A stretch of DNA of 64,000 nucleotides, from sequence record NC_031047.1. One strand, 5' to 3'. The translations under genes were made by a program, and so were the position numbers. Of the stretch, positions 1 through 64,000 are shown in pieces (position 1 is the stretch's first letter; each line of letters starts with the position of its first letter). The stretch comes from Escherichia phage HY03. The notes beneath the pieces were generated by a model. It saw nothing but the letters and a program-made list of their open reading frames with translations. It had not been told where the DNA came from and searched no databases.

Positions 1-7
1 GGTAAGC

Positions 8-553
8 ATGAGAAAAGCACTACTCGCTGGTCTATTGGCCATTTCAATGATGGCACATAGCTCCGAGCATACTTTCAGTAATGTCCAACTCGATAACATG
101 CGTTACGCGTATCAATTCGGGGAACAATTTTCTAAGGATGGAAAATATAAAACACACAAAAATATCCACAAGAGCGGATTAGGTCATATAATGGCTGCTA
201 TTTTATGGCAAGAAAGCTCTGGCGGAGTTAATTTAAAATCTAAACCAAAGCATCACGCTTATGGAATGTTCCAAAATTATTTGCCTACTATGCGAGCGAG
301 AGTTAAGGAACTTGGTTATAATATGACCGATGCTGAAATAAAAAGAATGTTGAATAAACGATCCAATTCAGCTTCCTGGGCGTACATTGAACTTTCTTAT
401 TGGTTAAATATACACAAGGGAGATATAAGAAAAGCAATATCCTCTTATAATTCGGGATGGAATGTTAAAGCTGGTTCTAAATATGCTTCTGAAGTCCTAG
501 AAAAGGCTAATTACCTTAAAAATAATAAACTTTTGGAAATAGTAAATGACTAA
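8..553 (+). CDS. SLT-domain lytic transglycosylase-like protein (T4 vs.1 position)
   Basis: 181-aa ORF; ILWQESSGG...AYGMFQ motif typical of soluble lytic transglycosylase fold; lies upstream of vs/tk. Confidence 0.6.
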   Translation: MRKALLAGLLAISMMAHSSEHTFSNVQLDNMRYAYQFGEQFSKDGKYKTHKNIHKSGLGHIMAAILWQESSGGVNLKSKPKHHAYGMFQNYLPTMRARVKELGYNMTDAEIKRMLNKRSNSASWAYIELSYWLNIHKGDIRKAISSYNSGWNVKAGSKYASEVLEKANYLKNNKLLEIVND

Positions 554-893
554 AATTTTGGTTTTATGTATAGGATTAATTTCATTTTCTGCTTCTGCGT
601 CAGCAGATACATCATATACTGAAATTAGAGAATATGTAAACCGCACTGCGGCAGATTATTGTGGGAAAAATAAAGCATGCCAAGCTGAATTTGCGCAGAA
701 ATTAATATATGCATATAAAGACGGAGAAAGAGATAAATCAAGCAGATACAAAAATGATACTTTATTAAAACGATATGCTAAAAAGTGGAATACCTTAGAA
801 TGTTCAGTTGCGGAGGAGAAAGATAAAGCCGCTTGTCATTCAACGGTTGACCGTTTGGTAGATTCTTATAATCGAGGATTGAGTACTAAATGA
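546..893 (+). CDS. vs: small protein with N-terminal signal-like segment; position of T4 valyl-tRNA synthetase modifier
   Basis: 115-aa ORF overlapping the previous stop; hydrophobic N-terminus; synteny only. Confidence 0.45.
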   Translation: MTKILVLCIGLISFSASASADTSYTEIREYVNRTAADYCGKNKACQAEFAQKLIYAYKDGERDKSSRYKNDTLLKRYAKKWNTLECSVAEEKDKAACHSTVDRLVDSYNRGLSTK

Positions 894-1357
894 TTGTAAA
901 ATATATCAAGGGCGATATTGTCGCCCTTTTCACTGAAGGTAAAAATATTGCGCATGGATGCAATTGTTTTCATACGATGAAAGCTGGAGTCGCAGGTCAA
1001 TTAACCAAAGCTTTCCCTAAAATTTTGGAAGCTGATAAATTACAGACTGAATGGGGTGATGTAACTAAACTTGGTTCTTATTCAGTCTATGAAAAATACT
1101 TTAGGACTCATAAAGCTTACTGCTTTAATCTTTATACTCAATTTCAACCAGGGCCAAATTTTGAATATTCCGCTTTAATGAATTGTATGTTAGAATTAAA
1201 TGAGTTTGGTGAAAATAAACTGATTAAACCTACAATCTATATGCCTAGGATTGGTGCAGGCATAGGTAAAGGGAACTGGGATATTATTGAGGGGATTTTA
1301 GATACATATTCCTCTAAATTAGAAATTGTGATTGTTGATTGGGAACCATTATTATGA
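890..1357 (+). CDS. hypothetical protein with macro-domain-like motif (tk.4 position)
   Basis: 155-aa ORF; HGCNCFHTMKAGVAGQL resembles macro-domain ADP-ribose-binding loop; weak motif-level call. Confidence 0.5.
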   Translation: MIVKYIKGDIVALFTEGKNIAHGCNCFHTMKAGVAGQLTKAFPKILEADKLQTEWGDVTKLGSYSVYEKYFRTHKAYCFNLYTQFQPGPNFEYSALMNCMLELNEFGENKLIKPTIYMPRIGAGIGKGNWDIIEGILDTYSSKLEIVIVDWEPLL

Positions 1358-1566
1358 ATATACATTATCCACATCCATATGACCCAAAGAATAAGGCAGT
1401 AATTATTCGTCAATGGGAACGCATTTGCCGTACTAAATGCCCAATTAATAGTCCGCATGATGTAGATAAAGACTATATTGGAACATTCGTTGAATATACC
1501 TTTATTGATAAGAAAGGTCGTAAACAACACGTAGAAGAATATTGCTTAAAGGTGCAATGGTTATGA
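1354..1566 (+). CDS. hypothetical protein
   Basis: in-frame ATG of track ORF 1339..1566 in ATGA overlap with upstream stop. Confidence 0.45.
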   Translation: MNIHYPHPYDPKNKAVIIRQWERICRTKCPINSPHDVDKDYIGTFVEYTFIDKKGRKQHVEEYCLKVQWL

Positions 1567-1748
1567 GTCTGAGTAAAGGACAAAAAGATAAATTGTTTGA
1601 GCTTATCCATGAACTTCTAGATGAGCATACAGAAGCAAACACCTTTTATGATGAATACGGCCCGCTATCTCCCGAACAGCAAGAAGAATTTGCTGACCGG
1701 TTTGATAAGAAAGAAAACGAATTAATAGCTTATGTGAATACGCTTTAA
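1557..1748 (+). CDS. hypothetical acidic protein
   Basis: track ORF 1542..1748; first in-frame ATG after AAGGTG; start uncertain (1557 or 1563). Confidence 0.45.
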   Translation: MVMSLSKGQKDKLFELIHELLDEHTEANTFYDEYGPLSPEQQEEFADRFDKKENELIAYVNTL

Positions 1749-1757
1749 GAAGGTGAT

Positions 1758-2339
1758 ATGGCGAGTTTAATTTTTACTTATGCAGCAATGAATGCTGGAA
1801 AATCTGCTTCTCTTTTGACTGCTGCGCATAATTATAAAGAACGTGGAATGAGTGTATTAGTTCTTAAGCCTGCTATTGATACTCGTGATTCTGTCTGTGA
1901 AGTCGTTTCTCGCATTGGAATTAAACAGGAAGCTAATATTATTACGGATGATATGGATATTTTTGAGTTCTATAAATGGGCTGAAGCACAAAAAGATATT
2001 CATTGCGTATTTGTAGATGAAGCTCAGTTTTTAAAAACTGAACAAGTGCATCAATTGAGTCGAATTGTTGATACATATAATGTTCCTGTTATGGCTTATG
2101 GATTAAGGACTGATTTCGCTGGAAAATTATTTGAAGGTTCTAAAGAACTTTTGGCGATTGCAGATAAACTTATTGAACTAAAAGCAGTTTGTCATTGTGG
2201 TAAAAAAGCTATTATGACAGCTCGATTAATGGAAGATGGAACACCAGTTAAAGAAGGTAATCAAATCTGTATTGGTGATGAAATTTATGTTTCTTTGTGC
2301 AGAAAACATTGGAATGAATTAACTAAAAAGCTCGGTTAG
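1758..2339 (+). CDS. tk: thymidine kinase
   Basis: 193 aa; P-loop NAGKSASLL and C-terminal Cys cluster; matches recalled T4 Tk. Confidence 0.95.
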   Translation: MASLIFTYAAMNAGKSASLLTAAHNYKERGMSVLVLKPAIDTRDSVCEVVSRIGIKQEANIITDDMDIFEFYKWAEAQKDIHCVFVDEAQFLKTEQVHQLSRIVDTYNVPVMAYGLRTDFAGKLFEGSKELLAIADKLIELKAVCHCGKKAIMTARLMEDGTPVKEGNQICIGDEIYVSLCRKHWNELTKKLG

Positions 2340-2348
2340 TGCAAAAGT

Positions 2349-2356
2349 TATAAATA
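2349..2356 (+). promoter_or_regulatory. T4 late promoter box TATAAATA
   Basis: exact TATAAATA 25 nt upstream of the ATG at 2382. Confidence 0.55.
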
Positions 2357-2381
2357 GGTTTATCTAACTAAAGGGGTATAT

Positions 2382-2594
2382 ATGTTACAATTAACTGAAA
2401 AGCAACTTCGCAATCTTACTGTTCTTCAATTAGATGAAATTCGTAGGGAAGTTGGAAATATCATTTCAGCTTTGCGTCGAGAAGTATCACTCAACCAATC
2501 TCCGGCAGACTATACTAGATTGCGAAATTTTGAAAAATACCTTGATAAAGTTAAGGCCGTGCATCGGCATAAAGTAAATACAGGGCAAAAATGA
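2382..2594 (+). CDS. hypothetical protein (rI.1 position)
   Basis: 70-aa ORF between tk and rI. Confidence 0.6.
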
Positions 2595-2606
2595 TAGGAG
2601 GCCTTT

Positions 2607-2900
2607 ATGGCCTTAAAAGCAACGGCACTATTTGCCATGCTAGGATTGTCATTTGTTTTATCTCCATCGATTGAAGCGAATGTCGATCCTCATTTTGATA
2701 AATTTATGGAATCTGGTATTAGACATGTTTATATGCTTTTTGAAAATAAAAGCGTAGAATCATCTGAACAGTTCTATAGTTTTATGCGAACGACTTATAA
2801 AAATGACCCGTGCTCTTCCGATTTTGAATGTATAGAGCGAGGCGCGGAGATGGCACAATCATACGCTAGAATTATGAACATTAAATTGGAGACTGAATGA
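2607..2900 (+). CDS. rI: lysis inhibition regulator rI
   Basis: 97 aa with N-terminal signal-anchor MALKATALFAMLGLSFVL; matches recalled T4 RI. Confidence 0.9.
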   Translation: MALKATALFAMLGLSFVLSPSIEANVDPHFDKFMESGIRHVYMLFENKSVESSEQFYSFMRTTYKNDPCSSDFECIERGAEMAQSYARIMNIKLETE

Positions 2901-3283
2901 AATTCAGCGACTTTTCACAAAGTGGAAAACCTTCAAAGGCAGATGAATACTTAGGTTTATTAATGGCTGCGCAAGCTTATTTTCATTCTGCGCATTTTGA
3001 AACTAAAAGTTATGCTAGACACAAAGCATACGATTTTATTTTCTCTGAGTTGCCAGATTTGATTGATAAATTTGGTGAGCAATATTTGGGGTATTCTGGT
3101 AGAAAATACACGCCTTCAATTCCAGATGCTAGTAAACTTCCTACCGACACAATTAAAATGATTGATCGCATACTAGACCAATCTAACAGCATTTATAAAG
3201 AAATGCCTCCAGCTATCCAAAGCACGATAGATGATATTACTGGAATGTTTTACCAGAGTAAGTATCTTCTTTCCCTCGAATAA
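2897..3283 (+). CDS. hypothetical protein (rI.-1 position)
   Basis: 128-aa ORF overlapping rI stop. Confidence 0.6.
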
Positions 3284-3287
3284 CATT

Positions 3288-3310
3288 AGTCTCCTTCGGG
3301 AGACTTTTTT
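3288..3310 (+). terminator. rho-independent terminator
   Basis: AGTCTCC-TTCG-GGAGACT hairpin followed by T6. Confidence 0.8.
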
Positions 3311-3320
3311 CATTTTACCG

Positions 3321-3350
3321 GTTTACTTTCCGTTTGAGCTGTGGTACTAT
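3321..3350 (+). promoter_or_regulatory. T4 early promoter
   Basis: GTTTAC, 18-nt spacer, TACTAT; conserved TGGTACTATACAACTATC segment. Confidence 0.75.
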
Positions 3351-3378
3351 ACAACTATCGGATAAAGAGGAGAACATC

Positions 3379-3567
3379 ATGAAAATTGAAGCACTTAATC
3401 AAGAAGGAAATATCTACGTCATCATTAATGGTGATTTTTTCGTCGACATGGATGAAGTTACCAGTGAAGAACTTGTAGAACTTCTTAAGAAACGTTATAA
3501 TATGTGTGATGAAGTTGCAACTCACATGGCGTGTGCAATATTCTCTCTTTCATATGTGGTGGAATAA
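3379..3567 (+). CDS. hypothetical protein
   Basis: 62 aa; AGAGGAG RBS before ATG. Confidence 0.5.
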
Positions 3568-3770
3568 TGATTAGTATCGAACAAGCGGATAAGATTAAAG
3601 AATTGGTAGCTTTAATTCGTAAAGCAGATGAAGAGCTGATTGACTTTGCTTGGTATTCATCGGGTATTTCGAATAAAGGCATTAAAGACTTTGAAACTAA
3701 AGTGGATAATGCTATAGAAGCGTTAGATATGTTTCTTGATGAAATTATTGATCATAATACGAGAGTTTAA
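3567..3770 (+). CDS. hypothetical protein
   Basis: 67 aa; GGTGGA RBS; start overlaps upstream stop. Confidence 0.5.
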   Translation: MISIEQADKIKELVALIRKADEELIDFAWYSSGISNKGIKDFETKVDNAIEALDMFLDEIIDHNTRV

Positions 3771-3772
3771 GT

Positions 3773-3973
3773 ATGTTAACACGTGAACAGTTTGAAAAAA
3801 TCATTAAATTAGCACGTGATGTTGAAATAGATTCATACCAATTGGCAGTTGAGCATTGTGAAGGATATTCATACGACGGTATAGAAGCAGCTAAAAAGGA
3901 TTTGGATAAATCTAAAGCTAAGTTAGTTCAATATCTTGAAATGATTAGGTGGAATAATGAAAACTGTAGTTAA
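3773..3973 (+). CDS. hypothetical protein
   Basis: 66-aa ORF. Confidence 0.5.
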   Translation: MLTREQFEKIIKLARDVEIDSYQLAVEHCEGYSYDGIEAAKKDLDKSKAKLVQYLEMIRWNNENCS

Positions 3974-4967
3974 GTCTTATTTTGGTAGTCATCTTTATGG
4001 AACTTCTACTCCAGAATCTGATGTAGATTTTAAAGAAATCTTTGTTCCTCCTGCTCGTGATATTCTTATCGGAAATGTTAAAGAGCATATGAGTAAAAAC
4101 ACTAACAACACATCATCTAAAAACACCAAAGATGATATTGACCATGAACTATACAGTCTTAAATATTTCTTTAAATTAGCAGCAGATGGTGAAACTGTAG
4201 CATTGGATATGCTCCACACTCCACCTGAACTGGTAGTTAAATCTGATTTGCCTGATGTATGGAAGTTTATTCAAGACAATCGTTCTCGTTTTTATACGAC
4301 TAACATGAAATCCTATTTAGGATATGTTCGCAAGCAAGCTTCTAAATACGGTGTTAAGGGTTCTCGTTTGGCCGCATTACGTGATGTATTGAAAGTAGTT
4401 AATCAAATCCCCGATCAGTGGGTTGATTATCAAGAAGGAATCCCTGATAGACTTCGTCGTACTAAGGTAGAAGATATCAAACACAGACTCCCTGAAAACG
4501 AATTCTGTGAATGGGTGTTCCATAATCATGAGAAAACAGGCCCACAGACGTTTTACACAGTGTTGGGTCGTAAATATCAGACAACTCTTTCTCTTATTGA
4601 GCTTAAGCAGTCACTGAATAAATTAGATGCTGAATACGGTGAACGCGCTCGTAAGGCCGAAGCCAATGAAGGCATTGACTGGAAAGCTCTGAGTCATGCT
4701 TGTCGTGGTGGACTCCAACTATTGGAAATTTACAAAACTGGTGACTTGGTTTATCCACTTCAAGACGCTCCATTTATTCTCGACGTGAAGTTGGGTAAAC
4801 ATCCATTTAAAACCGTTCAAGAGTTTTTGGAAGATGTGGTCGATCAAGTAGAAGCAGCATCTACTGAAGCTTCTAAGAACGGTATGCCTAAAACAGTAGA
4901 CATGAGTTTCTGGGATGACTTCCTTGAGAAGGTCTATCTTGAAAACCACCGAAGTTATTATAAATGA
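3957..4967 (+). CDS. nucleotidyltransferase-fold protein (Pol-beta superfamily motif)
   Basis: 336 aa; N-terminal GSHLYGTSTPESDVDF matches the G[GS]x(9-13)DxD nucleotidyltransferase signature; AGGTGG RBS. Confidence 0.6.
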   Translation: MKTVVKSYFGSHLYGTSTPESDVDFKEIFVPPARDILIGNVKEHMSKNTNNTSSKNTKDDIDHELYSLKYFFKLAADGETVALDMLHTPPELVVKSDLPDVWKFIQDNRSRFYTTNMKSYLGYVRKQASKYGVKGSRLAALRDVLKVVNQIPDQWVDYQEGIPDRLRRTKVEDIKHRLPENEFCEWVFHNHEKTGPQTFYTVLGRKYQTTLSLIELKQSLNKLDAEYGERARKAEANEGIDWKALSHACRGGLQLLEIYKTGDLVYPLQDAPFILDVKLGKHPFKTVQEFLEDVVDQVEAASTEASKNGMPKTVDMSFWDDFLEKVYLENHRSYYK

Positions 4968-4969
4968 TA

Positions 4970-4993
4970 GGGAGCCTTCGGGCTCCCTTTTTT
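4970..4993 (+). terminator. rho-independent terminator
   Basis: GGGAGCC-TTCG-GGCTCCC hairpin plus T6. Confidence 0.8.
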
Positions 4994-5018
4994 ATTTCAA
5001 AAATTTTTTCACAAAGTG

Positions 5019-5048
5019 GTTTACAAGCATAAAGCTTTATGGTACTAT
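5019..5048 (+). promoter_or_regulatory. T4 early promoter with A/T-rich UP region
   Basis: AAAATTTTTTCACAAAG upstream; GTTTAC, 18-nt spacer, TACTAT. Confidence 0.75.
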
Positions 5049-5084
5049 ACAACTATCAAAACAAACACTTAAACGGAAAACAAA

Positions 5085-5234
5085 ATGAAAATTACACCAA
5101 TTGAAGTAAAAAAGTTGATTGACACAGAAGAAATTTCAGAGTGTTTTGAAAGTTTCTTAGAAGATGCAACTGAAGATAATGCAGTTTATCTCGCTCAGAA
5201 AATTATCGAAACTTATTTGGAGAAGAATCAATGA
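5085..5234 (+). CDS. hypothetical small protein
   Basis: 49 aa, below the ORF-track cutoff; ATGA overlap with next gene. Confidence 0.4.
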   Translation: MKITPIEVKKLIDTEEISECFESFLEDATEDNAVYLAQKIIETYLEKNQ

Positions 5235-5494
5235 CAGTTTACGTAGATGTTTTAATGAATCATGGATGGAAACTTCGCGGTCATCCAACTAAAAATTGTC
5301 ATATGTTCACTGATGGAGATATTGAAGAGCTTCACGAAATGGCAGAAGCAATAGGAATGAAACGTTCTTGGTTTCAAGATAAACGCATTAAACATTATGA
5401 CTTACACGCTCGGCGACGCCAAAAAGCTGTAGAACTTGGAGCTGTAGAAGTATCTCGTCGCGAAGCAGTAAAAATTTGGCAAACATTAAAATAA
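5231..5494 (+). CDS. hypothetical protein, DUF4031-like
   Basis: 87 aa; MTVYVD...HMF...LH..A..IG pattern recalled for DUF4031. Confidence 0.5.
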   Translation: MTVYVDVLMNHGWKLRGHPTKNCHMFTDGDIEELHEMAEAIGMKRSWFQDKRIKHYDLHARRRQKAVELGAVEVSRREAVKIWQTLK

Positions 5495-5563
5495 ATTGTT
5501 TACAGCAGGGTAGTAGTGTGATACTATTACCCTATCAAAACAAATGTAAAATTGGAGAATAAA

Positions 5564-6532
5564 ATGAAAACTGTAACTATCAATAAGGGTATCTACTTTG
5601 GTAAAGAAATCTCTGGAACTTTTGAGCTCTTAGGTGAATGGTTCCCAGATAATGCTCCGGTAGATGCACAAGGAGATGGTAAAGTTTTTGTTGAAATTGA
5701 CGGTAAACGTCGCGGTGTTTGGGTTTACAAATCAGACATTTCATATGATGGTGTAAAAGTTGAAGAAGTTAAAGAATCATATGAAGATATGAAAACCCGC
5801 ATTAATAAAAGATTTAATGTTATGGGAATGATGACGAATGGTATTATTAACGGAAACATTCGTTCATTAATTATCTCTGGTGCGGCGGGTATTGGTAAAA
5901 CGTATTCTTTAGATAAAGCTTTAAATAAAGCAAATGATAATGGATACATTGAATATAAAAGCATTAACGGTAAAATCTCTGGTATCGGTCTTTATGAACA
6001 GCTCTGGAATAATCGTGAAGAGAATTCTGTCCTTTTGATTGATGATGTGGATGTTTTCTCTGATATGGACATTCTTAATCTTCTGAAAGCTGCTCTGGAC
6101 ACTGGAGAGACCCGTAAAGTCTGCTGGAGCACCGCATCTTCTTACTTAGAAGAAAAAGGCATTGAGCGTGAGTTTGAATTTAAAGGAACGATTGTTTTTA
6201 TCACAAACGTTGACATTGACCGCGAATTAGACCGTGGTACTAAACTTGCTCCACATTTACAAGCATTAGTGTCCCGCTCAGTTTATTTAGATTTGGGTGT
6301 TCACACTAATGAAGAAATTATGGTCAGGGTTGAAGATGTTATTCTTTCAACCGACATGATGCAAAAGCGTGGTCTTTCTGATGAAGAAACTTATAAAGCA
6401 TTATCATGGATGAAAGTCAATGTTAACCGTTTACGTAATGTTTCACTGCGTACTGCACTTTATCTTGCTGACTTTATTATGACCGACAAAAACGGTTGGG
6501 AAGAAATTGCTGAGGTTACTCTTCTGAAATAA
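5564..6532 (+). CDS. AAA-type ATPase
   Basis: in-frame ATG of track ORF 5552..6532; Walker A GAAGIGKT and Walker B VLLIDDVD. Confidence 0.7.
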   Translation: MKTVTINKGIYFGKEISGTFELLGEWFPDNAPVDAQGDGKVFVEIDGKRRGVWVYKSDISYDGVKVEEVKESYEDMKTRINKRFNVMGMMTNGIINGNIRSLIISGAAGIGKTYSLDKALNKANDNGYIEYKSINGKISGIGLYEQLWNNREENSVLLIDDVDVFSDMDILNLLKAALDTGETRKVCWSTASSYLEEKGIEREFEFKGTIVFITNVDIDRELDRGTKLAPHLQALVSRSVYLDLGVHTNEEIMVRVEDVILSTDMMQKRGLSDEETYKALSWMKVNVNRLRNVSLRTALYLADFIMTDKNGWEEIAEVTLLK

Positions 6533-6634
6533 ATTCATAAGAGGACTTCTAAGACAAAAAGGCAGTTCAGAAATAGATTATATGGACTGCCATTAAAAAG
6601 ATGACTAGAATTAAACTGGTAAATGGAGGTAATG

Positions 6635-6937
6635 ATGTTATACTCAAAGGCTCGTGAAATTTACGAAACTAAGATTAAAGAAGCTGTATTTCAGTTCGCA
6701 ACAACAATGCGATGGACAAATGATTGGGAATATTCAAAAAATCATAAGAAGCCCATGGTGACAAGAAAGGCTCATATGTTAGTGTTAATAGACCGTGAGC
6801 AGATTAAAGCCCGAGAAGCCCTCCAGAATCATAAAAAGGCTGCCTTTGAATGGTTTATGGATAACACTGCTCCTGAGACTAAGAAAGTAGTGAGCGCATG
6901 GTTCAGTGGAAAAAATTGTGAAAGAAGTTTCTTTTAG
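6635..6937 (+). CDS. hypothetical protein
   Basis: track ORF 6623..6937; GGAGG RBS then tandem ATGs; start uncertain. Confidence 0.5.
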   Translation: MLYSKAREIYETKIKEAVFQFATTMRWTNDWEYSKNHKKPMVTRKAHMLVLIDREQIKAREALQNHKKAAFEWFMDNTAPETKKVVSAWFSGKNCERSFF

Positions 6938-6939
6938 TT

Positions 6940-6969
6940 GTTTACAAGACTGTTCCTCTGTGGTACTAT
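6940..6969 (+). promoter_or_regulatory. T4 early promoter
   Basis: GTTTAC, 18 nt, TACTAT; near-identical copy at 62807. Confidence 0.75.
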
Positions 6970-6997
6970 ACAACTATCAACTACGGAGGAACACAAA

Positions 6998-7525
6998 ATG
7001 AACGCTAAAGATATTTTCAACCTGGTAAATTACAACGATGGTAAATTTAAATCTGAAGCACAAAGCAAGTTCTTTAATGACATCTCAATCGGAGGTGAAA
7101 TCACGGTTGATGGAGGACAAATTTACAAATCCCGTTGGAATTGGATCGTTATTATCGATGAGATTGGTATTGTAGAAATTTACAAGAATACGAATAAAAA
7201 TCGTACATTACACTGGTCTCGTGATACTAACGAACAGTACAAAAAGGATAAAGCATCTAAATTATCTCGTGTAACTCAAGAAGATATTGAGTTCATCAAG
7301 AAAGATATTTTAATGTATGATAACTTAATTGCTGAAGAGCAAGCTGTTATTGATAAATTTGACGAGATTAAAGCTTCTCGTGAAATTCCTGATTTTATGA
7401 AAGAATCAGTAAATGAACGATACACTCTCATTTCAGAGCGTATTGAAACTTACAAAAAGCAAAGAGCTGAACGCCAAAATACTCTTCGGAAGTTTGAAGA
7501 ACGGTTAAAGACGGTACTCGCATAA
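6998..7525 (+). CDS. hypothetical protein
   Basis: 175 aa; GGAGGA RBS. Confidence 0.6.
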   Translation: MNAKDIFNLVNYNDGKFKSEAQSKFFNDISIGGEITVDGGQIYKSRWNWIVIIDEIGIVEIYKNTNKNRTLHWSRDTNEQYKKDKASKLSRVTQEDIEFIKKDILMYDNLIAEEQAVIDKFDEIKASREIPDFMKESVNERYTLISERIETYKKQRAERQNTLRKFEERLKTVLA

Positions 7526-7526
7526 C

Positions 7527-7551
7527 TGCTTTATACCAAGGATGGTATAAT
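7527..7551 (+). promoter_or_regulatory. T4 middle promoter (MotA box)
   Basis: TGCTTTA, 12-nt spacer, TATAAT. Confidence 0.6.
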
Positions 7552-7580
7552 GGTTCTAAGCCCTTTTAATTGAGATTATT

Positions 7581-7988
7581 ATGAAACAGTTGATAATTAA
7601 AAGATTGAATTTATTGATATGTTGTTTATGTATAGCAATTGCATATGGTTATTACGCAATTAATGATTATATGCATTATAAAGATTATGATGTTACTGTA
7701 GTTAATACTATTACAGGAACACAAGGAAAGGGGTCTAGTTTATCGTTTATTGCTATATATGAACTCAAAGACGGTTATAGATTTAGTGAATATATTTCCC
7801 CAGAGATGTATTCTTCAATAGAAAAAGGCGATAATATTACTGTAAGTTTACGTCCTTTTGACGTAAAACAGACATTGTTTGATAATATTGTTTGGTTCTT
7901 TGGAATGGTATTAGTTCAATCTGTGTGTGGTGCTTATATAGTCTGTTCCATCATATTCTGTGTATTTAGTAAAATTGAAATTGAGTGA
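7581..7988 (+). CDS. hypothetical membrane protein
   Basis: 135 aa; hydrophobic N- and C-terminal segments. Confidence 0.6.
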   Translation: MKQLIIKRLNLLICCLCIAIAYGYYAINDYMHYKDYDVTVVNTITGTQGKGSSLSFIAIYELKDGYRFSEYISPEMYSSIEKGDNITVSLRPFDVKQTLFDNIVWFFGMVLVQSVCGAYIVCSIIFCVFSKIEIE

Positions 7989-7995
7989 GGAAAAT

Positions 7996-8883
7996 ATGTC
8001 AGTAGCAATTAATAATGTCAATGCAGTAATTAAATCTTTAGTTAATAAAAAATCAAATGAATGGACTGTACTTCAACGCGACGAGTCAGATAAATTTTTT
8101 CATAAATTTAACCCAGTACTAAATTTAAATGTTATTGATAAAGATGTTCATGCTGAAATTTTAGATAAGTTTAAAGTTGATATTGGATTTGGATTAGAAA
8201 AACATTTACAACGAACAAACGGGTCTGGAATGCTTTTATCTAATCGCATCATGAAAGCCCTTAATAAAATTGGAGCATTGTCTCGTATTAATGCGAGTGA
8301 AATCCTTCGCAATTATAATAAAGGATACGACCTTTATGGTCGACTAATGCCGAAATTATCATTTGACCAAATGATCGCAGATTTGTGGGAAAATCAACGA
8401 CGATTATTAGCATTAGGCGCTCGATTGGCTAAAGGTCTAGATAAACAAATGATTTTTAAGACCAATAATACAGAAGACCTTAAATGCTTTAAATTTAGCA
8501 CTCGTGGAGATGATTATTACGTCAGAGCTCACTCTACAGATTATGTTAATATGGGGCATCATCTCTGTTTAGCTTTTGAAATTTTAAAAGAAGCTGGAAC
8601 ATTAGAATATGTGTCTGGTGCTAAATGTCCGATTGGTTCAAATTGCATTTTAATTTATCGCCCGGATGAATCCAGTTCATCTAAATTACCTACAAAACCT
8701 GTACCAGTTCGCAGTAATGAAAAACATTCTGAACAAATTGCTTATTTTAATAAGCAGATTGAAGAGCTAAATATTTCTATTCAGCAATATGATGATGAAA
8801 TTTTCAGACTATCTGGATTGAGTAGTAAAGCTAAATCTGAACGTGAAAAATTAATTAAAATTGTTGATTTACTTAAATCTTAA
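7996..8883 (+). CDS. hypothetical protein
   Basis: 296 aa from in-frame ATG after TGAGGAAAAT RBS. Confidence 0.6.
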   Translation: MSVAINNVNAVIKSLVNKKSNEWTVLQRDESDKFFHKFNPVLNLNVIDKDVHAEILDKFKVDIGFGLEKHLQRTNGSGMLLSNRIMKALNKIGALSRINASEILRNYNKGYDLYGRLMPKLSFDQMIADLWENQRRLLALGARLAKGLDKQMIFKTNNTEDLKCFKFSTRGDDYYVRAHSTDYVNMGHHLCLAFEILKEAGTLEYVSGAKCPIGSNCILIYRPDESSSSKLPTKPVPVRSNEKHSEQIAYFNKQIEELNISIQQYDDEIFRLSGLSSKAKSEREKLIKIVDLLKS

Positions 8884-8891
8884 GGAACACC

Positions 8892-9188
8892 ATGAAAACT
8901 CGTTCTCAAATTGAAGATATGGTTCGTAATGCCAGTTATACTCGTGATGTTATGACATTTTTGTGTGAAAATAATTTAGACCCTGATAAAGTTAATCGTG
9001 TTATTTATCACTTTAAGTATACGAATAGCAGTGAATGGTTACGTCATTTTAGTAAAGCGGGGTATATTACACAAATGACTGCTCGTGAACAGCTCACCGA
9101 TTTCTGTAAAACTATTGATTATAAAAATCCTCTATTTGTTCGAGGCGTTGGTCAAAGTAAGACTGATCTATCAACTGGATTTTTTTAA
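8892..9188 (+). CDS. hypothetical protein
   Basis: 98 aa; ends at TAA directly after a T7 run. Confidence 0.6.
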   Translation: MKTRSQIEDMVRNASYTRDVMTFLCENNLDPDKVNRVIYHFKYTNSSEWLRHFSKAGYITQMTAREQLTDFCKTIDYKNPLFVRGVGQSKTDLSTGFF

Positions 9189-9915
9189 TCCAAATCATTA
9201 TCGTCTTGAATGGAGATTTATTGCTTTATTCCGTAAACAATTAAAGCAAATTTTGTCTACTGCTAGTCGATTAAAAGGCTCTGATATTAACTTAAAGAAT
9301 CTGAAATTTGATGGTTATACTCTTCAGATGGAAGTAAGACCGTTAAAAGAAAATAATAGAACTGCACGAATTAGCTTTAAACCTAATACAAAAAATTCTC
9401 TTTCAATTTGCGAATGCCTTAAATCGCAGTTGACAGAAGCATTTAAGTATATGGATGTTGTTGCTGCTGTTCAATCTAAGATTTTACCTCGTTTTGAGCG
9501 AAATTGGGAACATACAACAACATATGAACTTGATATGATCGTTTCATTTAAATATGAATTTTTGAGAAAGGATGAAATTGTTCAAGAGAAAAAGCAGGAA
9601 GTGCAAGATACCTTAAATTCATCTAATTACTCATCAAACGATCCTAAATTTTGGATGTATAGCTCAAGCAATATAGATGCATGTAAACTTAATAAAGTGA
9701 GTTTTCTTCCTACTGAAAATTCAAATTTTAAACCTGTTGAAAAATGGCACGCGGATGCGATTGAGAAGTCTATCAAGGCAGTAGATGATGAACTCGTTAA
9801 AGCAACTAATGAAGTGTTAGAAGCTGAAAAGATGCTAGAAAAAGCTCAAGAAAAAGTCAAAAATCTCACGAAGCAACGTTCTAAACTGAACAATGCACTA
9901 AATGCACTAAACTAG
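9085..9915 (+). CDS. hypothetical protein, start unresolved (possible frameshift fusion with 8892..9188)
   Basis: track ORF in +1 frame overlaps upstream gene by about 100 nt; no good RBS at in-frame ATG 9328 or TTG 9253. Confidence 0.35.
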   Translation: MNSSPISVKLLIIKILYLFEALVKVRLIYQLDFFNPNHYRLEWRFIALFRKQLKQILSTASRLKGSDINLKNLKFDGYTLQMEVRPLKENNRTARISFKPNTKNSLSICECLKSQLTEAFKYMDVVAAVQSKILPRFERNWEHTTTYELDMIVSFKYEFLRKDEIVQEKKQEVQDTLNSSNYSSNDPKFWMYSSSNIDACKLNKVSFLPTENSNFKPVEKWHADAIEKSIKAVDDELVKATNEVLEAEKMLEKAQEKVKNLTKQRSKLNNALNALN

Positions 9916-9944
9916 TTTACTTCGCCACAAGGATGTGGTATAAT
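9915..9944 (+). promoter_or_regulatory. T4 early promoter
   Basis: GTTTAC, 18 nt, TATAAT. Confidence 0.7.
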
Positions 9945-9972
9945 GTTCTTACTTTCTACTGAGGAGATTAAT

Positions 9973-10899
9973 ATGACTCGTAAACATTATATTGATTATT
10001 TTGACAGTCTTATTACTAAACACCGTAATTATCAGATCGGACGCAGAGCAGTAATCAATAATATTCTTCGTGATTTCCTTCAATATGTTGGCCAGGAAAA
10101 TCATATCTGTAAAGATACTCAAAACGCTTATTCTCATTCGTTAGGCAATTTGCTTCAATGGTTTAAACGTTCTCGTCTGTTATCTTCTACTGTAGCTAGT
10201 GATAACATTAAAAACTTTATGAAGCCGAGCTTCATTAAATCTGAGACATCTATAACCGATTTGGTTGAATTTACTATTGTTAACGATGTTAAAAAGACCC
10301 ATTTGGCTGATTGGTTATCTACCATTCCCGAAACTAAATTTGCTGATAAATTCGCTTGTCAATTCAATGACCAAGTGAATATGCTTTTTAAGCATGCTCG
10401 TAAACTATTTACCGCGGGCGATGACCGTACAAATACAGTTCATGTTAAGGATTGGGTTATTGCTGATGAAGTAACACGCAAGCCAGGTGGTTCATCAGTA
10501 TTAATTAATATCCAGGTTCCTTATTATTACTCACATAATCTCGGCACCATGACAGCTAGAGAAATTAATAAGCACAACAAAATTATTCGTTCGTTGTCTT
10601 ATAAACTCTGCACGATGGTGGAGATGATGGACGTAGTGGAAATGTATGACGAAACCGAAGATAATGGTTCAATGCTGTACAGTTCACGCATTCTAATTAA
10701 ACTGAAGAACCCTAATACATATAAGCAAGTTGTAAAAGAACCTAAAGCAGAAAAGGCTGATAATCTGAGTGAAGAACGTGAATATCTCAATGCTCGTTTG
10801 ATTGAAGTTGAAGCCCAAATTGCAGAACACACCAAATTGTTAAAAGCTCTTAATGCAAAAGCAAATGGTTTACGCAATGCTATTGAGGTATTGAAATGA
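9973..10899 (+). CDS. hypothetical protein with coiled-coil C-terminus
   Basis: in-frame ATG after GAGGAG RBS; track ORF 9943..10899. Confidence 0.6.
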   Translation: MTRKHYIDYFDSLITKHRNYQIGRRAVINNILRDFLQYVGQENHICKDTQNAYSHSLGNLLQWFKRSRLLSSTVASDNIKNFMKPSFIKSETSITDLVEFTIVNDVKKTHLADWLSTIPETKFADKFACQFNDQVNMLFKHARKLFTAGDDRTNTVHVKDWVIADEVTRKPGGSSVLINIQVPYYYSHNLGTMTAREINKHNKIIRSLSYKLCTMVEMMDVVEMYDETEDNGSMLYSSRILIKLKNPNTYKQVVKEPKAEKADNLSEEREYLNARLIEVEAQIAEHTKLLKALNAKANGLRNAIEVLK

Positions 10900-11210
10900 A
10901 AAAGCGTCTATTAGAAGACATTGCAGCTTCAAGTAATTCTAGTCTAATTAAAATTATTATGGCTGGTGAAGAAGACGATTTGGAAATGCGTGGAAAGATT
11001 CATGGTTGTGATGATTATAGCCCTCCTGTTAATTGGGATTCTGTAATGGTCATGGTTAAACGTCGCGAAAGGGCTTCTAAAAACGTTCCTAATTGTCCTG
11101 AATGCGGTACTGAACAGGTACAATTAGTTCATTGGCAGACTAGTAATCTTCGTTATAAATGTCGCCATTGTAAACACCGATTTGACCGAGAAGAAAATGA
11201 CCAAGCGTAA
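10896..11210 (+). CDS. hypothetical zinc-ribbon protein
   Basis: 104 aa; CPECG...CRHCKHRF. Confidence 0.6.
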
Positions 11211-11439
11211 AGAATATATGGAGGCTGCTGAAAAGGCAGTCCGTGAATTAGCAATAGCTTATTATAATGAACATGGTAAATTTCCTGATAGATACAGCGT
11301 GCTTAAATCTGCTTTAACTCGTTCATATAAAAATATGCTATCAGAAGTAAGTGATATTATATACAAACATAAAGAACAAACGGGCCAAAGTCTTGATTAC
11401 GACGAGACTTTTAAACAAGTACTAGGAATTAAGGAATAA
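11197..11439 (+). CDS. hypothetical protein
   Basis: track ORF 11182..11439; start uncertain. Confidence 0.45.
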
Positions 11440-11440
11440 T

Positions 11441-11704
11441 ATGTTTAAAGTATATGGTTATGATAGCAACATTCATAAATGCGTGTATTGCGATAATGCA
11501 AAACGTCTTTTGACCGTGAAGAAACAGCCGTTTGAATTTATCAACATTATGCCGGAAAAAGGTGTTTTTGATGATGAGAAAATTGCTGAGCTTCTGACTA
11601 AACTAGGTCGTGATACTCAAATCGGCTTGACAATGCCTCAGGTATTTGCTCCTGATGGAAGTCATATTGGTGGATTTGACCAATTGCGGGAATACTTTAA
11701 ATGA
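11441..11704 (+). CDS. nrdC: glutaredoxin (phage thioredoxin)
   Basis: 87 aa; CVYC active site; matches recalled T4 NrdC. Confidence 0.9.
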   Translation: MFKVYGYDSNIHKCVYCDNAKRLLTVKKQPFEFINIMPEKGVFDDEKIAELLTKLGRDTQIGLTMPQVFAPDGSHIGGFDQLREYFK

Positions 11705-11916
11705 TGCTCGAAGGAACTGATTATATTCACGATTACCGCGGAAGCGCGGTATATGTAGGTGATGAAGTTGCAGTTTATTATGGGTATGGAACTTTGATGA
11801 CAGCAAAGGTTATTCAAATTAAAAATAATCGTGCTAAACTTGAAGTTTATTATTCTAATGGTGAAAAGTCCATTTCTAAGTGGAAATACGGCGATTGTAT
11901 GGTCAAACTGGGGTAA
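11701..11916 (+). CDS. hypothetical protein
   Basis: 71-aa ORF. Confidence 0.5.
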   Translation: MMLEGTDYIHDYRGSAVYVGDEVAVYYGYGTLMTAKVIQIKNNRAKLEVYYSNGEKSISKWKYGDCMVKLG

Positions 11917-11918
11917 AT

Positions 11919-12089
11919 ATGATTTACGATATTAATGTAGCAAGAGCTCCGTCAATGGTTACTATTCCTGCTGAAGAATTAGATCGTCTTCATAAAATTG
12001 AAGAACTTCTTTGGGAAATTGAATCTGATTTGCCATCAGGATTAGAATCCTGGATTGATTATGAAGAACTTAATAAGCTTCGGGGTTAA
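11919..12089 (+). CDS. hypothetical protein
   Basis: 56 aa from in-frame ATG of track ORF 11880..12089. Confidence 0.45.
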   Translation: MIYDINVARAPSMVTIPAEELDRLHKIEELLWEIESDLPSGLESWIDYEELNKLRG

Positions 12090-12141
12090 ACCCTGGTGGG
12101 CGGTTAGATGGGAAACTGTAGAGCCAGAGCCGGAAGAACCG

Positions 12142-12171
12142 GTTTACACTGATGAAGAAACAGTATATAAT
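12142..12171 (+). promoter_or_regulatory. T4 early promoter
   Basis: GTTTAC, 18 nt, TATAAT in the 120-nt gap. Confidence 0.65.
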
Positions 12172-12211
12172 GAACCTACAATAAATGACTTAATTGATAT
12201 GGAGATGGGAC

Positions 12212-12658
12212 ATGATTACAGTAGATAAGTGGTTTAGAATTAATCGTGCTGATAAAGGGCTGTGTAATTACTGGCCGGAACTTAGTGCAGGTACTGTCTT
12301 TAAAGTTCGTGAACTTGCAAAAGAATGTGAAGATGACATAGAACCTGATACTGGAATTATTGAAATTGAACTTTCTGATGGAAAGATTATTAACATCTAT
12401 GATAAGCCAATTACGTATTGGTGCTTGTGGAATACTGAATCCGCAGAAAATGGCGAAATTGAAGAAGTTGTAGAACGAATTGATCAAGTTATTCGGAAGC
12501 CTGAAGCCGCTTTTCAAGGTGAACGTATTTCATATGCATTAGCTAAATTAGCTGCACAAGAAAATAATGATGGTTATGAAGGAAATTTAATGCAAGCTGC
12601 GGCAGAATATATTGAATGGCTTGAAACTCAAATTTCTTTTTCTGACCGAGCGTTTTAA
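12212..12658 (+). CDS. hypothetical acidic protein (pin/49.x position)
   Basis: 148 aa from ATG with GGAG RBS; track start is an upstream TTG. Confidence 0.55.
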   Translation: MITVDKWFRINRADKGLCNYWPELSAGTVFKVRELAKECEDDIEPDTGIIEIELSDGKIINIYDKPITYWCLWNTESAENGEIEEVVERIDQVIRKPEAAFQGERISYALAKLAAQENNDGYEGNLMQAAAEYIEWLETQISFSDRAF

Positions 12659-12675
12659 TACTTGAAATAATAAAT

Positions 12676-12704
12676 ACCCTTATCTATTTAAGGTAAGGGT
12701 TTTA
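12676..12704 (+). terminator. possible terminator hairpin
   Basis: ACCCTTA / TAAGGGT stem with 11-nt loop then TTTT. Confidence 0.45.
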
Positions 12705-12706
12705 TT

Positions 12707-13180
12707 ATGTTATTGACTGGCAAATTATACAAAGAAGAAAAACAAAAATTTTATAATGCACAAAACGGTAAATGCTTAATTTGCCAACGAGAACTAAATC
12801 CTGATGTTCAAGCTAATCACCTCGACCATGACCATGAATTAAATGGACCAAAAGCAGGAAAGGTGCGTGGATTGCTTTGTAATCTCTGCAATGCCGCAGA
12901 AGGTCAAATGAAGCACAAATTTAATCGTTCTGGCTTAAAGGGACAAGGTGTTGATTATCTTGAATGGTTAGAAAATTTACTTACTTATTTAAAATCCGAT
13001 TACACCCAAAATAATATTCACCCTAACTTCGTTGGAGATAAATCAAAGGAATTTTCTCGTTTAGGAAAAGAGGAAATGATGGCTGAGATGCTTCAAAGAG
13101 GATTTGAATATAATGAATCTGACACCAAAACACAATTAATAGCTTCATTTAAGAAGCAGCTTAGAAAGAGTTTAAAATGA
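12707..13180 (+). CDS. 49: endonuclease VII (Holliday junction resolvase)
   Basis: 157 aa; zinc-binding CLICQ...CNLCN; matches recalled T4 gp49. Confidence 0.9.
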   Translation: MLLTGKLYKEEKQKFYNAQNGKCLICQRELNPDVQANHLDHDHELNGPKAGKVRGLLCNLCNAAEGQMKHKFNRSGLKGQGVDYLEWLENLLTYLKSDYTQNNIHPNFVGDKSKEFSRLGKEEMMAEMLQRGFEYNESDTKTQLIASFKKQLRKSLK

Positions 13181-13714
13181 CAATTGAAAAAGAAATTGAA
13201 GGATTGATTCATAAAACTAATAAAGACCTTTTAAACGAGAATGCTAATAAAGATTCTCGTGTTTTTCCAACTCAACGGGACCTTATGGCCGGTATTGTGT
13301 CTAAACACATTGCCAAAAATATGGTCCCGTCTTTTATTATGAAAGCGCATGAAAGCGGAATTATTCACGTGCATGATATTGATTATTCTCCTGCTCTTCC
13401 GTTTACCAATTGCTGTTTAGTCGATTTAAAGGGGATGCTTGAGAATGGATTTAAATTAGGCAATGCTCAAATTGAAACGCCTAAATCTATTGGCGTTGCT
13501 ACTGCAATTATGGCACAAATTACAGCACAAGTTGCTTCACACCAGTATGGCGGAACTACATTTGCGAATGTCGATAAAGTTCTTTCTCCTTATGTTAAAC
13601 GTACATACGCTAAACATGTTGAAGATGCAGAAAAATGGCAAATCGCTGATGCGTTGAATTATGCTCAATCTAAAACAGAAAAAGATGTATACGATGCATT
13701 CCAGGCGTATGAGT
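13177..13714 (+). CDS. nrdD: anaerobic ribonucleotide reductase NrdD, exon 1
   Basis: N-terminal 179 codons plus one nt; exon ends in U that can wobble-pair with intron guide GCUCAU. Confidence 0.75.
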
Positions 13715-13925
13715 TAATTTAATTCAGGCTCATGTAAAACCGGTCTAAACGGGGAACCTCTCTAGTAGACAATCCCGTGCTAAATGTTCTTTTGAACTAA
13801 ATGCCTAACGACTAACCGTGATGAATGTAGCGGTGTAGAATAGAAGCTAATGCTATTCGAAACGGCCGGCATCGAAAGATGAAGATATAGTCTAATCTGC
13901 ATGGCGACATGCAGCAGTCATCTTG

Positions 13926-13933
13926 TATAAATA
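13926..13933 (+). promoter_or_regulatory. T4 late promoter box TATAAATA
   Basis: exact TATAAATA 29 nt upstream of the intron ORF ATG. Confidence 0.6.
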
Positions 13934-13962
13934 AGATTATCTTATGAATACGAGGTGAAACA

Positions 13963-14733
13963 ATGAAATGGATAAAAAGACGTTGTACTAAAATAAAAGA
14001 TAAAGACGCATTTACATACTTAGTTAAGTTTTCTAATGGCGACATTTATATCGGTTATAAAAAATTTAGAACAATTAAAAACAAGCCCACAAACTGGAAA
14101 ACTTACACAACGTCATCTAAGTATATAAATGAACGCTTAAAAACTGATACACCTACTAAATGGATAATTTTAAAAACATTTGATAGTTATAAAGATGCAT
14201 TAAAACATGAAGAAGAGGTCATACGTAAATATTTTTATAGCAAAAAATGTTTAAATAAATCCATAGGCGGTAAAAAGTTTTATAAGCATCCGGATACTGA
14301 AGAACATATTCAAAAATTAAGAGATGCTCATAAGGGTAAAGTGTTATCCGAATCTCATAAAAACAATATAAAATCTTCTGTGGCTGAATATTATGCTAAA
14401 AACAGAAGATCTAAGGAACATGTGCAAAATAATATCAATAGTCGAAAAAGTAAAAAACAAGTATCGATAAAGCTTAAAAATAAAACTTTTAGAAGTTTTA
14501 AAAAAGCAGCGGAATATTTAAATTGCACTGAAAGTGAAGTCGAAACTCATCCTCTTGTTTTGAGTATTAAGACTACTATTCATAAAGTTCCTGAATATGT
14601 GGTTGTTGACGGTATTAAGTATACGTCTTATATAGAAGCAGCTAAAGCGCTAAATTTTCATCCTAGCACTATAAAAGAACGTTGCATATCTATGGACTAT
14701 CCAAATTTTGTTGTTTCATATAAACGGGCATGA
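13963..14733 (+). CDS. I-TevII: intron-encoded GIY-YIG homing endonuclease
   Basis: 256 aa; GDIYIGYKK motif; inside the nrdD intron. Confidence 0.8.
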   Translation: MKWIKRRCTKIKDKDAFTYLVKFSNGDIYIGYKKFRTIKNKPTNWKTYTTSSKYINERLKTDTPTKWIILKTFDSYKDALKHEEEVIRKYFYSKKCLNKSIGGKKFYKHPDTEEHIQKLRDAHKGKVLSESHKNNIKSSVAEYYAKNRRSKEHVQNNINSRKSKKQVSIKLKNKTFRSFKKAAEYLNCTESEVETHPLVLSIKTTIHKVPEYVVVDGIKYTSYIEAAKALNFHPSTIKERCISMDYPNFVVSYKRA

Positions 14734-14747
14734 ATTTGCGACTCATG

Positions 14748-16039
14748 CTGAATATAATGATGAAGTAAATACACTTTTCAGCTCTAATGGACAGACTCCT
14801 TTTGTAACAATTACATTTGGTACGGGAACTGACTGGACTGAACGAATGATTCAGAAAGCAATTCTGAAAAATCGTATTAAAGGTCTTGGTCGTGATGGGA
14901 TAACTCCTATTTTCCCTAAGCTTGTTATGTTTGTTGAAGAAGGTGTTAATCTTTACAAAGACGATCCGAACTATGATATTAAGCAGCTTGCTCTAGAGTG
15001 CGCAAGCAAAAGAATGTATCCTGATATTATTTCAGCTAAGAACAATAAAGCTATCACTGGTTCATCTATTCCTGTTTCTCCGATGGGATGCCGTAGTTTC
15101 TTGAGTGTATGGAAAGATTCGACTGGTAATGAAATTCTTGATGGACGTAATAATCTTGGTGTTGTAACACTGAATCTTCCTCGTATCGCATTAGATTCTT
15201 ATATTGGAACACAGTTCAATGAACAGAAATTTGTTGAATTGTTCAATGAACGAATGGATTTGTGTTTTGAAGCTTTGATGTGTAGAATTAGTTCCTTAAA
15301 AGGAGTTAAAGCTACTGTTGCTCCTATTCTTTACCAAGAAGGTGCATTCGGGGTTCGTCTTAAACCTGATGACGACATAATTGAGTTATTTAAAAACGGT
15401 AGAAGTTCAGTGTCCCTAGGATACATTGGTATTCATGAATTGAATATTCTTGTCGGTCGTGATATTGGACAGGAAATTTTAACTAAAATGAATGCCCATC
15501 TTAAACAGTGGACTGAAAGAACTGGATTTGCTTTTAGTTTATATTCGACTCCTGCTGAAAACCTTTGTTATCGCTTCTGTAAACTTGATACAGAAAAATA
15601 TGGAAGCGTAAAAGATGTTACCGATAAAGGTTGGTACACTAATAGTTTCCATGTTTCAGTAGAAGAAAATATTACTCCGTTTGAAAAGATTTCTCGTGAA
15701 GCGCCATATCATTTCATTGCGACAGGTGGTCACATTTCTTATGTTGAACTTCCTGATATGAAAAATAACTTAAAAGGTCTTGAGGCCGTATGGGATTATG
15801 CTGCACAGCATTTAGATTATTTTGGTGTTAATATGCCAGTAGATAAATGTTTTACATGTGGAAGTACCCATGAAATGACTCCTACTGAAAACGGATTTGT
15901 TTGTTCTATTTGTGGAGAAACTGATCCTAAAAAGATGAACACCATAAGAAGAACATGCGGATATCTTGGAACTCCTAGCGTTGTCCCATGGAATTTAGGT
16001 AAAATGAAAGAAATGGTAAAACGAGTAAAACATGCATAG
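14748..16039 (+). CDS. nrdD: anaerobic ribonucleotide reductase NrdD, exon 2
   Basis: begins CUGAA (pairs with intron UUCAG); C-terminal glycyl-radical motif RRTCGYLG and Cys cluster. Confidence 0.75.
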
Positions 16040-16862
16040 GTATTATATAATTTATAAAATAACAAATATAATTAATTCAAAGGAATATATCGGTGCGCAT
16101 AGCACCGATAACATAAATGACGGTTATATGGGGTCAGGAACATTGATTCGTGCCGCTTTATTAAAATATGGTAGAAAAAATTTTAATAAAGAAATTTTAC
16201 ATGTTTTTGATAATGAAAAACAAATGTATGATAAAGAAGCTGAACTCGTAACCGAAGAGTATTGTCTAAAAGAAAATACATATAATATTAAACCTGGTGG
16301 CAAAGGTGGAACTGCCTATGAACAGACGCTTGAACATCGCCGCAAAAATAGCTTAGCAAATAAAGGTAAAAAGAGAACAGCAGAAACTAAAATAGCTATT
16401 TCAAATGCTTTAAAGAAATATAAACGTACGTCAGAACATCAAGCAAACTTAAATAAAGCTGTAAGCATAGCCATGAAGCGAAAAGATGTTAGAAGTAAAT
16501 TAACTGGAGCGCGTTCTGAGAAAGATAAATTATCTATATCAAATGGTGTTAAAAAATATTACAATTCTTTGAGCGAAGAAGAACGTGAACTTCATCGCAA
16601 GCGAATTATTGAAGGTAAAAAGAATTCTCCCATGACATTGGAATCCAGACAAAAGCTTTCAAAAGCTTTAAAAGGACTTCAAGTTGGTTCAAAAAATCCA
16701 ATGTATGGAAAAATTTCTCCAACTAGCAAAACCGTTTCAGTTGACGGTATTAAATATGATTCAATTAAAAAGTGCTCAAATGCCATAAAAGTTTCTAGAC
16801 ATCTTATACTAAAACGCTGTAATTCTACTGATGAAGCTTGGAAAAATTGGATATTATTATGA
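16032..16862 (+). CDS. free-standing GIY-YIG homing endonuclease (segH-like, at the T4 mobC position)
   Basis: 276 aa; YYIIYKITNIINSKEYIGAHS motif, NUMOD-like repeats, C-terminal HTH-like segment. Confidence 0.75.
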   Translation: MHRYYIIYKITNIINSKEYIGAHSTDNINDGYMGSGTLIRAALLKYGRKNFNKEILHVFDNEKQMYDKEAELVTEEYCLKENTYNIKPGGKGGTAYEQTLEHRRKNSLANKGKKRTAETKIAISNALKKYKRTSEHQANLNKAVSIAMKRKDVRSKLTGARSEKDKLSISNGVKKYYNSLSEEERELHRKRIIEGKKNSPMTLESRQKLSKALKGLQVGSKNPMYGKISPTSKTVSVDGIKYDSIKKCSNAIKVSRHLILKRCNSTDEAWKNWILL

Positions 16863-17329
16863 ATTATGATAGATTTTATCCTTGCGATTTTGTTAATGGT
16901 CCTGGGTGCAGGACCGTTCTTTTTGTTACTGGATGTTTGCATAAATGCGAAGGGTGTTATAATAAATCAACATGGAATGCTAGAAATGGTATTCCATTCA
17001 CTGGTGAAACACTAGAGCAATTAATTGAATGTTTGAATAATGATTATATAGAAGGATTGACTATAACTGGAGGAGACCCTCTCTATCCTGATAACCGAGA
17101 TGTTATTCATTGCATTGTTCAAACAGTAAAAAATCTTTATCCAAATAAAAGCATTTGGTTGTGGACAGGATATAAGTTTGAGGATATTAAACAACTAGAA
17201 ATGCTTAAATATGTTGATGTTATTATTGATGGGAAGTATGAGAAAAATCTTCCGACTAAAAAGCTGTGGCGAGGATCAGATAATCAGCGACTTTGGTCAA
17301 ATACCGATGGGGTGTGGAAACATGATTAA
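16859..17329 (+). CDS. nrdG: anaerobic ribonucleotide reductase activating protein
   Basis: 156 aa; radical-SAM-like Cys cluster CRTVLFVTGCLHKCEGC. Confidence 0.85.
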   Translation: MNYDRFYPCDFVNGPGCRTVLFVTGCLHKCEGCYNKSTWNARNGIPFTGETLEQLIECLNNDYIEGLTITGGDPLYPDNRDVIHCIVQTVKNLYPNKSIWLWTGYKFEDIKQLEMLKYVDVIIDGKYEKNLPTKKLWRGSDNQRLWSNTDGVWKHD

Positions 17330-17444
17330 ATTGAATTATATTATGGACACTATAAATGATATGATTTTTCATTTTGGTCCAGAGTTTTATTCACAATATA
17401 GTTTAGTGCTTATCAATGCTTGGTTAATCAATTAAGGGTAAAAT

Positions 17445-17657
17445 ATGTATAAATTTCGTAAAGGTTTAGCTGATTTTCTTACAACTGTAACATTCTTTTT
17501 GTTTATGGCAGTTGGAGCTATTTTTCTTATTCCTTTTATTGCTATATTTTTCGTGATTAGTTTGATTTCTCCAGAAAAAGGACTGTCTTCTAGTGAGTTC
17601 AATGAGCGTCTGGATAAAATTACTAACAAACTGAATGCTGCTCTTAGTAAGGAATAG
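17445..17657 (+). CDS. hypothetical membrane protein
   Basis: 70 aa with one hydrophobic helix. Confidence 0.5.
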   Translation: MYKFRKGLADFLTTVTFFLFMAVGAIFLIPFIAIFFVISLISPEKGLSSSEFNERLDKITNKLNAALSKE

Positions 17658-17659
17658 TT

Positions 17660-17968
17660 GTGAAACAGAACAAGATTGAAGTCTATGGAATTCCAGATGA
17701 AGTAGGTCGTTGTCCTGGATGTCAATCAGTTACAAAACTTCTAAAGGAGCTCAATGCTCCTTTTACTTTCTATAAAGTTCTTACAAATAATGGTAAGATT
17801 GAGTATGATCGTCCACTGATTGTATCTCTTGCTAAACGCGCTGGATTCACATCTCTTAATATTCGTTATCCAGTCATTTTCATTAATGATTCTAGACAAA
17901 AGAATATTAAACACTTCAAAGAAACTCTCATTTCACTTGGATATGATAGAGATATCATAGAAGATTAA
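17660..17968 (+). CDS. nrdH: glutaredoxin-like protein
   Basis: 102 aa; CPGC redox motif; GTG start after AAGGAA RBS. Confidence 0.7.
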   Translation: MKQNKIEVYGIPDEVGRCPGCQSVTKLLKELNAPFTFYKVLTNNGKIEYDRPLIVSLAKRAGFTSLNIRYPVIFINDSRQKNIKHFKETLISLGYDRDIIED

Positions 17969-17971
17969 GAC

Positions 17972-17995
17972 GGGCCCTCTGGGCCTTTCTTTCTC
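17972..17995 (+). terminator. possible terminator hairpin
   Basis: GC-rich GGCCC/GGGCC hairpin followed by T-rich tract. Confidence 0.45.
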
Positions 17996-18066
17996 GCATT
18001 CTGTATATTACCATTCTAAGCTATCGTTCCTTTCTTATCATTCCCTAAAATAATTTTCACAAAGTT

Positions 18067-18096
18067 GTTTACAACGAGCTCAAACTGTGGTATTAT
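18067..18096 (+). promoter_or_regulatory. T4 early promoter
   Basis: GTTTAC, 18 nt, TATTAT. Confidence 0.7.
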
Positions 18097-18126
18097 TAAC
18101 ACATGAATTGCCTTTGAGGAATTGAT

Positions 18127-18309
18127 ATGGTTATGATTGATAAAGAAATTAAAAAGGGACAGTATTATCTTATTAATGATAATGTTGTTCGCGTTACTTA
18201 CGTAAATGGTTATGATGTTTATTATCTTATACTTAAGTTACATAAACACATGATTTGTGACCGTGCTGTATTTAGTTCAGTTGCTAAGGAAATTAAACTC
18301 CATGGGTAA
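18127..18309 (+). CDS. hypothetical protein
   Basis: 60-aa ORF. Confidence 0.5.
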   Translation: MVMIDKEIKKGQYYLINDNVVRVTYVNGYDVYYLILKLHKHMICDRAVFSSVAKEIKLHG

Positions 18310-18595
18310 AACGTATCGTCGTAAAGACTTAAAAGTGCGTGATTATGACTATTTCGGAAAGCGTAAAGCTCCTGATGGGGTAAGTCATAAAGATATGGTT
18401 GAAAACATTTTTCGCTCAGATAAATGGCGACGTATGCGAGGTGTTGATTCAGAGGTTAAGAATGAATTGAATCGTCAATTACGTGGTGAAGTAAGAAAGT
18501 TGAAAAAATCAGTTTACATTGACGATGATTTTGATTATAATATTTCTCAACGAGTTGCTAAACGTAAATCAAACGAGTGCTATCGTTACAGCTGA
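18302..18595 (+). CDS. hypothetical basic protein
   Basis: 97 aa from in-frame ATG of track ORF 18257..18595. Confidence 0.5.
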   Translation: MGKTYRRKDLKVRDYDYFGKRKAPDGVSHKDMVENIFRSDKWRRMRGVDSEVKNELNRQLRGEVRKLKKSVYIDDDFDYNISQRVAKRKSNECYRYS

Positions 18596-18602
18596 GGAAA
18601 AT

Positions 18603-18734
18603 ATGAATATCAAACGAATGCTTTTTAAGCAGGGGTTATATACTTTAAATGTTACTCCAAAAGGCGATACGACCAAGTGGTCAGTAAATGACTGGATTAA
18701 ATTTATTGATGAAAACGGTAACTGGAAAATTTAA
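18603..18734 (+). CDS. hypothetical small protein
   Basis: 43 aa from ATG after GAGGAAAAT RBS. Confidence 0.4.
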   Translation: MNIKRMLFKQGLYTLNVTPKGDTTKWSVNDWIKFIDENGNWKI

Positions 18735-18935
18735 ATGAATCCTGAATCTAAATTATCGCAGCGAATTGCTGAAGAACGCGCCAAATTTTTCCAGAACATG
18801 AAACACAATGGTATTGAGGATGAAGTTTTTCTAAATTGGTTCTGGAATAATAAGTATGCAGCATGTGAAGGAGCTTTGTCATTGTCAGTCGCAATGATGT
18901 ACGAAGGCTGGAAGGGTGCCAAAAAGTTTAGCTAA
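18735..18935 (+). CDS. hypothetical protein
   Basis: 66-aa ORF. Confidence 0.5.
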   Translation: MNPESKLSQRIAEERAKFFQNMKHNGIEDEVFLNWFWNNKYAACEGALSLSVAMMYEGWKGAKKFS

Positions 18936-18952
18936 GGGCTTCGGCCCTTTTT
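18934..18952 (+). terminator. UUCG-tetraloop hairpin terminator
   Basis: AAGGGC-TTCG-GCCCTT followed by TTTT. Confidence 0.7.
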
Positions 18953-18987
18953 GGATAATAAAATTTTAACGTAATTGAGGATAATGT

Positions 18988-19314
18988 ATGACTATTCAAA
19001 TTAAAAACGTCATTAATTCTTACGCATATGATAAAGTAGTTTCTTTGCTAGAAAAAGGCGATATTGTAACTCCTCAAATTTTGGATAAATGGGAAAAAGA
19101 GCTTCATCAGATGATGAAACAGAATGATCAGAAGATTGGACGCAATACTGTCCGTGAATTGTTGGTTCAATATATCTTGTCAGAATTTGATGTTAAAGCT
19201 TTTGGTGTAGAATCTAAAGCTTATCAAAAGCATGAAATTTCCGATAAAACTATTCGTCGCATGAAAAATCAACGCAAGAAAAAATTTGCAGACCTGAAAA
19301 TTACTAAGGTATAA
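18988..19314 (+). CDS. hypothetical protein
   Basis: 108-aa ORF. Confidence 0.55.
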   Translation: MTIQIKNVINSYAYDKVVSLLEKGDIVTPQILDKWEKELHQMMKQNDQKIGRNTVRELLVQYILSEFDVKAFGVESKAYQKHEISDKTIRRMKNQRKKKFADLKITKV

Positions 19315-19316
19315 TT

Positions 19317-19532
19317 ATGAACGAAGCTCTTATTAACGATTTGCGTCTTGCTGGATATGAAGTAAATACAAATGGCATTGGTTTAACTCAAATTGAAGGA
19401 AACGGATTCATCCTTGAGTATGAATTTAGCCAATGGTGGTTATATGCTAATTACGGCGAATTGATTGAATATGTTGACCAATTTGATTCACTAGATGCAG
19501 CTCTTGAAGCGGCTAAGTTGATGAATGTATGA
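19317..19532 (+). CDS. hypothetical protein
   Basis: 71-aa ORF. Confidence 0.5.
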   Translation: MNEALINDLRLAGYEVNTNGIGLTQIEGNGFILEYEFSQWWLYANYGELIEYVDQFDSLDAALEAAKLMNV

Positions 19533-19798
19533 AATTTATTAATATTTCTATTACTATTGAAAATTATGGCATTTTCTATGTTGACCAATGCATGAAAATT
19601 TCATTTTTCCCAAATAAGACTGGTGTTGGATATTGGGAAAGTCATGTTTCTGAATTAAATGAAAGTGAATATGTTAGCACACATGAAAAGTTTTTAGACT
19701 TTTTATATCATGCTGATTTAACTAGTCATTATATAGATATTCATGAATTTAAAAAGATGATGGAGAAAGTATTCCAAGCATACTGTTTACTTAGATAA
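19529..19798 (+). CDS. hypothetical protein
   Basis: 89-aa ORF. Confidence 0.5.
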   Translation: MKFINISITIENYGIFYVDQCMKISFFPNKTGVGYWESHVSELNESEYVSTHEKFLDFLYHADLTSHYIDIHEFKKMMEKVFQAYCLLR

Positions 19799-19811
19799 CT
19801 GATATCCTCTA

Positions 19812-19847
19812 TGCTTTAAGATAGATCTTCAAATATTATGATATAAT
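19812..19847 (+). promoter_or_regulatory. possible middle promoter upstream of gene 55
   Basis: TGCTTTA box; candidate -10 AAATAT at 12 nt or TATAAT further downstream. Confidence 0.4.
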
Positions 19848-19876
19848 AGATCTATGAATTGAGCTAAGAGGTGAAA

Positions 19877-20434
19877 ATGTCAGAAACTAAGCCTAAATAT
19901 AATTACGTAAACAATAAAGAGCTTTTACAAGCTATTATTGATTGGAAAACAGAATTAGCAAATAATAAAGACCCAAATAAAGTAGTTCGTCAGAATGATA
20001 CTATCGGATTAGCCATTATGCTTATTGCAGAAGGCTTATCTAAACGTTTCAACTTTTCAGGATACACCCAGTCTTGGAAACAAGAAATGATTGCAGATGG
20101 TATAGAAGCTTCTATTAAGGGGCTTCATAATTTTGATGAAACGAAATATAAAAACCCACATGCGTATATAACTCAAGCTTGTTTTAATGCATTCGTCCAA
20201 CGTATTAAAAAAGAACGTAAGGAAGTTGCAAAGAAATATAGTTACTTCGTTCACAATGTCTATGACAGCCGTGACGACGATATGGTTGCGTTAGTAGATG
20301 AAACTTTTATTCAAGACATCTACGATAAAATGACGCATTACGAAGAATCAACCTATAGAACACCGGGGGCTGAAAAGAAAAGTGTTGTAGACGATTCTCC
20401 TAGTTTGGATTTTTTATATGAGGCTAACGATTAA
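19877..20434 (+). CDS. 55: late-transcription sigma factor gp55
   Basis: 185 aa from ATG after AGAGGTGA RBS; matches recalled T4 gp55. Confidence 0.9.
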
Positions 20435-20636
20435 CCTCTCCGGATTCTTGGAAGAAATACCTGAAGTTGAAGCTATTCCCTATTTACTTAAAATGTATCT
20501 CAGGGAAGTTTTAGCTCTTGACATTGATATTGATCCAGAAAATCCGTATGATACCGCTTTTAAATCTAATGGTGTAGAATTAAACTATCGGTATCATTTA
20601 ACAGATGATGATTTTTATTTTATATTAGAGAAATAA
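20418..20636 (+). CDS. hypothetical protein
   Basis: 72-aa ORF. Confidence 0.5.
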
Positions 20637-20637
20637 T

Positions 20638-20955
20638 ATGACTGATAAACCCGAAATTAATGATGAAGTGGAAAAGCTTATTTCTTCTATTGAAGAAAAG
20701 AACCGTCTTGAAGCAGAAAGAAAAGCAAATAAGTTATTGTCTAAAAACAAACGCGAACTGAATCGTCTTTATAAGCACGCTCAGATTGCGGCTGAAAATA
20801 ATAATTTTGCTCAATACGAGTATGCTATCAAGAAAAGTCGGGATATTCTAAAACAGCCATATAACGATGAACTCATCAGTATTCTTTGGAAGACTACTAG
20901 ATCGCAGATTGAGGATATGATTGATGCTTACACACGTAAAATTCAAGCGTCTTAA
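20638..20955 (+). CDS. hypothetical protein
   Basis: 105-aa ORF. Confidence 0.5.
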   Translation: MTDKPEINDEVEKLISSIEEKNRLEAERKANKLLSKNKRELNRLYKHAQIAAENNNFAQYEYAIKKSRDILKQPYNDELISILWKTTRSQIEDMIDAYTRKIQAS

Positions 20956-21127
20956 AATTAATGCAGGATTTACTGAATCTTTGAACGGTCATCTTTGCGT
21001 GAAAATTTCTGAAAAAGAATACCACGATAGTTCAATTAAAGAAGTTAATCCTCCTATTGTAAGAGCAGACCCTAATATGAAAGTGTGGGTTGATTCTTAT
21101 CAAGTCAAAAAATGGTGGCAGTTATGA
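20921..21127 (+). CDS. hypothetical protein
   Basis: 68-aa ORF; start uncertain. Confidence 0.4.
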   Translation: MMLTHVKFKRLKINAGFTESLNGHLCVKISEKEYHDSSIKEVNPPIVRADPNMKVWVDSYQVKKWWQL

Positions 21128-21264
21128 AAGATGAACACCAGACTTCTGAAATAGATTATAATAAAATTCGTTCCTCTAAAGTAGAAATGATGAGACGCTT
21201 TAAAGAGTCTCATGATAAAGCTAAAGCAGAAGGAACTATAACATATAAGCGTATAAAAATTTAG
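21124..21264 (+). CDS. hypothetical small protein
   Basis: 46 aa; ATGA overlap with previous stop. Confidence 0.35.
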   Translation: MKDEHQTSEIDYNKIRSSKVEMMRRFKESHDKAKAEGTITYKRIKI

Positions 21265-21302
21265 AAGCTCTAACGAGCCTTTGTATGGGCGTATTATGCG
21301 GA

Positions 21303-21320
21303 TAGGAGCTTCGGCTCCTA
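21303..21320 (+). other. UUCG-tetraloop stem-loop
   Basis: TAGGAGC-TTCG-GCTCCTA directly upstream of a MotA box. Confidence 0.5.
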
Positions 21321-21323
21321 TAT

Positions 21324-21348
21324 TGCTTTATAAATTTTTTGATAAAAT
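21324..21348 (+). promoter_or_regulatory. T4 middle promoter (MotA box)
   Basis: TGCTTTA, 12-nt spacer, TAAAAT upstream of alpha-gt. Confidence 0.6.
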
Positions 21349-21372
21349 AAACCAAAACAAAGAGGATATTAA

Positions 21373-22575
21373 ATGAAAGTATGCATTTTTCTGGCTCGGG
21401 GTCTTGAAGGTTGTGGTGTAACTAAATTTTCTCTTGAGCAGCGTGATTGGTTTATTAAAAATGGTCATGAAGTAACTTTGGTTTATGCTAAAGATAAATC
21501 ATTTACTCGTACAAGTTCTCATGACCACAAATCATTTTCAATTCCAGTTATTTTAGCTAAAGAATACGATAAAGCACTTAAACTGATTAATGATTGTGAT
21601 ATTCTAATTATTAATTCTGTTCCTGCTACTTCCGTTCAAGAAGCCACGATTAATAACTATAAAAAACTTTTAGATAATATTAAACCTTCTATTCGTGTTG
21701 TAGTTTATCAGCATGATCATTCTGTTCTTTCTTTGCGTCGAAATTTGGGATTAGAAGAAACTGTTCGTCGAGCTGATGTTATTTTTAGTCATTCTGATAA
21801 TGGCGATTTTAATAAAGTTCTGATGAAAGAATGGTATCCAGAAACTGTTTCTCTGTTTGATGATATTGAAGAAGCACCAACAGTATATAATTTTCAGCCT
21901 CCTATGGATATTGCGAAGGTTCGGTCAACTTATTGGAAAGATGTTTCTGAAATTAACATGAACATCAACCGTTGGATTGGTCGTACGACTACATGGAAAG
22001 GTTTTTATCAGATGTTTGATTTTCACGAAAAATTCTTAAAACCTGCTGGTAAATCCACTGTAATGGAAGGTCTTGAACGTTCCCCTGCTTTTATTGCAAT
22101 TAAGGAAAAAGGTATTCCGTATGAATATTATGGTAATCGTGAGATTGATAAAATGAATCTCACGCCGAATCAACCGGCACAAATCCTAGATTGTTATATT
22201 AATAGTGAAATGCTTGAACGAATGAGTAAATCTGGCTTTGGATATCAGTTGAGTAAACTTAACCAGAAATACTTACAACGCTCACTCGAATATACTCATC
22301 TTGAATTAGGTGCTTGCGGTACAATTCCTGTTTTCTGGAAATCAACAGGTGATAATTTAAAATTCCGTGTTGATAATACTCCTTTGACCTCACATGATAG
22401 CGGTATCATTTGGTTTGATGAAAATGACATGGAATCAACATTCGAGCGTATTAAAGAACTGTCATCTGACCGAGCTCTTTATGACCGTGAGCGAGAAAAA
22501 GCATATGAATTTTTGTATCAGCATCAAGATTCAAGCTTCTGCTTTAAAGAACAGTTTGACATTATTACAAAATAA
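21373..22575 (+). CDS. agt: DNA alpha-glucosyltransferase
   Basis: 400 aa; matches recalled T4 alpha-gt. Confidence 0.9.
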   Translation: MKVCIFLARGLEGCGVTKFSLEQRDWFIKNGHEVTLVYAKDKSFTRTSSHDHKSFSIPVILAKEYDKALKLINDCDILIINSVPATSVQEATINNYKKLLDNIKPSIRVVVYQHDHSVLSLRRNLGLEETVRRADVIFSHSDNGDFNKVLMKEWYPETVSLFDDIEEAPTVYNFQPPMDIAKVRSTYWKDVSEINMNINRWIGRTTTWKGFYQMFDFHEKFLKPAGKSTVMEGLERSPAFIAIKEKGIPYEYYGNREIDKMNLTPNQPAQILDCYINSEMLERMSKSGFGYQLSKLNQKYLQRSLEYTHLELGACGTIPVFWKSTGDNLKFRVDNTPLTSHDSGIIWFDENDMESTFERIKELSSDRALYDREREKAYEFLYQHQDSSFCFKEQFDIITK

Positions 22576-22591
22576 AGGGCTTCGGCCCTTT
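22574..22591 (+). terminator. UUCG-tetraloop hairpin
   Basis: AAAGGGC-TTCG-GCCCTTT overlapping the alpha-gt stop. Confidence 0.6.
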
Positions 22592-22616
22592 AGCTTTATA
22601 CAGAGTTTGATATAAT
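22592..22616 (+). promoter_or_regulatory. middle-type promoter (variant MotA box)
   Basis: AGCTTTA, 12 nt, TATAAT upstream of gene 47. Confidence 0.5.
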
Positions 22617-22755
22617 GATATTTCTTGGATATGTGATACTTTTTCTTGCATTTTATCTATTCGCTAGAGCATGTTGGATTGGGTTCTTTAGCACTCCAGA
22701 TGGATTTATTTCAATAATTTTATTTTGCATTTCAATGACGGTTCTTGATATATGA
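22615..22755 (+). CDS. hypothetical small hydrophobic protein
   Basis: 46-aa membrane-like ORF; ATG inside the -10 element, no obvious RBS. Confidence 0.3.
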   Translation: MIFLGYVILFLAFYLFARACWIGFFSTPDGFISIILFCISMTVLDI

Positions 22756-23771
22756 AAATTTTAAATTTAGGTGATTGGCATTTAGGCGTTAAAGCTGATG
22801 ATGAGTGGATTCGCGGTATTCAAATTGATGGAATTAAACAAGCAATAGAATATTCTAAGAAAAATGGAATTACTGTATGGATTCAATATGGTGATATTTT
22901 TGATGTGCGAAAAGCAATCACACATAAAACTATGGAGTTTGCCCGTGAAATAGTTCAAATGCTTGATGACGCTGGAATCACATTACATACTATTGTAGGA
23001 AATCACGATCTCCACTACAAAAATGTAATGCATCCAAATGCCTCTACTGAGCTTTTGGCTAAATATCCTAATGTTAAAGTATATGATAAGCCTACTACAG
23101 TAGATTTTGACGGATGTTTGATTGATTTAATTCCTTGGATGTGCGAAGAAAATACTGGTGAAATTCTTGAGCACATCAAAACTTCATCTGCTTCTTTTTG
23201 TGTTGGTCACTGGGAACTGAATGGATTTTATTTTTATAAAGGAATGAAATCTCATGGTCTTGAACCCGATTTCCTTAAGACTTATAAAGAGGTGTGGTCT
23301 GGTCACTTCCATACTATCTCTGAGGCTGCTAACGTCAGATATATTGGGACACCATGGACACTAACTGCCGGTGACGAGAATGACCCTCGTGGGTTCTGGA
23401 TGTTTGATACAGAAACAGAACGAATGGAATTTATTCCAAACAATACTACCTGGCATCGTAGAATTCATTATCCATTTAAAGGAAAAATTGACTATAAAGA
23501 TTTTACAAATCTATCAGTACGTGTTATAGTAACTGAAGTAGACAAAAATCTGACGAAGTTCGAATCTGAACTAGAAAAAGTTGTGCATTCATTACGAGTT
23601 GTGTCAAAGATTGATAACTCTGTCGAGTCAGATGACAGTGAAGAAGTTGAAGTTCAATCGCTTCAGACATTAATGGAAGAGTATATTAATGCAATTCCAG
23701 ACATCACTGATTCTGACCGTGAAGCACTTATTCAATATGCAAATCAGCTATATGTAGAGGCAACACAATGA
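22752..23771 (+). CDS. 47: recombination nuclease subunit gp47 (Mre11-like)
   Basis: 339 aa; phosphoesterase motifs GDWHLG, GNHD; matches T4 gp47. Confidence 0.9.
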   Translation: MKILNLGDWHLGVKADDEWIRGIQIDGIKQAIEYSKKNGITVWIQYGDIFDVRKAITHKTMEFAREIVQMLDDAGITLHTIVGNHDLHYKNVMHPNASTELLAKYPNVKVYDKPTTVDFDGCLIDLIPWMCEENTGEILEHIKTSSASFCVGHWELNGFYFYKGMKSHGLEPDFLKTYKEVWSGHFHTISEAANVRYIGTPWTLTAGDENDPRGFWMFDTETERMEFIPNNTTWHRRIHYPFKGKIDYKDFTNLSVRVIVTEVDKNLTKFESELEKVVHSLRVVSKIDNSVESDDSEEVEVQSLQTLMEEYINAIPDITDSDREALIQYANQLYVEATQ

Positions 23772-24031
23772 CTTTTGATGAATTTAAAAATGTTATGATG
23801 AGTCAGCATTTTGAATGCGAAGTAAAAGATGATATTGGGCATAAAGAAATTATTGAATACTGGTTTGAACCGCTAGAAGTTGAAGATAATTGTATTAAAA
23901 AGGTTACAGTCTGCACTGACTGGGCTGTATCTTTTAACTTCAACATTTTAGATAATGACACACCTAAATCATTACGAAATATGGCTGTATCTTGTATTAA
24001 GGATGCATACTGTGAAGTTTTCGACATTTGA
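23768..24031 (+). CDS. hypothetical protein
   Basis: 87-aa ORF. Confidence 0.5.
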   Translation: MTFDEFKNVMMSQHFECEVKDDIGHKEIIEYWFEPLEVEDNCIKKVTVCTDWAVSFNFNILDNDTPKSLRNMAVSCIKDAYCEVFDI

Positions 24032-24218
24032 CATTAATGATGAATTCATAGCAAATATTGATTACACCGAAGAAGATTCTAGATATGTTGGAATAATTTA
24101 TATCACATCAAAAGCAGCACAAGGCGTTGTTTGCACGGCTGAATTTGATGAATACTTTTTAGATTATGATGATATGATAGAATGGTCTAAAAGATACATT
24201 AAAAGGAATCTTTTGTGA
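24003..24218 (+). CDS. hypothetical protein
   Basis: track ORF 23955..24218; start uncertain (ATG 24003 or GTG 24012). Confidence 0.4.
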   Translation: MHTVKFSTFDINDEFIANIDYTEEDSRYVGIIYITSKAAQGVVCTAEFDEYFLDYDDMIEWSKRYIKRNLL

Positions 24219-25897
24219 AGAATTTTAAACTAAACCGAGTTAGGTATCAAAATATAATGTCAGTAGGTGGAAATCCTATTGACATTCAATTAGATAAGGT
24301 TCAAAAAACTCTTATTACTGGACGAAATGGCGGTGGTAAGTCTACTATGTTAGAAGCCATCACATTTGGGCTTTTTGGCAAGCCATTTCGCGATGTAAAG
24401 AAAGGTCAATTAATAAACAGCACAAATAAGAAAGAACTTTTAGTTGAACTGTGGATGGAATATGATGAGAAAAAGTATTATATCAAAAGAGGACAAAAAC
24501 CAAACGTTTTCGAAATCACCGTTAACGGTACACGTCTTAATGAATCTGCCAGCAGTAAAGATTTCCAAGCAGAATTTGAACAGCTTATCGGAATGTCATA
24601 TGCCAGTTTCAAGCAGATTGTTGTCCTTGGTACAGCAGGGTATACCCCTTTCATGGGTTTGTCGACCCCTGCGCGAAGAAAGCTTGTGGAAGACCTGCTC
24701 GAGGTAGGAACATTAGCTGAAATGGATAAGCTTAATAAAGCACTAATACGTGAATTAAATTCACAAAACCAAGTGCTTGATGTTAAAAAAGATAGTATTA
24801 TCCAACAAATTAAAATATATAATGATAATGTTGAACGCCAGAAAAAATTGTCTGGTGACAATCTTACTCGTCTTCAAAATATGTATGATGATTTGGCAAA
24901 AGAAGCTAGAACGCTAAAATCGGAAATAGAAGAAGCTAATGAAAGATTAGTTAATATTGTTTTGGATGAAGACCCTACTGATGCATTTAATAAAATCGGT
25001 CAAGAAGCAGTTTTGATTAAATCAAAAATTGACTCGTATAATAAAGTCATTAATATGTATCACGAAGGTGGATTATGTCCAACCTGTTTGTCACAATTAA
25101 GTTCCGGTGATAAAGTTGTTTCTAAAATTAAAGATAAAGTTTCTGAATGTACGCATTCGTTTGAACAGCTTTCAACACACCGTGATAATTTAAAAGTTCT
25201 TGTTGATGAATACCGAGATAATATTAAAACCCAGCAGTCGTTGGCAAATGATATTCGCAATAAAAAGCAATCTCTGATCGCAGCAGTAGATAAAGCTAAA
25301 AAGGTTAAAGCGGCTATAGAAAAAGCATCTTCTGAGTTTATTGACCATGCTGATGAAATAGCACTGCTTCAAGAAGAACTTGATAAAATTGTTAAGACAA
25401 AAACTAATTTAGTAATGGAAAAATACCACCGAGGAATTTTGACTGATATGCTCAAAGATTCTGGTATTAAAGGTGCTATTATTAAAAAGTACATTCCATT
25501 ATTTAATAAGCAGATTAACCATTATCTTAAAATAATGGAAGCGGATTATGTGTTTACATTAGATGAAGAATTTAATGAGACAATTAAATCCCGTGGTCGT
25601 GAAGATTTTAGTTATGCTTCATTTAGTGAAGGTGAAAAGGCACGAATCGATATTGCTCTTTTATTTACTTGGCGTGATATTGCTTCTATCGTATCTGGTG
25701 TTAGTATTAGTACATTAATTCTTGATGAAGTGTTTGATGGGTCATTTGATGCCGAAGGTATTAAAGGTGTAGCTAATATTATAAATTCAATGAAAAACAC
25801 TAATGTTTTTATAATTTCGCATAAAGACCATGACCCGCAAGAATATGGTCAGCATCTTCAAATGAAGAAAGTCGGTCGATTTACTGTAATGGTTTAA
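24215..25897 (+). CDS. 46: recombination nuclease subunit gp46 (Rad50-like ATPase)
   Basis: 560 aa; Walker A GRNGGGKST, long coiled coil, CPTC zinc hook; GTG start. Confidence 0.9.
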   Translation: MKNFKLNRVRYQNIMSVGGNPIDIQLDKVQKTLITGRNGGGKSTMLEAITFGLFGKPFRDVKKGQLINSTNKKELLVELWMEYDEKKYYIKRGQKPNVFEITVNGTRLNESASSKDFQAEFEQLIGMSYASFKQIVVLGTAGYTPFMGLSTPARRKLVEDLLEVGTLAEMDKLNKALIRELNSQNQVLDVKKDSIIQQIKIYNDNVERQKKLSGDNLTRLQNMYDDLAKEARTLKSEIEEANERLVNIVLDEDPTDAFNKIGQEAVLIKSKIDSYNKVINMYHEGGLCPTCLSQLSSGDKVVSKIKDKVSECTHSFEQLSTHRDNLKVLVDEYRDNIKTQQSLANDIRNKKQSLIAAVDKAKKVKAAIEKASSEFIDHADEIALLQEELDKIVKTKTNLVMEKYHRGILTDMLKDSGIKGAIIKKYIPLFNKQINHYLKIMEADYVFTLDEEFNETIKSRGREDFSYASFSEGEKARIDIALLFTWRDIASIVSGVSISTLILDEVFDGSFDAEGIKGVANIINSMKNTNVFIISHKDHDPQEYGQHLQMKKVGRFTVMV

Positions 25898-25911
25898 TTT
25901 ATAAGAGATTA

Positions 25912-25935
25912 TGCTTTAATTTATTAGAGTATAAT
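25912..25935 (+). promoter_or_regulatory. T4 middle promoter (MotA box) inside an inverted repeat
   Basis: TGCTTTA, 11-12-nt spacer, TATAAT; flanked by AGAGATTAT / ATAATCTCT. Confidence 0.55.
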
Positions 25936-25952
25936 CTCTATGGAGGAAAAAC

Positions 25953-26141
25953 ATGGAATATTCAACTGGACAGCATCTATTAACTATTCCTGAAATAAAA
26001 CGATATATTCTGAGAAATAATTTTTCTAACGAAGAGCATATAGTTACTGAATCTATGCTTAGGAATGCATTTAAATCAGAATATACAAAAATAATGTCCA
26101 ATAGAAATGAAGCTTGGACTGTTACTGATTATTATGACTAA
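25953..26141 (+). CDS. hypothetical protein
   Basis: 62-aa ORF. Confidence 0.5.
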   Translation: MEYSTGQHLLTIPEIKRYILRNNFSNEEHIVTESMLRNAFKSEYTKIMSNRNEAWTVTDYYD

Positions 26142-26150
26142 AGGTGTATT

Positions 26151-26540
26151 ATGACTAAAATTACTGTGAATTATACTGTTGATGTAAAAGATATTCAGCC
26201 AAAACACGTGCGTTCTGAATCAAATCCACAAAACCAAAATAAAATTCGTCGAGCATGGGTTTTGTCTCTTTCTGATAACGCAATGGAAGTTATTCAGAAC
26301 AAAATTAAATCTGCACCTGCTCGTCATGCGTATTATGAAGCTATCGATCGTGAAGTAAGTAATAAATGGATTGAACTAATGCGCAAACATACTACAGAAT
26401 CTCTAAACGCTGGTGCTAAATTTATTATGACTTCATGTGGTGAACGCCTTGAAGATGATTATTGCGGTAATGCAGATGAACGTCTAATTGTTGCTGCTCA
26501 AATTATTGCGGAAACAATTGCGGCTGATTTTAATCGTTAA
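26151..26540 (+). CDS. rpbA: RNA polymerase binding protein A
   Basis: 129 aa between 46 and 45; size and position as in T4. Confidence 0.75.
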
Positions 26541-26541
26541 T

Positions 26542-26566
26542 TGCTTTATTAAATTAGTTATAAAAA
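26542..26566 (+). promoter_or_regulatory. T4 middle promoter (MotA box)
   Basis: TGCTTTA, 12 nt, TAAAAA upstream of gene 45. Confidence 0.55.
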
Positions 26567-26595
26567 TAAATCTCATTTGAATTGAAGGAAATTAC

Positions 26596-27282
26596 ATGAA
26601 ACTGTCTAAAGATACACTGAATATTTTGAAAAATTTCGCTACTATTAACTCCGGTATTATGCTTAAATCCGGTCAATTTATTATGACTCGCGCAGTTAAT
26701 GGTACAACTTATGCGGAAGCAAATATTTCTGACGTTATTGATTTTGATGTAGCAATTTACGATTTGAACGGTTTTCTCGGTATTCTGTCTTTAGTTAATG
26801 ATGATGCAGAAATTTCCCAGTCAGAAGATGGTAATATTAAAATTGCTGATGCTCGCTCAACAATTTTTTGGCCAGCAGCCGATCCGAGTACAGTAGTTGC
26901 TCCTAATAAACCAATTCCATTCCCGGTAGCATCTGTTGTTACTGAAATTAAAGCTGAAGACCTTCAACAACTGTTGCGTGTATCTCGTGGTCTGCAAATT
27001 GATACAATTGCTATCACGGTAAAAGAAGGTAAAATCGTAATTAACGGTTTTAATAAAGTAGAAGATTCTGCTCTGACCCGTGTTAAATATTCTTTGACTC
27101 TTGGTGATTATGATGGTGAAAATACATTTAATTTCATTATCAATATGGCAAATATGAAAATGCAACCAGGAAATTATAAACTTCTGCTCTGGGCAAAAGG
27201 TAAACAAGGTGCTGCTAAATTTGAAGGTGAACACGCGAATTATGTAGTAGCTCTTGAAGCTGATTCTACCCACGACTTTTAA
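26596..27282 (+). CDS. 45: sliding clamp gp45
   Basis: 228 aa; matches recalled T4 gp45. Confidence 0.9.
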   Translation: MKLSKDTLNILKNFATINSGIMLKSGQFIMTRAVNGTTYAEANISDVIDFDVAIYDLNGFLGILSLVNDDAEISQSEDGNIKIADARSTIFWPAADPSTVVAPNKPIPFPVASVVTEIKAEDLQQLLRVSRGLQIDTIAITVKEGKIVINGFNKVEDSALTRVKYSLTLGDYDGENTFNFIINMANMKMQPGNYKLLLWAKGKQGAAKFEGEHANYVVALEADSTHDF

Positions 27283-27284
27283 TA

Positions 27285-27300
27285 GAGGGCTTCGGCCCTT
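27285..27300 (+). terminator. UUCG-tetraloop hairpin
   Basis: AGGGC-TTCG-GCCCT followed by a TATAAT-like hexamer. Confidence 0.55.
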
Positions 27301-27333
27301 TATAATTTACACTAAAACTTGAATGAGGAAATT

Positions 27334-28293
27334 ATGATTACTGTAAATGAAAAAGAACACATTCTTGAACAGAAATATCGTCCATCTACTATCGATGAAT
27401 GTATTCTTCCCGCCTTTGATAAAGAAACCTTTAAATCTATTACAAGTAAAGGTAAGATTCCACATATTATTCTTCATTCTCCTTCTCCGGGAACAGGTAA
27501 AACAACTGTAGCAAAAGCATTGTGTCATGATGTAAATGCTGATATGATGTTTGTGAATGGATCAGATTGTAAAATTGATTTCGTTCGCGGTCCTTTGACC
27601 AATTTTGCTAGTGCAGCTTCATTTGATGGTCGTCAAAAAGTAATCGTTATTGATGAATTTGACCGTTCAGGGTTAGCAGAGTCTCAGCGACATCTTCGTT
27701 CCTTTATGGAAGCTTATAGTTCAAACTGTAGTATTATTATTACTGCTAACAATATTGATGGTATTATTAAACCACTTCAGTCACGCTGCCGAGTTATTAC
27801 ATTCGGTCAACCGACCGATGAAGATAAAATTGAAATGATGAAGCAGATGATTCGTCGATTGACTGAAATCTGCAAGCGTGAAGGAATTGCTATAGCTGAT
27901 ATGAAAGTTGTAGCAGCTTTGGTTAAAAAGAATTTTCCTGATTTTCGTAAAACTATTGGCGAGCTCGATAGTTATTCATCTAAAGGTGTTTTGGATGCTG
28001 GTATTTTATCACTGGTTACTAACGATCGTGGTGCTATTGATGATGTTCTTGAGTCTCTCAAAAATAAAGATGTTAAACAGCTCAGAGCTTTAGCACCAAA
28101 ATATGCAGCTGATTATTCGTGGTTCGTAGGTAAACTTGCCGAAGAAATCTATACACGCGTAACTCCGCAAAGTATTATTCGTATGTATGAAATTGTTGGT
28201 GAAAATAACCAGTATCATGGAATTGCGGCTAATACTGAATTACATTTAGCATATCTTTTCATTCAATTGGCATGTGAAATGCAGTGGAAGTGA
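27334..28293 (+). CDS. 44: clamp loader large subunit gp44
   Basis: 319 aa; Walker [11 protein letters not shown]; track start is an upstream TTG. Confidence 0.9.
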
Positions 28294-28294
28294 T

Positions 28295-28858
28295 ATGAGC
28301 TTATTTGAAGATGATATTCAATTAAACGAGCATCAAGTTGCTTGGTATTCAAAAGATTGGACAGCTGTCCAATCTGCTGCTGATTCTTTTAAGGAAAAAG
28401 CTGAAAATGAATTTTTTGAAATAATTGGAGCGATCAATAATAAAACTAAATGCTCTATTGCTCAAAAAGATTATTCAAAATACATGGTTGAGAATGCATT
28501 ATCACAATTTCCTGAGTGCATGCCAGCTGTATATGCTATGAATTTAATTGGATCAGGTTTAAGCGATGAAGCCCATTTTAATTATCTGATGGCTGCTGTT
28601 CCTCGTGGTAAAAGATATGGTAAATGGGCAAAACTGGTTGAAGATTCTACCGAAGTATTGATTATTAAGTTACTTGCTAAGCGGTATCAAGTTAATACAA
28701 ATGATGCAATTAACTATAAATCAATTCTTACTAAAAATGGAAAACTTCCTTTAGTATTAAAAGAACTAAAAGGTTTAGTCACGGATGATTTTTTGAAAGA
28801 AGTGACTAAGAACGTAAAAGAACAGAAACAACTCAAAAAACTAGCATTGGAATGGTAA
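28295..28858 (+). CDS. 62: clamp loader small subunit gp62
   Basis: 187 aa; start 1 nt after gene 44 stop. Confidence 0.9.
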
Positions 28859-28859
28859 A

Positions 28860-29228
28860 ATGATTGAAATTACTCTTAAAAAACCTGAAGATTTTCTGAA
28901 AGTTAAAGAAACTCTGACTCGTATGGGAATTGCTAATAATAAAGATAAAGTTCTGTATCAATCCTGTCATATTCTCCAGAAAAAAGGACTATACTATATC
29001 GTTCATTTTAAAGAAATGCTTCGTATGGATGGTCGCCAGGTTGAAATGACAGAAGAAGATGAAGTTCGTCGTGATTCGATTGCATGGCTGTTAGAAGATT
29101 GGGGACTGATTGAAATCGCTCCCGGTCAAAGAACTTTTATGAAAGATTTAACTAATAACTTCCGAGTTATTTCTTTTAAACAAAAACACGAATGGAAACT
29201 CGTTCCTAAATATACGATTGGTAATTAA
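28860..29228 (+). CDS. regA: translational repressor RegA
   Basis: 122 aa; matches recalled T4 RegA. Confidence 0.9.
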   Translation: MIEITLKKPEDFLKVKETLTRMGIANNKDKVLYQSCHILQKKGLYYIVHFKEMLRMDGRQVEMTEEDEVRRDSIAWLLEDWGLIEIAPGQRTFMKDLTNNFRVISFKQKHEWKLVPKYTIGN

Positions 29229-29230
29229 GC

Positions 29231-29248
29231 AAGGGGCTTCGGCCCCTT
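29231..29248 (+). terminator. UUCG-tetraloop hairpin
   Basis: AAGGGGC-TTCG-GCCCCTT. Confidence 0.55.
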
Positions 29249-29270
29249 AATTGGAGTATAATATATCAAG

Positions 29271-29306
29271 AGCCTAATAACTCGGGCTATAAACTAAGGA
29301 ATATCT
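29271..29306 (+). promoter_or_regulatory. gene 43 translational operator (autoregulatory hairpin plus RBS)
   Basis: AGCCU-AAUAACUC-GGGCU (5-bp stem, 8-nt loop) followed by AAGGAA RBS, as described for T4 gp43 autoregulation. Confidence 0.6.
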
Positions 29307-32003
29307 ATGAAAGAATTTTATATCTCTATTGAAACAGTCGGAAATAACATTGTTGAACGTTATATTGATGAAAACGGAAAGGAACGTACTCGCGAAGTAG
29401 AATATCTTCCAACTATGTTTAGACATTGTAAGGAAGAGTCAAAATACAAAGACATTTATGGTAAAAACTGCGCTCCTCAAAAATTTCCATCAATGAAAGA
29501 TGCTCGAGACTGGATGAAGCGAATGGAAGACATCGGTCTCGAAGCTCTCGGTATGAACGATTTTAAACTCGCTTATATCAGTGATACATATGGTTCAGAA
29601 ATTGTTTATGACCGAAAATTTGTTCGTGTAGCTAACTGTGACATTGAGGTTACTGGCGATAAATTTCCTGACCCAATGAAAGCAGAATATGAAATTGATG
29701 CTATCACTCATTATGATTCAATTGACGACCGTTTTTACGTCTTTGATTTGTTGAATTCAATGTACGGTTCAGTATCAAAATGGGATGCAAAGTTAGCTGC
29801 TAAGCTTGACTGTGAAGGTGGTGATGAAGTTCCTCAAGAAATTCTTGACCGAGTAATTTATATGCCATTTGATAATGAGCGTGATATGCTCATGGAATAT
29901 ATCAATCTTTGGGAACAGAAACGACCTGCTATTTTTACTGGTTGGAATATTGAGGGATTTGACGTTCCGTATATCATGAATCGCGTTAAAATGGTTCTCG
30001 GTGAACGTAGTATGAAACGCTTCTCTCCAATCGGTCGAGTAAAATCTAAACTAATTCAAAATGTGTACGGTAGCAAAGAAATTTATTCTATTGATGGCGT
30101 ATCTATTCTTGATTATTTAGATTTGTATAAGAAATTCGCATTTACTAATTTGCCGTCATTCTCTTTGGAATCAGTTGCTCAACATGAAACCAAAAAAGGT
30201 AAATTACCGTACGATGGTCCTATTAATAAACTTCGTGAAACTAATCATCAACGATACATTAGTTATAACATCATTGACGTAGAATCAGTTCAAGCAATTG
30301 ATAAAATTCGCGGGTTTATCGATCTAGTTTTAAGTATGTCTTATTATGCTAAAATGCCTTTTTCTGGTGTAATGAGTCCTATTAAAACTTGGGATGCTAT
30401 TATTTTTAACTCATTGAAAGGTGAACATAAGGTTATTCCTCAACAAGGTTCGCACGTTAAACAGAGTTTTCCGGGTGCATTTGTGTTTGAACCTAAACCA
30501 ATTGCTCGTCGATATATTATGAGTTTTGACTTGACGTCTCTGTATCCTAGCATTATTCGTCAGGTTAACATTAGTCCTGAGACTATTCGTGGGCAGTTTA
30601 AAGTTCATCCAATTCATGAATATATTGCAGGAACAGCTCCTAAACCGAGTGATGAATATTCTTGTTCTCCGAATGGATGGATGTATGATAAGCATCAAGA
30701 AGGTATCATTCCAAAGGAAATCGCTAAAGTATTTTTCCAGCGTAAAGACTGGAAAAAGAAAATGTTCGCTGAAGAAATGAATGCCGAAGCTATTAAAAAG
30801 ATTATTATGAAAGGCGCAGGGTCTTGTTCAACTAAACCAGAAGTTGAACGATATGTTAAGTTCAGTGATGATTTCTTAAATGAACTATCGAATTACACCG
30901 AATCCGTTCTCAATAGTCTGATTGAAGAATGTGAAAAAGCGGCTACACTCGCTAACACAAATCAACTGAACCGTAAAATTCTTATTAACAGTCTTTATGG
31001 CGCTCTTGGTAATATTCATTTCCGTTACTATGATTTGCGAAATGCTACTGCTATCACAATTTTCGGCCAAGTTGGTATTCAGTGGATTGCTCGTAAAATT
31101 AATGAATATCTGAATAAAGTATGCGGAACTAATGGCGAAGATTTCATTGCAGCAGGTGATACTGATTCGGTATATGTTTGTGTAGATAAAGTTATTGAAA
31201 AAGTTGGTCTTGACCGATTCAAAGAGCAGAACGATTTAGTTGAATTCATGAATCAGTTCGGTAAGAAAAAGATGGAACCTATGATTGATGTTGCATATCG
31301 TGAGTTATGTGATTATATGAATAACCGCGAGCATCTGATGCATATGGACCGTGAAGCTATTTCTTGCCCTCCACTTGGTTCAAAGGGTGTTGGTGGATTT
31401 TGGAAAGCGAAAAAGCGTTATGCTCTGAACGTTTATGATATGGAAGATAAACGATTTGCTGAACCACATCTAAAAATCATGGGTATGGAAACTCAGCAGA
31501 GTTCAACACCAAAAGCAGTGCAAGAAGCTCTCGAAGAAAGTATTCGTCGTATTCTTCAGGAAGGTGAAGAGTCTGTCCAAGAATACTACAAGAACTTCGA
31601 GAAAGAATATCGTCAACTTGACTATAAAGTTATTGCTGAAGTAAAAACTGCGAACGATATAGCGAAATATGATGATAAAGGTTGGCCAGGATTTAAATGC
31701 CCGTTCCATATTCGCGGTGTGCTAACTTATCGTCGAGCTGTTAGTGGTCTGGGTGTAGCTCCAATTTTGGATGGAAATAAAGTAATGGTTCTTCCATTAC
31801 GTGAAGGAAATCCATTCGGTGACAAGTGCATTGCTTGGCCATCGGGTACAGAACTTCCAAAAGAAATTCGTTCTGATGTGCTATCTTGGATTGACCACTC
31901 AACTTTGTTCCAAAAATCGTTTGTTAAACCGCTTGCAGGTATGTGTGAATCGGCTGGCATGGACTATGAAGAAAAAGCTTCGTTAGACTTCCTGTTTGGC
32001 TGA
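29307..32003 (+). CDS. 43: DNA polymerase gp43 (family B)
   Basis: 898 aa; exonuclease and polymerase motifs (DTDS, SLYPS); matches T4 gp43. Confidence 0.95.
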   Translation: MKEFYISIETVGNNIVERYIDENGKERTREVEYLPTMFRHCKEESKYKDIYGKNCAPQKFPSMKDARDWMKRMEDIGLEALGMNDFKLAYISDTYGSEIVYDRKFVRVANCDIEVTGDKFPDPMKAEYEIDAITHYDSIDDRFYVFDLLNSMYGSVSKWDAKLAAKLDCEGGDEVPQEILDRVIYMPFDNERDMLMEYINLWEQKRPAIFTGWNIEGFDVPYIMNRVKMVLGERSMKRFSPIGRVKSKLIQNVYGSKEIYSIDGVSILDYLDLYKKFAFTNLPSFSLESVAQHETKKGKLPYDGPINKLRETNHQRYISYNIIDVESVQAIDKIRGFIDLVLSMSYYAKMPFSGVMSPIKTWDAIIFNSLKGEHKVIPQQGSHVKQSFPGAFVFEPKPIARRYIMSFDLTSLYPSIIRQVNISPETIRGQFKVHPIHEYIAGTAPKPSDEYSCSPNGWMYDKHQEGIIPKEIAKVFFQRKDWKKKMFAEEMNAEAIKKIIMKGAGSCSTKPEVERYVKFSDDFLNELSNYTESVLNSLIEECEKAATLANTNQLNRKILINSLYGALGNIHFRYYDLRNATAITIFGQVGIQWIARKINEYLNKVCGTNGEDFIAAGDTDSVYVCVDKVIEKVGLDRFKEQNDLVEFMNQFGKKKMEPMIDVAYRELCDYMNNREHLMHMDREAISCPPLGSKGVGGFWKAKKRYALNVYDMEDKRFAEPHLKIMGMETQQSSTPKAVQEALEESIRRILQEGEESVQEYYKNFEKEYRQLDYKVIAEVKTANDIAKYDDKGWPGFKCPFHIRGVLTYRRAVSGLGVAPILDGNKVMVLPLREGNPFGDKCIAWPSGTELPKEIRSDVLSWIDHSTLFQKSFVKPLAGMCESAGMDYEEKASLDFLFG

Positions 32004-32016
32004 TAGAATAAATCTA

Positions 32017-32037
32017 GGGACCTCCAGGTCCCTTTTT
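32017..32037 (+). terminator. rho-independent terminator
   Basis: GGGACC-TCCA-GGTCCC hairpin plus T5. Confidence 0.8.
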
Positions 32038-32121
32038 CATACAAGTAATATAAATCTATACTTATGAAAAAGAGATGATTCTGGACCCTTTGGATTCCCT
32101 AAAAATTTTTTTCACAAAACT

Positions 32122-32151
32122 GTTTACATCCCTGTTCTTCTATGGTACTAT
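32122..32151 (+). promoter_or_regulatory. T4 early promoter with UP region
   Basis: AAAAATTTTTTTCACAAAAC upstream; GTTTAC, 18 nt, TACTAT. Confidence 0.75.
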
Positions 32152-32184
32152 ACAACTATCAACTGATATGGATTGGAGAATAAA

Positions 32185-32421
32185 ATGAAAATTGTTTATG
32201 GTTGTTTAGCAGTGTGTTTAGTTGCATTAGCAGCTGTTCCATTTATTGATATTGAAAATGATACTCAGAATGTGATTGAATCTAATACTGTTATTCACAT
32301 GAATGGTAAAGTATCAACAAAAATTGATGATAATCTTCATATGAATACTAATGGAACGCTGGGTGTTCAATTAGGTAATATCTGTGTAAGCACTACTGGA
32401 GTAATTACTACTTGTATTTGA
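32185..32421 (+). CDS. hypothetical secreted/membrane protein
   Basis: 78 aa; signal-like N-terminus. Confidence 0.5.
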   Translation: MKIVYGCLAVCLVALAAVPFIDIENDTQNVIESNTVIHMNGKVSTKIDDNLHMNTNGTLGVQLGNICVSTTGVITTCI

Positions 32422-32431
32422 GGAAATTATT

Positions 32432-32812
32432 ATGAAAATCGCTATTTTGGTTATTGCATTAGGTCTTACTGGTTGTGTAGCTCAAGGACCGGTAGTAAAT
32501 CAGTCTGATGTAGGAAAAATTGTAAACTGTTCAAGCAAATTTTATAATCCTAATGTCAAGTGCTATAAAGAAGCTCCAAAACAGACAGTAGAACAAATGC
32601 AGGCGAATTTTGACGAAGCTATTCGTCCAGATGAATCTGCTCAAGCGTATCGTAATTCAGATGTAATTACACGCGAAGAAAAAATTGAAAACTACTGTGC
32701 CGAACTTTGGGCTAATTGGGCTAATAATTACCAATGGCGTACAGGTAAAAATGCTCCGATGGAGTATGTAGTGAATTCTTATAATTCATGTGTAAAAAAT
32801 TTGACTAAGTGA
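32432..32812 (+). CDS. putative lipoprotein
   Basis: 126 aa; lipobox LTGC at N-terminus. Confidence 0.6.
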   Translation: MKIAILVIALGLTGCVAQGPVVNQSDVGKIVNCSSKFYNPNVKCYKEAPKQTVEQMQANFDEAIRPDESAQAYRNSDVITREEKIENYCAELWANWANNYQWRTGKNAPMEYVVNSYNSCVKNLTK

Positions 32813-32819
32813 GGAAAAC

Positions 32820-33071
32820 ATGGAAACTTTAGTAGCAGGTTCAATTTTTATGGTTTTAGTTTCAGGCGTGTTGGCTATTATTATATACATGCTTCCATGG
32901 TTTATCGCCTTGATGCGTGGGTCAAAATCGACAGTAGGAATCTTTTTCACATCTTTACTGTTTAACTGGTCAATTATTGGTTGGTTTATTACATTTATTT
33001 GGTCAATTGCAGGTGAAACTAAAAAGTCTGCGCAGCCAAATCAGGTAATTATCATCAGAGAGAAGGAATGA
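32820..33071 (+). CDS. imm: superinfection immunity membrane protein
   Basis: 83 aa, two hydrophobic helices; size and position as in T4. Confidence 0.8.
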   Translation: METLVAGSIFMVLVSGVLAIIIYMLPWFIALMRGSKSTVGIFFTSLLFNWSIIGWFITFIWSIAGETKKSAQPNQVIIIREKE

Positions 33072-33217
33072 AAAGCAAAATTATAACAGCATTGCTTTTA
33101 ATCTTGATGGTTATAATAAGTATATACTATAGTGTAACGGTTCCTCTTATGATTCCAACTATTGTTTTAGGTTGGAGTTTATTACTGTTACAAGTTAAAT
33201 ATGAATGTATCAATTGA
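33068..33217 (+). CDS. hypothetical small membrane protein
   Basis: 49-aa hydrophobic ORF; ATGA overlap with imm stop. Confidence 0.4.
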   Translation: MKSKIITALLLILMVIISIYYSVTVPLMIPTIVLGWSLLLLQVKYECIN

Positions 33218-33224
33218 GGTTTAA

Positions 33225-33965
33225 ATGATTAGTGACTCTATGACAGTTGAAGAAATCCGTCTTCATTTGGGGCTTGCATTAAAGGAAAAAGATTTCGTAG
33301 TTGATAAAACTGGCGTTAAAACTATTGAAATTATTGGCGCATCATTTGTAGCAGATGAACCGTTTATTTTTGGCGCTCTTAATGATGAATACATTCAGCG
33401 TGAACTTGAATGGTATAAGTCTCAAAGTCTGTTTGTTAAAGATATTCCAGGTGAAACACCGAAGATTTGGCAGCAGGTAGCATCTTCTAAAGGTGAAATT
33501 AACTCGAATTATGGTTGGGCTATCTGGTCAGAAGATAACTATGCTCAATATGATATGTGTTTAGCTGAACTTGGTCAAAATCCTGATTCTCGACGTGGTA
33601 TCATGATTTATACTCGTCCATCTATGCAGTTTGACTACAATAAAGATGGCATGTCAGATTTCATGTGTACGAATACAGTACAGTACCTGATTCGTGATAA
33701 GAAAGTCAATGCGGTTGTTAGCATGAGAAGCAATGATTGCTGGGCAGGCTATCGTAATGATTATGCTTGGCAAAAATACGTACTAGATAAATTAGTATCT
33801 GATTTGAATGCAGGCGACCCATCGCGGCAATATAAAGCAGGTTCTATTATATGGAACGTTGGAAGTCTTCATGTGTACGAAAATCAGTTTTATTTAGTTG
33901 ACCATTGGTGGAACACCGGTGAGACTCATATTGCTAAAAAGGATTATACTGGAAAATGGAAGTAA
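33225..33965 (+). CDS. 42: dCMP hydroxymethylase
   Basis: 246 aa; thymidylate-synthase-like fold; matches recalled T4 gp42. Confidence 0.9.
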   Translation: MISDSMTVEEIRLHLGLALKEKDFVVDKTGVKTIEIIGASFVADEPFIFGALNDEYIQRELEWYKSQSLFVKDIPGETPKIWQQVASSKGEINSNYGWAIWSEDNYAQYDMCLAELGQNPDSRRGIMIYTRPSMQFDYNKDGMSDFMCTNTVQYLIRDKKVNAVVSMRSNDCWAGYRNDYAWQKYVLDKLVSDLNAGDPSRQYKAGSIIWNVGSLHVYENQFYLVDHWWNTGETHIAKKDYTGKWK

Positions 33966-34597
33966 ATGTGCCGCATGTTTATAAGTATAAACATCCTAAA
34001 ACTAAAAAGTGGTATATAGGAAGTCATGATGGTCACAACCCGAATTATGATGGTTCGGGTGTAGTTTGGCAACATGCTAAAAAGAAATATGGAATAAAAT
34101 CCTTTAATAAAGAAATATTATATGAAGGACCAATGTTTAGACAGGTTGAAGAAATTATTTTAACTTGTTTAGATGCTGCTAATTGTCCGGATTCATATAA
34201 TTTAAAGAATGAAGCATGGGGAGGAAGTTTTCCAGGCAAATTAAATGGAATGTACGGTAAAAAACTATCTCCAGAAGAAAGATATAAGTGCGGAAATGCC
34301 TTTCGTGGAATCAAGCGTCCTGATCATTCTAAAAGAATGAAAGGCGAAGGTAATCCAATGTATGGTAAAAATGAGCAGGCATATGGAATTATAAATCGAG
34401 CCAAGGAAAATTCTGGTAAAACTTATGAAGAAATTTTTGGCGTAGAAAAAGCTAAAATAATTAAAGAAACGATGTCTAAAAATCGTAAAGGAAAACCTCA
34501 TAATTTGATAGAAAAAATATGTCCGCATTGCGGACTAAAAGGACGTGGGCCAAATATGACAAGATACCATTTTGACAAATGTAAGGCACTTAAATGA
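33956..34597 (+). CDS. free-standing GIY-YIG homing endonuclease
   Basis: 213 aa; HVYKYKHPKTKKWYIGSH motif; NUMOD-like repeats; C-terminal CPHCG...C zinc motif; overlaps gene 42 stop. Confidence 0.75.
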   Translation: MEVNVPHVYKYKHPKTKKWYIGSHDGHNPNYDGSGVVWQHAKKKYGIKSFNKEILYEGPMFRQVEEIILTCLDAANCPDSYNLKNEAWGGSFPGKLNGMYGKKLSPEERYKCGNAFRGIKRPDHSKRMKGEGNPMYGKNEQAYGIINRAKENSGKTYEEIFGVEKAKIIKETMSKNRKGKPHNLIEKICPHCGLKGRGPNMTRYHFDKCKALK

Positions 34598-35436
34598 TTC
34601 AATTCGTAATTCCAAGTTATCAGCGTGTAGGGGCAGTTTCTGCCCTTAATATGTTTCCGACTGATTATGAACCCCATATTGTAGTGCGTGAACACGAAGA
34701 AAAAGCTTATTATGATGCTTATGGGTCTAGAGCTAAAATTGTAACTATTCCTGATGATGTTAATGGAATTTCCGGTACTCGTAAAGCAATTACTGATATG
34801 TATGCAGGTCAACGAATCTGGATGATTGATGATGATACTACTATTCGTATGAGTTCAATACGAAAGAGAGACGATAAACGGCGCGTAGATAAAATTAATC
34901 AATTAACTCGTGAACAGTTCTATGAATTAATTCAATACGTTGAGGATGCTATGGATTGCGGGTATTATCACGGTCATGCTCGTCTACCAATTTTTAAAAT
35001 TACTTCATCTTGGGGTAATTATCGTGAAAACTCATATGGATTCACGAATACATGGTATGACCTCGGAAAACTTACGGCAGAACAAATTGGGTATGGAAAA
35101 ATTGATTTATGCGAAGATATGTATGCATTTCTCAATTTAATTAATCAAGGTTATCCGCATTTGGCCTTGTTCAAATATCTAGTTGTATCTGGAAAATCAC
35201 ACGCTCCCGGTGGGTGTAGTTCAATTCGTAGTAATTCTAAACATAATAGAGCGCTTGAGCAAATCAATAGAGAGTTTCCAGAGCAAGCTCGTTGGAAAAC
35301 TTCAAATATTGAAAAACGAAAATCGTTGGGTGAAGAAGACGAGCCATTAAAGGTTCTTCGCATGTGTGTTTCGCGTAAAGAAAAATCAGAAGCATTTCAT
35401 AAGTTTAATGCTATTCATCCAATAGCAGTTGATTAA
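34594..35436 (+). CDS. putative glycosyltransferase (not T4 beta-gt; possibly beta-alpha-gt-like)
   Basis: 280 aa; acidic IWMIDDD motif; occupies the T4 beta-gt slot but does not match recalled T4 beta-gt. Confidence 0.55.
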   Translation: MIQFVIPSYQRVGAVSALNMFPTDYEPHIVVREHEEKAYYDAYGSRAKIVTIPDDVNGISGTRKAITDMYAGQRIWMIDDDTTIRMSSIRKRDDKRRVDKINQLTREQFYELIQYVEDAMDCGYYHGHARLPIFKITSSWGNYRENSYGFTNTWYDLGKLTAEQIGYGKIDLCEDMYAFLNLINQGYPHLALFKYLVVSGKSHAPGGCSSIRSNSKHNRALEQINREFPEQARWKTSNIEKRKSLGEEDEPLKVLRMCVSRKEKSEAFHKFNAIHPIAVD

Positions 35437-35513
35437 TGCCTAAATTTATTGTGTTATAATTACCCTATCTTTAACCAGTGAGGAAAATATAATGATGCCT
35501 ATGGAAAAAATGA

Positions 35514-36443
35514 ATGTCTATTGCAGATTTAAAATCCCGTTTGATTAAAGCTTCCACTTCTAAAATGACTGCAGAGCTTACTAAAAGCAAGTTCTTTAAT
35601 GAAAAGGATGTGGTTCGTACTAAAATTCCAATGCTGAATATTGCAATTAGCGGTGCGTTGGACGGTGGCATGCAGTCTGGTTTAACTATTTTCGCAGGGC
35701 CTTCTAAACATTTTAAATCTAATATGTCACTGACAATGGTAGCAGCTTATTTGAATAAGTATCCTGATGCTATCTGTTTGTTCTATGACTCAGAGTTTGG
35801 TATCACTCCGGCTTATCTTAAGTCTATGGGTGTTGACCCGGAACGAGTAATTCATACGCCAATCCAATCAGTTGAACAGCTGAAAATTGATATGGTGAAT
35901 CAGCTTGAAACTATTGAGCGTGGTGAAAAGGTTATTGTATTCATCGACTCAATTGGTAATATGGCTTCTAAGAAAGAAACGGAAGATGCCTTGAATGAAA
36001 AATCTGTGGCAGATATGACTCGTGCTAAATCACTGAAGTCATTATTCCGTATTGTTACTCCTTATTTTAGTATTAAAAACATTCCATGTGTTGCGGTTAA
36101 CCATACAATTGAAACAATTGAACTGTTTAGTAAAACCGTGATGACAGGTGGTTGTGTTATTGCTGGTACTAAAATCCAGATGTCCGATGGTTCTACTAAA
36201 GCAGTTGAAGATATTCGTCCAGGTGAACGTGTTAAAACCATGGTCGGTGATAATGAAGTAACTTATGTTTGGGACCCAGAAACTCTGGCTGAAGGTACTC
36301 CTGAATGTTTCGAAATTGAATTCGAAGACGGTTATAAAGTAACTACTTCAGATACCCACAAGTTCCTGGTAATGGTTAAAGACATTCCAACTTGGGTTGA
36401 AGCTAAAGATTTAGTAGCTGGAATGGATTGTGTTGTAAGGTAA
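35514..36443 (+). CDS. uvsX: UvsX recombinase N-terminal extein (213 aa) fused to N-terminal intein fragment (96 aa)
   Basis: matches T4 UvsX to ...FSKTVMTGG, then CVIAGTKIQMSDGS (intein block A) and TSDTHKFLV (block B); ends at double stop TAA TAA. Confidence 0.85.
   Translation: MSIADLKSRLIKASTSKMTAELTKSKFFNEKDVVRTKIPMLNIAISGALDGGMQSGLTIFAGPSKHFKSNMSLTMVAAYLNKYPDAICLFYDSEFGITPAYLKSMGVDPERVIHTPIQSVEQLKIDMVNQLETIERGEKVIVFIDSIGNMASKKETEDALNEKSVADMTRAKSLKSLFRIVTPYFSIKNIPCVAVNHTIETIELFSKTVMTGGCVIAGTKIQMSDGSTKAVEDIRPGERVKTMVGDNEVTYVWDPETLAEGTPECFEIEFEDGYKVTTSDTHKFLVMVKDIPTWVEAKDLVAGMDCVVR
36153..36440 (+). other. intein N-terminal fragment (Hint blocks A and B)
   Basis: starts at Cys codon directly after extein TGG; 96 codons. 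Confidence 0.8.
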
Positions 36444-36446
36444 TAA

Positions 36447-36488
36447 ATATGGGTACCGGACTAATGTATATTTTTGAGGTACCCATAT
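36447..36488 (+). promoter_or_regulatory. stem-loop occluding the endonuclease start codon
   Basis: perfect 11-bp inverted repeat ATATGGGTACC / GGTACCCATAT, 20-nt loop; right arm overlaps the GAGG RBS and the AT of the ATG at 36487. Confidence 0.65.
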
Positions 36489-37209
36489 GAATTTTGTCTA
36501 TAAAATTGTGTTCAACGATAGAATTAAAAACGGCACTCCGCCGTATTACTACATAGGAAGCAAGACAAATGCTTCTTATGTAGACGGTAAGATTATTGAC
36601 GCCCGTGGTCGCGAGTACTATGGCTCATCGAGATATCCCGGATATCATGATTTTATCAATAATGTTACTGTTGAAATACTGGAGCAATATGATGATATTA
36701 AACATGCTAAACTGCTAGAGCGCGAAAATTTCTATCAGAAACAAGTAAACGTTAAAACAAATCCAGATTATTTTAATTTGGATTATGCTTGTGGACATAA
36801 TTCATATGCTAATGCTGATTTTGCATCATACAAGCATCATATAACAGGTAAATGTATTCGTCTTGAAAGAAACCATCCGCTTGTTAAATCTGGTGTGTAT
36901 GTTGGCGTCACAAAAGGCGTGAAATCTTCTGATGAACACCGTAAGCACATATCAGAAGGTATTACAGGAGAAAACAATGGGTTCTATGGTAAGAAACACA
37001 CCAAAGAAACAATTAATGAAATATCAGAAAAAGCAAAGAAAAGATTAAAGCATTCTCATCCTAGACAAAAAGGCGTTATCATAAACGGTATTGAATACCG
37101 GGGCGTCAGACCTGCTGCAAGAGCGCTGGGAATTAATCCTAACACAATTATCAACAAAATTAAAGCTAACACAAAAGGATGGGCTTATGCAGTAGATGCA
37201 CGTGGTTAA
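36487..37209 (+). CDS. free-standing GIY-YIG homing endonuclease between the split intein halves
   Basis: 240 aa; VYKIVFNDRIKNGTPPYYYIGSK motif; ENNGFYGKKHTKETINEISEKAKK and C-terminal segment resemble I-TevI linker/DNA-binding region. Confidence 0.8.
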   Translation: MNFVYKIVFNDRIKNGTPPYYYIGSKTNASYVDGKIIDARGREYYGSSRYPGYHDFINNVTVEILEQYDDIKHAKLLERENFYQKQVNVKTNPDYFNLDYACGHNSYANADFASYKHHITGKCIRLERNHPLVKSGVYVGVTKGVKSSDEHRKHISEGITGENNGFYGKKHTKETINEISEKAKKRLKHSHPRQKGVIINGIEYRGVRPAARALGINPNTIINKIKANTKGWAYAVDARG

Positions 37210-37351
37210 GGCATTCCAATGCGAGTTCTTTACGGGTTCGCACTACATTCGAAGATATGGTAAAAGAATTTGGAATGAACGCGACAATCAAGATTATGCT
37301 TTCATGAAATATGTATATTGAAACTAGCTACTACGAAACACAAGGTAAAGT

Positions 37352-37456
37352 ATGAAAATTAAATCTGTTAAATCTGTTGGTAAAAAAGAAGTCTATGATT
37401 TGTCTGTTGCTGACGTAGAGCATTATGTTTTAGAAAATGGTATCGTTACACACAAT
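37352..37456 (+). other. intein C-terminal fragment (Hint blocks F and G)
   Basis: ends ...THN followed by Thr as +1 extein residue. Confidence 0.8.
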
Positions 37457-37999
37457 ACAGGCGTAATGTATTCGGCTGATACTGTATTCATTATCGGTAA
37501 GCGTCAGATTAAAGATGGTTCTGATCTTCAGGGGTATCAATTTGTTCTAAATGTAGAAAAATCTCGTACCGTTAAAGAAAAAAGTAAATTCTTTATTGAT
37601 GTTAAATTTGACGGTGGTATCGATCCTTATTCTGGATTGTTAGATATGGCTCTAGAATTAGGATTTGTAGTAAAACCAAAAAATGGCTGGTATGCTCGTG
37701 AATTTCTTGATGAAGAAACCGGCGAGATGATTCGCGAAGAAAAATCTTGGCGTGCAAAAGATACCAACTGCACTACATTCTGGGGTCCTTTATTTAAGCA
37801 TCAACCATTCCGAGATGCTATTAAACGTGCTTATCAGTTAGGTGCTATTGATAGTAATGAAATTGTTGAAGCTGAAGTTGATGAATTGATTAACTCAAAG
37901 GTTGAAAAATTTAAATCTCCAGAAAGTAAAAGTAAATCAGCAGCTGATTTAGAAACTGACCTCGAGCAGTTAAGTGATATGGAAGAATTTAATGAATAA
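37352..37999 (+). CDS. uvsX: C-terminal intein fragment (35 aa) fused to UvsX C-terminal extein (180 aa)
   Basis: own ATG and AAGGT RBS; VYDLSVADVEHYVLENGIVTHN (blocks F/G) then TGVMYSADTVFIIGKRQ... matching T4 UvsX C-terminus. Confidence 0.85.
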   Translation: MKIKSVKSVGKKEVYDLSVADVEHYVLENGIVTHNTGVMYSADTVFIIGKRQIKDGSDLQGYQFVLNVEKSRTVKEKSKFFIDVKFDGGIDPYSGLLDMALELGFVVKPKNGWYAREFLDEETGEMIREEKSWRAKDTNCTTFWGPLFKHQPFRDAIKRAYQLGAIDSNEIVEAEVDELINSKVEKFKSPESKSKSAADLETDLEQLSDMEEFNE

Positions 38000-38336
38000 A
38001 GATGATTTAGACTTAGATCTAGAAATTATCGATGAATCCCCCTCTTCGGAGGGGGAAGAAGAAAGAAAAGAACGTCTTTTTAATGAGTCTCTTAAGATAA
38101 TTAAATCTGCCATGGAAAATGTTATCCAGGAGATTGTCATTAAACTAGAAGATGGTTCTACACACATTGTGTATGTGACAAAATTAGATTGGGTTGATGG
38201 AAAGGTTGTAATGGACTTTGCTGTTCTTGACCAAGAAAGAAAAGCTGAGTTAGCTCCTCATGTAGAAAAATGTATTACAATGCAACTACAAGATGCATTC
38301 AATAAAAGGTCAAAGAAAAAGTTTAAATTCTTTTAA
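37992..38336 (+). CDS. 40: head vertex assembly chaperone gp40
   Basis: 114 aa directly downstream of uvsX; size and position as in T4. Confidence 0.7.
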   Translation: MNKDDLDLDLEIIDESPSSEGEEERKERLFNESLKIIKSAMENVIQEIVIKLEDGSTHIVYVTKLDWVDGKVVMDFAVLDQERKAELAPHVEKCITMQLQDAFNKRSKKKFKFF

Positions 38337-38345
38337 GGAGTAAGT

Positions 38346-39773
38346 GTGGTAGAAATTATTCTTTCCCATCTCATATTTGATCAAGCTTATTTTTCAAAAG
38401 TTTGGCCATATATGGATTCAGAATATTTTGAAAGTGGTCCAGCTAAAAATACATTCAAATTAATTAAATCTCATGTTAATGAGTACCATAGCGTTCCATC
38501 TATTAATGCGTTAAATGTTGCATTAGAAAATAGTTCATTTACTGAAACAGAATATTCTGGTGTAAAAACACTTATTTCAAAACTGGCTGATTCTCCGGAA
38601 GACCACAGCTGGTTAGTAAAAGAAACAGAAAAATATGTTCAGCAAAGGGCGATGTTTAATGCTACGTCTAAAATAATCGAAATTCAAACTAATGCTGAGC
38701 TTCCTCCGGAAAAACGAAATAAGAAAATGCCGGATGTTGGTGCTATTCCTGACATCATGCGCCAAGCATTATCAATTTCATTTGATAGCTACGTTGGTCA
38801 TGATTGGATGGATGACTACGAAGCACGTTGGCTATCTTATATGAATAAAGCTCGTAAGGTTCCATTTAAACTCAGAATTCTAAACAAAATTACTAAAGGC
38901 GGAGCTGAGACTGGAACACTGAACGTTTTAATGGCTGGCGTTAACGTTGGTAAGTCATTAGGATTGTGTTCATTGGCAGCAGATTATTTGCAGCTCGGAC
39001 ATAATGTTCTTTACATTTCCATGGAAATGGCAGAAGAAGTCTGTGCTAAACGTATTGACGCTAATATGCTTGATGTTTCTCTTGATGACATTGATGATGG
39101 GCATATTTCTTACGCTGAATATAAAGGAAAAATGGAAAAATGGCGTGAGAAATCTACTCTCGGTCGTTTAATCGTTAAACAGTATCCTACTGGTGGAGCA
39201 GACGCTAATACATTTCGATCACTTTTAAACGAATTGAAGCTCAAGAAGAATTTTGTTCCAACAATCATTATTGTCGACTATCTAGGTATTTGTAAATCTT
39301 GCCGCATTAGAGTTTATTCAGAAAATAGTTACACAACTGTTAAAGCTATTGCAGAGGAATTGCGTGCTCTGGCTGTTGAAACCGAAACTGTTCTTTGGAC
39401 TGCAGCACAGGTTGGTAAACAAGCTTGGGATTCTTCTGATGTTAACATGAGCGATATTGCAGAATCTGCCGGTCTTCCAGCAACAGCTGATTTTATGCTT
39501 GCGGTCATTGAAACCGAGGAGCTAGCAGCTGCTGAACAACAACTCATTAAGCAAATCAAATCACGATACGGTGATAAGAATAAATGGAATAAGTTTTTGA
39601 TGGGTGTTCAAAAAGGAAATCAGAAATGGGTAGAAATTGAACAAGATTCTACTCCAACTGAAGTGAACGAAGTAGCAGGTTCACAGCAAATTCAGGCTGA
39701 ACAGAATCGCTATCAAAGAAACGAATCCGCTCGAGCTCAGTTAGATGCTTTGGCAAATGAATTAAAATTTTAG
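38346..39773 (+). CDS. 41: replicative DNA helicase gp41 (DnaB-like)
   Basis: 475 aa; Walker A GVNVGKS; GTG start; matches T4 gp41. Confidence 0.95.
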   Translation: MVEIILSHLIFDQAYFSKVWPYMDSEYFESGPAKNTFKLIKSHVNEYHSVPSINALNVALENSSFTETEYSGVKTLISKLADSPEDHSWLVKETEKYVQQRAMFNATSKIIEIQTNAELPPEKRNKKMPDVGAIPDIMRQALSISFDSYVGHDWMDDYEARWLSYMNKARKVPFKLRILNKITKGGAETGTLNVLMAGVNVGKSLGLCSLAADYLQLGHNVLYISMEMAEEVCAKRIDANMLDVSLDDIDDGHISYAEYKGKMEKWREKSTLGRLIVKQYPTGGADANTFRSLLNELKLKKNFVPTIIIVDYLGICKSCRIRVYSENSYTTVKAIAEELRALAVETETVLWTAAQVGKQAWDSSDVNMSDIAESAGLPATADFMLAVIETEELAAAEQQLIKQIKSRYGDKNKWNKFLMGVQKGNQKWVEIEQDSTPTEVNEVAGSQQIQAEQNRYQRNESARAQLDALANELKF

Positions 39774-39802
39774 TTTACAAGCTGACAAGACTATGGTATA
39801 GT
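39773..39802 (+). promoter_or_regulatory. T4 early promoter with inverted repeat around the -10
   Basis: GTTTAC overlapping gene 41 stop, 18 nt, TATAGT; flanked by ACAAGACTA / TAGTCTTGT. Confidence 0.7.
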
Positions 39803-39831
39803 AGTCTTGTTGGTTAAATGAGGAGATTGTT

Positions 39832-40014
39832 ATGGAATTGGTAAAGGTAGTTTTTATGGGGTTGTTTAAGAACGAAAGCATGTTTACTAAAGAGATCACA
39901 ATGATGAAAGATGACGTTCAATGGGCTACTACTCAATATGCTGAAGTTAATAAAGCATTAGTTAAAGCTTTCATTGATGACAAGAAAGTATGTGAAGTGG
40001 ATTGCCGAGGATAA
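39832..40014 (+). CDS. dmd: Dmd (discriminator of mRNA degradation; antitoxin against RnlA/LsoA)
   Basis: 60 aa; matches recalled T4 Dmd. Confidence 0.85.
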   Translation: MELVKVVFMGLFKNESMFTKEITMMKDDVQWATTQYAEVNKALVKAFIDDKKVCEVDCRG

Positions 40015-40015
40015 T

Positions 40016-40273
40016 ATGCATATTGTTTTATTTAAACCTACTCCGTATAACGTCAGGAAAAATACGCAATTCAAAGCACTTATTGCCGATACGTGGGAAT
40101 TGGTGTTAGATATTCCAGCAGAAGAAAGTCCTCCATTTGGTCGAGTGGAATTTATTAAGTTTGCTGTTCGCCCTACGAAGCGGCAGATTCGTCAGTGTAA
40201 AAGGTATTTTCGTAAGATCGTTAAGCTAGAGAAACAGTTTGTAACATGTGATTACGCAAAAGTTTTAAAATAA
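40016..40273 (+). CDS. hypothetical protein (61.4 position)
   Basis: 85 aa from ATG after GAGGA RBS; track start is upstream. Confidence 0.6.
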   Translation: MHIVLFKPTPYNVRKNTQFKALIADTWELVLDIPAEESPPFGRVEFIKFAVRPTKRQIRQCKRYFRKIVKLEKQFVTCDYAKVLK

Positions 40274-40275
40274 CT

Positions 40276-40305
40276 GTTTACTTTTATTGGAAATTGAGAT
40301 ACTAT
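40276..40305 (+). promoter_or_regulatory. T4 early promoter
   Basis: GTTTAC, 18 nt, TACTAT. Confidence 0.65.
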
Positions 40306-40334
40306 ATAAACATAAACTACTGAGGAGATTAATC

Positions 40335-40628
40335 ATGAAAAAATTTGTTTTTGCTGCAATTTTTGCTTTAGCTTCTTGTGCTGCTCAGCCTGCTATGGCA
40401 GGTTATGATAAAGATTTGTGCGAATGGTCTATGACTGCGGATCAGACTGAGGTTGAAACTCAAATTGAAGCAGATATTATGAATATCGTTGAGCGTGATC
40501 GTCCTGAAATGAAAGCTGAAGTGCAAAAACAGCTTAAGTCTGGTGGTGTAATGCAGTATAATTATGTTCTGTATTGCGATAAAAACTTTAATAATAAAAA
40601 TATCATCGCTGAAGTGGTAGGTGAATAA
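40335..40628 (+). CDS. sp: spackle periplasmic protein
   Basis: 97 aa with signal peptide MKKFVFAAIFALASCAAQPAMA; GAGGAG RBS. Confidence 0.8.
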   Translation: MKKFVFAAIFALASCAAQPAMAGYDKDLCEWSMTADQTEVETQIEADIMNIVERDRPEMKAEVQKQLKSGGVMQYNYVLYCDKNFNNKNIIAEVVGE

Positions 40629-40640
40629 TTAGAGGTTAAT

Positions 40641-40997
40641 ATGTATAGTTCTGAATTTTCATATTTAAAAATGGAAAAAATTTCATACGATTTTATAGAT
40701 GAAAAGGTTTATTACAGTTTCCATGAGCCGCGTTTTAATAGTGAGGTTGGGTTTATTGTAGTAAAAGATAATTTTATTTTAAAAATATATTCAGCATTAA
40801 AGGATTTTCACTACGAAAATATTAACCTAAAATTTGATAAAGAAAACGTTCGTAATTGTGCAGTAACAATTACAGGAAATAAAGGCACATGTGTTATGCT
40901 ATCTGATGAAATTAATGATTTGCTAAATGATGCCGAAAAGGTTGCTATTCCATCTATTGATGACCAAATTTTTAATGCTTTTATGAATAGAGGTTAA
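40641..40997 (+). CDS. hypothetical protein (61.2 position)
   Basis: 118 aa; GAGGT RBS. Confidence 0.6.
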   Translation: MYSSEFSYLKMEKISYDFIDEKVYYSFHEPRFNSEVGFIVVKDNFILKIYSALKDFHYENINLKFDKENVRNCAVTITGNKGTCVMLSDEINDLLNDAEKVAIPSIDDQIFNAFMNRG

Positions 40998-41162
40998 TAT
41001 GAAAACATTTAAAGAATTTATCAAAGAAGATATGGTCGCTGGAGATTCAGGTGGTAATCCTGAAAATATCTCTACTGGAACAACATCAGGCGCTGTAGTA
41101 AATAAAGGTCCTGAACAGATTCCTAAAAAGAAAAAAGAGGAATCTAAAGAAAAAGAAGAGTA
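40998..41162 (+). CDS. hypothetical small protein (61.1 position)
   Basis: 54 aa, below the track cutoff; lysine-rich C-terminus. Confidence 0.45.
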
Positions 41163-41165
41163 AAA

Positions 41166-42194
41166 ATGTCATCAATACCTTGGATTGATAATGAGTTTGC
41201 ATACCGTGCATTAGCTCATTTACCTAAATTCACACAAGTAAATAATAGTTCAACTTTTAAATTGCGGTTTAGATGCCCTGTTTGTGGAGATTCAAAAACC
41301 GACCAAAATAAAGCCCGTGGATGGTATTATGGTGATAATAATGAAGGAAATATTCATTGTTATAACTGTAACTATCATGCACCAATCGGAATATATTTAA
41401 AGGAGTTTGAACCCGATTTATATCGTGAGTATATCTTTGAAATAAGAAAAGAAAAAGGTAAAAGTCGTCCAGTAGAAAAACCTAAAGAACTTCCTAAACA
41501 ACCTGAGAAGAAAATAATTAAATCTCTTCCGTCATGTGTTAGATTAGATAAACTGGCGGAAGACCATCCAATTATAAAATATGTAAAAGCTCGTTGTATT
41601 CCAAAGGATAAATGGAAATATCTTTGGTTTACAACTGAATGGCCTAAATTGGTTAATAGCATAGCACCGGGAACATATAAAAAGGAAATTTCTGAGCCTC
41701 GTCTTGTTATTCCAATTTATAATGCTAATGGAAAAGCTGAGTCTTTTCAAGGACGTGCATTAAAGAAAGATGCTCCTCAAAAATATATCACCATCAAAGC
41801 TTATCCTGAGGCAACAAAAATCTATGGAGTCGAACGAGTTAAAGATGGTGATGTATATGTTCTAGAAGGACCTATAGATTCACTTTTTATTGAAAATGGT
41901 ATAGCTATTACGGGTGGTCAATTAGACCTAGAAGTTGTTCCATTTAAAGATAGACGAGTGTGGGTTTTAGATAATGAACCTCGTCACCCTGACACTATCA
42001 AACGAATGACTAAATTAGTTGATGCAGGAGAAAGGGTTATGTTTTGGGATAAATCTCCCTGGAAATCAAAAGATGTTAATGATATGATTAGAAAGGAAGG
42101 TGCAACCCCTGAACAAATTATGGAATATATGAAAAATAATATTGCACAGGGGTTGATGGCTAAAATGCGGCTATCTAAATATGCTAAGATTTAA
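41166..42194 (+). CDS. 61: DNA primase gp61
   Basis: 342 aa; N-terminal zinc ribbon CPVCGDS...CYNC and Toprim region. Confidence 0.9.
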   Translation: MSSIPWIDNEFAYRALAHLPKFTQVNNSSTFKLRFRCPVCGDSKTDQNKARGWYYGDNNEGNIHCYNCNYHAPIGIYLKEFEPDLYREYIFEIRKEKGKSRPVEKPKELPKQPEKKIIKSLPSCVRLDKLAEDHPIIKYVKARCIPKDKWKYLWFTTEWPKLVNSIAPGTYKKEISEPRLVIPIYNANGKAESFQGRALKKDAPQKYITIKAYPEATKIYGVERVKDGDVYVLEGPIDSLFIENGIAITGGQLDLEVVPFKDRRVWVLDNEPRHPDTIKRMTKLVDAGERVMFWDKSPWKSKDVNDMIRKEGATPEQIMEYMKNNIAQGLMAKMRLSKYAKI

Positions 42195-42391
42195 ATTAAC
42201 CCAACTAAAGCAAATGCTAAATCTACGAATGTATCAAGAGTAACTACTGGAATACTAACGCCATGAGCAATAGCAACTGGCGATAAAACAAAATTCCAAA
42301 GTAAAATTCCTATCATAGCAGAAATAGTAAAAGCTATGCGCCTTTTATTACCTTTGATGGCATTAACAAGTGCCATTAATTTTTGTACCAT
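42191..42391 (-). CDS. hypothetical small membrane protein on the opposite strand
   Basis: 66 aa, two hydrophobic helices; AAAGGAGG RBS 4 nt upstream of ATG on the minus strand; only minus-strand ORF lying in an otherwise non-coding gap. Confidence 0.45.
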   Translation of the reverse strand: MVQKLMALVNAIKGNKRRIAFTISAMIGILLWNFVLSPVAIAHGVSIPVVTLDTFVDLAFALVGLI

Positions 42392-42426
42392 ATGTCCTCC
42401 TTTAAATTAATATTTATCATAAATTT

Positions 42427-42456
42427 GTTTACTTTCTCAGCTTGTTATGATATTAT
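42427..42456 (+). promoter_or_regulatory. T4 early promoter
   Basis: GTTTAC, 18 nt, TATTAT. Confidence 0.65.
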
Positions 42457-42478
42457 AAAATAAATTGCTGAGGATGAT

Positions 42479-43821
<1,343 letters not shown>

Positions 43822-43881
43822 TTGCTTACATATTCAAATGATATAATTATTTAACTTATTAATGAATTGAAAGGAAAAATA

Positions 43882-44400
43882 ATGGCTTACTTTAACGAAT
43901 GTAGTCAACTGATCGAAGGCGCTGATAAAGCTCAAAATGAATACTGGGATATTCTTGGTGATGAAAAAGACCCGCTGCAGGTAATGCTTGACATGCAGAA
44001 ATCTCTGCAGATTCGTTTAGCTAAAGATAAACCTGAATATAACCGTCATCCTGATGATTTGGCTACCGCAGGTGAAGTTGTTGATTGGCTGCGCAATCAG
44101 AAAGACTATATTGATGATGAATTCCGCGAACTTCTGACTTCTCTTGGTGGTATGAGCAATGGCGAAAAAGATGCATCTGCTGTATGGAAACCTTGGAAGT
44201 CGCAGCATGGTGAACGCCGTGAAACTCTGATTACTGATTTGTCTCCACAAGACCAATTGGAAATTAAATTTGAAATGATTGATATTCTCCATTTCGTTCT
44301 GAACATGTTCCAAGGTCTTGGTCTTACAGCAGAAGAAATTTTTAAACTTTATTATCTGAAAAATGCTGAAAACTTTGCTCGTCAAGACCGAGGTTATTAA
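43882..44400 (+). CDS. 56: dCTPase/dUTPase gp56 (MazG-like)
   Basis: 172 aa; matches recalled T4 gp56; track start is upstream. Confidence 0.85.
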   Translation: MAYFNECSQLIEGADKAQNEYWDILGDEKDPLQVMLDMQKSLQIRLAKDKPEYNRHPDDLATAGEVVDWLRNQKDYIDDEFRELLTSLGGMSNGEKDASAVWKPWKSQHGERRETLITDLSPQDQLEIKFEMIDILHFVLNMFQGLGLTAEEIFKLYYLKNAENFARQDRGY

Positions 44401-44600
44401 TGGCTCGTTTAAATAAACGTCAACTTAAGAAAGCCCACAAGAAACGTATTGACCAGCTATTTAAAAATTATGACAAGGAGCTCACATACGAGCTCTTATC
44501 TAATCAGCTCCACAAAGCTTACACAATTAAAACTGGACATATACAATTAGGTAAGGTGCATGAAGAAGCCTTAAAATTAATTATAGAGCATTCAAAATGA
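44400..44600 (+). CDS. hypothetical basic protein
   Basis: 66-aa ORF. Confidence 0.5.
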   Translation: MARLNKRQLKKAHKKRIDQLFKNYDKELTYELLSNQLHKAYTIKTGHIQLGKVHEEALKLIIEHSK

Positions 44601-44806
44601 AATTTGATTTTTATGCATGGCAAAAAGCCGGGAGACCGGCTAGTCGAGCATTTGGTTCTGATGGATATAATATTAGAGCTCATTGGAAGTTTAATGCTCC
44701 AGCCGATTATTCTCCGGTAATTATTAACGGTGATGTTGTTATATTAACTAAAATTGGGTATTTTAACGTTCCGCAAGAATTTATTATAAATAATCATGTA
44801 ATTTAA
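44597..44806 (+). CDS. hypothetical protein
   Basis: 69-aa ORF. Confidence 0.5.
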   Translation: MKFDFYAWQKAGRPASRAFGSDGYNIRAHWKFNAPADYSPVIINGDVVILTKIGYFNVPQEFIINNHVI

Positions 44807-44822
44807 ATAAAAGGAGAATTAC

Positions 44823-45065
44823 ATGGCTAGTACTCGCGGTTATGTTAATATTAAAACATTTGAGCAGAAATTAGATGGAAATAAGAAAATTGAAGGAAAG
44901 GAAATTTCTGTAGCTTTCCCTCTTTATTCTGACGTTCATAAAATTTCTGGTGCTCATTACCAGACATTCCCTTCAGAAAAAGCAGCATACACTACTGTGT
45001 ATGAAGAAAATCAACGTGATGCATGGATTACTGCAAACGAAGATTTGTGGAAAGTAACTGGTTAA
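44823..45065 (+). CDS. soc: small outer capsid protein
   Basis: 80 aa; matches recalled T4 Soc. Confidence 0.85.
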   Translation: MASTRGYVNIKTFEQKLDGNKKIEGKEISVAFPLYSDVHKISGAHYQTFPSEKAAYTTVYEENQRDAWITANEDLWKVTG

Positions 45066-45073
45066 TAATTCAA

Positions 45074-45097
45074 GGACTCCTTCGGGAGTCCTTTTTT
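45074..45097 (+). terminator. rho-independent terminator
   Basis: GGACTCC-TTCG-GGAGTCC hairpin plus T6. Confidence 0.8.
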
Positions 45098-45107
45098 CAT
45101 TTTACCG

Positions 45108-45138
45108 GTTTACTTTCCAAAATGAGTATGGTATAATA
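45108..45138 (+). promoter_or_regulatory. T4 early promoter
   Basis: GTTTAC then TGGTATAAT; same terminator-promoter module as at 3288..3350. Confidence 0.7.
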
Positions 45139-45163
45139 GAATTATCTTATAGAGGAGAGCACT

Positions 45164-45370
45164 ATGTTAAATCGCTGGATTAAACCGAATGAAGATTTAG
45201 ATATTATCATTTCACGACATGTAATGAAAAAATATGAACTGCAGCCATGGTCTACAGAAGTTGTTGTGCATTCATTTATGATGTACGCAGATGGTTCTGT
45301 CGAATTTAATGCAGAGATTCGATATGATTATGGTGAGAAGCAAGTTGAATTCAAGAGAGGCTTTTTGTAA
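45164..45370 (+). CDS. hypothetical protein
   Basis: 68-aa ORF. Confidence 0.5.
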   Translation: MLNRWIKPNEDLDIIISRHVMKKYELQPWSTEVVVHSFMMYADGSVEFNAEIRYDYGEKQVEFKRGFL

Positions 45371-45711
45371 TGTTTATCTTTAATTGGTTTAAAAGTTTCT
45401 TTACGGATTTTTTCTCTACAGCTCCTGGAGAAGGTTTAGTTCCTATTTCAAACGACTACCTTCCTTTAACTGTAGTTGAATATGTTTATATGGGAGATGG
45501 AACAGTAGAAGCAGTTACTATGACTTATGAAGAAGCCCAAGAATATTATAAAAATCCTTGGCGTTGGTCAGTACCTACTACATCATCTAATGCACAGAAT
45601 ACACAGTCTAGTTCTGACTCATATGACACTAATGTTCCTGTTCATGTATGGGCGGGCGATTCATGTGGAAGTTCTTGTGATTCTAGTTGTTCATCTACAT
45701 CTTGTGATTGA
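45370..45711 (+). CDS. hypothetical Ser/Cys-rich protein
   Basis: 113-aa ORF. Confidence 0.5.
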
Positions 45712-45719
45712 GGAAAATT

Positions 45720-46205
45720 ATGGAAGCGATTTTGTTTGAAATGTATATTAGCAGTAATAGTATGTCGTTTGTCAAGGATGTTCCAATTACCGTAGCAGTA
45801 ATGATTGATAAAAGATATGATAATAACATGTATCTAGTAGAAGATTTTATTTCAATGCCAGTTCCAGAAGATGTTGAAATAAAACTTAAAAAGATCGGAA
45901 TTATTGAAACTGTACGAAATTCTCCATTTATGTCAATTCAAGCATTTACTAAATCTAACTATATTGATGTTGCTGAAGCATATTATAATAATAAACCGTT
46001 ATCCTTCTATTCATATGATTCAATATATGATTGGAAAATAGATAAAGGAAATAAATTTATAATTACGGACGAAAGCGCGCTATCATATTTTATTACCTCT
46101 TTATGGAATAATTTAAATCCAAATTTGCTAAAAATTCATAAATTTAACGATGCTCCTACTATTGTTTTAGGTAAAATAAATGAAAGCTTTCAAGAAGATT
46201 CTTGA
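45720..46205 (+). CDS. hypothetical protein (mrh position)
   Basis: 161 aa from ATG after TGAGGAAAATT RBS. Confidence 0.55.
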
Positions 46206-46383
46206 ATGGTTCAATAGACCAAACTCAATGTACATTGATGATGGTTGGGTTGAACAGGCAAATAAAGAAATGCAGAACGAATCGGAAGAATGGATGAAAT
46301 CAATGATTAGTGCTGAGAAAGAAAAGAAATTAGAACGCTCAGCGCTTAAATTGATGAGAGACATCTATGGGGATAAATCGTGA
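46180..46383 (+). CDS. hypothetical protein
   Basis: 67-aa ORF. Confidence 0.5.
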
Positions 46384-46391
46384 ACAGAGAT

Positions 46392-46544
46392 ATGACGTTA
46401 GAAGAGGCCAAGGCTAAAGCAAATGAAGCACTGGATTTGCTTCTTAAAATTGGCAGTAAAATGATGGAAGAAAATGAGAAATATATCCAGGAAAACAAAA
46501 TTCCCGATGGTCCATTAGTAGGCAAAAGGAAATCACATGATTGA
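46392..46544 (+). CDS. hypothetical small protein
   Basis: 50 aa, below track cutoff. Confidence 0.35.
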
Positions 46545-47007
46545 AGTAGCAAAACACTATTCAATAGAATTTATGTCTAAAGAAGGTAAATCAGTAAATA
46601 CGCTTGATAAAAATTGCTCATTGATTATTCCTTTAGCAGAAAATCCGGATATTTTAATTAAAGATATAAAAGAAAGAAAATATCCAGAAAATATTATTCT
46701 AATTATAAAGCATACTGAAGATATTTTGCAGAATACTGATTCACCGTTTTCTTCTTCTGAAGCTTTAACTATTAAAGGCTATAAAAGAGCTCATGAATAT
46801 GGTCTTTTTGACCTGTTTGAAGACGATAAAGTTAAATTAGCGAGTCAACCTTCTAAAAGTAAAACATTCATTATTGAAGATATTAAAGATATAAATGCAT
46901 TTGTTAGGATGGTCTGGGCTCATTTTGATGTTGGACTACGCTGGAGAATGTCCGAAGAAGAAAGAAAGATTGCTGAAGCTAATCGTCATTTTGGTTTTTA
47001 TCGCTAG
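46537..47007 (+). CDS. hypothetical protein
   Basis: 156-aa ORF. Confidence 0.55.
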
Positions 47008-47015
47008 GAATTAAT

Positions 47016-47198
47016 ATGGATTTATTTGAGATGTTAGAAGATAATCATTCTACGAATAACCAGAATGATTCTAGTGATTATAAGAAAGAGTACCGTATAG
47101 TATTACAGAATTATGGAATTGAAGCCCCAGATGCTCTTCTAGAAGAACTAGCTTCATACCATCTTGACCCTCCGCCTTGGGCTCCCTGGGCAAAATAA
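47016..47198 (+). CDS. hypothetical acidic protein
   Basis: 60-aa ORF. Confidence 0.45.
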   Translation: MDLFEMLEDNHSTNNQNDSSDYKKEYRIVLQNYGIEAPDALLEELASYHLDPPPWAPWAK

Positions 47199-47209
47199 TT
47201 CAAAAAGTT

Positions 47210-47239
47210 GTTTACTTTCCTTTCTAACGATGATATGAT
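47210..47239 (+). promoter_or_regulatory. T4 early promoter
   Basis: GTTTAC, 18 nt, TATGAT. Confidence 0.65.
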
Positions 47240-47265
47240 AGCTTCTGAAGTATACGGAGGCTATC

Positions 47266-47889
47266 ATGATTATTAATCTTGCAGATGTTGAACAGTTATC
47301 TATAAAAGCTGAAAGCGTTGATTTTCAATATGATATGTATAAAAAAGTCTGTGAAAAATTTACTGACTTTGAGCAGTCAATTCTTTGGCAGTGTATGGAA
47401 GCCAAAAAGAATGAAGCTCTTCATCGGCAATTGAATAAAATCATTAAAAAGCATTTAACTAAATCACCATATCAGTTATATCGTGGTATATCAAAATCAA
47501 CAGAAGAACTTATTAAAGATTTACAAGTTGGAGAAGTGTTTTCAACGAACAGGGTAGATTCATTTACTACTAGTTTGCACACAGCATGTGGTTTTTCTTA
47601 TGTTGAGTATTTCACTGAAATAATATTTCGCTTAAAAACTGATAAAGCTTTTAATTATTCTGACCATATCAGCGACATTATACTTTCTTCTCCTAATACT
47701 GAGTTTAAGTATACATATGAAGATACTGATGGATTAGATTCAGAACGTACTGATAACTTAATGATGATTGTGCGTGAACAAGAATGGATGATTCCAATTG
47801 GAAAGTATAGAATAACTTCTATTTCAAAAGAAAAATTACACGATTCATTTGGAACATTTAAAGTGTATGATATTGAGGTAGTTGAATGA
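47266..47889 (+). CDS. modB: ADP-ribosyltransferase, Mod family
   Basis: 207 aa; R-S-E motif YRGIS, STN, EQEWMIP; modB versus modA assigned from length and order only. Confidence 0.6.
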   Translation: MIINLADVEQLSIKAESVDFQYDMYKKVCEKFTDFEQSILWQCMEAKKNEALHRQLNKIIKKHLTKSPYQLYRGISKSTEELIKDLQVGEVFSTNRVDSFTTSLHTACGFSYVEYFTEIIFRLKTDKAFNYSDHISDIILSSPNTEFKYTYEDTDGLDSERTDNLMMIVREQEWMIPIGKYRITSISKEKLHDSFGTFKVYDIEVVE

Positions 47890-48488
47890 AATATTCAGCA
47901 ATGCAATTAAAAGATTTTAAAATCAAATCAATGGATGCATCGGTGCGTGCTTCTATTCGTGAAGAATTACTTTCTGAAGGATTTAATTTATCTGAAATTG
48001 AACTTTTAATTCATTGTATTACTAATAAGCCAGACGATCATTCTTGGTTAAATGAAATAATCAAATCTCGTTTGGTTCCAAACGATAAACCTCTTTGGAG
48101 AGGTGTTCCAGTTGAGACTAAACAGGTGTTAAATCAAGGAATTGATATTATTACATTTGATAAAGTAGTATCAGCTTCATATGATAAAAATATAGCTCTA
48201 CATTTTGCTTCCGGTTTAGAGTATAACACACAAGTTATTTTTGAATTCAAAGCTCCTATGGTATTCAATTTCCAGGAGTATGCTATAAAAGCTCTACGCT
48301 GTAAAGAATATAGTCCAAGTTTTAAGTTTCCGGATAGCCATCGTTATCGTAATATGGAATTAGTTTCAGATGAACAAGAAGTAATGATACCAGCTGGAAG
48401 TGTATTTAGAATTGCAGATAGATATGAGTACAAAAAGTATTCAACATATACTATCTATACTCTTGATTTTGAAGGATTTAATCTATAA
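47886..48488 (+). CDS. modA: ADP-ribosyltransferase, Mod family
   Basis: 200 aa; R-S-E motif LWRGV, SAS, EQEVMIP; paralog of the upstream gene. Confidence 0.6.
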   Translation: MKYSAMQLKDFKIKSMDASVRASIREELLSEGFNLSEIELLIHCITNKPDDHSWLNEIIKSRLVPNDKPLWRGVPVETKQVLNQGIDIITFDKVVSASYDKNIALHFASGLEYNTQVIFEFKAPMVFNFQEYAIKALRCKEYSPSFKFPDSHRYRNMELVSDEQEVMIPAGSVFRIADRYEYKKYSTYTIYTLDFEGFNL

Positions 48489-48544
48489 TGGAAGGACTTA
48501 GATTCATTATACCATGAAAGTTTTAAAGCATTTTTCATAAAGTT

Positions 48545-48574
48545 GTTTACAAGCTGAAGTAAAAATGTTATAGT
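48545..48574 (+). promoter_or_regulatory. T4 early promoter
   Basis: GTTTAC, 18 nt, TATAGT. Confidence 0.65.
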
Positions 48575-48604
48575 ATAAGTAGTTAACCCGTCCGTGAGAA
48601 AAAT

Positions 48605-49351
48605 ATGAAGCTGTCTAATAACCAAATTCGTAAAATTAAACGTCGTCTAGAGCATACTCAGGCATCTGCAAAAAGACGTTCTAAAGATTTTAACTTAGAC
48701 TTCAATTACATTAAGAACATTTTAGATCAAAAAGTTTGTGCTTACTCGGGAGAACCTTTTGATAATCGTATTGAAGGAGAGAAATTATCGTTAGAACGTT
48801 TTGATAATAACGTTGGATACATTAAAGGGAATGTTATTGCAGTAAAGAAAAAGTATAATACATTTCGTTCTGATTATACTTTAGAAGAGTTGATTGAAAA
48901 GCGTGATTTATTTGCTTTGCGAATTGGTCGTTCATCTGCGAAAAAAGTTCATAAACTAAATTTAGATGAAAAGAAATGGGCTAAAATCAAAAAGACTTAT
49001 AATCAAATTAAAGCTATACAGAAAAAACGTGAAAACCGAATTGAACACATTTCTCAGCTTTCTAAATCAAAACAGACCTCTGACATTAAGCTAAGAATTA
49101 TAGCACTTAAAGCACGTATTGATGGTTCTCGCATAGCAGAAGGCGCTGAAGTTGTTAAATTGAACGTTCTTCTTAAAGGCTCGGATTGGAAAATTGTGAA
49201 AAAGCTGTCAGAAGCAGAAATGCAATATGATATGTGTGATAAAATTATTCAAGGTGTAGAGCGGTATCAAAATTTGTCTTTTATTGATAAACTTAAACTG
49301 AAAAGAGGATACCCGCTAAATTGTTCAATTTTTAAACTTATCCGAGGATAA
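48605..49351 (+). CDS. srd: hypothetical basic protein (T4 srd position)
   Basis: 248 aa between modA and dda.1; synteny only. Confidence 0.45.
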   Translation: MKLSNNQIRKIKRRLEHTQASAKRRSKDFNLDFNYIKNILDQKVCAYSGEPFDNRIEGEKLSLERFDNNVGYIKGNVIAVKKKYNTFRSDYTLEELIEKRDLFALRIGRSSAKKVHKLNLDEKKWAKIKKTYNQIKAIQKKRENRIEHISQLSKSKQTSDIKLRIIALKARIDGSRIAEGAEVVKLNVLLKGSDWKIVKKLSEAEMQYDMCDKIIQGVERYQNLSFIDKLKLKRGYPLNCSIFKLIRG

Positions 49352-49352
49352 T

Positions 49353-49664
49353 ATGGTTTATGTATATGCGATAGTTTACCGAGACAAAGACGGATTTACG
49401 GCGCCAGTTCCACTTGATGAACATCGTCCTGCTGTATTTTTTGAATGGAAGATTGCTGATAAAGTATTTACCACTCTTAAAGAGCAGTATCGACTAGCTT
49501 TAGGTAAAGGAATTCCAAGATTAGTTGAGACTCCACGTAAATTTTGGTTTAATAAAATAGAAGTTAAACATGTTAAGCCTGATGTAGATACACAAAGATT
49601 ATATCAACGAATTCTAGATACTGGGCGTATTGTTAGTATTCCAATTGCAGGGACTTTCCGATGA
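49353..49664 (+). CDS. hypothetical protein (dda.1 position)
   Basis: 103-aa ORF. Confidence 0.5.
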   Translation: MVYVYAIVYRDKDGFTAPVPLDEHRPAVFFEWKIADKVFTTLKEQYRLALGKGIPRLVETPRKFWFNKIEVKHVKPDVDTQRLYQRILDTGRIVSIPIAGTFR

Positions 49665-50980
49665 CATTTGATGATTTGACAGAAGGCCAGAAAAATGCCT
49701 TTAACATCGTTATGAGGGCTATTAAAGAAAAGAAACATCATGTAACTATTAATGGACCTGCTGGTACCGGTAAGACTACTCTTACTAAGTTCATCATTGA
49801 AGCTTTAATATCTACGGGTGAAACTGGTATTATTTTAGCAGCTCCTACTCATGCAGCTAAAAAGATTCTTTCAAAACTATCAGGGAAAGAAGCAAGTACT
49901 ATTCATAGCATTCTTAAAATTAACCCAGTAACATATGAAGAAAATGTCCTCTTTGAGCAGAAGGAAGTACCAGATTTAGCTAAATGCAGGGTATTAATCT
50001 GCGATGAAGTGTCAATGTATGATAGAAAGCTATTTAAAATTCTGCTTTCAACTATTCCACCTTGGTGTACTATAATTGGAATAGGGGATAATAAGCAAAT
50101 TAGACCTGTTGACCCAGGAGAAAACACTGCTTATATCAGTCCATTCTTTACACACAAAGATTTTTATCAGTGTGAACTCACTGAAGTTAAACGCAGTAAT
50201 GCTCCTATTATTGATGTAGCTACTGACGTTCGCAACGGTAAGTGGATTTATAATAAAATTGTTGACGGGCATGGAGTACGTGGATTTACTGGTGATACCG
50301 CTTTACGCGATTTTATGGTAAATTATTTTTCAATCGTCAAATCTCTAGATGATTTGTTTGAAAATCGTGTAATGGCATTTACGAATAAATCTGTTGATAA
50401 GTTAAATAGCATTATTCGTAAAAAGATTTTTGAAACTGATAAAGATTTTATTGTCGGTGAAATTATTGTAATGCAGGAACCATTAATTAAAACATATAAA
50501 ATTGATGGAAAGCCTGTGTCAGAAATTATTTTTAATAACGGACAATTAGTTCGTATTATAGAAGCAGAGTATACATCAACATTTGTTAAAGCTCGTGGTG
50601 TTTCTGGAGAATATCTAATTCGTCATTGGGATTTAACAGTAGAAACTTACGGCGATGATGAATATTATCGTGAAAAGATTAAAATAATTTCATCTGATGA
50701 AGAGCTGTATAAGTTTAACTTATTTTTAGGTAAAACTGCAGAAACTTACAAAAATTGGAATAAAGGTGGAAAAGCTCCGTGGAGTGATTTTTGGGATGCT
50801 AAATCACAGTTTAGTAAAGTGAAAGCACTTCCTGCATCAACATTCCATAAAGCTCAGGGTATGTCTGTAGACCGTGCTTTCATTTATACGCCTTGTATTC
50901 ATTATGCAGATGCTGAATTGGCCCAACAACTTCTTTATGTTGGTGTTACCCGTGGTCGTTATGATGTATTTTATGTATGA
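49661..50980 (+). CDS. dda: Dda DNA helicase (SF1B)
   Basis: 439 aa; Walker A GPAGTGKTT; matches T4 Dda. Confidence 0.9.
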   Translation: MTFDDLTEGQKNAFNIVMRAIKEKKHHVTINGPAGTGKTTLTKFIIEALISTGETGIILAAPTHAAKKILSKLSGKEASTIHSILKINPVTYEENVLFEQKEVPDLAKCRVLICDEVSMYDRKLFKILLSTIPPWCTIIGIGDNKQIRPVDPGENTAYISPFFTHKDFYQCELTEVKRSNAPIIDVATDVRNGKWIYNKIVDGHGVRGFTGDTALRDFMVNYFSIVKSLDDLFENRVMAFTNKSVDKLNSIIRKKIFETDKDFIVGEIIVMQEPLIKTYKIDGKPVSEIIFNNGQLVRIIEAEYTSTFVKARGVSGEYLIRHWDLTVETYGDDEYYREKIKIISSDEELYKFNLFLGKTAETYKNWNKGGKAPWSDFWDAKSQFSKVKALPASTFHKAQGMSVDRAFIYTPCIHYADAELAQQLLYVGVTRGRYDVFYV

Positions 50981-51001
50981 TTAAATTTGAGGAAGCTATT
51001 C

Positions 51002-51247
51002 GTGGAAATAACTAAAGATCAGTTTTATCTTCTTCAAGATAAAGTTAGCGAAATTTATGAAATTGCTCATGGTAAAAATCGTAAAACTGTAAAAATTGAA
51101 TCTAGTAAGTTGATGCTTCAATTAGAAGAAATTGAACGAGATTTAATTGCGTTAGAATTCTTTTGTGGTGAAGTGAAAACTGTTACAATTAATGATTATG
51201 TTTTAGGCGAAATTAGCTATCTTTATGAGGCGGTTATTAATGATTGA
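51002..51247 (+). CDS. hypothetical protein (dexA.2 position)
   Basis: 81 aa from in-frame GTG after GAGGAAG; start uncertain. Confidence 0.4.
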   Translation: MEITKDQFYLLQDKVSEIYEIAHGKNRKTVKIESSKLMLQLEEIERDLIALEFFCGEVKTVTINDYVLGEISYLYEAVIND

Positions 51248-51482
51248 ATTAAGTTGGTGGCAGTTTAAATCTCTTATAACAAATGTTAAAGATGTCATTG
51301 AAGAAAATCCAGGTCCTGAAAATATTACTATTCGCGAAAAAGCTTCAAAGATAGTATACAGTCTTGAAGAGATACAAAAAGACATTGAATCTGTGGCAAA
51401 ATTTATTGATGAGCCCATTAATAAAGTTTATATTCAAGACTATACTGTAGGTCAAATTCGCGATTTAGCAAGGAAAATTTAA
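51240..51482 (+). CDS. hypothetical protein (dexA.1 position)
   Basis: 80 aa; paralogous to the upstream ORF. Confidence 0.45.
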   Translation: MIELSWWQFKSLITNVKDVIEENPGPENITIREKASKIVYSLEEIQKDIESVAKFIDEPINKVYIQDYTVGQIRDLARKI

Positions 51483-52165
51483 TGTTTGATTTTATTATAG
51501 ATTTTGAAACAATGGGAAGTGGTGAAAAGGCAGCTGTTATTGATTTGGCTGTTATTGCCTTTGACCCTAATCCAGAAGTAGTTGAAACATTTGATGAATT
51601 AGTTTCACGTGGCATTAAAATCAAATTTGATTTAAAAAGCCAAAAAGGACATCGTCTTTTTACTAAAAGCACTATTGAATGGTGGAAAAATCAGTCTCCT
51701 GAAGCTCGAAAAAATATTGCACCATCAGATGAAGATGTAAGCACCATTGATGGTATTGCAAAATTTAATGATTACATCAATGCACATAACATCGATCCTT
51801 GGAAATCTCAAGGCTGGTGCCGTGGAATGTCGTTTGATTTTCCAATTTTAGTCGATCTCATTCGCGATATTCAACGTCTTAACGGCGTTTCCGAGAATGA
51901 GCTTGATACATTTAAGTTAGAACCGTGTAAATTTTGGAATCAGCGTGATATTCGTACCAGAATTGAAGCGCTTCTACTTGTTCGTGATATGACCACGTGT
52001 CCCCTTCCAAAGGGAACTTTAGATGGATTTGTTGCGCATAATTCTATTCATGACTGTGCGAAAGACATCCTGATGATGAAGTATGCTTTGCGATACGCTA
52101 TGGGTCTTGAAGATGCTCCGTCAGAGGAAGATTGCGATCCTCTGTCTCTTCCAACAAAACGATAA
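51482..52165 (+). CDS. dexA: exonuclease A (DEDD-type 3-5 exonuclease)
   Basis: 227 aa; DFET exonuclease motif; matches T4 DexA. Confidence 0.85.
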   Translation: MFDFIIDFETMGSGEKAAVIDLAVIAFDPNPEVVETFDELVSRGIKIKFDLKSQKGHRLFTKSTIEWWKNQSPEARKNIAPSDEDVSTIDGIAKFNDYINAHNIDPWKSQGWCRGMSFDFPILVDLIRDIQRLNGVSENELDTFKLEPCKFWNQRDIRTRIEALLLVRDMTTCPLPKGTLDGFVAHNSIHDCAKDILMMKYALRYAMGLEDAPSEEDCDPLSLPTKR

Positions 52166-52171
52166 AAAGTT

Positions 52172-52201
52172 GTTTACTTCCTCGGTTAGTTGTGGTATTA
52201 T
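52172..52201 (+). promoter_or_regulatory. T4 early promoter
   Basis: GTTTAC, 18 nt, TATTAT. Confidence 0.7.
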
Positions 52202-52228
52202 AACACCATAGCTACTGAGGATAATAAA

Positions 52229-52729
52229 ATGAAAATTTATCGTGTTGAATCATCGTTTAGTATTCTTAATAATGAAGATGCTATAACAATACGTCGAAAT
52301 CTTTGTGTTCAAATAACGCCGTACAGGAGTATAATAGATTCATGGAGCGAAGAGTGGCTATTACACGTAGGTTATGACAGACCTAATTTTATGCATCATA
52401 GCGATAATAATAAAAGAATTCCTTTACCACACGAAGACAAATTATTAGTTAAAAACGCTAATATAGCAATTAATACTAAGTTCAAGAAAGATTATGTTGG
52501 AGTAGAATATCATATTCCAGGATGGTTTATAGCTCTTTATCATTTTGCTTTCGCTAGTGAATATGATATGATGAGATGGTTCACACGAGAAGAGCGTGAA
52601 GAATTATCTTCTAAAGGATTTTATCTTGCTGTATACGAAGTGCCAGATGACCAAGTTATCATTGGCGGACATCAAGTAATGTTCCGTAAATCCCATGCTG
52701 AACTTATAGATTTTATTGAAATGAGATAA
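52229..52729 (+). CDS. hypothetical protein (motB.2 position)
   Basis: 166 aa from in-frame ATG of track ORF 52190..52729. Confidence 0.55.
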   Translation: MKIYRVESSFSILNNEDAITIRRNLCVQITPYRSIIDSWSEEWLLHVGYDRPNFMHHSDNNKRIPLPHEDKLLVKNANIAINTKFKKDYVGVEYHIPGWFIALYHFAFASEYDMMRWFTREEREELSSKGFYLAVYEVPDDQVIIGGHQVMFRKSHAELIDFIEMR

Positions 52730-52731
52730 TT

Positions 52732-53271
52732 ATGAAATTTAATTATAATCCTGAATACACACCAAATCCGGTAGCTAAACTGATTGATTTTGATGTTGTA
52801 AGCACTTATGTATGCCCTGTTAAACCACTGGAAATTAAGGAACCTACTATGACTACCGCTATTGAAATCGGCAAAATCTACAAACTGGTTGAAACTGAAA
52901 TTAAAACTAATGCCTTGATTTCTGGTCATAAAACTCTGACTGATGTTTTTGGCGAAGGCGAGTTTGTGGTTAAAAGTTTTTCAAAAAGTAATTGGTATGA
53001 TAAGAATAAAGCTTACGTGATTCGAGCACAACGCTTAGATAATGATGAAGTAATTAAAACTATAGTCTTTGAAGCAGAGCTTATCCTCTTCCAAGAATGC
53101 GATCCTACTGACCTTTTGACTCGTGCTGTAGCTATCAAGACACCATTTATTTCGGTCTGTGGTTGGGTAACAGACCAGTGGATTGAAGATGGTGTTGAAC
53201 TCCTGAACGTTGTTCATGCAGGTGATTTTAGCGTAGTACCTCGTAGTGCAGTAGTAGCTATTTTGAATTAA
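52732..53271 (+). CDS. hypothetical protein, MotB paralog (motB.1 position)
   Basis: 179 aa; C-terminal CGWVTDQWIEDGVEL similar to downstream ORF. Confidence 0.55.
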   Translation: MKFNYNPEYTPNPVAKLIDFDVVSTYVCPVKPLEIKEPTMTTAIEIGKIYKLVETEIKTNALISGHKTLTDVFGEGEFVVKSFSKSNWYDKNKAYVIRAQRLDNDEVIKTIVFEAELILFQECDPTDLLTRAVAIKTPFISVCGWVTDQWIEDGVELLNVVHAGDFSVVPRSAVVAILN

Positions 53272-53273
53272 TA

Positions 53274-53303
53274 GTTTACAAACTCTTGGGACCAGAGTAT
53301 AAT
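53274..53303 (+). promoter_or_regulatory. T4 early promoter with inverted repeat around the -10
   Basis: GTTTAC, 18 nt, TATAAT; GGACCA / TGGTCC arms flank the -10. Confidence 0.7.
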
Positions 53304-53347
53304 GGTCCTGTGGAGTATAAAATCTTTTTAACAAGTGAGAGATAACT

Positions 53348-53845
53348 ATGATTATTAATATTGGTGAAATTGCTCGTGTATCTGATAAATCCCGTTCTAA
53401 AGCAGCAGGAAAATTGGTTGAAATTGTAAGCATTCAGCTTAAACACGGTGTTAAAGATGAAGATTCTGAAGTAAAAGTGCGTATCATTCCTAAAGATGGA
53501 AAGTCTAAACCCCAGTTTGGCTATGTTCGTGCGAAATTTCTTGAGTCTGCGTTTTTGAAAGCTGTTCCTGCTAAAGGAATTGAAACGATTGATACTTCGC
53601 ATGTAGGTGTAGACTTTAAGTGGAAACTCGGTCAAGCTATTAAGTTCGTCGCTCCTTATGAATTTGAATTTACTGAAGATGAGGAAGGGGTTGTTCAAAA
53701 ACGCCGTACTCGTGCTATGTGCGCATACATTACCGATCAGTGGGTAGAAGATGGTGTTAAGCTGTACAACGCGGTATTTTTAGGAACATACAAAGTCATT
53801 CCTGAAAGTTGGATTAAACACTATAGCAAAGCTCGCTGTGCATAA
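53348..53845 (+). CDS. motB: MotB-like transcription modifier
   Basis: 165 aa; position dexA-motB-cef as in T4. Confidence 0.55.
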   Translation: MIINIGEIARVSDKSRSKAAGKLVEIVSIQLKHGVKDEDSEVKVRIIPKDGKSKPQFGYVRAKFLESAFLKAVPAKGIETIDTSHVGVDFKWKLGQAIKFVAPYEFEFTEDEEGVVQKRRTRAMCAYITDQWVEDGVKLYNAVFLGTYKVIPESWIKHYSKARCA

Positions 53846-53869
53846 AGTTTAAAATTTTTTCATAAAACT

Positions 53870-53899
53870 ATATACATCAGTAGTTGATTATGGTACTAT
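53870..53899 (+). promoter_or_regulatory. possible promoter with 11-bp inverted repeat around TACTAT
   Basis: CAGTAGTTGAT / ATCAACTACTG flank TATGGTACTAT; -35 is only TATACA. Confidence 0.4.
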
Positions 53900-54016
53900 A
53901 TCAATATCAACTACTGATACAGAAAACAACTTGGAGAATAAAATGGAAATTCGCCAAAGGTGCTGATACTCTTCTGAAACGCATCGCTCCAATGTTTAAT
54001 TAATGAGGAAATTGTA

Positions 54017-54232
54017 ATGAAACGTAAAATTGTTCAGAATTGCACTAATGATGAATTTGAAGATGTATTATTCGATCCAGATTTGGTAGTAGTTCAAAAG
54101 GAACATACTAGCAAGTTTACTCACTTGACTTCTGTTTATGTGTATGAGAAAGTCGGTGATAAACAACCAATTTATGGTGTATTTCGTGAAATTACTGAAA
54201 ATGGCACAACTTATTGGAAGGAAATTTATTAA
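54017..54232 (+). CDS. cef: Cef (modifier of suppressor tRNAs)
   Basis: 71 aa; size and position as in T4. Confidence 0.6.
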
Positions 54233-54645
54233 TGGCTATTAAATTTGAAGTTAATAAATGGTATCAATTCAAAAATAAACAAGCTCAAGAAAATTTTATT
54301 AAAGACCATACTGATAACGGAATCTATGCGCGGCGTTTAGGTATGGAACCTTTTAAAATTTTAGATGTTGACTATTACGGGCGTCCTACTAAAATTGTGA
54401 CATCTACTGGCATAGTTGGATATTCATCACGAGGTACAGTCATTGACGAAAACTTTATCTGGCTTTCTAGCAACGAAGCCGAGTTCTTTAATGAAGTGGA
54501 AAATCCATATCAGGCTGCTGAAGAGCAGGAAGACCCTGCACCAGTAACTGAACCATCTGAATTCCCGGTAATGAAAGTTACTATTGAAAATAATGAACAA
54601 GCATGGTCCTTGTATCAGATGTTGAAAGCTCACTTTAAGGAATAA
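54232..54645 (+). CDS. hypothetical protein (T4 goF position)
   Basis: 137 aa from in-frame ATG of track ORF 54214..54645. Confidence 0.5.
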
Positions 54646-54647
54646 TT

Positions 54648-54824
54648 ATGCCGCTTTATGATTATAAATGTCAATCCAAAGACTGTGCAAAAGAATACGA
54701 AAAAATCAAGAAAATTTCTGAAAGAGATACTGATGTATGTCCTGATTGTCATCGGATTGCTATTCGGTTAGTTTCCGCTCCTAAGCATGTGAACGGTGGA
54801 TTTTACGACTTACTTAAAGGGTAA
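54648..54824 (+). CDS. zinc-ribbon protein (39.2 position)
   Basis: 58 aa; CxxC...CxxC (CQSKDC...CPDC). Confidence 0.5.
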   Translation: MPLYDYKCQSKDCAKEYEKIKKISERDTDVCPDCHRIAIRLVSAPKHVNGGFYDLLKG

Positions 54825-54826
54825 TT

Positions 54827-55084
54827 ATGAAATATGTTAATCGTTCTATCGCAGCATTAGTATTAGCAGTGTCTTTAGTAGGATGTACTGATGCTGATAA
54901 TGCAACCAAAGTTTTGTCTTCAAGCGGTTTTACTAATATTGAAATCACTGGATATAATTGGTTCGGTTGCTCTGAAAATGATTTCCAGCATACTGGATTT
55001 CGTGCTATTGGGACCTACTGGGCAGAAAGTAGAAGGAACAGTATGTTCTGGACTATTCTTCAAGGATTCGACTATCCGTTTTAA
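54827..55084 (+). CDS. putative lipoprotein (39.1 position)
   Basis: 85 aa; lipobox LVGC. Confidence 0.55.
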   Translation: MKYVNRSIAALVLAVSLVGCTDADNATKVLSSSGFTNIEITGYNWFGCSENDFQHTGFRAIGTYWAESRRNSMFWTILQGFDYPF

Positions 55085-55087
55085 ATA

Positions 55088-55105
55088 AAAGGCCTTCGGG
55101 CCTTT
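55088..55105 (+). terminator. UUCG-tetraloop hairpin
   Basis: AAAGGCC-TTCG-GGCCTTT. Confidence 0.55.
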
Positions 55106-55130
55106 AGCTTTATGATTACCGGAGTATAAT
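55106..55130 (+). promoter_or_regulatory. middle-type promoter (variant MotA box)
   Basis: AGCTTTA, 12 nt, TATAAT upstream of gene 39. Confidence 0.5.
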
Positions 55131-55157
55131 ATTCCCGAAACCAAACGAGGATAAGTG

Positions 55158-56708
55158 ATGATTAAGAATGAAATTAAAATTCTGAGCGATATTGAACATA
55201 TCAAAAAGCGTAGCGGCATGTACATTGGCTCTTCTGCTAATGAAATGCATGAGCGCTTTCTGTTTGGTAAATGGGAAAGTGTTCAGTATGTACCTGGTCT
55301 TGTTAAGCTTATTGATGAAATTATCGATAACTCAGTAGATGAAGGTATTCGTACTAAGTTTAAATTCGCAAATAAAATTAATGTTACTATTAAAAACAAT
55401 CAAGTAACAGTTGAAGATAACGGTCGCGGTATTCCACAGGCGATGGTTAAAACACCTACCGGTGAAGAAATTCCTGGTCCTGTTGCTGCGTGGACTATTC
55501 CAAAAGCAGGTGGTAACTTCGGTGATGATAAAGAACGCGTCACTGGCGGTATGAATGGTGTTGGTTCTAGTTTGACAAACATTTTTTCTGTGATGTTTGT
55601 CGGTGAAACTGGTGATGGTCAAAATAATATTGTAGTTCGTTGTTCAAATGGCATGGAAAATAAATCATGGGAAGATATTCCCGGAAAATGGAAAGGAACT
55701 CGTGTTACTTTCATTCCTGATTTTATGTCATTTGAAACTAATGAGTTGTCCCAAGTTTATCTTGACATTACATTAGATCGTCTCCAGACACTTGCTGTTG
55801 TTTATCCTGATATTCAATTTACCTTTAATGGTAAAAAGGTTCAGGGCAATTTTAAGAAATATGCACGCCAATATGATGAACATGCTATCGTTCAAGAACA
55901 AGAAAATTGTTCTATTGCGGTCGGTCGTTCACCGGATGGTTTTCGTCAATTAACATACGTCAATAACATTCACACTAAGAATGGTGGTCATCACATTGAC
56001 TGTGTTATGGATGATATTTGTGAAGACCTTATTCCACAAATCAAACGTAAGTTCAAAATTGATGTAACTAAAGCACGTGTCAAAGAATGTTTGACTATCG
56101 TTATGTTTGTTCGTGATATGAAAAACATGCGATTTGATTCTCAAACTAAAGAACGACTTACTTCTCCTTTTGGTGAAATTCGTAGTCATATTCAACTTGA
56201 TGCTAAAAAGATTTCACGTGCTATTTTAAATAATGAAGCAATTTTAATGCCGATTATTGAAGCTGCTTTGGCTCGTAAATTGGCGGCAGAAAAAGCAGCA
56301 GAAACTAAAGCAGCTAAAAAGGCTTCTAAAGCTAAGGTTCATAAACATATTAAAGCGAATCTTTGCGGTAAAGATGCTGACACTACTCTTTTCTTGACTG
56401 AGGGTGATTCGGCTATCGGATATCTTATTGATGTTCGTGATAAAGAACTTCACGGCGGTTATCCATTGCGTGGTAAAGTTCTTAATAGCTGGGGTATGTC
56501 ATATGCTGATATGCTTAAAAACAAAGAACTATTTGATATTTGCGCAATCACTGGATTAGTTCTTGGTGAAAAAGCGTTTGAAGAAAAAGAAGACGGTGAG
56601 TGGTTTACTCTCGAACTAAATGGTGATACAATTATTGTAAATGAAAATGATGAAGTACAGATTAATGGTAAATGGATAACAGTAGGTGAATTACGAAAAA
56701 ATCTATAA
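55158..56708 (+). CDS. 39: DNA topoisomerase II large subunit gp39 (ATPase plus Toprim N-part)
   Basis: 516 aa; GHKL ATPase motifs; matches T4 gp39. Confidence 0.9.
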   Translation: MIKNEIKILSDIEHIKKRSGMYIGSSANEMHERFLFGKWESVQYVPGLVKLIDEIIDNSVDEGIRTKFKFANKINVTIKNNQVTVEDNGRGIPQAMVKTPTGEEIPGPVAAWTIPKAGGNFGDDKERVTGGMNGVGSSLTNIFSVMFVGETGDGQNNIVVRCSNGMENKSWEDIPGKWKGTRVTFIPDFMSFETNELSQVYLDITLDRLQTLAVVYPDIQFTFNGKKVQGNFKKYARQYDEHAIVQEQENCSIAVGRSPDGFRQLTYVNNIHTKNGGHHIDCVMDDICEDLIPQIKRKFKIDVTKARVKECLTIVMFVRDMKNMRFDSQTKERLTSPFGEIRSHIQLDAKKISRAILNNEAILMPIIEAALARKLAAEKAAETKAAKKASKAKVHKHIKANLCGKDADTTLFLTEGDSAIGYLIDVRDKELHGGYPLRGKVLNSWGMSYADMLKNKELFDICAITGLVLGEKAFEEKEDGEWFTLELNGDTIIVNENDEVQINGKWITVGELRKNL

Positions 56709-57504
56709 TGACTTAATAGCGCGGGGTAAAACTCGCGTTTCTAAATTTAAAGGTGAAATTCACCATATCCTTCCAAGATCAATGGGAGGTTCTGATGATA
56801 AAGAAAATTTGGTAAAACTGACTTTTCGTGAACACTTTTTAGCACATTTTCTACTATATAAAATTCATCGTAATCGTGAAATGGCATATGCGATGAATAG
56901 AATGTTAAACACTGAAAAATATTTACGTTCTAGTAAATTATATGAAATTGCTAGAATTTACCATCAAAGAGCAGTATCTGAATGGTCAAAAAACTTTATG
57001 AAAGATAAAGTTTTAATGAGAAGTATTAAATCGGGTAAATGCGCCTTATTAATTAAAGGATCATTTAACCCAAAGGAATGGTGCGGTGTTAATAAAGGTG
57101 TTAAGCTTCCTGGAATTAAAGGCATGACATGCTTTAAAAATGAAAAAGGCGAAGTTTTTCGTCTTCATGTTAATGATCCACGCATTAAAGCTGAAAAATT
57201 AGTTGGTATTGGAAATACTGTTGCTGCTACTGCAAAAGCAGCTGAACTTGAAAAAGCGAAACCATGGTATAATAAATCAGCGACAAATCCAGAGGCTGTA
57301 AAATTAATACCAAATTTATATGAATGGTACGTCACGAAATATGACCCCGATCATTATAAACGAACGGGAGTTGCTAAATGGAAATCAGTTAATAATATAA
57401 CTGTGAATTCAAAATTATTCGGCCGAGCATTTAATGAATTTAAACGCGGCTGGATTCCTGATGAAAAGTTCTACGAGGTGTATAATGAAATTTGTAAAAA
57501 TTGA
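56686..57504 (+). CDS. mobA: HNH homing endonuclease
   Basis: HNH motif EIHHILPRSMGGSDDKENLVKLTFREHFLAH; inserted between 39 and 60; start (GTG 56686) uncertain. Confidence 0.65.
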   Translation: MNYEKIYNDLIARGKTRVSKFKGEIHHILPRSMGGSDDKENLVKLTFREHFLAHFLLYKIHRNREMAYAMNRMLNTEKYLRSSKLYEIARIYHQRAVSEWSKNFMKDKVLMRSIKSGKCALLIKGSFNPKEWCGVNKGVKLPGIKGMTCFKNEKGEVFRLHVNDPRIKAEKLVGIGNTVAATAKAAELEKAKPWYNKSATNPEAVKLIPNLYEWYVTKYDPDHYKRTGVAKWKSVNNITVNSKLFGRAFNEFKRGWIPDEKFYEVYNEICKN

Positions 57505-57622
57505 TTCTTCTAGCATTGATATGAAAAAATATAAATCGCAGAACAATGTCCGTCGTTCTATTAAATCCTCTTCAATGAACTATGCGAATGTCGCTATTAT
57601 GACAGACGCAGATCACGATGGA
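57485..57622 (+). CDS. 60: topoisomerase II subunit gp60, codons 1-46 (before bypass)
   Basis: MKFVKIDSSS...DADHDG ending at take-off GGA followed by TAG. Confidence 0.85.
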
Positions 57623-57672
57623 TAGCCTTCGGGCTATCTATAGAAATACCTCATAATTAAGAGATTATTGGA
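57620..57672 (+). promoter_or_regulatory. gene 60 translational bypass element (take-off GGA, 50-nt gap, landing GGA)
   Basis: GGA UAG then UAGCC-UUCG-GGCUA hairpin; landing GGA exactly 50 nt after take-off; reading frame resumes UUA GGU UCU. Confidence 0.85.
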
Positions 57673-58017
57673 TTAGGTTCTATTTATCCTTCTCTGCTCG
57701 GATTTTTTAGTAATTGGCCAGAATTGTTTGAGCAAGGACGAATTCGTTTTGTCAAAACTCCTGTAATCATCGCTCAGGTCGGTAAAAAACAAGAATGGTT
57801 TTATACAGTCGCTGAATATGAGAGTGCCAAAGATGCTCTACCTAAACATAGCATCCGTTATATTAAAGGACTTGGTTCTTTGGAAAAATCTGAATATCGT
57901 GAGATGATTCAAAACCCAGTATATGATGTTGTTAAACTTCCTGAGAATTGGAAAGAGCTTTTTGAAATGCTCATGGGAGATAATGCTGACCTTCGTAAAG
58001 AATGGATGAGCCAGTAG
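57673..58017 (+). CDS. 60: topoisomerase II subunit gp60, codons 47-160 (after bypass)
   Basis: LGSIYPSLLGFFSNWPELFEQGRIRFVK... matches T4 gp60. Confidence 0.85.
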   Translation, partial: LGSIYPSLLGFFSNWPELFEQGRIRFVKTPVIIAQVGKKQEWFYTVAEYESAKDALPKHSIRYIKGLGSLEKSEYREMIQNPVYDVVKLPENWKELFEMLMGDNADLRKEWMSQ

Positions 58018-58046
58018 TTTACTTTACCACAAGGATGTGGTATAAT
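58017..58046 (+). promoter_or_regulatory. T4 early promoter
   Basis: GTTTAC overlapping gene 60 stop, 18 nt, TATAAT. Confidence 0.7.
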
Positions 58047-58071
58047 TAATTGGGCAAATGAGGATATTGAA

Positions 58072-58275
58072 ATGAAATCATATAGAGTAAATTTAGAACT
58101 TTTTGATAAAGCAGTTCATCGAGAATATAGAATCATTCAACGCTTTTTCGATATGGGAGAAGCCGAAGAATTTAAAAACCGCTTTAAGGATATTAGAGAT
58201 AAAATTCAATCCGACACCGCAACTAAAGATGAACTACTAGAAGTTGCTGAAGTTATTAAACGCAATATGAATTAA
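58072..58275 (+). CDS. hypothetical protein (rIIA.1 position)
   Basis: 67-aa ORF. Confidence 0.55.
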
Positions 58276-58285
58276 TGAGGAAATT

Positions 58286-60463
58286 ATGATTATCACCACT
58301 GAAAAAGAAACAATTCTTGGTAATGGTTCTAAATCAAAAGCATTTAGCATCACAGCATCTCCTAAAGTATTTAAAATTCTGTCATCTGATTTGTATACAA
58401 ACAAAATTCGCGCAGTAGTCCGTGAATTAATTACTAACATGATTGATGCTCATGCACTTAATGGAAATCCTGAAAAATTTATTATACAAGTTCCTGGACG
58501 TTTAGACCCACGATTTGTTTGTCGAGATTTTGGTCCGGGTATGAGTGATTTTGATATTCAAGGTGATGATAATTCTCCTGGTCTGTATAATTCATACTTC
58601 AGTTCATCTAAGGCTGAATCTAACGATTTCATTGGCGGATTTGGTTTAGGTTCTAAATCTCCATTTAGTTATACTGATACATTTAGTATTACTTCGTATC
58701 ATAAAGGTGAAATTCGTGGTTATGTAGCTTACATGGATGGTGATGGTCCACAGATTAAACCTACATTCGTAAAAGAAATGGGTCCAGATGATAAAACTGG
58801 TATTGAAATCGTAGTTCCAGTTGAAGAAAAAGACTTTAGAAACTTTGCTTATGAAGTTTCTTATATCATGCGACCGTTCAAAGATTTGGCTATCATTAAT
58901 GGTCTTGACCGCGAAATTGATTATTTTCCGGATTTTGATGACTATTACGGTGTAAATCCAGAAAGATACTGGCCAGATCGTGGTGGATTGTATGCTATCT
59001 ATGGTGGTATTGTTTATCCTATTGATGGTGTTATTAGAGACCGTAACTGGCTAAGCATTCGCAATGAAGTGAATTACATTAAGTTTCCAATGGGTTCACT
59101 TGATATTGCTCCATCACGTGAAGCTCTTTCATTGGATGATCGTACTCGTAAAAATATTATTGAACGAGTTAAAGAGCTTAGTGAGAAAGCATTTAATGAA
59201 GATGTAAAACGATTTAAAGAATCTACATCTCCTCGTCACACATACCGTGAATTGATGAAGATGGGGTATTCTGCTCGAGATTATATGATTAGTAATTCAG
59301 TCAAATTCACGACTAAAAATCTGTCATATAAAAAGATGCAGAGCATGTTTGAACCTGACAGTAAGTTATGCAATGCAGGGGTTGTGTATGAAGTAAATCT
59401 TGACCCTCGACTGAAACGCATTAAGCAAAGTCATGAAACTTCAGCCGTCGCATCAAGTTATCGTCTGTTTGGTATTAATACAACAAAAATTAATATCGTT
59501 ATTGATGATATTAAAAATCGTGTTAATATTGTTCGTGGATTAGCACATGCGTTAGATGATAGTGAATTTAATAACACTTTAAATATTCATCACAATGAGC
59601 GTCTTCTGTTTATTAATCCAGAAGTAGAATCGCAGATTGATTTACTCCCTGATATTATGGCGATGTTTGAAAGTGATGAAGTTAACATTCATTATTTGTC
59701 AGAAATCGAAGCTTTAGTTAAAAGCTATATTCCAAAGGTAGTTAAAAGTAAAGCTCCTCGTCCTAAAGCTGCTACAGCATTTAAGTTTGAAATTAAAGAC
59801 GGGCGCTGGGAAAAAGAGGAATTATTTACGCTCACATCAGAAGCAGATGAAATTACTGGTTATGTAGCGTATATGCATCGTTCTGATATTTTCTCTATGG
59901 ATGGTACTACATCTCTTTGTCATCCATCTATGAATATTTTGATTCGTATGGCTAATCTTATTGGCATTAATGAATTTTATGTTATTCGTCCGCTTTTACA
60001 GAAAAAGGTAAAAGAACTCGGTCAGTGCCAATGTATTTTTGAAACTTTGCGTGATTTATATGTAGATGCTTTTGATGATGTAGATTATGATAAGTACGTA
60101 GGTTATTCAAGTTCAGCTCAACGATATATTGATAAAATTATCAAGTATCCTGAGTTAGATTTTATGATGAAGTACTTCAGTACAGATGAAGTTTCTGAAG
60201 AATATACACGACTCGCTAATATAGTTAGTTCATTGCGCGGTGTATATTTTAATGGTGGAAAAGATACCATTGGTCATGACATCTGGACAGTAACTAATCT
60301 TTTTGATGTATTATCAAATAATGCTTCAAAAAACAGTGATAAAATGGTTGCTGAGTTTACCAAGAAATTCCGCATTGTTTCCGACTTCATCGGTTATCGC
60401 AACTCTTTAAGTGATGATGAAGTTTCTCAAATCGCTAAAACTATGAAGGCCCTTGCGGCCTAA
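58286..60463 (+). CDS. rIIA: rIIA membrane-associated protein
   Basis: 725 aa; GHKL-like N-terminal ATPase motifs; matches T4 rIIA. Confidence 0.9.
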
Positions 60464-60474
60464 TAAGGAAAATT

Positions 60475-61413
60475 ATGTACAATATTAAATGCCTGACCAA
60501 AAACGAACAAGCTGAAATTGTTAAACTGTATTCAAGCGGTAATTATACCCAACAGGAATTGGCTGATTGGCAAGGTGTATCGGTTGACACAATCCGTCGT
60601 GTTTTGAAAAATGCTGAAGAAGCTAAACACCCTAAAGTTACTATTAGCGGTGACATTACAGTTGAAGTTAAGAGTGATGTAGCTATTGCTCCAGTTGCTA
60701 AATCTGACATTATTTGGAATGCATCTAAAAAATTCATTTCAATTACTGTTGACGGTGTAACTTATAACGCAACTCCTAATACTCATTCAAACTTCCAGGA
60801 AATTCTTAATCTGCTTGTAGCGGATAAGCTGGAAGAAGCAGCACAAAAAATTAATGTTCGTCGCGCCGTTGAAAAATATATTTCCGGCGATGTTCGAATT
60901 GAAGGTGGAAGCTTGTTCTATCAAAATATCGAATTGCGGTCTGGTTTGGTTGATCGTATTCTTGACTCGATGGAAAAAGGCGAAAACTTTGAATTTTATT
61001 TTCCGTTCTTGGAAAATCTGCTGGAAAACCCAAGCCAAAAAGCGGTATCTCGACTCTTTGATTTCTTGGTAGCAAACGATATTGAAATTACAGAAGATGG
61101 TTACTTCTATGCTTGGAAAGTAGTTCGCAGCAATTACTTTGACTGTCACTCAAACACCTTTGATAACAGTCCTGGTAAAGTAGTTAAAATGCCACGTACT
61201 CGTGTGAATGACGATGATACACAAACTTGTTCTCGTGGTCTGCATGTGTGTTCTAAATCTTATATTCGTCACTTTGGCAGTTCAACCAGTCGAGTTGTAA
61301 AAGTTAAAGTACATCCGCGTGATGTAGTATCAATTCCGATTGATTACAACGATGCTAAAATGCGTACCTGCCAATACGAAGTAGTTGAAGACGTTACTGA
61401 ACAATTTAGATAA
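60475..61413 (+). CDS. rIIB: rIIB protein
   Basis: 312 aa; initiation region GGAAAATTATGTACAAT as in T4 rIIB. Confidence 0.9.
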   Translation: MYNIKCLTKNEQAEIVKLYSSGNYTQQELADWQGVSVDTIRRVLKNAEEAKHPKVTISGDITVEVKSDVAIAPVAKSDIIWNASKKFISITVDGVTYNATPNTHSNFQEILNLLVADKLEEAAQKINVRRAVEKYISGDVRIEGGSLFYQNIELRSGLVDRILDSMEKGENFEFYFPFLENLLENPSQKAVSRLFDFLVANDIEITEDGYFYAWKVVRSNYFDCHSNTFDNSPGKVVKMPRTRVNDDDTQTCSRGLHVCSKSYIRHFGSSTSRVVKVKVHPRDVVSIPIDYNDAKMRTCQYEVVEDVTEQFR

Positions 61414-61429
61414 GGGCTTCGGCCCTTAT
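61410..61429 (+). other. UUCG-tetraloop stem-loop
   Basis: ATAAGGGC-TTCG-GCCCTTAT overlapping rIIB stop; no U-run. Confidence 0.5.
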
Positions 61430-61445
61430 CACATTAAGGAAAATT

Positions 61446-61640
61446 ATGTTAGGTTATCAAGCACGAGTAAAAGAAGAATACGACCAATTAATGCTCAAAA
61501 TTAATGCACTGAGCAAATTTTTAGAAAGTACAAAGTTTCTAACGATTAATGAAGTTGAGCAAGAACTGTTGTTTTCGCAGTTTATCTCAATGAAATCTTA
61601 TGCAGAGTGTTTAGAGAAAAGAATCGCACAATTCAAATAA
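61446..61640 (+). CDS. hypothetical protein
   Basis: 64-aa ORF. Confidence 0.5.
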   Translation: MLGYQARVKEEYDQLMLKINALSKFLESTKFLTINEVEQELLFSQFISMKSYAECLEKRIAQFK

Positions 61641-61643
61641 AGT

Positions 61644-61667
61644 AAAGGGCTTCGGCCCTTTTGTTTT
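61644..61667 (+). terminator. rho-independent terminator
   Basis: AAAGGGC-TTCG-GCCCTTT followed by TGTTTT. Confidence 0.75.
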
Positions 61668-61726
61668 AAGAGAAACTATGATTTATTATATGAATATCAG
61701 TGATTCCGACGTAAAAGGAAAGTTTA

Positions 61727-62284
61727 ATGCAGAAAACGAATCCGGGTTTACAGAGACTATTTCAGATTCCGACATTTACCCTATCGAACAGTGACTTGAC
61801 TAGTGAAATGAAGGTCAAAATTGCTGATACTGCAAGATACTCTTTAAAACAAAACCCGAACCAGGATAAAGCAGAAGTTATTGAAAGATGCCGTATCGCG
61901 GTGTACGCAGAGTTTTTTGTAGCAGATTGGCTAAGCGGGTATGTTAACAAAGGTCAAGAAGATGTCGATGATCCGTACACATATGCATGGGATGTATTGG
62001 CGCATCCAAGATACTGCGGGCTTCGTGTAGAAGTTAAGACACACCAAACTGACTCACGTTGGATTTCTGTAACAACAGGATGCAGCGGAGAGTATCCATA
62101 CGGTTCTGGAATAAATCTAGGGCCCATTCTGAATCATCAGGTCGCTGACTGTATAATTATATTCAACACTAAAGAAATTCATCCAGGTGTCATCCAGTAC
62201 ACTCCGAAGTTCATCGGTGATAGAGAAGACCTTCGTAAGGTTGTAAGAAAAAGCAACTACAACGGATGGTATCTTTCCATTTAA
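61727..62284 (+). CDS. denB: endonuclease IV (DenB)-like protein
   Basis: 185 aa between rIIB and ndd; size and synteny. Confidence 0.6.
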   Translation: MQKTNPGLQRLFQIPTFTLSNSDLTSEMKVKIADTARYSLKQNPNQDKAEVIERCRIAVYAEFFVADWLSGYVNKGQEDVDDPYTYAWDVLAHPRYCGLRVEVKTHQTDSRWISVTTGCSGEYPYGSGINLGPILNHQVADCIIIFNTKEIHPGVIQYTPKFIGDREDLRKVVRKSNYNGWYLSI

Positions 62285-62300
62285 AAATTTTCACAAAACA

Positions 62301-62330
62301 GTTTACATACCACAAGGACTGTGGTACTAT
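62301..62330 (+). promoter_or_regulatory. T4 early promoter with UP region
   Basis: GTTTAC, 18 nt, TACTAT. Confidence 0.75.
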
Positions 62331-62357
62331 ACAACTATCAGCTACGGAGGAGTAAAA

Positions 62358-62621
62358 ATGAAATTTAAATTCTTTTATGTTAAACATAAAATCACAGGTG
62401 AATTTGTTTATGTACAATATTCTGAAATTGACGATGCAACATCATTTATTTCATTGGGATTGTCTAAATATGAATCAGACCAACCATATCTTACTGATAA
62501 ATTGCAACAAGAGCGTTTGTTGAATGGTGATTTAAACAATTCTTGGGAAGTTCTTATTTACGATGATTTAAAGAAAGCTATTAAAGAAAATAATCTTGAA
62601 ATCATTGAGATTGAACTATGA
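62358..62621 (+). CDS. hypothetical protein
   Basis: 87 aa; GGAGGAG RBS. Confidence 0.5.
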   Translation: MKFKFFYVKHKITGEFVYVQYSEIDDATSFISLGLSKYESDQPYLTDKLQQERLLNGDLNNSWEVLIYDDLKKAIKENNLEIIEIEL

Positions 62622-62806
62622 GTTCATTATGGTGGTGTTTTGTTTGGTTAATTAGTATTCCAATAATTTGTTTAACATTTACTTTTGTGATGAGGTTATT
62701 ATGAAAATTTTGAATTCTGTACTTATTGCGTGTGCGTGGTGGGTTGCGCAAGTTTCGGCGGTAGTAGTTGGTATTCACATTTATTACGAATATTTTTAAA
62801 AAAGTT

Positions 62807-62836
62807 GTTTACAAGACTGTTCCTCTGTGGTATTAT
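62807..62836 (+). promoter_or_regulatory. T4 early promoter
   Basis: GTTTAC, 18 nt, TATTAT; duplicate of the 6940 module. Confidence 0.7.
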
Positions 62837-62864
62837 TATCCTATCAACTACGGAGGAACAGAAA

Positions 62865-62978
62865 ATGAAAAAGATTATTAAAGCTATATGGAATGTAGTT
62901 ATAATACTAGTAGTTTTGAGTATATTCCCAATCGTTTTAATGATTGATGTATTAAACGCTTACTTTGGATTTATGTGA
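62865..62978 (+). CDS. hypothetical small membrane protein
   Basis: 37-aa hydrophobic ORF after GGAGGA RBS. Confidence 0.35.
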   Translation: MKKIIKAIWNVVIILVVLSIFPIVLMIDVLNAYFGFM

Positions 62979-62985
62979 GGAAAAT

Positions 62986-63183
62986 ATGAAGCGTAAACGC
63001 AGTGCTTTTACATTTATGGAATGGTTTTTCGATAATATTTTTCCGGCTTTATTCATTTTCATGTTGATTTTCGCCTTGGGTTCAGTTGTAGTTGGAATCT
63101 ATTTGATGACAGTAGTCGGAATTGATATTCATCAAAATGGTTTAAAATCTGTGGTTGAAACAATTTGGAATGGTGTAAAATGA
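62986..63183 (+). CDS. hypothetical membrane protein
   Basis: 65 aa from ATG after GAGGAAAAT; hydrophobic core. Confidence 0.45.
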   Translation: MKRKRSAFTFMEWFFDNIFPALFIFMLIFALGSVVVGIYLMTVVGIDIHQNGLKSVVETIWNGVK

Positions 63184-63298
63184 TGAATTTACTAAACATT
63201 TGGTTTTATATTCTTATGTTTTACATTGGTGCAAATTTCCCATATTGGATGGGATGGTCAACAACTGCATTTGGATTTTATACTCCCTGAGGTGAATT

Positions 63299-63514
63299 AT
63301 GAAAATTTTTAAAGATGTAAAAGTTGGTGAAATTTTCTGTTTAGATAACGGTGATCAGTTAATTCGTATTTCACCTCTTAAGAGCACTAACGAGAAACCG
63401 ACAGTTAATGCTACTTTAGCAAATAACAGTAATGAACGTTTCTGTATTGAAAATGATACTGAAACTTATACCGTAGAAGAATTCTGGGAATTGAGCGTCG
63501 ACTGCGACGAGTAA
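63299..63514 (+). CDS. hypothetical protein
   Basis: 71-aa ORF. Confidence 0.5.
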   Translation: MKIFKDVKVGEIFCLDNGDQLIRISPLKSTNEKPTVNATLANNSNERFCIENDTETYTVEEFWELSVDCDE

Positions 63515-63574
63515 TTTAATGGCCGTGTGTATTCATGCGGCCTTGGAGTAGAAAATAATTTAGAGGAAATTAAT

Positions 63575-64000
63575 ATGAAATATATGACTGTTACTGATCT
63601 GAATAATGCAGGCGCAACTGTTATTGGTACAATCAAGAACGGTGAATGGTTTTTGGGAGTTCCACATAAAGATATTTTATCTAAACCTGGATTTTACTTT
63701 TTAGTAAGTAAATTAGATGGTCGTCCATTTAGTAATCCATGTGTGTCTGCACGATTTTATGTAGGTAATCAGCGTTCTAAGCAAGGATTCAGTGCGGTTT
63801 TAAGTCATATTCGCCAGCGTCGATCTCAGCTTGCGCGTACTATTGCAAATAACAATGTTCCATACACGGTATTTTATCTACCTGCTTCTAAGATGAAACC
63901 TCTGACGACGGGATTTGGAAAAGGTCAGTTAGCTTTAGCGTTTACTCGTAATCATCATTCTGAGTATCAAACGCTTGAAGAAATGAATCGTATGTTGGCT
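63575..64000 (+). CDS. ndd: nucleoid disruption protein Ndd (3-prime end beyond window)
   Basis: [18 protein letters not shown]... matches recalled T4 Ndd N-terminus; runs off the window. Confidence 0.8.

Follow-up and report, generated by a model that had tools for sequence, protein, structure and literature searches.

The cassette that created gene 60 and the 50-nt ribosome "hop" is a classic mobile element of phage T4 that is already known, and its occurrence in the DNA described here brings no new biology. The primary experimental paper on the T4 mobA/gene 60 cassette is that of Bonocora, Zeng, Abel and Shub in PNAS in 2011.

Free-standing Mob-type HNH endonucleases, T4 MobE among them, have in common with MobA the N-terminal module MNYxKIY...HHIxP...N...EH, and their genes, like mobA, form promoter-less cassettes overlapping the upstream gene. 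MobE differs from MobA in its target gene, nrdB, and in lacking the MobA C-terminal region (presumed DNA-binding), which from about residue 110 onwards is found only in MobA orthologues. MobA elements have a published size of 1097-1106 nt, with a 64-nt deletion and, in the T4 clade, a homR longer by 9 bases; they are recognized by the loss of 55-75 nt of the parental gene, an in-frame C-terminal extension (CTE) of about 44 aa, an N-terminal extension (NTE) of 44-46 aa and a diverged homR, which is 67-81% identical to the parental segment and in T2 contains the MobA nick site (Manning and Atkins, 2022). MobA itself ranges from 269 to 279 aa and overlaps both tails out of frame (Manning and Atkins, 2022). 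In T4, mobA stands alone among the free-standing endonuclease genes in having GUG as its predicted start; it has a 23-bp overlap and sits on a promoter-less cassette (Edgell et al., 2010).

Anatomy of the split topoisomerase locus

The window, by which we mean the whole 64,000-nt stretch of DNA that was analysed, carries this arrangement (Table 1). An HNH endonuclease gene inserted in the topoisomerase II gene and separating 39 from 60 had been proposed in the preliminary description; the 272-aa ORF is present at exactly the position given there, 56686-57504, overlaps the end of 39 and the start of 60, and matches known mobA. At the DNA level the region shares 97.7-98.2% identity with T4, T4T, HY01 and PEC04, where a mobA or homing endonuclease gene of equal start and length is annotated (identical in both respects in T4T); the protein has 98.9-99.3% identity with its T4 and LH2 counterparts (98.9% for T4). 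On these sequence identities the window ORF is the already described mobA of a T4-like phage (Tequatrovirus), and we consider it very probable that it is the free-standing HNH homing endonuclease gene of the T4 "MobA element", a 1106-nt cassette splitting the topoisomerase gene. A tblastn search with MobA found no paralogue in the window at E<1e-3.

Table 1. Coordinates of the features of the gene 39-mobA-60 region (positions in the window)
Feature	Position	Strand	Basis
Gene 39, topoisomerase II large subunit N-terminal part (ATPase, transducer, first half of Toprim), 516 aa	55158..56708	+	Pfam HATPase_c, DNA_gyraseB; mapped T4T annotation
Whole MobA mobile cassette, 1106 nt in place of 64 nt of uninterrupted gene	56576..57681	+	Anchored alignment with RB14, T2
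Cassette-encoded CTE of gp39, 44 codons + stop (AFEEKEDGEWFTLELNGDTIIVNENDEVQINGKWITVGELRKNL)	56576..56708	+	RB14/T2 identity stops at 56575
mobA, HNH homing endonuclease ORF, 272 aa	56686..57504	+	GTG 56686 to TGA 57502-57504; T4T annotation, PHROG match
HNH catalytic motif, residues 24-54 (H26 H27 ... N41 ... H50 ... H54), EIHHILPRSMGGSDDKENLVKLTFREHFLAH	56755..56847	+	Family alignment; HNH domains of solved structures
Gene 60 first segment = cassette-encoded NTE, 46 codons, the last being take-off codon GGA	57485..57622	+	
homR, cassette-borne copy of deleted parental segment	57575..57622	+	Alignment with RB14
Bypass gap, 50 nt untranslated: UAG stop, take-off stem-loop, landing GGA at 57670-57672	57623..57672	+	Mapped T4T misc_feature
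Gene 60 second segment, remaining Toprim + C-terminal domain	57673..58017	+	Pfam TOPRIM_C

The HNH assignment of the preliminary description was borne out by homology. The ORF matched PHROG 655 "homing endonuclease" at E=1.8e-57; in an alignment of 25 family members, H26, H27, N41, H50 and H54 never vary, and a profile built from this alignment matches HNH domains whose structures have been solved (group II intron maturase, Cas8-HNH, McrA). With Pfam HNH PF01844, the single protein scored 20.1 bits (E=7e-4; gathering cut-off 21.4), and 16 of the 25 relatives matched at E<=0.01, the best at 5.8e-7. The NCBIfam search gave only a sub-threshold touch on the IscB HNH region.

Phages with one continuous 39-60 gene, whose existence among the T-even phages had been anticipated, are seen in RB14 ("60plus39") and T2, and alignment with these two, a comparison that had been suggested at the outset, provided the insert boundaries. 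Identity breaks at 56575/56576 and returns at 57682, within the Toprim-coding region of the topoisomerase II large-subunit gene, where the parental ...GEKA|ENLNYHNIAIMTDADHDGLGS|IYPS has been replaced. An endonuclease gene has thus been inserted, as first described, but the ORF is not the whole insert: the unit is the 1106-nt cassette, which holds the last 44 gp39 codons, mobA, the first 46 gp60 codons, the 50-nt bypass gap and 9 further bases. mobA overlaps both tails out of frame, the gp39 CTE by 23 nt at its start and the gp60 NTE by 20 nt at its end, where gene 60 opens at ATG 57485. Together with the 9 nt at 57673-57681, homR is identical to RB14 at 41/57 positions. The bypass signals read GGA UAG CCUUCGGGCUAUC ... 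GGA UUA at 57620-57675; the take-off stem-loop was recovered by RNA folding, and the gap shows 0 differences from T4T. No Rfam family for the bypass element was found on 55000-58400, where two sub-threshold chance matches occurred. The cassette thus agrees with published MobA elements in site, length, deletion, CTE (44 aa), NTE (46 aa), homR and bypass signals.

Compared to the T4 cassette (clade 1 of the "MobA element" of Manning and Atkins, 2022), insertion site, architecture, length class, GTG and overlaps are all shared and the differences are allelic only. The window has the HY01/PEC04 haplotype in the CTE and NTE (gp39 ...FTL..., gp60 ...SSSID...KS...) and the T4 haplotype in the gap. 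Four substitutions at 56720-56814, V12A among them, are private to the window, being absent from all 41 public copies. Full-length orthologues, placed between split topoisomerase ORFs and devoid of a Shine-Dalgarno sequence as in the window, were found in Salmonella Gelderlandvirus NP4, Acinetobacter Lazarusvirus Stupor and Aeromonas Aes516 (60%, 49% and 36% identity, respectively).

Start codon and expression of mobA

GTG 56686 had been named the best candidate start in the preliminary description, which saw no convincing ATG or ribosome-binding site. The T4T annotation and Edgell et al. (2010) agree with this choice, and anti-Shine-Dalgarno pairing is indeed at background level: -3.1 kcal/mol, no better than 32% of random 22-mers, compared to -5.9 to -7.2 for the neighbouring genes. 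An in-frame TAG (56683-56685) lies directly 5' of the GTG, and therefore the mobA frame cannot open farther upstream; the first ATG after it is codon 33, within the HNH motif. The GTG, 20 nt upstream of the gene 39 stop codon, and the stop codon preceding it did not vary among the T4-clade copies (12/12). At the homologous codon, the orthologues in the Salmonella, Acinetobacter and Aeromonas phages, likewise without a Shine-Dalgarno sequence, have ATG-AAT-TAT (MNY), which overlaps the upstream stop by 4 nt as ATGA. The GTG and 23-nt overlap of the T4 clade differ from this because gene 39 reads a different frame across the junction.

The late-promoter motif TATAAATA was absent from the 39-mobA-60 region. 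In a promoter and terminator scan, sigma-70-like sites were fewer than in shuffles (12 vs 16.8), and therefore no promoter is claimed. One such site, with an extended -10, lies inside the CTE at 56604-56632; its TG is missing from the T4-type haplotype. A hairpin hiding the ribosome-binding site has been published for mobE of Aeh1. For the mobA start such a hairpin is unsupported, as the folded RNA was no more stable than shuffles (z=+0.72).

In T4, mobA RNA is classed as early and the protein as late, and mass spectrometry of infected cells detected "gp60.1" (P39487), rising late (PMC9697503). This product corresponds to MobA residues 147-272, so the proteomic detection, made in T4, spans the C-terminal part only; peptides of residues 1-146 lie outside what the reference annotation allows to be reported.

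The anatomy expected of a coupled gene is present: a start near the gene 39 stop, background-level Shine-Dalgarno pairing, and an own promoter not found. Translational coupling of mobA to gene 39 is a plausible reading of the sequence, as it fits the weak Shine-Dalgarno and the overlap. In such a scheme mobA would have no promoter of its own and would be carried on gene 39 transcripts, initiation at GUG 56686 with its poor Shine-Dalgarno would be low-level, and ribosomes terminating on gene 39 might re-initiate at mobA, keeping the nuclease scarce. A termination-reinitiation mechanism for mobA has so far been a proposal of reviews. We would suggest only tentatively, with the balance tilting against it, that the invariant GUG, the preceding stop, the background Shine-Dalgarno and the 23-nt overlap form a tuned device of this kind, tying MobA synthesis to gene 39 translation and delaying accumulation of the nuclease. 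The window allele offers a natural test case for this idea, a second in-frame GTG being lost: it alone has GCG at codon 12, and therefore no canonical start other than GUG 56686 precedes its HNH motif.

Intactness of the reading frame

Among 12 T4-clade copies (the window, T4T and 10 other phages, taken individually from GenBank phage records), mobA is intact at 272 aa with the GTG after a stop in all 12. Of the 13 sites at which they differ, 3 change the amino acid and 10 are synonymous, for a ratio of about 0.08 (vs neutrality, binomial p=2e-5). This comparison indicates that mobA is under purifying selection and not decaying. The preliminary description had considered that the ORF might be decaying, a view contradicted by the 12 intact copies, the 10 vs 3 variable sites and the full-length conservation across genera.

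A rival view, in which the ORF is a pseudogene left over from an earlier invasion, in decay and no longer giving rise to a nuclease, draws on the T4 reference genome: AF158101/NC_000866 annotate a "MobA homing endonuclease pseudogene" and a separate ORF 60.1, a 2022 preprint again calls the lab T4 copy a pseudogene, and the GTG start has a poor Shine-Dalgarno. However, relative to the window and T4T, the reference contains 11 single-base insertions at scattered positions and several substitutions, all confined to 56802-57208 and traceable to record X06220 from the 1980s. Ten other T4 records (OZ209023, OZ209057, HM137666, KJ477684-6, OL964735, OL964745, OZ035787, MT984581), compared only in length and overall identity, equal the window in length over this region, which fits old sequencing errors rather than decay. 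The "pseudogene + 60.1" annotation therefore seems to stem from sequencing errors made in the 1980s, and it is still propagating into omics tables and into recent claims of a dead mobA in lab T4. Given also the intact ORF with mostly synonymous variation in 12/12 T4-clade phages, its conservation over the full length down to 36% identity in other genera, and peptides of the frame found in infected cells, we regard decay as extremely improbable.

Hardly more probable is translation solely from an internal start, either ATG codon 33 or ATG codon 147 (the latter giving "gp60.1"), which would leave an incomplete HNH motif and some non-nuclease role. Codon 33 is annotated as the start in pSe_SNUABM_01 and ESh36, the proteomic detection is limited to the C-terminal residues, and the Shine-Dalgarno at the GTG is weak. 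On the other side, every relative found keeps residues 1-32, which include the N-terminal MNY and the motif's HH, change in codons 1-50 is dominated by synonymous-only substitutions, the published homing and nicking need the HNH motif, and the GCG at codon 12 leaves GTG 56686 as the only canonical start ahead of it.

Homing, spread and relatives of the element

As relayed in later papers (Manning and Atkins, 2022, among them), MobA has nicking and homing activity and the gap is protective. Nuclease activity, homing and self-protection of the window allele are predicted by analogy with this published T4 system. In a mixed infection, MobA would nick the uninterrupted gene of a cassette-free phage (e.g. 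T2) in the region equivalent to homR, and repair by recombination from the cassette-bearing genome would bring in the entire cassette. The carrier's own copy would be shielded from MobA by the 50-nt gap, which lies about 20 bases away from the nick site.

The insert was present in only 40 of 643 matching phage records, and in close relatives, 95-98% identical, the topoisomerase gene is continuous. Nucleotide diversity in mobA is 0.0043, compared to 0.032 in flanking gene 39 and 0.043 in gene 60 of the same phages, and flank and element haplotypes occur in shuffled combinations. The several-fold lower diversity of the element compared to the surrounding gene in the T4 clade is direct sequence evidence of ongoing movement between phages, and on this evidence we consider it still mobile within the clade. 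When IMG/VR was scanned with MobA, the matches, picked up through the MNYEKIYN pattern, were all distant members of the Mob family and included 0 T4-clade copies; their ATG starts are a consequence of the search pattern and were excluded as evidence.

The cassette might also be kept because it benefits the phage, MobA excluding the cassette-free topoisomerase region of competitors in co-infection and/or the split enzyme and bypass conferring a regulatory advantage. Purifying selection on mobA and retention of the element across several lineages point in this direction, but it is carried by only about 40 of roughly 500 close relatives, the endonuclease has been repeatedly lost in published surveys, and split and fused topoisomerases have similar published in vitro activity. 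We judge such a benefit rather unlikely, and it would add to the homing mechanism without replacing it.

Phages F1, F27 and CJY920 carry a second Mob-type HNH gene directly after the topoisomerase gene, which is unsplit by it; this gene follows the stop codon with a 1-nt overlap (TAATG). It encodes 265 aa; identity to MobA is about 62% over the first 70 residues, and the C-terminal part is unlike that of MobA. In CJY920, the second gene and mobA coexist.

Locus layout and family membership

An HNH ORF between genes 39 and 60, as proposed in the preliminary description, is present with the motif EIHHILPRSMGGSDDKENLVKLTFREHFLAH at residues 24-54, and the positions of the locus features are collected in the table below. 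Upstream of it, Pfam recognized HATPase_c and DNA_gyraseB, which mark the N-terminal portion of the large subunit of a type II topoisomerase, and the downstream segments matched TOPRIM_C and DNA_gyraseB_C. In the DNA reading, gene 60 runs from its ATG through 46 codons to GGA and TAG, after which 50 nt that include a GC-rich hairpin lead to GGA-TTA-GGT. Next come rIIA.1 and rIIA, and the locus is arranged as it is in phage T4. Over 3 kb, identity is 97.7-98.2% with T4, T4T, RB55, RB59, HY01 and PEC04, among others, in which the ORF is annotated as 'mobA: homing endonuclease'. In tblastn comparisons, the protein shares 99.3% identity with that of LH2 and CJY920 and 98.9% with that of T4, and it has full-length orthologues in Salmonella phage NP4 (60%), Acinetobacter phage Stupor (49%) and Aeromonas phage Aes516 (36%), each located between split topoisomerase ORFs. 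This is the T4 mobA cassette known from earlier work, carried by a Tequatrovirus nearest to HY01 and PEC04.

Features of the mobA locus (window positions) and of a related gene in comparison phages (record positions)
Feature	Position	Strand	Basis or remark
Gene 39.1 (T4T name)	54827-55084	+	ORF upstream of gene 39
GC-rich hairpin AAAAGGCCTTCGGGCCTTT	55085-55110		Just after the gene 39.1 ORF
Gene 39	55158-56708		T4T annotation mapped onto window
Sigma-70-like site TTTACT-17-TACAAT, extended -10 TG	56604-56632	+	Within CTE of gene 39, ~55 nt upstream of mobA start
mobA ORF	56686-57504	+	ORF listing, 272 aa, GTG start; T4T mobA CDS maps to identical coordinates
Gene 60	57485..57622 joined to 57673..58017		T4T annotation mapped onto window; stop at 58017
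Bypass feature	57623-57672		T4T annotation mapped onto window
Second Mob-type HNH ORF, F1 (L005)	1276-2073		Site equivalent to window 58017/58018
Second Mob-type HNH ORF, F27 (L009)	1501-2298		Same site
Second Mob-type HNH ORF, CJY920 (L045)	~2921-3834		Same site

Homology searches upheld the HNH assignment. Pfam HNH scored 20.1 bits for this protein alone (gathering cut-off 21.4) and matched 16 of the 25 relatives in an alignment in which M1, N2, Y3, Y7, E24, H26, H27, I28, N41, E49, H50, H54 and L56 are invariant; PHROG 655 'homing endonuclease' matched MobA at 1.8e-57. Solved structures were searched both with the single sequence and with the alignment profile, and the profile matched HNH domains only (Cas8-HNH fusions, group II intron maturase, McrA). 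Residues 60-112 (56865-57021) weakly resemble, below threshold, domain III at the C-terminus of T4 baseplate gp6 (Pfam PF21871, E=8e-4, 19.8 vs 27 bits; PDB 9f4a, E=0.18), a resemblance that is probably due to chance.

Extent and mobility of the cassette

The region was fully covered by 40 of 643 matching phage records. Close relatives (95-98% identity), drawn from an evenly spaced sample of the match ranking, gave a two-piece match spanning 979 nt against 2021 nt in the window; they include RB14 ('60plus39') and T2, which have the continuous 39-60 gene expected in some T-even phages. Anchored against these two phages, the window loses identity after 56575 (...GGTGAAAAAGC) and regains it at 57682 (ATTTATCCTTCTC...), with 1106 nt of the window standing in place of 64 nt of the parental gene. 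The cassette therefore supplies gp39 with its last 44 codons (CTE) and gp60 with its first 46 (NTE), and it also contains mobA, the 50-nt gap and 9 additional bases. The segment first described as the insertion, 56686-57504, covers the endonuclease ORF, and the whole mobile unit is larger; insertion of an endonuclease into the topoisomerase gene is supported by this comparison and by the identity of mobA. At the end of the NTE lies homR, a divergent copy of what was deleted, sharing 41 of 57 bases with RB14. These values agree with those published for the MobA element, which measures 1097-1106 nt, removes 64 nt in HY01, and has a CTE of ~44 aa, an NTE of 44-46 aa, a homR identity of 67-81% and, in the T4 clade, 9 additional bases (Manning & Atkins, 2022).

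Among 12 phages, nucleotide diversity was 0.0043 in mobA and 0.0083 in the whole element, and 0.032 and 0.043 in upstream gene 39 and downstream gene 60. Judged from these sequences, the element would be much younger than its genomic background, as homing predicts, and its low diversity agrees with recent and repeated insertions (Manning & Atkins, 2022). An HY01-type element haplotype is carried by the window, PEC04, JEP6 and pSe_SNUABM_01, and a T4-type by T4T, BF15, e11/2, G50, LH2, ESh36 and CJY920; flank haplotypes assort independently of them. The ELT1 cassette (window-equivalent 56594-57550) is HY01-type in the CTE and 5' mobA and T4-type from 57450 onwards, which shows recombination between element haplotypes. 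Four private substitutions (56720, 56733, 56751 and 56814, all within 95 nt at the mobA 5' end) set the window apart from all 41 public copies; they could stem from a third haplotype of the element or from conversion over a short tract.

Nicking, cassette homing and self-protection by the gap are reportedly the central claims of a 2011 study by Bonocora et al. In published accounts (Manning & Atkins, 2022; Edgell, Gibb & Belfort, 2010), MobA introduces a nick into a single strand of the uninterrupted gene, in the region corresponding to homR, and recombinational repair copies the cassette in, which is inherited at high frequency when T2 is the partner in a mixed infection. Self-cleavage is reported to be prevented by the 50-nt gap, which lies ~20 bases from the nick site, and not by homR polymorphisms alone. 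CTE and NTE are described as together adding ~70 aa to Toprim, in an insertion that projects from the domain and probably aids split-subunit assembly, the split and fused topoisomerases having similar activity. Some phages of the genera Tequatrovirus and Mosigvirus have a second Mob-type HNH ORF (265 aa, MNYRKIYDKLI...) directly after the topoisomerase large-subunit stop, which it overlaps as TAATG; it is missing from the window, and CJY920 has both it and mobA. In the Aes516 record, a predicted 17-nt translational bypass (1855-1871) is annotated in the gene 60 homologue adjoining the MobA orthologue; the CDS of the latter is annotated too short, from 1162, the actual open frame starting at ATG 901.

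Initiation and expression of mobA

An in-frame TAG (TAA in pSe_SNUABM_01) directly precedes GTG 56686, and therefore the mobA frame cannot open earlier. Annotators have also placed the start at GTG codon 12 (JEP6, MT984581) or at the next ATG, codon 33 within the HNH motif (pSe_SNUABM_01, ESh36). One of the private substitutions replaces GTG (Val) by GCG (Ala) at codon 12, which leaves GTG 56686 as the sole canonical start upstream of the motif. Exactly where the T4 clade has its GTG, orthologues of three other genera have ATG-AAT-TAT (MNY...), with an ATG that shares bases with the preceding stop (ATGA); this correspondence makes the N-terminus orthologous. The T4T CDS has the same start, and mobA was singled out as the one free-standing endonuclease of T4 with a predicted GUG start (Edgell, Gibb & Belfort, 2010), all in favour of the start initially preferred.

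The impression that a convincing ribosome-binding site is missing was also correct. Over the 22 nt that precede the GTG, anti-Shine-Dalgarno pairing is -3.1 kcal/mol, a background level no better than 32% of random regional 22-mers; for genes 39, 60, rIIA.1 and rIIA it is -5.9 to -7.2. A Shine-Dalgarno sequence was likewise absent from the mobA orthologues of other genera, and folding of the start region revealed no structure (z=+0.72). The mobA region has no late-promoter motif TATAAATA and no enrichment of sigma-70-like sites, which are fewer than in shuffles, so the site within the CTE, whose extended -10 TG is confined to the HY01-type haplotype, may be chance. In the 64-kb window, the TATAAATA core has 3 matches (2349, 13926 and 44785, all on the + strand) against 11.1 expected, all 100 shuffles having at least 3, and it appears depleted in this region of mostly early and middle genes. 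The anatomy fits low-level, possibly coupled translation of mobA, and coupling to gene 39 is plausible. Edgell, Gibb and Belfort (2010) gave a 23 bp overlap with gene 39 and regarded mobA as a promoter-less cassette, probably expressed by post-termination ribosome scanning.

In a time-resolved T4 proteome, 'gp60.1' (P39487, Y00B_BPT4) is absent early and rises late to ~2e8 intensity, being classed 'late' as protein and 'early' as RNA (Wolfram-Schauerte et al., 2022). This product corresponds to MobA residues 147-272, with 124 of 126 positions unchanged in the window protein, and its detection shows that T4-infected cells translate the mobA frame. The N-terminus lies outside what these data place, because the search database lacked residues 1-146.

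Integrity of mobA and the T4 reference annotation

Could mobA be decaying, as was suggested? The 272-aa frame is intact, with its GTG preceded by a stop, in all 12 T4-clade copies (window, T4T, PEC04, JEP6, ELT1, pSe_SNUABM_01, BF15, e11/2, G50, LH2, CJY920 and ESh36). Its 13 variable sites comprise 10 synonymous and 3 non-synonymous ones, which over 166 synonymous and 650 non-synonymous sites gives a ratio of ~0.08 (binomial probability under neutrality 2e-5). Decay was rejected on this intactness and the mostly synonymous variation.

The T4 reference is annotated here as 'pseudogene + 60.1'. Relative to the window and T4T, it has 11 scattered single-base insertions, mostly G (AF158101.6 2120-2916, also NC_000866), accompanied by several substitutions, all confined to window 56802-57208; these differences account for the 'MobA pseudogene' and 'gp60.1' annotations. 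The extra bases are already present in the 1980s record X06220, and in ten other T4 records the region equals the window in length. The comparison of records points to legacy sequencing errors. A preprint states that laboratory T4 carries a mobA pseudogene (Manning & Atkins, 2022), a claim that appears to rest on the reference record, and both labels still spread into omics tables and recent literature. The nearby gene 39.1 ORF opens with MKYVNRSIAALVLAVSLVGC, which resembles a lipoprotein signal and has a lipobox cysteine. The lengths of 39.1 and 39.2 differ between the T4 reference annotation and T4T, which suggests more reference errors nearby.

Follow-up and report, generated by a model that had tools for sequence, protein, structure and literature searches.

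A T4-type gene 60 bypass cassette at the 3′ end of a MobA element in Escherichia phage HY03

A MobA element splits the topoisomerase II large-subunit gene of HY03

The stretch of DNA analysed here, hereafter the window, comprises 64,000 nucleotides of Escherichia phage HY03 (NC_031047.1). It belongs to a Tequatrovirus genome and, in reverse orientation, runs collinearly with T4 from map position 62.3 kb through 0 to 165.6 kb; its aligned segments are 81-98% identical to T4, mostly 93-98%. At the locus of interest, the gene order 39 - mobA - 60 - rIIA.1 - rIIA is the same as in T4, and the large subunit of topoisomerase II is encoded in two parts by genes 39 and 60. Upstream of and around the split, the following features are found.

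55158..56708, + strand: gene 39, 516 aa, the N-terminal part of the topoisomerase II large subunit, with Pfam HATPase_c and DNA_gyraseB
56576..57681, + strand: MobA mobile element, 1106 nt, within the ancestral topoisomerase gene, where it replaces 64 parental nt
56686..57504, + strand: mobA, an intact HNH homing endonuclease ORF of 272 aa, with the extent of the homing endonuclease CDS annotated in HY01

Residues 1-473 of the gene 39 product align to the 605-aa large subunit (Topo2L) of the insert-free sister phage vB_EcoM-UFV09, after which the similarity breaks, and the last ~43 codons of gene 39 (from 56577) are a C-terminal extension encoded by the element. The element borders are set by a base-by-base comparison with an insert-free allele (L003), in which identity ends at 56575 and resumes at 57682. 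The HY01 element described by Manning & Atkins (bioRxiv 10.1101/2022.08.31.505936) has the same length and likewise takes the place of 64 parental nt. The mobA ORF shares its 5′ end with gene 39 and its 3′ end with gene 60, each time in a different frame, and its Pfam HNH match is weak (E = 7e-4, under the curated cut-off). At its 3′ end, the element supplies codons 1-46 of gene 60, the last ~15 of which (the homR region) are 76% identical to the parental sequence that they replace, followed by a coding gap and by 9 nt after the landing codon (TTA GGT TCT versus parental TTA GGA AGC). Since the parental Gly codon is GGT, both GGA codons that flank the hop in gene 60 belong to the element. The features of the MobA-element class are all present, namely a length of ~1.1 kb, a split TOPRIM domain, C- and N-terminal extensions, an HNH endonuclease, homR and a bypass cassette.

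MobA is reported to nick insert-free alleles (Bonocora 2011, PMC3182709, as cited in bioRxiv 10.1101/2022.08.31.505936), and the 50-nt insert is reported to destroy the site that MobA recognizes, so that a carrier genome escapes the nuclease it encodes. By analogy with the T4 experiments, the gap may likewise protect the HY03 genome from MobA. The MobA cassette of HY03 is intact and presumably still mobile. Whereas mobA is intact in the window and in HY01, the copy in the T4 record AF158101 (L001:2387-3205) differs from these two by 11 single-base insertions, mostly of G within 56818-57025, and is therefore annotated as a pseudogene plus "gene 60.1"; the insertions may be genuine decay of the gene in laboratory T4 or mistakes in the old sequence. 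Escherichia phage CJY920 (PQ349265; L010:1010-1895) has a second MobA-like HNH gene, encoding 265 aa (MNYRKIYDKLIAAAKNR...HHILPKSMGGS), which is inserted directly after gene 60 and before rIIA.1.

Gene 60 consists of two reading frames around a 50-nt coding gap

The gene 60 region itself is laid out as follows.

57475..57478, + strand: Shine-Dalgarno sequence GAGG, read from the sequence and separated by 6 nt from the start codon of gene 60
57485..57622, + strand: gene 60 ORF1, codons 1-46 (MKFVKIDSSSIDMKKYKSQNNVRRSIKSSSMNYANVAIMTDADHDG), beginning with the ATG at 57485
57620..57622, + strand: take-off codon GGA (Gly46), read from the sequence
57623..57672, + strand: 50-nt coding gap, starting with UAG (57623-57625) and ending with the landing GGA (57670-57672)
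57661..57663, + strand: mini Shine-Dalgarno GAG (gap positions 39-41), with 6 nt between it and the landing codon
57673..58017, + strand: gene 60 ORF2, from the resume codon UUA through codons 47-160 to the stop codon TAG (58015-58017)

The original prediction placed a UAG directly after the GGA of codon 46 (...DADHDG), a second GGA exactly 50 nt after the first and an open frame thereafter that leads to a 160-aa product. All of this is borne out: the GGA-UAG arrangement is seen at 57620-57625, the start-to-start distance between the two GGA codons (57620-57622 versus 57670-57672) is exactly 50 nt, and the coordinates of the resumed frame are correct. Matched take-off and landing codons, readable by one tRNA, are thereby placed around a non-coding gap, whose internal triplets include GGG at positions 9-11, UAG at 19-21, UAA at 36-38 and GAG at 39-41, with the landing codon at 48-50. 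The spacer between the mini Shine-Dalgarno and the landing GGA is the AU-rich hexanucleotide AUUAUU, within the 5-7 nt looked for. Stop codons close all three frames within the gap, so no single frameshift can join ORF1 to ORF2, and a simple +1 or -1 frameshift is ruled out.

Joining 57485-57622 with 57673-58017 yields a 160-aa protein in which ...MTDADHDG is followed directly by LGSIYPSLLGFFSNWPELFEQGRIRFVK..., with ORF2 encoding the remaining TOPRIM domain and the C-terminal associated domain (Pfam TOPRIM_C, E = 6e-8). Across the junction, this protein is collinear with homologues that are made without interruption. It aligns to residues 472-605 of UFV09 Topo2L, a single 605-aa protein that reads ...NIAIMTDADHDGLGSIYPSLLGFFSNWPE..., with 96% identity and no gap at the junction, and the insert-free sister phage has ...IMTDADHDGLGSIYPSLLGFF... 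within one ORF. The alignment to T6 gp39 (PDB 8YLU) is also gapless across the junction, with 96% identity, and human Top2, yeast Top2, GyrB and ParE align continuously over residues ~29-89 of the joined protein. Compared with T4 gp39-gp60 (PDB 8YO3), 158 of the 160 residues are identical, and ORF1 matches 44 of the 46 residues of the nascent chain in PDB 5NP6, a 70S ribosome before bypassing (take-off complex). The bare GGA-UAG-N44-GGA pattern is not rare, being present in 14 of 100 shuffles of the window; because it is this common by chance, the significance of the arrangement rests on the identity of the gap with that of T4 and on the gapless alignment of the joined protein to uninterrupted homologues.

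RNA structures and nascent peptide correspond to the T4 bypass signals

Three stem-loops and one peptide signal are associated with the gap.

57521..57571, + strand: nascent-peptide bypass signal KKYKSQNNVRRSIKSSS, codons 13-29 (T4 counterpart KKYKLQNNVRRSIKSSS)
57583..57610, + strand: 5′ stem-loop, 9 nt ahead of the take-off codon; dG -10.1 kcal/mol, z = -2.6; identical to T4
57618..57641, + strand: take-off (extended) stem-loop, 10 bp with a UUCG tetraloop; dG -14.7 kcal/mol, z = -3.7; identical to T4
57687..57738, + strand: 3′ stem-loop, a forward slippage barrier that begins 14 nt past the landing codon; dG -13.9, z = -1.9; identical to T4

The UAGCC-UUCG-GGCUA hairpin noticed at the outset is real and forms, at 57623-57636, the top of the 10-bp take-off stem, that is, the A-site stem-loop. 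Only 1 of 200 shuffles folds as well as the complete take-off stem-loop, and the take-off codon sits in the 5′ arm of this stable, tetraloop-capped structure. An intrinsic terminator is rejected as an explanation of the hairpin, as no U-tract follows it and a terminator scan reports none there. No Rfam family matches the element at gathering thresholds, nor does any match 57400-57800 at E <= 1, which reflects the library rather than the element.

The nascent-peptide signal is present as well, and the undefined position that had been left in its motif was apt: 16 of the 17 residues are as in T4 (KKYK-LQNNVRRSIKSSS), with S at the position of T4 L18. Residues Y16, Q19, V22, R24 and S28, which are important according to the literature, are all kept. 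The T4 recoding signals and their spacings are given in a figure legend of bioRxiv 10.1101/2024.12.09.627546, and each signal listed there is found in the window at the published spacing, including the matched GGA codons, the UAG, the UUCG stem-loop, the 5′ and 3′ stem-loops, the GAG and KKYK..QNNVRRSIKSSS.

The HY03 cassette is a clade 1 cassette nearly identical to that of T4

In a megablast search of 57300-58200 (901 nt) against 50,697 GenBank phage records, Escherichia phage HY01/PEC04 matches with 99.3% identity and T4 (AF158101) with 98.7%. Both AF158101 and KF925357 (HY01) annotate the same 50 nt as a non-coding translational bypass region and the CDS as a two-part join. In a three-way alignment, the gap is identical at 50 of 50 positions to misc_feature 2803-2852 of AF158101, and identity with T4 extends over 57551-57746, which includes the gap and the take-off, 3′ and 5′ stem-loops. 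Over the 533 nt of gene 60, the differences from T4 amount to two non-synonymous changes, V11I and L18S, both in the nascent peptide, and eight synonymous ones. The element is thus the classic T4 ribosome-hopping element (Huang 1988; Weiss 1990), as originally recognized; it is already known and already annotated in close relatives, and it differs from that of T4 trivially.

The expectation that gene callers report two fragments also holds, in that most related GenBank records annotate two separate CDSs. The correct annotation of the gene 60 CDS is join(57485..57622,57673..58017), and the main value of the present analysis lies in this annotation, gene callers cutting gene 60 in two; to the bypass mechanism, the window adds nothing new.

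The closest allele is that of HY01/PEC04, which belongs to clade 1 of Manning & Atkins (bioRxiv 10.1101/2022.08.31.505936) and shares with the window the I11/S18 peptide, an intact mobA and the 1106-nt element in place of 64 parental nt. HY01 differs in its gap, which has C17 and U20 instead of the T4-type U17 and A20 of the window. The window cassette is plain clade 1. The MobA-type cassettes of other clades, from Salmonella, Proteus, Acinetobacter and Aeromonas phages and from metagenomes, share the insertion site in the TOPRIM motif and likewise combine matched take-off and landing codons with a stop or hungry codon, a stem-loop and a mini Shine-Dalgarno, yet they use the codon pairs GGU, GAC or GAU, have other loops and have gaps that can be as short as 20 nt. 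In mitochondria of Magnusiomyces capitatus, the Byp elements resemble the cassette in being bypassed inserts (27-55 nt) with matched codons and a take-off hairpin, but their sequences are unrelated, they act in mitochondrial translation and they have no link to homing endonucleases.

Proposed mechanism and alternative explanations

[quoted passage not shown] That ribosomes hop in HY03, and how efficiently they would do so, is inferred from experiments in T4, and the mechanism outlined here is modelled on T4 by sequence identity (PMC7026636, PMC5462505, bioRxiv 10.1101/2022.08.31.505936 and bioRxiv 10.1101/2024.12.09.627546). Ribosomes would start at the ATG at 57485 and read 46 codons, while the nascent peptide (KKYK-S-QNNVRRSIKSSS) would grip the exit tunnel and anchor the peptidyl-tRNA-Gly. 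Once GGA 57620 occupied the P site and UAG the A site, formation of the UUCG stem-loop in the A site would block the release factor, whereupon the peptidyl-tRNA-Gly would leave the mRNA and remain in the ribosome. The hyper-rotated ribosome would then slide over 50 nt, driven by EF-G/GTP and by the 5′ and extended stem-loops as they refold in its wake. Landing would be guided by pairing of the GAG at 57661 with the anti-Shine-Dalgarno and by the 3′ stem-loop, the tRNA would re-pair with GGA 57670, and decoding would restart at UUA 57673 to give the 160-aa gp60, which would assemble with gp39 and gp52 into topoisomerase II. In T4, ~50-60% of ribosomes complete the hop and the remainder release the 46-aa peptide (PMC7026636).

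Were there no hop, translation would instead produce a 46-aa peptide ending at UAG 57623 and a separate 97-aa C-terminal fragment from TTG 57724, the first start codon of the downstream frame. Fragments of this kind are annotated in many GenBank records of relatives, and the 46-aa peptide is a real by-product in T4, where roughly half of the ribosomes terminate or drop off (PMC7026636). The two-fragment annotations, though, are gene-caller output and not evidence, and no Shine-Dalgarno sequence precedes TTG 57724. The 97-aa product would also be without residues 47-63 (LGSIYPSLLGFFSNWPE), a 17-residue segment that is 100% conserved in uninterrupted homologues and falls in the stretch that aligns to distant topoisomerases, and a start at this TTG would part the DxDxD acidic motif from the remaining TOPRIM fold. 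We consider independent translation of the two frames very improbable.

To the removal of the 50 nt from the RNA, by a small intron or by processing, with ordinary translation thereafter, we assign almost no weight. Self-splicing introns do occur in T4 relatives, and nrdD of the window has a group I intron, but introns of group I or group II are far longer than 50 nt, and 57400-57800 has no Rfam match even at the relaxed cut-off. Moreover, Huang et al. 1988, as cited in PMC7026636, are credited there with the finding that the identical 50 nt of T4 stay in the mRNA untranslated. Just as hard to credit is a gene 60 that is a pseudogene, or a gap that is an assembly or sequencing artefact. An in-frame stop together with a frameshifting insertion resembles a disabled gene; against this, the same 50 nt are found in 40 independent phage records, and the 11 phages aligned besides T4 show substitutions at two gap positions and, in one record, a 1-nt insertion. 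The flanking ORFs are intact and, in the compared stretch, the change downstream of the gap is synonymous only, indicating that gene 60 is under purifying selection.

Natural variation of the cassette

The cassette, defined as the N-terminal extension plus the gap, occurs in exactly 40 of the 50,697 GenBank phage records, and ~590 further Tequatrovirus-like records match the flanking topoisomerase sequence alone. T4 and 11 further cassette-bearing phages were aligned. Throughout these 11, the GGA pair, the UAG, the UUCG hairpin, the GAG and the resume codon are invariant, and substitutions are confined to gap positions 17 (U/C) and 20 (A/U), corresponding to 57639 and 57642 in the window; across the 13 clade-1 sequences, likewise, just two gap positions carry substitutions. 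Variants at these positions are seen in HY01, 215Ecol030PP, LH2, ELT1, F26 and pSe_SNUABM_01. With C17, the G.U pair that involves the first take-off codon base in the take-off stem becomes G-C, and U20 abolishes the second in-frame UAG of the gap.

The I11/S18 peptide is common to the window, HY01 and pSe_SNUABM_01. Each of the two peptide types occurs with each of the two gap types, showing that peptide and gap do not co-vary. No GenBank phage record is identical to the window over 57485-57700 (216 nt), the best having 2 mismatches, and the window cassette is in this sense a trivially new allele, one that joins the HY01-type peptide (I11, S18) to the T4-type gap (U17, A20). S18 lies between Y16 and Q19 in the tunnel-interacting motif. 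L18 is part of the KKYK-LQNN motif, hence the efficiency could differ from that in T4, although we think it unlikely that S18 in this haplotype measurably alters how often bypassing succeeds or how much full-length gp60 is made relative to the 46-aa peptide; if it did, the allele would be a natural tool for dissecting the cooperation of peptide and RNA signals. The L18S change is probably neutral, because L18 is absent from the reported tunnel contacts and mutationally critical residues, and both the I11 and S18 substitutions are also found in the viable isolates HY01 and pSe_SNUABM_01.

Salmonella phage GRNsp7 (ON720975; L017) has a 51-nt gap, with an extra T (U) between the GAG and the landing GGA that gives a 7-nt spacing. 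The downstream frame of GRNsp7 is kept only if the codon defines the landing site, so that the extra nucleotide would be tolerated by a hop and not by a frameshift; it could also be a homopolymer sequencing error. The natural variants described here were all drawn from GenBank phage records, IMG/VR contributing none: a scan of IMG/VR with a flexible-gap pattern anchored on the coding flanks, which does match the window, gave no match, and a scan for GGATAGCCTTCGGGCTAT gave six loci, all of them unrelated intergenic hairpins without topoisomerase context.

Other intervening elements in the window

The set of homing-endonuclease genes in the window differs from that of T4. T4 mobB, mobD and segF have no counterpart in the window (junctions near 3960, 21370 and 44363-44785). 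A 276-aa GIY-YIG/NUMOD3 ORF (16032-16862) lies between nrdD and nrdG, the place of the HNH gene mobC in T4, and a 213-aa seg-like ORF (33956-34597) follows gene 42. The nrdD gene (13177-16039, + strand) contains a group I intron with an I-TevII-like GIY-YIG ORF (13963-14733). A search confined to this region matches the intron to RF00028 (13679-13914, 70.9 bits); a whole-window Rfam scan at gathering thresholds reported nothing, its default filters having missed the nrdD intron.

The stretch 33957-37466 has no megablast match to T4 over its whole length. In it, 34594-35436 (+ strand) encodes a 280-aa Pfam TAGT (TET-associated glycosyltransferase) protein (E = 4.5e-10) at the place where T4 has beta-glucosyltransferase. 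The gene for the RecA-like recombinase UvsX (35514-37999, + strand) is "fractured" by a split intein and a GIY-YIG endonuclease gene and consists of three ORFs.

35514-36443, + strand: UvsX residues ~1-213, then a Hint-like N-intein of 96 aa (CVIAGTKIQ...)
36487-37209, + strand: free-standing GIY-YIG/NUMOD3 endonuclease
37352-37999, + strand: 35-aa C-intein (...VLENGIVTHN), then T and the remaining UvsX

Judging from these ORFs, trans-splicing would give ...SKTVMTGG-TGVMYSADTVF..., collinear with T4 SKTVMGGGTGPMYSADTVF. The arrangement fits the "fractured gene" class of Dassa et al. 2009 (PMC2677866), the only paper that a literature search for UvsX together with a split intein found. It is present in 7 of 590 matching phage records, in which it is annotated as two recombinase fragments.
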